From Hormiphora californensis (Eukaryota; Animalia; Ctenophora), in NCBI GenBank assembly GCA_020137815.1, contig CM035354.1, positions 3,534,001 through 3,598,000 on the forward strand: 64,000 nucleotides of DNA, read 5' to 3'. Below are positions 1 to 64,000 of the stretch, one piece after another. The notes beneath the pieces are model-generated. The model had not been told where the DNA came from. It worked only from the letters and a program-made list of their open reading frames with translations, and searched no databases. The position numbers were made by a program, and so were the translations under genes. Each line of letters begins with the position of its first letter. Positions within the stretch are counted from its first letter, which is position 1.

Positions 1-931
1 AAACGGGAATTATTGTATTCTTGATTAGCCGTTTGTACCGGATTTTCCAATGCCATACCTCCCATCTTGACGGGGAGTGCTAGGATCCTCCTCTCAATGT
101 CCGAGATATGCTTTCCCACAAATAGGGGTATCAGCTTGTGCCTCAGGATGTCTTCCATAGGTTGGAACAAGTGCCCTATATCAGGTAGTGTTCGCTGCAG
201 GTACGACCACTTCATTTTCAAACTGCGGACATAGTTCGAATATGCAAGGTGGGGGTGAGTTTTCGCAACAGTAACCAGGTTTTCAAGGCAGCTCACCCAT
301 TCGGAAACTTTGTTCGTAACAAATGTTGTCTTGAATTCAGTCGATCCGATTGCTGCACCGAGGTGTCTGGCACCAGCAGTTGTAATCTGTACACCGGTCT
401 CACCGAATAACTCCTGTGCCTTCTCCAGGTGGTGCTCCTTTGCGATCAGGACACATTTATCGGGGTTGATATGGTACCCGAATGCTGGACCGTGTGTTGT
501 GATGATTTCGTACCACTCATGTAGTCCAGAGATGGTTCCTGCAGCATTTCCATCGTCAGCGTACCATACCTGCAGTACATCTTCGAGATCAGCCAGACTA
601 ATCAGGGGGAGAACGCCGATACTGTACATTGCCATTGCAGATGGACAGCCCTGCGTGGCACCCTCTTCGCTCATCAACACTTGGTTTCCGACGTACAATG
701 GTGATGGTGCCCCGTATAGATTGTTGAACAGTTGTGCAAGTATGGGACAAAGTCTGTCAACACTATGCAGCGCAAGTCCTCTGTTCAAGCGATTGAAGGC
801 GTTACTTGCATCTAACAGAAGAGCACCCTCACAATCAGCTTCCTCAAACCGATCGGATAGTGAATGAATGGCTGCCTCACAGCCGCCAGACTGCCCTGCA
901 GCCAACTGTACACAGTTTGCAGCAACTTTAA

Positions 932-1601
932 AGTAAGAGTGGCGCGCCGTGTTTTCTCACAAAACTTAGTGGATGAACGGGGAGTACCACCAGGACCATT
1001 GGTACGGTATCGAAAATTTCCAATTCTGTCTCGTTCATTAGTTATGACGTAATATGTTCATTATTTCAACTTTCATAAAACTGCTCTTCAGAAAAATCTG
1101 TACATTGTGGATTGAAATGGATGCTTGCATCGTGTTCAGCGTCAAAAAATAGCCGGGGTACCAAATTTTGGTGTCTCTACCTTGTCTGTGACGCGAGATA
1201 TCGACAATTATCAAAAACTACCAAAATGGGTGAGAGAGAGATTGTTATCTTTGGGTGCTAGTTGTTTCTGCGCGCCACCCACTTGTAACAAACTCTCTTT
1301 CTCTCACTTTGGTCGTTTTTGATATTTGTCGATATCTCGCGTCACAGACAAGGTAGAGACACCAAAATTTGGTACCCCGGCTATTTTTTGACGCTGAACA
1401 CGATGCAAGCATCCATTTCAATCCACAATGTACAGATTTTTCTGAAGAGCAATTTTAGAAAAGTTGAAATAATGGACATATTACGTCATAACTAATGAAC
1501 GAGACAGAATTGGAAATTTTCGATACCGTACCAATGGTCCTGGTGGTACTCCCCGTTCATCCACTAAGTTTTGTGAGAAAACACGGCGCGCCACTCTTAC
1601 T
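932..1601. mobile_element. Non-autonomous foldback DNA transposon (Kolobok-like MITE), 670 bp
   Basis: Near-perfect palindrome with ~300-bp arms and termini AGTAAGAG...CTCTTACT. TTAA is duplicated at 928-931 and 1602-1605. Excision restores the CRE frame (RVAIKVAAN). TTAA with RR...YY ends is the Kolobok signature; piggyBac has YY...RR. Confidence 0.8.
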
Positions 1602-2777
1602 TTAATCGCTACACGCTGGGAGAAGATAATAGCTTTGACGACTATTCTCCTGAACACTTCTCCAATACCGATTGGCCGAGTACCACCATCTGTCTTCTCC
1701 AGTGGAATCAGGCGAGACGAGCAGAATATTGCAAGAAAGTCACCATGAACTTCGGTAGTTGCAAGTTTCTGGGCAACCAAACTCAAGGCATCACACAGCG
1801 CCGTAGACGATTGTTTGAATTTCTTTGCACATAGGATTCTGCTCACCCCGGAGGCGTCAAAACCACTGGGACCACCTGAACCTTTGATATTTAACCCACA
1901 TTTGTAAATGCTCTCACCGGTTATGCCCTGAAATGTGACTGGCTGGTGGTCGGCAGGTGGGTCACTGTGTACATATTTGCTGCTGATAGGTGAAGCGGGT
2001 GGATGCTTCTTTTCAAGGTCCAGGAGTACCTCGTCAGTGCAGCTTTTGACTCCACATGTGTGTCTGGAAGGGTCAAGCCATCCCGTGGCTTCACTGGTCT
2101 GTCCGTTTCTCATTAGATCGACGAACCGTTTATTACACCGCTCCTCACTGGGGGATTGGTAATTCAGGGGTTTCTGGATTGCAGCAGCCTCACGGAATAA
2201 CTGATCAAATTTCCCACTTTTCCATAGCTCAAGTCTCCGCTCCAACAGGTTTTTGTGTCCACCAACCTTTGACTTTTTGCTCGGTTTCTGCAGGAGAAGT
2301 GCAGGAGCTAGCACTAGGGCTGATAATGCATAAATACAAATACAAATACAAATATACATTTATTGTCCGCTTTTCATTGTCCATATTATAAAGAACAACA
2401 CGAGTTCTGTTAGGTCTTGACTACTAGCATCACTTGGTGCGGACTTCGTCTCACTAACTCTCGTTTCAAAAGCGGTTAGTTTTATACCAAGGATTTCCAG
2501 ATATTTTTCAAGAAGATATTTTCTGAGGGTAATTTTTGTTAGTTAAACCATATTTAAATCGGATGATGAAATATACTGTCTCTGCTTACTGCAGATTAAT
2601 AGAATATGCTCTTGGATCTAGAGATCCAGAAATGAATATTTTAGCTCCAGGGCTTTAGCCCTTAAACAATCGATACTGTCTTATACAACCTGGGTGAGGA
2701 CTGAGGATCCGACTGCTTCACCTGTAGGAGAACCAAGGAGCGGAAGAGAAGTCATACTCGCTGTAGCCTGCATCTCA

Positions 2778-3205
2778 CCACACTGGCTGTACTTCTATAA
2801 GTAAAGCCCAACACACTCCACTACACCACACCATACCGACTGTACTTCTATAAGTAAAGCCCAACACACTCCACTGCACCACACCATACTGGCTGTACTT
2901 CTATAAGTAGAGCCCAACACACTCCACTACACTACACCATACTGGCTGTACTTCTGTAAGTAAAGCCCAACACACTCCACTGCACCACACTATACTGGCT
3001 GTACTTCTATAAGTAAAGCCCAACACACTCCACTGCACTACACCATACTGGCTGTACTTCTATAAGTAAAGCCCAACACACTCCACTGCACTACACCATA
3101 CTGGCTGTTCTTCTATAAGTAAAGCCCAACACACTCCACTGCAACACACTATACTGGCTGTACTTCTATAAGTAGAGCCCAACACACTCCACTGCACAAC
3201 ACCTC
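2778..3205. repeat. 53-bp minisatellite, ~8 copies, in the LINE 3' UTR
   Basis: Unit CTGGCTGTACTTCTATAAGTAAAGCCCAACACACTCCACTGCACCACACCATA starts at 2783, 2836, 2889, 2942, 2995, 3048, 3101 and 3154. Confidence 0.95.
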
Positions 3206-3264
3206 ACTGCAACCCTTCCACCCCCATACCCCAATTTTGGTGTCCATTTATAATTTATATTTCC

Positions 3265-3440
3265 CCCTTTTTTCTTTACCGCTTTTTTTTGTTGTCTTTT
3301 TTTTTTTTTTTTTTTTTTTTCTTTTTTTTTTTGGATCTTTTCTGCTTTACTTTTTTTTTTCTTTTTTTTTTTCTTCTTTTTTCTTCTTTTTTTTTTTTTT
3401 TTCTTTTTTTTTTTGATTTTTTAGCCCAGGCTCTTTTTTT
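3265..3440 (-). repeat. Long A-rich tract inside the LINE 3' UTR
   Basis: T-rich run on the + strand; it produces the spurious poly-Phe ORF. Confidence 0.9.
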
Positions 3441-3638
3441 CCGAGTTCTGGGGATCCGTCACATAAAAAGAATAAGTATTAAATATAAATTAGTAAGAAA
3501 GACCAGTTTAGAAAGCGTGAGTGAAAAGAGTACTGGTCGTTCTAACTTCACGGTTTCACACTCTAATTCGGGATCCTCAGCTCGCTCTCATCTCTCTACC
3601 ACAATTCTCATAGTATAAATTGTCTTCATACATTGTTT

Positions 3639-6554
3639 TTAACACTCGTATGCCTTCCGGAAGAAGTGGGTTTTCAGGTTGGATTTGAATGATGTGATGG
3701 ATGAGCTTTCCCGAAGAGAAGAAGGTAAGCTATTCCATATTTCCGGAGCAGCGACACTGAACGCACCTTTACTCGAACAATATCTGGCATAGTTCTTGTC
3801 AAGTAAGGTTTTGTCAGCATCCCTTCGTAGACTTTTTAACTTCGGTTGACGGAGTGTTATCATCTTCGATAGGTAAGGTGGGGCTATACCATTCAGTGTT
3901 TTGTATGTCAGTAGACACAACTTGTACTGTACTCTTTCTCGAACGGGTAGGAAATGAAGCTGTTTGCGAAGGTTTGTGGTGCCTTGGTAGAGGCGTTGTC
4001 CAAATACGAAACGGGCTGCAGAGTTTTGAATCTTCTGTAATCGACCGATGTCGTTGGCAGAAGAACCAGCAAGGAGGCTGTTACAGTAGTCCAGTCTGCT
4101 GTGTATTAAACTGTTGACGAGTTTGACTTTCAGATTAACACCCAACATTCTGTGGGTTTTCCAAAGATTCATAAGGGCTAGTTGACACGTCCTTACGGTT
4201 CTGGATACATGACCAGATAGGGAGAGCTCTGAGTCCAGAAACACACCAAGGTTCCTTACTAGTGTAAGTGGCTTTGTAGATTCATGGTTGCTCATCGTTT
4301 GAAGGCTTTCAGGGTTTTCTGTTTTATCATGTTTGTTGTTTAACACGATTATTTCAGTTTTGCTGGGGTTGAGTCTGAGGAAGTTCTTGGACATCCACGC
4401 TTTGATGTGGTTTAAGCAACCCTGCAGTTTCGTCTCGAGGTCTAGGAGAGAATCGTTGCTGAAAGAAACATACAACTGAGTATCGTCAGCATAGAGCTCC
4501 ACCATTAGTCCATAGTGCCTAGCAATACTTTCCAACTCTTTTGTGTACAGAATGAACAACAGTGGTCCAAGTATAGAGCCCTGTGGCACTCCGATGTTGA
4601 TGGCTAAGGGCGAGGATGTAGAGGTCTCAATTTTCACAGAAGCTTTCCTATCTTTGAGGTAGGAGGCAAACCATTCAAGGGCAGTACCTTCAACGCCATA
4701 ATTCCTCCTCAGTTTCCCAAGTAACAATTCATGGTTAATCGTGTCGAAGGCAGCACTGAGGTCTAGCAATACAAGTACCGCCTTCGATTTCGTGTCTGTA
4801 ATTAGAAGAAGATCATTCACTACTTTCACCAATGTGGTCTCAGTGCTATGATGTTTCCGGTACGCCGATTGAACTCCTGGAAACAGTTCGTTCGTCTCAA
4901 GGTGCTCCGTAAGCTGTATAGACGCACATTTTTCAATTAGCTTGGATATAAAAGCTAAGTTGGATACCGGTCTGTAGTTATTGAGTTCTTCCGGGCTTCC
5001 TTTCTTCTTGAACGAGGGTCGAATCAGTGATTGCTTCAGCTGTTCAGGAACTAAACCTTCTTGTAGGCTTTTGTTGACAATGTCAGAGATAAGAGGAAGT
5101 AACTTCGGGAGAACACCTACGAGTTTGCTGGTAGGGATAGGATCGAGATCACAGTGCTTTTTCTCCATAGATTGAATTATAGCACTGAGTTCCTCTTCAG
5201 TTACTTTTCTGAAGGATGAAAATGTGGCACCAGTGTAGTCAGTTTGTGGTAGTTCTGGCAATGGTTCAGATTGTTCGTTTTCAACTCTGATCGTCTCGTA
5301 GATATCCTCGATTTTCGATTTGAAGAAAGTGCCAAAGTTTTCTGCTGTTTCACTCGAAGAATTCCCGTTTGGAAGCTCCTGTGGGATCTTGTCTTTTCCC
5401 AGTAGTTTGTTGATTAACCCACTGACAGCAGCTGGATCATCAGCCACGTAGTCAAGCTTTCCACGATAGAAATTTATCCTGGTTTTCATGAGAAATCTGG
5501 ATGTTTCTTTCATAGCTTTATTCAGAGCTGTTCTAGCTTCTTTGTGTTCTTCTTTCTTCGTGGAGTCTTTCAAGGTCGTCTTCAGAGCTCTTTCTCGTGT
5601 CCTGCGGGAGGTTTTAGCTTCCTCACAAAGTGTATCATACCAAGGTGGGTGATCCGAGTCTTTAATAACCTTTTCCTGTAGTGGAGCTATCTCATCCCGT
5701 ATTTCTCGAAGTGAGACGTTGTACAGGTTGAGACACCCTTCCAGTGTAGAGGGACGTGGATTTGACATCAGCGGTGACTCATCTATTTTCATAGATAGGA
5801 CCTCAACAGTGAGCATTTTCATGTTTCTGCACAGAACAGCTTTTCTTTCTTGCTGAATTGGTTTTCCGACGTGTAAGTAGAATGTGACAGCATAATGGTC
5901 TGAAACGGAGGATTTTGCAACCTCGACTGCACTAATCCTAGGTGAAGCTTCATCATCTCTGCTTATCACCAAGTCCAATGTACCGCCACTTTCGTGGGTT
6001 GGATCCTCGACATGCTGTGTCCATCGCTCATCTACAAGCAAATCACGGAAGGAGTTTGAAGTATGATCATTGTCATCCTCAGTATGGATATTGAAATCGC
6101 CCAAGATAACAGGGTGTCCACTGAGGCCGTTTAGTGACGATAGGTACTCTTCGAATTCTGCCAAGAACTCCTTTTTGGAAGAGGACGGAGGTCTGTATAC
6201 CACAACCAATCTAGTTTTCTGAAGATGCCCGCCTTCAATCGTAGCTTCGATACATTCAAAAGTTGTTGGTTTGTTCTTAGTCTTGATAGGTATTACACGT
6301 AATGCTTTCCTCGCTAAGATAGCGACGCCGCCTCCTCTTGCCCCTCTTGCCGAACTATAGAGATTGTATCCTAGTTCTTTCATCAGTGCAGGGGTGACTA
6401 CGTCACCGTCTTCTAGCCAGGTTTCTGTCAAACCGAGTACGTCAAGGTCAAGATCGCAGCACGCCCCGTATATTTCACCAAGTTTGTTGTTCATCGATCT
6501 GCAGTTTAGATTCCCGTATTTGAGAGCAAGGTGCTGCGTTGACGGTAGTTTTTT
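3639..6554 (-). CDS. LINE ORF2: APE endonuclease + reverse transcriptase (frame is open upstream of the first ATG at 6494)
   Basis: GNLNCRS, LTETWL, ILGDFN, TLDLV, SDH (APE); YRPVSNL, LLDLSAAFD, GVPQGSILGP, YADD (4482-4493); L2-type C-terminus SRLDYCNSLL...LHFLPV...FKSNLKTHFF. Confidence 0.95.
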   Translation of the reverse strand, partial: KKLPSTQHLALKYGNLNCRSMNNKLGEIYGACCDLDLDVLGLTETWLEDGDVVTPALMKELGYNLYSSARGARGGGVAILARKALRVIPIKTKNKPTTFECIEATIEGGHLQKTRLVVVYRPPSSSKKEFLAEFEEYLSSLNGLSGHPVILGDFNIHTEDDNDHTSNSFRDLLVDERWTQHVEDPTHESGGTLDLVISRDDEASPRISAVEVAKSSVSDHYAVTFYLHVGKPIQQERKAVLCRNMKMLTVEVLSMKIDESPLMSNPRPSTLEGCLNLYNVSLREIRDEIAPLQEKVIKDSDHPPWYDTLCEEAKTSRRTRERALKTTLKDSTKKEEHKEARTALNKAMKETSRFLMKTRINFYRGKLDYVADDPAAVSGLINKLLGKDKIPQELPNGNSSSETAENFGTFFKSKIEDIYETIRVENEQSEPLPELPQTDYTGATFSSFRKVTEEELSAIIQSMEKKHCDLDPIPTSKLVGVLPKLLPLISDIVNKSLQEGLVPEQLKQSLIRPSFKKKGSPEELNNYRPVSNLAFISKLIEKCASIQLTEHLETNELFPGVQSAYRKHHSTETTLVKVVNDLLLITDTKSKAVLVLLDLSAAFDTINHELLLGKLRRNYGVEGTALEWFASYLKDRKASVKIETSTSSPLAINIGVPQGSILGPLLFILYTKELESIARHYGLMVELYADDTQLYVSFSNDSLLDLETKLQGCLNHIKAWMSKNFLRLNPSKTEIIVLNNKHDKTENPESLQTMSNHESTKPLTLVRNLGVFLDSELSLSGHVSRTVRTCQLALMNLWKTHRMLGVNLKVKLVNSLIHSRLDYCNSLLAGSSANDIGRLQKIQNSAARFVFGQRLYQGTTNLRKQLHFLPVRERVQYKLCLLTYKTLNGIAPPYLSKMITLRQPKLKSLRRDADKTLLDKNYARYCSSKGAFSVAAPEIWNSLPSSLRESSSITSFKSNLKTHFFRKAYEC

Positions 6555-7939
6555 GAAATACGATCATAGTGCTCTTTGTACGTTGGGCATTTAGGTGAGC
6601 CAGCATGGTGAGGTTTAACATCTGAGGAGAGTCCTGTATTGTTGATACAGTTTTTACAGCAGTGTTTCTCAGTGTCCTCTTTCAGTGAACAGCTTTCAGT
6701 AGAATGTTCTTCTGCACAATACATGCATGTCGCTGGATGGGATTTCTTCGGGCATTTATCAGGGTAGTGGCCAAGGGCTTGGCAGTGAGGACATCTCTTG
6801 ATGTGTACACGATGAGACACTCTGACGGAAGACATTTGGAAGAAGACCCTACCGTCAGACATAAGCTTGTCCTTCAGCTGCACTGGTAGTTTCAGGACAA
6901 TTGTGGCTAGGTCCGGGTCTGTATGCGTGCGTTTGAAATAGACAATGGAAAGGTCTTTGCAGGTTCTCAGAACTTCATTCTTTGCTGTTAGCTTCTCGAG
7001 ACAGAATTTTCTACATTCCTCAGTTGTGGCATCTCTTGGGAGTGAATCAACAGGGACAAACCTGAGTTCTACTTTTGACATTACCTCAGCGGACACTCTG
7101 GCAGTTTGCTCTAGCACTCCTGCAGTCTTCAAACATTCTGTGGCCAATCGTTGGCATTCCTCATTGGGAAACCACACTCTTACCGAGGAAGAAAAGTTTC
7201 TTGCTTGAGAGATAGGTATATTTTCCAAGGCTTTGTCGATAGCATTCCTCGTCTCCTTTACATCATCACAGTGGATCGTCAATCGAGGCTGGGGTGGAAG
7301 TGCTTTTCTCGCTGTAACCTTAGAGGAGGTTGTGCTTTGGATACCTGGGCGAGATGCAGCAGTGTTAGCTGTGTCAGTGGATGCTGTGGCGGTGGATTGA
7401 AGTGAAGATTTGCTGTTGGATGAAGGTAGCGGTGGGAAATTGTCATTGTTCATGATGCTGGGGGTGACGCTGTCAATACTCGCTTCAGATGTTACGGAAA
7501 TGGTGTTGTTTTGCCATGCGTTAACAGTTGTGTCGAAGTGAGAGCTGTTATCAGATGACTGGCTAGTATCTGTCATAAGCCTAGCAACCTTAATAGCTAT
7601 AGCTTCTAGAAAAGGACTACCAGGTTTGAGAAGCCTGGACGTAAAGATGCAAGCGCTGCAAACCCAGTCCTCAAGGGGAAACAAACCATCGTCTGATGGT
7701 GAAACAAGATCGCCTAGTGACTTCAGACCTACGCATTCGTCATGGAAACATGATTTACACGTACTGCACTTCAGCATGGACCTGTTTGTCATATTTCCAT
7801 TACACAAACATTGATTGGCAGAGGTGAAGTGACTTGGCGTTTGCACTGGCATCGCCTGATGGGAACCTCTAGGTGGGGTTGCGAAGGCTGAAAACTTCAT
7901 CCCGCTTCTTGTAGAAGAGGATGGAAGTTCAGAATTCAT
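6506..7939 (-). CDS. LINE ORF1 with PHD finger and C-terminal CCHC zinc knuckles
   Basis: CLC...MLKCSTCKSCFHDECVG...WVCSAC (PHD); CPHCQALGHYPDKC, CMYCAEEHSTESC, CKNC...HHAGSPKCP (knuckles). First in-frame ATG is at ~7939; the frame is open to 8035. Confidence 0.9.
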   Translation of the reverse strand: MNSELPSSSTRSGMKFSAFATPPRGSHQAMPVQTPSHFTSANQCLCNGNMTNRSMLKCSTCKSCFHDECVGLKSLGDLVSPSDDGLFPLEDWVCSACIFTSRLLKPGSPFLEAIAIKVARLMTDTSQSSDNSSHFDTTVNAWQNNTISVTSEASIDSVTPSIMNNDNFPPLPSSNSKSSLQSTATASTDTANTAASRPGIQSTTSSKVTARKALPPQPRLTIHCDDVKETRNAIDKALENIPISQARNFSSSVRVWFPNEECQRLATECLKTAGVLEQTARVSAEVMSKVELRFVPVDSLPRDATTEECRKFCLEKLTAKNEVLRTCKDLSIVYFKRTHTDPDLATIVLKLPVQLKDKLMSDGRVFFQMSSVRVSHRVHIKRCPHCQALGHYPDKCPKKSHPATCMYCAEEHSTESCSLKEDTEKHCCKNCINNTGLSSDVKPHHAGSPKCPTYKEHYDRISKNYRQRSTLLSNTGI

Positions 7940-8319
7940 CAGTGGATTGTGACTGTGATGGTTGTGAGGATTGTGTTTACTCACAGTCTCGGGATCCGCT
8001 CGTCCACTTATTGTAGGGTCATACGACTGAAACAATTGAGGGGGGGTGCCGCCTCAATAAATAGTTTTACGTTGTAGTTGATGAAAGTTTGAGACTCCGC
8101 AGCAGTGGATGTCGCGAAAAGGTTTGCCAGCCTAGTGAGTTCATCGATGAAACCTCTGCCAACTGCTCCAAATGGAACCTCAAACAAGTTGGGAGCCCAG
8201 GTGCTGATTAGTGGTGCAAGAGCCTGTAGCTTCACGAATACCTCCTCTGCATTCAAATCTCCCCAACAGTTCACCTGAGATAGCTGCGGTCTTGGTGGTG
8301 GGCACTGATTTACTGTTAC

Positions 8320-8510
8320 GCCAAACCGCGCCGTAGCTTTAAACGCCGTAACGTACGTCACGCGTTAAAATAAACTATTCTGCGATGTAAATTACGCGCG
8401 CATTAAAATTGCAGACATTTCATTTTCTGAGTCGAGTTTTCAAACTCTTTTTCAAAAGCTTTAAAATTTTTTGTAATTTGGCGCTTTTTTTGGCGCTCTT
8501 TTCGCCAATA
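8320..8510. promoter_or_regulatory. CpG-rich probable promoter of SLY1
   Basis: Local cluster of CG/CGCG immediately upstream of the ATG at 8605; similar to the patch upstream of the WD40 cluster. Confidence 0.45.
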
Positions 8511-8604
8511 TTCACCGTCCTACATAGATTTTAACTACAATCACCTTACCCTCTTAAAGGTTAAGTCACCCAGGATTCTGACTACACCAAACACACCACG
8601 AAGC

Positions 8605-19423
<10,819 letters not shown>

Positions 19424-20182
19424 AGAGAGATCAGAGACACAGAGTTTGATGAAATGTTTTTTTTTGTGTGATTATCATGTGTGACATATTTTCTTCAATT
19501 TATCTCTTGAAAAACACCATGAAACAACTTGTCGTAACATTACAAAATCTCGGCCCATTGATGATTTATCGGTGCCCCATCTTTTAGACACTAAAACCCG
19601 TTTGCAGTAGCGCGCGATGCAGATATTTCAGACTTCACTGCGCGCAGGATGGGTTTACGTGGCCAGCACTGCACCAGACGGAGAGAGTCGGCACCCGATG
19701 ACCGATCATGATGAGGTACGGGTTGGCGCCAAAATGACAGGTCGGCGCGTTGTCAAGCAGGTTGGTGTCGCCGCGCCATCCGTTCACTCAACTTGGGAAG
19801 TGTGTGACACGGATGGCACACACGTGGGGTTCCCGGAGCGTCCTGTGCCTGGCGGAGGGGCGATGCAAACCAGTCAGTACCTAGTCCACATTTATTTGAG
19901 ATTTGTAAAACTGTCCAATGTATTCAACAGTACAATGTATTGCAGTGTGCACTGTGCATGTGTAAATGTGTACACTGTACAGTACAGTGTTCCCACTTCG
20001 TCAAAATATGAAATGCCACTGTCTATCTTTGCAACAGGATTATGGGTTGTGTGTGTATGTTTGTGTGTGTCTACTGCACACATGACCATGTTTACCACAT
20101 GTTGCACGCACACATTGTGTCAGTGTTTAGAGTTGCAATTTCCCAATAAATTCCTTTCTCTGTTGTCTTGTTTTGTGTTATC

Positions 20183-23100
20183 ATGGACGCAGCAGCAGCG
20201 ATTGTAGCAGCATCTGTAGCACGACAGAAACATAATCATGGTGATGAGAGTCACCATGGTGATAGAGGGGAGGGTCACCATGGTGATAGAGGGGAGAGTC
20301 ACCATGGTGATAGAGAGTCACCGAGTCCCCATGGTAACGAGGATGAAAATCTAGATTCAGTACTTGGTGATCTCATGGCCTCACCTCCACCCCCTCCTAG
20401 AAAGGAGGGAGATCTAGAAAATGGGAAGGGGTTGGTTACACCTAACCTCCCTGCTGTGCCAAAAGCTTCAGGAGGTTTTGCGGGCCTAGCAGCTGGATTA
20501 GCACGTAAGCGGCAGGAATCTGAGGAAGAGCAACCAGCCCCTGCTAAAGGAGATATGGGAAATGGAAAGGGGTTGGTTAACCCCCTAAATAATCCAAAAG
20601 CTCCAGGGGGTTTCGCAGGCCTAGCGGCTGGATTAGCACGAAAGGAGGGAGATATGGGAAATGGAAAGGGGTTGGTTAACCCACCAAATAATCCAAAAGC
20701 TCCAGGGGGTTTCGCAGGCCTAGCAGCTGGATTAGCACGAAAGGAGGGAGATCTAGAAAATGGAAAGGGAATGGTTAACCCCCCAAAAGCATCAGGGGGG
20801 TTTGCGGGTCTCGCAGCTGGATTAGCACGAAAGAGTTCACAAGGAGATAAACTAGGAACTCTCCCCAGCACTACTGATAGTATTAGTAACATCGCTGCTA
20901 CAGCACCAAATAACCCAAGACAGGCATGGAGGAGGATCAGCGATCTTCTGAAATCTCTTGATGACGTACAACAGAGACCAGTTACACTGGGAATTGGGGA
21001 TCCAGCCTCTACCAGGGGAGAGAAAGTGAAGATAAAAGTGGCAGGTTAGATGTTAGGGCTCAACTTATACAAAATGAAAACCTGTTATGGTACACTGATT
21101 TTTTGTCGTGTTTCAGGGATGAATTCAAACTGATAGTGTTCATGGATAGGTGACTAGCCTCCCTCCCTCTCTATCAGGAGATATCTTTGTGACGTTTTAT
21201 TCGACCCTGGCTCGATTCCCTGACACCTTACTGGGTGACCCAATTAGAAGGGAGCGGTACTGGAACGAGGCAGAGGGGATGTATGTGTTCAATAGGAACA
21301 GGCAGATGTTTGAGTGGGTACTACACTTTTATCAGTACAACGGTGATCTATACATCCCTCAGGTACCAAGCAACAGGGCGTTGTGAGATGCGTGTAATAG
21401 CTTTCCAATGCAATTTCCATTTAGAATAGTTTCACGGGAGAGATCAAAAAGGTCCCATCTCTACTTAATTTAATTGTGAGTTTTCACCATCCTAAAACGA
21501 CAAACGTATCCCTAACATCGCCATCTCCCTCCCAGAGCATGCCGGCGGATCTGATTGAAAGAGAGCTAGTTTTCTGGGGCCTATCCGATGGCAACTCCTC
21601 CAAAGTCAACAGCCCAGTTCGTGCCCCCTCCCCGAAGAAAGCACAGCGGCCCAAAGCAGCCCCAGTGCCACTGAGAGAGAGAATTTACAAGATGGTCAAC
21701 GTTCCATATTCTTCCATTGCTGCCACGGTACTGAAAGTTGCCGTCAGAGCATTGTCCTGACAGGAAAGTTGTTTCTCTCTTTCACCCGAACCAAGTTAGA
21801 TAGAACTAAGAGTCTGTTAGAGCATTGGCTTGGCGACAATCGAGGTCAGATTATTGGCATGACAGCTAAGAGTCAGAATATGATTTAATAGATCGTGATT
21901 ATTTCAGATCTGGACTCTACTTGATGTGTTATTTATCCTCATCTCCACGGCCGCCTTCACCATCGAAACAGAGCCATATATGGAGAGTCTGGGGAACAAA
22001 ACCATAACTGGGAAACCCGGTGGAATGTTGATTACAGATTCATTTTTCATTATAGACGGGTTAGTGCGGCTGGGATGGGTTAGGTTGTCAATAACTAGGT
22101 GAGATCGTTATTTAACTAGGTGAGAGCATGGTGAGATCGTTACTTTAACTAGGTGAGAGCAGGTAAGATCGTTACTTTAACTAGATGAGAGCAAGTGAGA
22201 TCGTTACTTTAACTAGGTGAGAGGCAGCTTTGCACTGACCTCCTCTCTTACACCTAGGGTCTGTGTGACATTCTTCTCCGCTGATCTCATACTAAAATTT
22301 GTAAGTTGGCCAAAGAAACTCGCATTCTTCTACGAAGTACTAAACTGGTTGGACATGACAGCGGTGGCCCCATTTTATATTCAGGTACATTGAGATAGCC
22401 CTGCCCCTTTTTGAGACCCGTTCGAGGTTCCCAGGATTATTCCCACAGGCTAACATTTAGCAGCTCCTAAACCACCACCCCTCTCCCTACAGCTGGTGAC
22501 GGTAGTTTTTAACGGCTTCCAAATTATCCATCTCCCCACATTGTTTATCCTCCGAATTGGACGGGTGGTGCGACTCTTTAAACTGGTCAGAAGAATCCCT
22601 GCCCTGACCTTGGTTATCAATATCATTAGCGGCAGTTACAAGGAAATGGGAATGCTAGCCATCTTGTGGAGTATTTCTGTAAGTATACACTGCTCCACCG
22701 CAAAGTTATTGTATGATATATACCCCTACACTGCTCCACCGCAAAGTTATTGTCTGATATATAACCCCTACACTTGTTCCACCACAAAGTTATTCCCCCA
22801 CTTCCCAGGTTTATATCTCTGCTGCGATGGTGTATTACTTGGAGAATATGGAGGGAGATAGTGATCAGTTTGGTACCATGTTGAGTGCTCTCTGGTGGAG
22901 TGTGGTTACCATGGGAACCGTGGGATACGGGGATATATCTCCTGCCACTGCAGGGGGAAAGGTATACCCAATAGGGGGAGGGTGACATATCTCCTGCAAC
23001 TGCAATGGAAAGGTTGGCCACATTGATACCTGAGTAAGATCGACGTCGCGCGCGACTGAGATCGATCTCACATGCGGAGCGAGAATAGGTTGCAATGGAG

Positions 23101-23540
23101 CCAAGGGGAAAGGTACTCAATGGGGGCGGGGGATATATCTCCTGCAACTGCAGGTGGAAAGGTACTCAATGGGGGGTCCTAGGCTCTAGAAAAGTGCCAA
23201 CAGATACTGAACTAACATGTCGCCCCTCTAATTCCAGACTGCAGCAGTGTTTGTTGTGTTTGGCTCAATGATATTCCTGACTCTACCAATGACCGTCATC
23301 GTCAGCAAGTTCAACGACGTAAGTTGTCAAGTGATGCCCATATATGGTCAAACACCTAAGTGAAAGTACCAGACAGGTAATATAATCGGTTACCCAACAA
23401 GTAAATAATGGGCTGTTTAATTCTTGCAGGTGTACGATGTGATGAAGAAGAATGAAAAGATGGATAAATCTCGGAGGAACTTTGATTCTCTGCCACTGAA
23501 AGAAAAGATTCTGCTGGTCCAATCACGAGCCATGATATAA
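20183..23540 (+). CDS. Shaker-family voltage-gated K+ channel; exons 20183-21044, 21178-21362, 21536-21727, 21908-22059, 22258-22384, 22493-22678, 22809-22961, 23238-23318, 23430-23540
   Basis: T1 domain (TLARFPDTLLGDP...YVFNRNRQMFEWVLHFYQ), S4 LRIGRVVRLFKLVR, pore ALWWSVVTMGTVGYGDISP, S6 FLTLPMTVIVSKF. Confidence 0.93.
21741..21763. mobile_element. 23-bp quasi-palindromic insertion with 8-bp TSD
   Basis: GAAAGTTG-CCGTCAGAGCATTGTCCTGACAG-GAAAGTTG. Confidence 0.7.
21814..21865. mobile_element. 52-bp two-unit member of the same family with 8-bp TSD
   Basis: CTAAGAGT-CTGTTAGAGCATTGGCTTG...GTCAGATTATTGGCATGACAG-CTAAGAGT. Confidence 0.7.
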
Positions 23541-23852
23541 TCTGCACTATTCATTTGAACATGACATGTTCTGGGTTTAGAAACAATATTTCAGCATCAT
23601 ATAACGATTTTTGTGTGTTTCGCAGCAGTACACTTCATGATTATTTCCCAGGAAAATCAGTTTGTATTGATTCTATACCCGGACTCCGATTAGGATTCAC
23701 CTTGCCTTGCTCGACCATGTTTCACTGCGCCCCGCAAAATAGATTTCACCATGTGATCGGACAACAAGTCCCAAAAACAATTCAAAACAATTATATCTTC
23801 TCAAAACAGTGTAGCACAGAAAACCATTGAACAACAATTGCCACATGACATG

Positions 23853-46066
<22,214 letters not shown>

Positions 46067-46317
46067 CAATGGAGGAGGAGGAGGAGGCTAGGGAGGAGGA
46101 TGTCAACTGTCGAGCCATTAATCAGCTGCTCCTGATGAGGTGCTGGAAGATACTACCACTAGGATCAGCTTTTCCTTCTTCTTCTTCCCAGTGTAATGAC
46201 TCATTAAAATACGACTTGTGTACTGCGGGGGAAGTGCACTAGGTAATGGGAGGAAATACACAGAGACAGGTAGACGCGGAGGATTAGCTCCTCTTCTCAT
46301 CTACCTATCTTTGGACA

Positions 46318-46352
<35 letters not shown>

Positions 46353-46785
46353 GTCACTAGTGCGGTCTTTGCAGAAGATCACAGGCCGCATGCACATGCG
46401 ATTGAAGCTTAGACACGTGTAACTAGATAAGGCAGTGGGAAAGAGTCGAGCGCTTAGGTAGTTGCATAAAGTATAATGATTAAATTAATAATTGTTCAAA
46501 CAAAGTTATTTCAGCAAAAAAATAGTAACTTTGAAGTTCGGCTAGGTAATTTGTAAAGCAAAGATGGGATATTTGAATAAGGGATAGTAGAAAAATCGGA
46601 ACAGTGCTTGGATCAGGCAGTGAGCTCATAATGACCAAAGACAAAGCAGTATTTATCAGAAAAAGCATACAGAGAAAGATCATGTGGGAGACCGATGCAA
46701 AGCGTCGTGTATGAAGATCGGAAAACGGGTAATTTCGCCATTTCTCGGGGCTGCTGGAGAGAGAGAAAGTGAGAAAGAGAGATAT

Positions 46786-46819
<34 letters not shown>

Positions 46820-46830
46820 TGAGTGAGAGA

Positions 46831-46908
<78 letters not shown>

Positions 46909-47140
46909 GTGAGAGAGAGGGAGATTTTGTGATTAGACCTGCCTGGATTGCAGGCTTGAGAATGGAGAATAGCAGCACAAAATGAGCACCGTGGGAGAGA
47001 AGGAGGATGAGAAAATGTTGGTTATTCATGCAAAACCTCTTGAGATCTGAGGTGTGTGTGTGTGGTGGGGACCCCTTTTCTCTCACCATTACCAAATGGA
47101 AAGCTTCTTTCTCTCTTCTCTCTCTCTCTCTCTCTCTCCC

Positions 47141-47231
<91 letters not shown>

Positions 47232-48137
47232 TCTCTCCCTCTCTTTCTTAGGCAATCCTGGAATCTTGGATCTCTCTCTCTCCTTGAGCTCATCCCCCAA
47301 TACACTGTGTATGCACATGGGTGTAACCCTTCTGCAATACCCTCTTTCTCAGCGCTCTCTCTCTTTTTCTTTCTTACTCTCACTCTCTCACCCTCTTTCC
47401 CACTCTATCTCACTCTATCTCTCCCTGGCTCTCTCACTCTCTCACTCCAGGTTCAAGCAATGATCCCTACTCGGCCGGAAGAACAGGCAGTGCAATAGTT
47501 ACCCAGGGAGAGAGAGCGATATAGATAGAGGTGAGAAGAGAGTGTAAAGAGATGTCTATAGCAGATATCTAGAGAGCGAAGAGATAGGATATATCGAGAT
47601 AGACAGAGAGAGATCGAGAGATATAGAGAGGACGAGAGATGGGCGATAGGAACAGAGCACTTGGATCATAATACCCGAACAGTGAGGAGGTGTACATAGT
47701 ACAAGAGTTGAATGACTCCTTACTCCGTGATCATGAAACAATATCAAGTGGAGAATAGGGGACTGGAGAAACAATATCAAGTGGAGAATAGGGGGCTGGA
47801 GAGAGCGAGAGGACTGGAGAGAGCGAGAGGACTGGAGACAGTAGCTTGCTGCTCAGTGGCTATACCGTAGTACTACCAAACCAAACTAAACCAAATCAGG
47901 ACTAGGAAGAGAGGAATGGGGAGAGATGACCGGAGAGAGAGGACTGGAGAGAGAGAGAGAGAGGAATGGAGAGTGAGGACTGAAGAGAGAGGAGGAGAAA
48001 AGAGAAATACTGTGTTGGAATGTATAGAGCGATATAAGGAAAACGATCCTGGATAGTGCTGCAGACTGCAGTAGCAGGGGATTCCTGGAAAACACCATTA
48101 CAGTTCTACCATTCTTCAAAGATCTCCATTAGCACAA

Positions 48138-48200
48138 TCATTGTCTCAACGTGTTGCATACATTGTGCAGCACAATGTATGCAACACGTTGAGACAATGA
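48138..48200. repeat. Perfect 31-bp inverted repeat with a 1-nt spacer
   Basis: TCATTGTCTCAACGTGTTGCATACATTGTGC-A-GCACAATGTATGCAACACGTTGAGACAATGA. Confidence 0.95.
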
Positions 48201-50025
48201 ACAAGAAGCAGCTTGTGTCACCCTAACAACCATTGTCATTGGTCATCAAGAGTATGAATTGCAAAGTATAGCTCAAAGCTCATTTAAGATTTTCCAGGAC
48301 CTGGTTCCAGGAGGCAAGTACCCCGTCCACGTCCAGGCCTTCGTAGTTATAGGGTACGTGCCTTAAATGTAGGGCACGTACTAAGAGACAACAATATTGC
48401 AACTATGTTTCAAGGGGGAGGAGGTTGTAGTAACTGAACTCCAAGGGGGAGGGGGTGGATACAGTAGTAAGCTCCAAGGTTTGACAGGCAATAAGAGAGT
48501 GCATGTGTGTGTAACATACCCCACACACACGCGTAGTACAGAATTGGTTAGATCTCAGAGATCTGTCATGTGTAATTTCGGAGTACGTGTGTGCAGTACA
48601 CAGAGCTAGTGTCAACTAGTGCAGTATCATCATCATGAGAGGAAACTGGGCTACTGACCTGCAGCAGACCAGTACACTGATCATCAAATGATCATCTTTT
48701 CTCCCTCTCTCTCACTCTCTCTCAATCTATCTCTCTCCTCTCTCCCTCTCTCTCTTTATCTCTCCTCTCTCTCTCTCTTTCTACCCTGGCCTCTCTAAGT
48801 TGTTTGCATAAATTTTAGCTACTACATGTTTAAATTTAATAGGAAATTGTAACTCCAAAGAAAGCTCACAAAGTTCAAGGAGAGCTCTCCGTGCTGCATA
48901 GAGAGAGGGCTGCTGCTTCACAGGAAGATTTCACTGGAAGATTTGTGCAGGGTTAAATGATGACGAGCTGCTGCACAGATCGGGAGAAGTTGTTGTGTGA
49001 GTGTGTTTATAATTATAGGCTAATGGTGAGCGTGCGGTAGTTAACCGATTTATATCTCCTTTGCTATTTGCCGCTCTTGCTTCAAATCATAAATATCATG
49101 ATTTAACATGCACATAACTCAGAGAAATGTATTTGTGGGCTAGGTTAAAGTAGGCAGCAATTGAGGGGAGTAGCAAGTGAGCTGTGGTCCACGTCTAGAG
49201 GGATTGGACCCTGCAATGACAGGTGTCAATGAAATAATATGCATATGCTGACACTACTAATGCATGGGGCTATTATAATCCGTGCAAATTCTGGACAAGT
49301 ACAGGAAGTTACAAACTATGCGGGAGGATAAGGAGCAGCCAGCATCCTCTCTCTATCCCCCCGGCCCCCTCTCTCTCTCTCCCTCTCTGAGGGACAAGTG
49401 TGAAGGATGTGTAGAGATCGGGTGTAAAGTGGTATTAGGAACCTAGCAGTTGGTCTGAACGAGAGAGAATGAGAGAGAAAGAGAGAGAGAGAGAGAGGAG
49501 GAGAGAAGAGGAGATAAGGGAGAAATGAGAGAGTGGTGAGATGAGATAGAAGATAGAAGAAATTCAGCGGGCATGGGGTCAGGGGAAAATGAGAGAAATG
49601 AGGAGAGAAAGGCCAGAATACAAATCATAAAAGGGGAAGGACTCGCTAATTATAATATATAAGATAATAAAATAGACATGGAGAGTAACACAATCAGTAG
49701 GGAGTATAAACAGCCAAGGAAAAGGAGAGAATGGTCGAATATAGAATATGAGGAAAGCGAGAGAGAGAAAAGCGGAAAAAAGGAGATGATTAAAGACGAT
49801 AGAGAAGAGATAGAAAGCGGCTAAAAAAAGTTCTCTTCTAGCTAGTATCGCTCTTCCCTGATAAGGGGTCTCATTCGCTCTTTCCCTTCCGGTCATCCCC
49901 TTCCCTCCTTCTCGTCCCTGGTTCTCTAATTCCCGCCCCGCTTGCTCTCCTCTCTCCTCACATGCCAAGTCAAATTTACCCCCCCCCCTTCCCGTCCCCT
50001 TCCCTCTTTCATAATGAGTTCCCTG

Positions 50026-50125
50026 NNNNNNNNNNNNNNNNNNNNNNNNNNNNNNNNNNNNNNNNNNNNNNNNNNNNNNNNNNNNNNNNNNNNNNNNNNN
50101 NNNNNNNNNNNNNNNNNNNNNNNNN
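50026..50125. other. Assembly gap (100 N)
   Basis: N run. Confidence 1.
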
Positions 50126-50249
50126 AGGAATGAGAGAGGAAGAGGAGAAAAGAAATATGAGTGAGGAGATTGATAGATGAGAATGAGAAGAGAGATGAGA
50201 CAAAAGAGGAGAAAAGAGGATAGGGGAGAAAGGAGAGAGAAGCAGAAAA

Positions 50250-50311
<62 letters not shown>

Positions 50312-50315
50312 AGAG

Positions 50316-50350
<35 letters not shown>

Positions 50351-52770
50351 AGAGCGGGGTGATTCACTCACCATGAGTGGCAAGATTCATGGTACATACT
50401 AAGCACTAAGCAAGTACAATGTATATATATACTGAGTAGATAGCGAGTCCCTGGCCCACTAATCAGTAATTAGTAATTATAATGTCTCTCGGATTTCGAA
50501 ACTATTCTTACACTTATATATTTTAACATGATAGATTGGTATGACTTACTTGATTTAAGGCCAGTTTTGATGGTGATATCCAAGTCGTTGATCTCCACAA
50601 GTCCCGATTTCTCATTCAATCTAAAGCCTCCTCTCGATTATCATATACCCCCCATCCAGATCTTGAAGAAGGACATTCGGCCACAAAGGGATTACTTATG
50701 AGCCGGTTTCCACGTTAGAAGTTCATATCCCACAAGATCTTCGTGCTAGCTGGCTAGATATCCCAAAAGTTTCAACGGATGATATCGCTAAGGCGGGTGA
50801 CACACTGAAGTTGGGCGCACCTGCGAAACTTCGAACTTCAGTGTGTGTCGCGAGGTTGAGAGTTGAACGCGCGCGACCAATGTCAGTGTGTCTCCCCCCT
50901 ATGACCAGGGAACTTCCTGGAACACCACAGGAACTTCCTGGAACACCACAGGAACTTCCTGCGTTGAACTGTCTCCGAGGCTTGAAATCTTTAACTCTGT
51001 CTCCAATCCAGGTGCCGAGATTTACAAAGTTCGGTGGGTGTAAGACTTAGCCGGTAAGTTTTTCATCATTTCACCAAGGCAAGATCATCCGCAACAATTG
51101 TAGAGCAGAATAATGCTAACACATTACAACGAAAACGAATTTTCAAGCTAAAAAAATTGACCGGCACTGTCAACTGTGGTACTCGTTGGATATACCTTGG
51201 CGCGGATGGGTCAATGGTCTGCAGATAGGTAACTGGGTCTAGTATTTTCATGGGTGAGTTATTTGTGGTGGGTGTGTTGCTGACGGTGCCTGGTGGTGTT
51301 AGTGCACAAAATGGTGTTGTTTATTTGTGGTGACGGTGGTAGTTGGAAGCTGTATGGTGGTAGTAATGAGAAGCAGAAGTCTGTGACGGTGAAATTGTGC
51401 AACACACTGCACGGCATGGAAGCCACGCTGTGTTGATTGTGCAGACCTAGGTTGCATTTGGTGACGATGGTAGCTGTGTTGTGACATCATGACAGCAAGG
51501 TTGAGTGTAGTACAGCTCTTAGGTGAGACAAGGATTTGATTCCTCACCTGACGTAGTGTTCCGTTCTTCTTCTCCTGTTGAAGAGTCCTCCAATAGTGTT
51601 GGCGGGTGTGACGGACTCTGTTATAGAGCTCTCCAACAAAGCGGGATATATCAAACCCATAGTCATACCGAGCCATGGTGGCCGGCCCTCAGCTGGGAGG
51701 AAAGAGGGGGTCAGAATGGGGCACAGTGTTGAGGGTGTTGACTATTTGGTTCTCAGCTGGGAGGAAAGAAGGGGTCAGACTGGGGCGGTGTTGACTGGGG
51801 TTAGATATCATTGGTAGATAAGAGATATATAGATGTCGTAGTGGATATGGGGGGAAAACGTGCAGAAAACGGTCTACAGAACTGTCTATAGACGTAGGGA
51901 GGTATACCTCCCTATATGTACATCAGACCATCTTATAAAATGAAAGAAGTCCTGAACTACCACAAGAATGAAAACTTAACCGCCAGAACCACAATACTTG
52001 AAATTATGAACATTTTGCAATCTAAAGTAGATGATTTTATGAATCATTGCACTATTATATCAAAGACATGAAGATTTCGTATACTTTATGATAATGGTTT
52101 TGACAGCTGAACGAGTAGATCGACCATTCTAAAGAGCTAAGCAGAATACTATTTAGCAAGAGGACCTACATTTTTACTACTAATGACTCTCTTTACTCTT
52201 ATTTTAATGGACCCAATCTAGATTCATTTCCTACATACTATTGCTGTACAAGTACTACTGAAATACTGGCAGTGCTTAATAACAACAACCCATTACTGCA
52301 GACTTCTTCAATATTTAATGCTATAGTCCACGGAAAATGAATAAGGCGGACCGTTTAAATGCGTGTTACCGGTTCAGGGACATAGCAAGTAGGAAAAGTA
52401 CGTTGCGCATGATTTTGCCATTGTGTGCGGCAATACTGGTTTTGGGCCGTGAACCACATAGGGCGGTCTGAATGTGCAAGGACACCACAGCCCGGACAGT
52501 CTTTGGCGGACCTCGATCCGCCGAAGTTATTTTCCACGAAGTATAGTTCTGCAGTATTGGGTTTAAACGATGAAACAACTTTACATTATATCAACATACC
52601 ACTATGGCCTATGAATTGTAGCAACACGAACCAGTATAGGCTACAAACAACTAAACAGTAAATGAGGCCAGGCTCGATAATAGATCGTGTAATACATGTC
52701 GGAAAACACATCGATAAGCGTTTTCTCCATCTCTGGAAATCGATAGGAGAGAGCGAGCGAGCGATAGAGG

Positions 52771-52809
<39 letters not shown>

Positions 52810-53132
52810 TTGCCAGATGTTTGTGCTTATATTGCTTAATTAGACCGTTTTTCCTTGAATCGGACCTGAAATATCGCCACTCGCCAGAGGATCGATAGGA
52901 GAAGATCTGGAAGATGATGGTAGAAAACTATATTTGCATCCCTCAACTATTTAGCAGGCAACCACAAAGATAATATCGGGAAGTTAGAGACCAAGTAACG
53001 AGATCGGGAAGTTAGAGACCATGTAACGAGATTGGGAAGACCGGAAAGCAGTCGCTTGATATGTATGGTACTTAAAAAATGGCCAAGATCAACGGAGACA
53101 CTCTTTTTCTTAGAGAGACTAGGAGAATCAGA

Positions 53133-53238
<106 letters not shown>

Positions 53239-54766
53239 GAGAGATAGAGAGATCAGAGAGGGAGTGAGAGAAGAAGGATCTAAATATGACATAAATTGAA
53301 TACAGTTAGAGAAAATACAGTGGGAAAAAGGAAAGTAGAGAGTACTTAGAAGGCTGGAATTGGGTAATGGGTCCCTCTATTTCTCAACGATCCTTTTCTC
53401 CTCTCTCCCTCTCTCTTTCTCTATCTCTCTCTCTCCCTCTCTCTTTCTCTATCTCTCTCTATCTCCTCTCTTTTTCCCTCTCTCTTTCTCTCTATCTCTC
53501 TCTCTTTCACTCTCTCCCGATCTGTTGTATACCGTACAGTATAGTTTCTAAACCCCCATGGTTCTCATTACTTCTGCCGATAACCCAACGATGAGTTACT
53601 CTCCGCCGTCACATACAAATCGCTCTATCTTTCTATCCCTATATCCCTCTCTCATACAAATCGCTCTATCTTTCTATCCCTATATCCCTCTCTCGCACAA
53701 ATCACTCTATCTTTCTATCTCTACCTCTCTCTCCCATACAAATCGCTCTATCTTTCTATCTCTACCTCCCTCTCCCATCAGCCATCTATCTCACTGTCAT
53801 TAGAAATAGGAACCCACCAAAGAATGGTGTCACCAACGATTGATGGAGAAGGGAGAAAGAGATAGATGGAGAGAGGGAGGAGGGAAAGAGAGAGACAGAG
53901 CGAGAGAGAGGGAGATAGAGGGATTAAAGATACCACTATAGTTTCACAATGATCACTGATTGATCTATCAAGAGTCCAGTAAAAGTAATCCATTGAGCAT
54001 ACGTCATGAAGTATTGGTGATACAGTCACCCCACCACTAGATCAGTCTTGCCTAGCTAGACTGTGTTTTGTGCGCCCCGCCCCCGAAACAAATATAAAGG
54101 GAGGGTTAGAACATAGCAATAAGCAATACCAGCCGTGTGAAGTGCAGCTAACGAAGCCTGCGAAACAATTAACATAAGAGGGGATGGCATCACTAACATG
54201 ACGTATCAATACTCAATGAATTTTGACGCGTCATGAATGATGATAATTGATATAGCAACATTCAACAAAGGATTGTGTGTCATACTGCATGACTGTAATG
54301 TCGCACACGCTGCGAGAATCGGCCGGTTCGGATCAGAAGGTAGTCTCTTGCGAGACAAAGGATTGTCAATTCAACTGTCACACAATACACCTTGCTCCTA
54401 GTTAAATGTGTAGTGGTACAAATTAAACACGGTTACAACACTGTTCAGCACATGTGGCATGGGATCATTTGGAAATTATAAGGTAGCACACCAGCACCTG
54501 GTCGTATAATTATGGGATGGAATATTATAGGGGGTCTACAGCAAGAAGGGCAATATGGGTGGCAACTGGCAGACAAGGATCGATCATTACAACCTGGTTA
54601 TAGGGGGATGAAAATAGTTCACGACCCATGGAGGGTGTTTTTATAAGAGGCACCTGGTGTGACTTGTTATATTTTCTAGAGAGGGTGGAGCAAAGCAATG
54701 TTTGACAGGATAGCTGCAATGTCAAATTCTCCTCTATCTCTCTATCTCTCTATCTATCTTTCTATC

Positions 54767-54842
<76 letters not shown>

Positions 54843-55424
54843 CCTGCCTCTATCCTGTCACTAATTCAAGCGTTACTTTTTCTAACAACATGATGTTAGT
54901 CGTACCCCAGCCTCGTGTTGTCTTAATTTGGAAAAATACTCCGTTTTTTAGATCACACCTGGTGTACACAAGATATTTTAGCCATAATTCCACCTCACTC
55001 GTATACCCAACTAAAGCACACATGGTAAAGAAATAAAACTACCCTCTCTATCTCTCTATCTCTCTCTTTCTCTCTCCCCCCTCTATCTCTTATTTTACCT
55101 GCGTAGGAAGAAGCGAAGGGTTGTTCACAACTAGAAATGTTCCGAGAGGTAGCAACTGGCCCTGAAAGAAATATTCGTCAAAGAAAGCAAAACGGGACAA
55201 AGAAAACGAGAGAGTGAGTAAGGCACAGAATGACTTTGAACCACGGCAATAATTCCAAGAGGGCTGAACTGAACTTGAGTTACAATTATTAGAACATCAA
55301 GTATCATGTAGTACAAACTTGTGGCTCACACCACGCTCTGTGTTAGTTACGAAATAACGCGCTGGCAAGGGAGGGTTAACTTCGTAACCAAGCTCTGTGA
55401 GGGCTCGGTAGACTAGTTACAAAC

Positions 55425-55508
55425 TAGTAACCGGACGGTTTGTCCAAACTGGTTCGAACGGTTCGGTTCAGACAATCAGACCGGTTTGGACTAACCGTCA
55501 GGTTCCTA
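55425..55508. mobile_element. hAT-type MITE, 84 bp
   Basis: TAG...CTA termini, ~29-bp imperfect TIRs, TSD TTACAAAC at 55417-24 and 55509-16. Confidence 0.8.
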
Positions 55509-56875
55509 TTACAAACCTCTAAATATTTAACGGCTCCCCTTCTCCCTCTTCGTCTACTGGCAGCAGGCAAGGGCAATGGCATTCTAAAGTAGCTGGTGCA
55601 TGGAAACAATAAAAGTACCGATGTGAACACGGAGAGAGATGGAGAGATGGATATAGGGATAGAAAGATAGTGAGAGAGGGAGAGAGATATTAGATATAGA
55701 GAGGGAGAGAGAGAGAGAGAAAGGGAGATATAGAGATAGAGAGTGAGGGAGAGATTGAGAGAAAGAGAGAGGGGGATTAAAGGAAATGCAATGCTTTATT
55801 GTTTCATTGAAACTGCAGGGCAACTTAGGAGAGAGTCAGAGAGATTAAAAAGAAGAGAGAGATAGAGTCAGAGAGATTAAAAAGGAGAGAGGGATAGAGA
55901 GTTAGAGAGATTAAAGAAGAGAGAGAGAGGGATAGAGTCAGAGAGGCGAAAAGACAGTGGTTGATTGGGATTGTCCAGCAAATAATAAACTGAATTAAAA
56001 TGCCCATAATTCATAATCGACGATTATATTAGTTAAGATGCACATGCATAATATTATATTATTCATCGATTATGGTTAAAAATAAAACGATTGAGCAATA
56101 GGTATGTGGGTAAATAAAGCAAGGATTCGGAAAGATTGTGAATTTGAATCGAGAAATCATTTAGAACCAGTACACAACAAAATATTTAGGCTCGTTAACC
56201 GTCCACGGGCTCCAGTTAATTCAGGAGAATAGTAGTCACATCTTCAGACTGCAATCTCTGAAATATAGAGTAGTTATAGCATTTCAAGACAATCACACAA
56301 AAATCTGGATCCGGATAATATGGAGTTTACCACAAGCACTAAGAAAATCAACCGGATGAAACAGTTCATCAGTTCGATAAATGTTGATATATGGTCTAAA
56401 ACCGTCTCAAATTGCCAAAATTGCCCTCAAAAACCCAAAATGTTCCAGGGGATTCATCCCTTCACCCCCACCGGGGCTTGTAGCCCTTGGGCCCTGCTGT
56501 AACCCCTGACTCCGGTCACCCGGGACGACTCGCAACCGGATCTAGTAATTAGTATGGATAAAGCCAGAAATCAGGATGCCGGACATCCGTTCCCAAGTTA
56601 GAATAGCGATTCAAAAATTCAAAGGCCTCCATTGCATTCTCTAAGTGACACACAGGTGACTTTGTAACTTTATAACAGGGGCAACTTGCAGAGCAACTTG
56701 GAACACGTGACAGAGTTGGCAAACGTTTGTTTGTTTGTTTGTTTGTCACTAAACCATGGGATACGCTCAGCAAACCTCCATACCAACCCGGGTATGTGGT
56801 AACTATGGCGCTGAGTCCCTTTCTCTCCCCTGGGAGAGAAAGAGACTCATGGTTTAAATTTCTGGAACATTCGAG

Positions 56876-57038
56876 AGGATCTTGGTCCGTTAGGTAACGT
56901 TTTGCCTTTGAGGGGGTCTTGGTCGGGTAGGTAACATTTTGCCTTTGAGAGGGTCTTGGTCTTGAAAATAGGTAACGTTTTGCCTTTGAGAGGTTCTTGG
57001 TCGAGTAGGTAACGTTTTGCCTTTGAGAGGGTCTTGGT
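56876..57038. repeat. ~37-bp minisatellite, 4 copies
   Basis: TCTTGGTCGGGTAGGTAACGTTTTGCCTTTGAGAGGG-like units. Confidence 0.85.
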
Positions 57039-57502
57039 CTGGTTTGATGTTTATCGTATTTGTTGGTCTGTCTGGGGCACACTCTCAAGCTATGTCTTGT
57101 CTTACTCTTAATTATTGAATAGTCAATTACATTCACAATATCAACTGTACACAATAAATGAACAAACAATACGGACAGGTGAACTTACGACCTTGATGAA
57201 TGATTGGTACCGTGATGTTGTTGGTGATGAGATGAGAGGTGTAAACATTTCCAATGGTGACAACGAACGAAAACGATCAAACACAAACAATGGGTTGGGC
57301 AGATTGTAGCACCACTAGAGTGTAAAATGTTCTAGAAGACGATTCGGATGAGATAGATAATAACATTTGTTAGTTGTTACACGCGATAAGCGACTTAGTG
57401 CACCAAAACACAAGGATTGTCTCTGTAGTGTGGTGTTTTGCAATGTCCGCTATATTGGGAGAGGTGGGTGGGGGAGGGCGGGTGGGGGTGGGGCGGGGGG
57501 TA

Positions 57503-58153
57503 ATATTGGACAAAAATGTAGCTGTAATTTAGTAATGAGACCAGGCCAGGCCCGAGAGACAGTTCAGTGGTAACTGAGGGGTCATGTGTGATGGAAATGA
57601 GAACTAGAGGCAGATTTGAGTTGCATTTTATTGAGGAAAATAGCCCTTTTTAGTGTCTGAGACAAGCAAAAGTGAAACGAAATGCAATGTAACGAACGAG
57701 TAATGAATAGAATTCTGCTCTGTGACTTGTTAGTGCTCCTTTATCAAACACGCAATGGCAAAGTACAAAGTTTCCCAAATTTAATAATATGCGAAATTTC
57801 AAAGTTTTGGTCGATTTTGGCCAAAATTGCTGCCCTAAACTAACTATTGGACTGTGCGTTGCCGGGGAGACTGCTCGCTGGTGACTGAGAGATCATATGT
57901 TCTCGAATATTGGTATTTGAGGCGGATTTAAGTTGCATTTTAGTGTGGGGAAGAGCTCATATTGGACAAAAATGTAGCTGTAATTTAGTACTGAGACCAG
58001 GCCAGGCCCGAGAGACAGTTCAGTGGTAACTGGGGGGTCATGTGTGATGGAAATGAGAACTAGAGGCAGATTTGAGTTGCATTTTATTGAGGAAAATAGC
58101 CCTTTTTAGTGTCTGAGACAAGCAAAAGTGAAACGAAATGCAACGTAACGAAC
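57503..58153. repeat. 195-bp direct repeat pair (57503-57697 and 57959-58153)
   Basis: Near-identical copies 456 bp apart. Confidence 0.9.
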
Positions 58154-58159
58154 CCTTGG

Positions 58160-58400
58160 CAAACGTTGCTGGCAGCGCGGGATAAGGCAGCGCTTTTCAA
58201 GTGACAGAGAAGAAGCTGGGACGAGAAGAAGCGTTTTGCCTTTTCAACTTTTTCCGATTTTCAACTGCTGCACTGTTCGTACGCGCATTTCATGATTCTG
58301 TAATGCGGCGAATCGCGCGAAATTTTATTATTTACGTTGCATTCTAACGCGCGCCTTTTAATTTTAATTTCGGCGCACGTCCGCGTCGCGTATTTTTTAT
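58160..58400. promoter_or_regulatory. CpG-rich probable promoter of the WD40-ZPR1-GUF1 cluster
   Basis: Dense CGCG motifs upstream of the first ATG; nothing comparable between the downstream genes. Confidence 0.45.
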
Positions 58401-58520
58401 TTTCGTGTTCCTTTTTTTGAACCTTTTGGTGATCGTTAAAAAAGAACGCTTCAGCCTTCAGGAGACTCTGTGTACCTTGAAGATCTAGGGAAACAATTAA
58501 ACTGATTCACTAGAACATGA

Positions 58521-59738
58521 ATGAAAGGCCTCAGCATTGTAAAGCAGATATCAGTATGTTCAGACGGTGTGGAATTCGTTTCATTTTCTCCAAACTCTCA
58601 ACTTTTAGTGGGATGCGGTGAAACTGCTAAGCTTTATTCTTGTCAAGAGGTATGAAAATAGGTTGAATAATAAAAATAAGAGTAAAATTTAAAGGTTATT
58701 TACATTTCAGGAGTTAGTTGAAGTTGCCAGTTTTGAAGAGCACTTGGGTGGAGTAAAGCATGGCGAATTTTCCGCTGATGGATCATTGTTTGCTACTTGT
58801 TCTAGTGATAAAACTGCTATCGTTTATTCCCTACACTCCCAATCAGTGAGTTTCCTCAACCTTATTGGTCCTCTAGGTATAGCTTTATTGAGATTCTATA
58901 ATATCTGAAACACATCCGCAGGTTTCACGTCGACTGGAGCACCACAACTTTGGTGTGAGTTATGTGTTGTTTTCACCAGACAGCCAGATAGTCTGCACCT
59001 GCAGCTGGGACAATACAGCAGTACTGTGCCCTCTGTGGAGCGGTCAGGGAAATGTCACTCTATCAGGTCACAGGAACCCCATCACATGTGCAGACTTCAA
59101 TGGGAAGAATCAACTAGCGACCTCAAGTTGGGATAAAACAATTCGATTGTGGGATATTGAGAGGGGTGTGTCGTGTCCAATGACAGGTCATGGTGATGTG
59201 GTGTGGAGTGTGTCCTTTAACCCTACCTCCCCTCACATCCTGGCGTCAGTTAGTAGGGACCTAACTACAGCGATATGGGACACACGCATGGCGGGGAGGG
59301 TAGCTTGTTTGTCTGATGTTCCTGTTAATATGAATTGTGTGAGGTTCTCACCGGACGGAACTAAACTCGTATCAGGAGGAACTAACTCTACTCTGCTTCT
59401 CCGTGAGACATCAAACTTGGTAAGTAATACGTTGATGGTGAACAGACGGGTCTTTTATTGCAGCAGAACGCAAGTTGGTATACTTATTACATTTAGTTCA
59501 CATCATACAGATTCCTATCATTTTCTCTGAATTAACACTCTTCCCTCAGGGTCATGTAATGCGGCACACAAGTGGCCACAAGGGCCGTATCAGCAGTCTC
59601 TCCTTCACACCATGTTCTCGCTACATGGCATCCGCTGGTTCCGGAGGTTTCGTTAATGTCTGGGACACCTGCCAGCTCAATGATGACGTAGACAAACTGT
59701 CCAACTTGCTCAATTGTACGGCAGTCTTTGGAAAATAG
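58521..59738 (+). CDS. WD40-repeat protein; exons 58521-58649, 58711-58845, 58922-59419, 59550-59738
   Basis: About 7 WD repeats: FSADGSLFATCSSDKTA, GHRNPITCADF...SSWDKTIRLWD, GHGDVVWSVSF...IWD, GHKGRISSLSF...VWD. Confidence 0.9.
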
Positions 59739-59847
59739 CAGGAACCAACCGAATCAGGAAATACTGGTCCCTGATTGGCTGATACCCAGTCACGTGACCT
59801 AAATAACGATTTCTGATTGGTTGTTTACTTGTGTCGGTCGGTTCCTG
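59739..59847. mobile_element. hAT-type MITE, 109 bp, inserted at the WD40 stop codon
   Basis: CAGGAACCAACCGA...TCGGTCGGTTCCTG; TSD GAAAATAG at 59731-38 and 59848-55. Confidence 0.85.
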
Positions 59848-60097
59848 GAAAATAGATAGTTTTAGAAGAAGTGGTTTTGTTGCATGGGGTTGTTTTTTAT
59901 TTGCACGTGTATTTCGATATAGTATGAGGATGACGTTTTGTTTTATCGATGTTGTTATGTAATGTGTTCACTTTATACATACACTATTATATTCATATTA
60001 TATTGTGTGTTTCCTACCTGCCCTAATCAACTCTTTGCAGCGTCACTGTGATCAGCTCGTAATTCTAACTTTCTCTCGACCCCCAGTAGTTGCCGTC

Positions 60098-61428
60098 ATG
60101 CCGATGGAACCTCTGATAGTGGATCTGACTGCGGACAACCCAGTCATGGAAACCTCCTCCATCTGTATGGATTGTTTCAAGGAGGGATCAACTCGGCTCA
60201 TGCTCACTAAAATCCCATACTTCAAGGAGATTATCATCAGTAGCTTTCTCTGCGAGTACTGTCACAATTCTAACAACTCAGTTCAACCTGCCAGCGAGTT
60301 CTCCGATAAAGGTGTCTCATACACCCTCACAGTCAACAATGACAATGATCTAAACAGGCAGGTGATCAAGTCTGAGTTTGGGGTGATCACGATCCCCGAG
60401 CTGGATTTGGAGATCCCGCCCGAGTCCCAGAAGGGCTCCTCAAGCACCGTGGAGGGGTTTCTTACCAAGACACGAGATGGGATAAAGGAGAAACAAGAGG
60501 AACGGAGGGCAGTCGATCCAGCTCTAGCAGGACAGTTAGACCAGTTTCTAGTGAGATTAGAAGCAGTTATCCAGGTAACCAAACCATTCACATTCATCGT
60601 TAGAGACCCAACAGGGAACAGTTTTGTTGAGAACCCCTCAGCACCGGCCCCTGATCCTGATTTGAAGGTGGAATACTTTGTGAGGACAAAAGATGATGAA
60701 GACGAGTTAGGGATCACAGATATTAGAGAAGGAGCAGCTGAACAGGAGGCGGAGGAGGTGAGGGGTCCTGTGACGCAGAACGAACACACAGAGGTCATCA
60801 CATTTGAGGCGCTATGTAATGCATGTGGTAAGGAGGCACAATGCAATATGAAGGAGGTGTCAATCCCGTTCTTTAAGAATATCCTTACTGATGGCCAATG
60901 TGTGTGATCATTGTGGGTTTAGGGATAGTGAGGTAAAGAGTGCCGGAGGGATTAGCGAGAAGGGACAGAAGATCACCCTCGACCATGACTGAATCGGAGA
61001 TGGATCTCAATAGGGATATCCTCAAATCTGAGACGGCCAGGATAGAGATACCAGCCCTAGAGTTAGTGCTGACAAGTGGTGCGCTAGGAGGCCGGTTCAC
61101 AACAATTGAGGGACTGCTTGGACAGATGAAGGATCAGTTAGTTTCAATCAACCCATTCGCGTTTGGAGACAGCTCTAAGTCATCGGGAAAAGGAGGTGTT
61201 GGGAAGTTTGGAGCCGTCATCCAGGGGATAGATGAGGTCATCGAACAAGGTCGATTGGTTGATATTATCTTGGTAGACCCCGCTGGCAACAGCTACATAC
61301 AGAACGTCTATGCACCTGATGACGATCCTAACCTGGCAGTAGAGGATTTCGACAGGACGGATGAGGATGATGATGATCTGGGGATCAAGCACATGAAAAC
61401 GGAGGGATACGAGGAAGACAGTTCGTGA
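60098..61428 (+). CDS. ZPR1: Zinc finger protein ZPR1, intronless, with two apparent 1-nt insertions (~60884 and ~60980)
   Basis: SICMDC...TRLMLTKIPYFKEIIISSFLCEYC, DLNRQVIKSE, DPTGNSFVENP; second repeat CNAC...IPFFK-[MANVCDHCGFRDSEVKSAGG]-DLNRDILKSE...GGRFTTIEGLL...DPAGNSYIQN...DLGIKHMKTEGY. Confidence 0.93.
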
Positions 61429-61771
61429 CATGACGATATGAGTGTGTAGGAGCTAGTGAGTAGGAGAGTGAGAGAGATGAGAAAATCTAAAAAGCTGTGT
61501 GTGTTTTTAATGTAAAATGCTGGGTGATCCCGGATCCGGGGGTCCGGTGTTATAGCTATCATGGTGTCCGCTATCATTTGTTGTTATGACGGGTTTTTCC
61601 TTTAAGTTATTTGTTTTTGAAAGAAGTGTTTTATTTACAAAGACCCCTTCTTTTAGAACACCCTTTCCTGACTTCTCCTTAGAGAAACGCTCACTCCCCT
61701 ACCATTCCTGATTCCCCCTCACACATCCCTAGACTCCAACGCTAATCCATCTCCTTCTTCTGTAGACCCCA

Positions 61772-63658
61772 ATGCTACCCCGATGGAGGCGATACTCCAA
61801 GCGACCACTCCACACTCTCCTCTCTTCCTCCCGGTCCACCTCTTCAGACAGCAGCAGTTACAACCCAGATAGGATCAGAAACTTCTCAATAATAGCCCAT
61901 GTAGACCACGGAAAGAGCACACTAGCAGACCGGCTGATTGAGGTAGGAGGAGTCCGGATAACTGACGCCCCACAACAGTTAGACAGCCTACAAGTTGAGA
62001 GGGAGAGGGGGATCACAGTTAAAGCCCAGAATGCCACACTCAGACATGTACACGAGGGGAAGGAGTACCTTCTGAATCTAATTGACACACCGGGACATGC
62101 AGATTTCAATCACGAAGTAACAAGATCACTGCTGCTGAGTGATGGAGCTGTGTTGTTAGTAGATGCTTCTCAGGGTGTCCAAGCGCAGACAGTCAGTCAC
62201 TTTTATACCGCGTTTGAGAGGGAGTTGGTGGTACTCGGGGCACTAAATAAGATAGATATACCGCACGCTAACATACCAGCCTGTGAGATAGACATGGAGA
62301 GAATGTTTGATATCACAAATGTTACTCATCTCTCTGCTAAAACTGGTCAGGGGGTAGGGGAACTGATGACCCGGGTTATAACTGAAATACCCCCACCGAA
62401 AGTGGACACTGACGCAGAGTTTCAGGGTTATCTACACGACTGTACCTATGGCGGTGGAATGGCAATTCTGACGATATTCGTCCGATCCGGCTCCCTATCT
62501 CAAAGAGATACAATTGTGACAGTCGGGACAGATAAGCAGTTTCAAATTAGGGAGATGGGTGTATTTCTACCCTCTCGCTCCCCCACTCCCTACCTCCACT
62601 CTGGACAAATGGGTTATGTGAAAATTAGGGTTCGTAGTGCTGCAGAGATAATAATAGGTGATACGATATGTCTCCCCAACTGTACGGTAAAACCAACTGT
62701 CACATCCGTCCCACAACCTAAAAGTTCCGTATTCTCTGGAGTATTCCCGGATGAAGGAACTGACTTTGGATCTCTCAAACTCGCTCTAGATAAACTATCA
62801 CAATCTGATACCTCCCTCTCAGTCTCCCCCTCATCCCACCCCTCACTAGGCCGGGGTTGGACTCTTGGGTTCCTAGGGACGCTCCACAGGGAGGTATTCG
62901 CACAGAGGTTGCAGCAGGAGTTTGGGGAGAGTGTGATTCTAACTAAACCCACCATTGTATACCGTGCTATAATGTCGTCCCATCGGGGTGATGAGGAGGA
63001 GAAAAGGTCGTTTAACTCTCCTGACGACATGCCTGATAAGTGCTTTGTGGAGTGTTACCAGGAGCCGGTAGTGGATGCTTCAATTGTTACACCTAACCAA
63101 CATCTCGCTAAACTAATTTCACTTTGTCTATCGTGTAGAGGTAGGGAGCTGGAGTTAGCACAACTGAGTGATGATAGATCGCTTCTCAAGTACAGAATCC
63201 CTCTCGTCGAGACCGTGTCTGACTTCTCGTCCCATATCAAGAGACTGTCCAGTGGGTATGCTAGTTGTGATTTTGAGGATGCTGGCTATTGGGATTCGGA
63301 CCTTGTCAAGATGGATGTGTTAATTAATAAGGAGGTTGTACCTGGACTTTCTGTTATACTCAGGGAGGAACAGGTGAGATGTTACCATGCAGGTTACCAT
63401 GGTTACCATGCAGGTTACCATGCAGTATTTGTTGATATAGAATAGTCTTACTTTTTATAGCAGTTGGGCGTTTATTTACCCGCTATGGTTTGTATCCCTT
63501 ATTAATCACTCATCACCCACTTTGCACTTCCCCAGGTTAGGGAAGAGGCACTGAGGACGGTGGGTGAGATAGCGGCCATGATTTCTCAAGAAATGTTCAA
63601 GATCGTTATACAGTGTGCAGTTGGTGGGAAAATTATAGGACGCAAAGAAATAAAACCG
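61772..63658 (+). CDS. GUF1: Mitochondrial translation factor GUF1 (LepA/EF4); exons 61772-63373 and 63536-63658; continues beyond the window
   Basis: Arg/Ser-rich transit peptide; [76 protein letters not shown]. Confidence 0.95.
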
Positions 63659-63716
63659 GTATGAACCACTTTTTATTCCCCCTAGATTTCTCTCTTTCTC
63701 TCTCTCTTCTTCTCTC

Positions 63717-63799
<83 letters not shown>

Positions 63800-64000
63800 T
63801 TTTTATAAAAAGTCTTTGCGGGGTAGCAGACATATAAACGTTATAGTTTGCACTCTCTCTCTCGGGCGGGGCAGATTCTTTTGCGTAAGAACTGTCACCA
63901 TATAACCACTGCTGCTGCTGCTGCTGTCAGTTATAACCACTTCCCTGCTACAGACACGCCCCAATATATAATCAAGATAGTGACCCACCATACCCATCAA

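Follow-up and report, generated by a model that had tools for sequence, protein, structure and literature searches.

Non-LTR retroelements must regenerate their 5' end in each round of transposition, and internal promoters and self-cleaving ribozymes are the known solutions to this problem. A few of these elements are tied to spliced-leader (SL) sequences. For instance, CRE, SLACS and CZAR of trypanosomatids and NeSL-1 of nematodes are restriction-like-endonuclease elements which are inserted in SL RNA genes and flanked by them. Relict spliced leaders of dinoflagellate retrogenes were reportedly described by Slamovits and Keeling in 2008. In such retrogenes, according to the available part of PMC5585692, trans-spliced RNA has returned to DNA together with its leader, an AG in the relict leader might act as acceptor, and the leader has been proposed to serve as promoter. 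Flatworm genomes hold 597 partial-leader loci which lie beside LINE and LTR elements and lack the rest of the SL RNA (PMC12582326), and six leader-bearing transposon loci are given for Schistosoma mansoni, for which chimeric assembly was also allowed (PMC5832876); in their accessible portions, both papers propose the integration of trans-spliced retrotransposon RNA. In Hydra, a leader is present on about 30% of the Iso-Seq reads from transposons; this is an observation at the RNA level, and the accessible text states no leader-headed genomic copies (PMC12220107). Trans-splicing is also widespread on ctenophore mRNAs, with 56% of Iso-Seq reads being trans-spliced, and 718 genomic leader copies in Hormiphora and 491 in Mnemiopsis are reported in the same paper, whose available part states no link to transposons (PMC8527503).

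The window analysed here, a stretch of 64,000 nucleotides of Hormiphora californensis, contains a young and intact LINE which is headed by a real spliced-leader exon. As in the trypanosomatid and nematode elements, a non-LTR element adjoins leader sequence; however, the endonuclease of the LINE is of the apurinic type, the exon belongs to the element, and the DNA on either side is unrelated and free of SL gene sequence. The flatworm loci resemble it in having a genomic leader at a transposon, but their leaders are partial and they receive only brief mention, as loci that were discarded, whereas the ctenophore case features a near-complete leader, intact open reading frames (ORFs), two resolved junctions and recurrence in diverged families. 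The dinoflagellate relics, as far as that paper is available, belong to host genes and are decaying and often stacked; here it is the retroelement itself that bears one undecayed leader. With L2/CR1 LINEs of ORF1 type IC the element shares a PHD finger and three knuckles, an ORF2 with endonuclease and reverse transcriptase, a short-repeat tail and the lack of a clear target duplication (PMC4120745, in part), yet its 5' end is a host spliced leader and not the start of an element-specific untranslated region (UTR). A full-text literature search, covering neither subscription journals nor Repbase entries, returned no report of leader-headed ctenophore LINEs or of a self-renewing leader cycle, and the accessible parts of PMC7986045, PMC4233971 and PMC12460157 hold nothing further on leader-headed elements. 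The phenomenon has precedents; what is new is its systematic and exact form, along with a renewal cycle that can be tested.

Anatomy of the insertion and its surroundings

One insertion of 5,759 bp splits an older retroelement in the window (Table 1). Contigs from two DNA sequencing runs, X3 and X6, carry the older element uninterrupted: they follow it to 8092 and then continue with 30 letters identical to window positions 2332-2303, and the reading frame of the interrupted element resumes at 2332. One T is ambiguous at each end of the insertion, and there is no longer target duplication. As the interrupted element is multi-copy, the contig possibly stems from a paralog rather than from an empty allele; the uninterrupted sequence is fixed either way. 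In the initial annotation, the LINE was said to begin with a 46-mer at 8098-8053 (minus strand), followed by GCGGCA. The letters are as described and a leader does head an intact LINE, but the contigs place its start at 8092 and not at 8098. Because they join 8092 straight to 2332, the seven letters at 8098-8092 are target DNA, and continuation of the 46-mer through uninterrupted copies, which had been named as an argument against the leader, holds for these seven letters only. Likewise, the first ~9 nt had been read as target overlap with microhomology; the target indeed resembles the leader start (AGTCT vs AGTTT), but the overlap is seven letters long. Owing to this resemblance, blastn aligns 44 of 45 positions across the boundary (8096-8052 against the SL gene). 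A TAT-like repeat of the insertion tail also resembles the next letters of the target.

Table 1. Features of the insertion and its flanks, in window coordinates
Feature	Position	Strand	Basis or remark
Spliced-leader exon copy, variant SL-B, 40 of ~44 nt	8053..8092	-	Insertion 5' end; 40/40 identity with SL RNA gene exons
Target DNA of the interrupted element	8092..8098	-	Uninterrupted X3 and X6 contigs; T at 8092 shared
LINE 5' UTR (113 nt)	7940..8052	-	Acceptor-like AG at 8028-8027; 4-codon upstream ORF
ORF1, 477 aa, intact	6506..7939	-	Pfam PHD; three Cys/His knuckles
ORF2 frame, 974 aa stop to stop, intact	3639..6563	-	First Met 6494
3' UTR, ORF2 stop to A-rich tract (~215 nt)	3423..3638	-	Sequence
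Impure poly(A) tract, ~140 nt, within the insertion	3283..3422	-	Tandem Repeats Finder
53-bp tandem repeat, 8.2 copies, within the insertion	2768..3203		Tandem Repeats Finder
Insertion 3' end: stem-loop region and 6-nt repeat tail	2333..2560	-	Homologous to the 3' end of metagenome locus L028
5' piece of the interrupted multi-copy retroelement, truncated near 8313	8093..8313	-	Depth step and loose end at 8313
3' piece of the interrupted retroelement with reverse transcriptase part	1..2332	-	Pfam RVT_1 E 1e-6
CpG-rich unique stretch, insertion to divergent Sec1 gene	8314..8604		CpG observed/expected 1.88

The flanks of the insertion consist of this other retroelement, without SL gene DNA. By a motif, and in line with the initial annotation, the interrupted element is putatively CRE-like; its RVT_1 match is weak, just under the curated cut-off, and its C-terminus lies outside the window. 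Its reverse transcriptase region is itself interrupted at ~928-1605 by a palindromic insertion, with 330-nt arms that are 95% complementary and an 18-nt spacer.

The inserted LINE has the make-up of an autonomous APE-type element. Both of its ORFs are intact, and ORF2, open throughout without a stop, combines an apurinic endonuclease (Pfam Exo_endo_phos, E 1e-16) with a reverse transcriptase (RVT_1, E 5e-33). The uninterrupted target was found, and the 6-nt repeat tail (2332-2354) and internal poly(A) also accord with this type. Judged on its PHD finger and knuckles, ORF1 has the type IC layout, and 14 relatives match it at 36-87% identity. In an alignment by eye, the start Met of two relatives, P0003 and P0004, falls on a GTG codon at 7985-7983 (minus strand), ~15 codons before ORF1 has its first ATG, suggesting a lost or non-AUG start. 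The C-terminal motifs of the LINE are presumably L2-like, and an L2 clade label is plausible; no named L2 or CR1 reference stands among 120 listed of 7,689 matches. Type IC does not fix the clade, since it is found both in L2 subgroup 2 and in CR1 subgroup 3, according to the available text of PMC4120745.

Two 3'-end signatures follow each other at 3422-2333 (minus strand), the 140-nt poly(A) and, ~950 nt on, the stem-loop with its 6-nt repeat tail; they may reflect a long 3' UTR, a 3' transduction or a template jump. Nothing convincing in coding capacity was found at 3282-2334. A search of 2200-8500 with Rfam for a ribozyme or known RNA at the 5' end returned one match, at chance level (E 0.19).

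On the other side of the insertion, a Sec1-family gene starts at 8605 on the plus strand; its best named match, at 78% identity, is from Mnemiopsis leidyi, and other animals reach at most 53%. The CpG ratio of the stretch in between is the highest, reached by none of 220 tiles of 290 bp, and we infer that this stretch is a candidate host promoter. Long ORFs at 12419-15712 (minus strand), labelled by eye as receptor-like with cysteine-rich LDL-type repeats and transmembrane helices, sit in a large Sec1 intron (~11068-18876) on the opposite strand, as a nested intronic gene.

Leader exons in genes, elements and sequencing runs

The likeness to a spliced leader that had been noticed at the outset is that of a true exon copy and not of a diverged look-alike: 8092-8053 (minus strand) agrees at all 40 positions with the exon of SL RNA genes at three loci (L016, L017 and L029), which come from marine metagenomes and not from the window's own genome. 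Twenty-one of these positions were free in the search pattern, and the chance of all of them matching is ~7e-13; the expected number of exact 40-mer occurrences in the window is 6e-19. In the genes, the exon continues with a GTAAG donor and a short structured intron, and a T-rich Sm-like motif can be read by eye. After the exon, the window reads GCGGCA, of which one letter only matches the gene. The initial annotation was therefore right that the locus, having no GT donor or SL intron, is not an SL RNA gene, and a gene remnant with a GC donor is rejected as well, since true genes continue with GTAAG and their intron differs. From the SL genes, the mRNA-like loci described below and the published leader, the exon appears to begin AGTTT and, in SL-B, probably measures ~44 nt; the GG start given in the initial annotation belongs to the cDNA form.

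A second variant, SL-A, is the published Hormiphora leader minus its first G and differs widely in sequence from SL-B. One locus (L026) holds two tandem SL-A RNA genes in alternation with 5S rRNA genes, the tandem unit measuring 778 bp (L026:263-1513), and the SL-B genes at the three loci above lie in a different unit; no Rfam match at gathering score was obtained in L016 and L029. By their contig names, both variants are present in the same two assemblies. L016 and L029 are 87% alike overall and identical in the exon; as leader exons are strongly conserved between genes, exon identity alone is no proof of renewal. With up to three mismatches allowed, the SL-B motif matches the window once, at the LINE itself, and SL-A not at all.

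Further copies were sought in contigs of public sequencing runs, those with small shares of the stretch being left out, and by scanning metagenomes with a pattern of 19 fixed letters derived from the window and from the Hormiphora leader in PMC8527503. The scan is blind to copies mutated at the fixed positions and to copies without a leader. It returned 34 loci; after 16 unrelated chance matches had been dropped, 18 remained with one of the two exact leader cores, namely four SL genes, four mRNA-like loci and ten element-like heads. The nine matches in prokaryote genomes fall in bacterial records and were taken as chance, and viral contigs gave two chance pattern matches and no ORF1 relative. 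The mRNA-like loci have SL-A at the start and a long intronless ORF within 1-26 nt of it; no mRNA with exact SL-B was seen, all four of these contigs being SL-A.

Among the element-like loci, L007, L009, L010, L019 and L036 code for proteins related to ORF1 of the window LINE (profile E 4e-25 to 1e-16). An endonuclease start follows ORF1 in L009 (ORF2 profile E 3e-4); a similar start read by eye in L024 was not confirmed by this profile, which supports L009 only. A related PHD start is present in L032 (E 7e-7), and L024 and L034 are likely to carry element ORFs. L028, a leader-headed element of 1.2 kb with a single ORF, shows homology at its 3' end to the last 230 nt of the insertion, and L020 is 26% identical to L028. 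The ORFs of L020, L024, L028 and L034 received no name from Pfam or the protein atlas, and the atlas look-alikes of L028 and L020 are unnamed ctenophore clusters. Both of the latter (L028:1-1252, minus strand; L020:54-1258) span 1.2 kb with a single ORF1-like frame and no reverse transcriptase, and the tail of L028 is of the same kind as that of the insertion; from this layout they are possibly non-autonomous ORF1-only elements, a type which we take to be HAL1-like. Five of the ten element-like loci are genomic, since at least 40 letters of unrelated flank lie upstream.

The junctions are highly uniform. In all 11 copies, that is, the ten loci and the window, the leader match stops at the last base of the exon; L019 shares two extra letters (GT) beyond it and then diverges from the gene intron. 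At the upstream side, the ten loci match zero to four of the first four exon letters, where some T matches may be due to chance in AT-rich flanks, and none reaches gene DNA beyond the inferred first base. The first 1-4 leader letters are missing in 10 of the 11 copies, and letters to position 1 or 2 survive in four of the ten diverged elements. Over the ten element-like loci there are zero mismatches to the gene at 202 of 202 free positions. An exact join at the exon's 3' end, a 5' end near the cap site and absence of gene flanks, as expected of retrocopies, were found in 11 of 11, and stacked leaders in none. In a five-member SL-A clade, the 39-nt leader is invariant, with 49-80% identity in the next 120 nt and 43-61% in ORF1. 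Additionally, both variants occur on related proteins: the window's ORF1 (SL-B) is 22-29% identical to the SL-A ORF1s, and L028 (SL-B) and L020 (SL-A) show the identity given above. Leader heading is apparently a rule among other ctenophore LINE-like elements. Acceptor-like TTTTAG, TTTCAG or CAG directly follows the leader in L020 (96-101), L024 and L032; these sites seem unused because their use would shorten the element.

In the sequencing runs, an X3 contig covers 8080-8024 with no differences at a depth of 181, compared with 137 in ORF1 and ~40 in nearby unique DNA. Evidently, several copies share the SL-B/5' UTR junction, although summed contig depth is no copy number, and this junction is present in independent DNA runs. 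Over the leader itself, contig depth exceeds these values by a factor of some hundreds, and the flanks on either side are numerous and varied. X21, by guess an RNA run, holds next to none of the LINE; a 36-nt contig of it, with two differences and a depth of 440, ends exactly at 8053, as a branch point would, and its two deepest leader contigs differ from the window at two positions. X8 contributes a 32-nt exact leader piece. Two X21 contigs (8030-8067 and 8044-8080) contain the leader end and the first 23 or 9 nt of the LINE 5' UTR before passing into other sequence, which suggests a short 5' module common to different leader-headed elements. Raw RNA reads from a LINE transcript with the leader at its head were not encountered. 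The acceptor-like stretch which had been pointed out ~26 nt downstream is present and ends at 8027, but it has no support as the site used: no joint of 8053 to the AG at 8027 occurs among the contigs listed.

Origin of the leader

This copy probably derives from an RNA whose leader was added by trans-splicing, a judgement which covers both the reading preferred here and the source-copy alternative described below. In each of the 11 copies the join lies exactly at the exon boundary, which suggests that it was made by splicing. Alternatively, the leader might stem from a template jump during reverse transcription, with SL RNA or a different RNA that carried a leader as the second template, or an assembly chimera might be involved. 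The internal poly(A), followed after ~950 nt by a second and different tail, may itself mark such a jump, and an X3 contig crosses the site unbroken, so the insertion is not seen in X3. A jump, however, would not halt at the last exon base 11 times out of 11, and against a chimera stand the leader-UTR junction in independent DNA runs and the fact that the interrupted element continues beyond the 5,759 bp without skipping a base. For the 5' junction these two possibilities are largely refuted, and we regard them as very improbable.

Under the preferred reading, the LINE RNA would be trans-spliced and then reverse-transcribed up to its cap. The cDNA, complete or nearly so, would anneal to the target over AGTCT/AGTTT, the target letters being kept, and the new copy would have neither a promoter of its own nor the outron. 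Its transcription would depend on read-through that starts in host DNA, in this case possibly within the CpG-rich stretch ~220 bp upstream. The upstream RNA would then serve as outron and the terminal AG of the copied leader as acceptor, so that a fresh leader would replace the old one without trace. This AG would be the only acceptor regenerated unchanged, because splicing at an AG beyond it would cost the element part of its sequence. Such a repair step would also explain the survival of the leader's first letters. The full self-renewing cycle, in which trans-spliced RNA is reverse-transcribed to the cap and the leader is renewed in every round, is put forward tentatively, at not quite an even chance. 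Repeated rather than single joining appears favoured because no private leader change occurs and because the first letters survive despite the loss of 1-4 of them in 10 of 11 copies. Against renewal, leader type tracks family: all members of the five-member clade have SL-A, and the window family shows one SL-B junction contig near body depth (181 vs 137). The mRNA-like contigs have SL-A in four of four cases, and the family-wise pattern of leaders also fits inheritance. Furthermore, the leader ends in GAG and shows no clear pyrimidine tract. GAG is the least used 3' splice site trinucleotide in the spliceosomes studied, which may not hold for ctenophores.

The family-wise pattern leads to another explanation, by which the leader was captured by trans-splicing once or a few times and is now fixed and inherited within each family as an internal promoter or translation leader, the cycle running without splicing. 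In the small sample available leader type does follow family (SL-A in 5/5 of one clade, SL-B in the window family), a promoter role was proposed for relict leaders of dinoflagellate retrogenes (PMC5585692, available part), and the sequence past the leader recurs in two X21 contigs, over 9 and 23 nt. The 5' UTR of the window LINE pairs with the leader's last letters in a hairpin (p = 0.01 at 30 nt and 0.10 at 45 nt, 200 shuffles), but this is not general: over 11 elements the combined p is 0.09 (30 nt) and 0.29 (45 nt), against 0.11 and 0.26 in the four mRNA-like controls, and the junction hairpin was rejected as a general feature. Strong selection on the leader is conceivable, given that SL exons show conservation across genes and species; nevertheless, there is no private substitution at 202 free positions in diverged elements, though SL-A and SL-B differ widely, and a fixed leader would wear away, given how often its first 1-4 letters are lost. 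A leader of this fixed kind is considered rather unlikely. The initial annotation had left the choice between trans-spliced RNA and a fixed mimic undecided; trans-splicing with reverse transcription fits better in view of the exact boundary, the zero divergence from the gene and the 5' letters kept, but the two signs which it had named for trans-splicing were not found: no two leader variants at one junction in one family were seen among 20 listed of 64 loose ends, 24 listed of 603 contig pieces or the metagenome loci, and no parent locus with outron and acceptor among 20 listed of 64 loose ends.

Trans-splicing could also act without renewal, if the RNA came from source copies which keep promoter, outron and acceptor. 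The leader-headed copies would then be promoterless by-products, and new sources would arise from occasional unspliced RNA. The exact boundary and perfect leader are accounted for equally well in this way, no splicing at GAG is required, and the account agrees with the reading given for the flatworm loci in the accessible part of PMC12582326. The junction depth allows a minority of other 5' ends; on the other hand, no contig in which the LINE 5' UTR continues into non-leader DNA is found among 20 listed of 64 loose ends. The metagenome data barely touch this alternative because the scan finds leader-bearing copies only. Source copies of this sort are likewise considered rather unlikely.

Implications for ctenophore retroelements

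Extended beyond this family, the renewal reading would mean that ctenophore LINEs of several clades have dispensed with promoters and 5' ends of their own; each copy would be leader-headed, transcribed by read-through and re-spliced at the leader's AG, its 5' end being reset in each generation. This wider claim is possible but somewhat doubtful at present. Host trans-splicing would then be a third solution to the 5'-end problem of non-LTR elements, and one which repairs 5' erosion. Ctenophores make renewal testable, as they have two leader variants and full-length copies that are dated by their undecayed leader.

In the metagenome sample, 10 of the 14 genomic-looking leader loci are element-like. 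The 718 Hormiphora and 491 Mnemiopsis genomic leader copies, as given in the available part of PMC8527503, may thus include many LINE 5' ends. Many LINE heads among the leader copies would affect SL gene counts and gene models and would offer a simple tag for full-length elements. If renewal in several clades is true, many of the hundreds of leader copies in comb jellies would be transposon heads and not SL genes.
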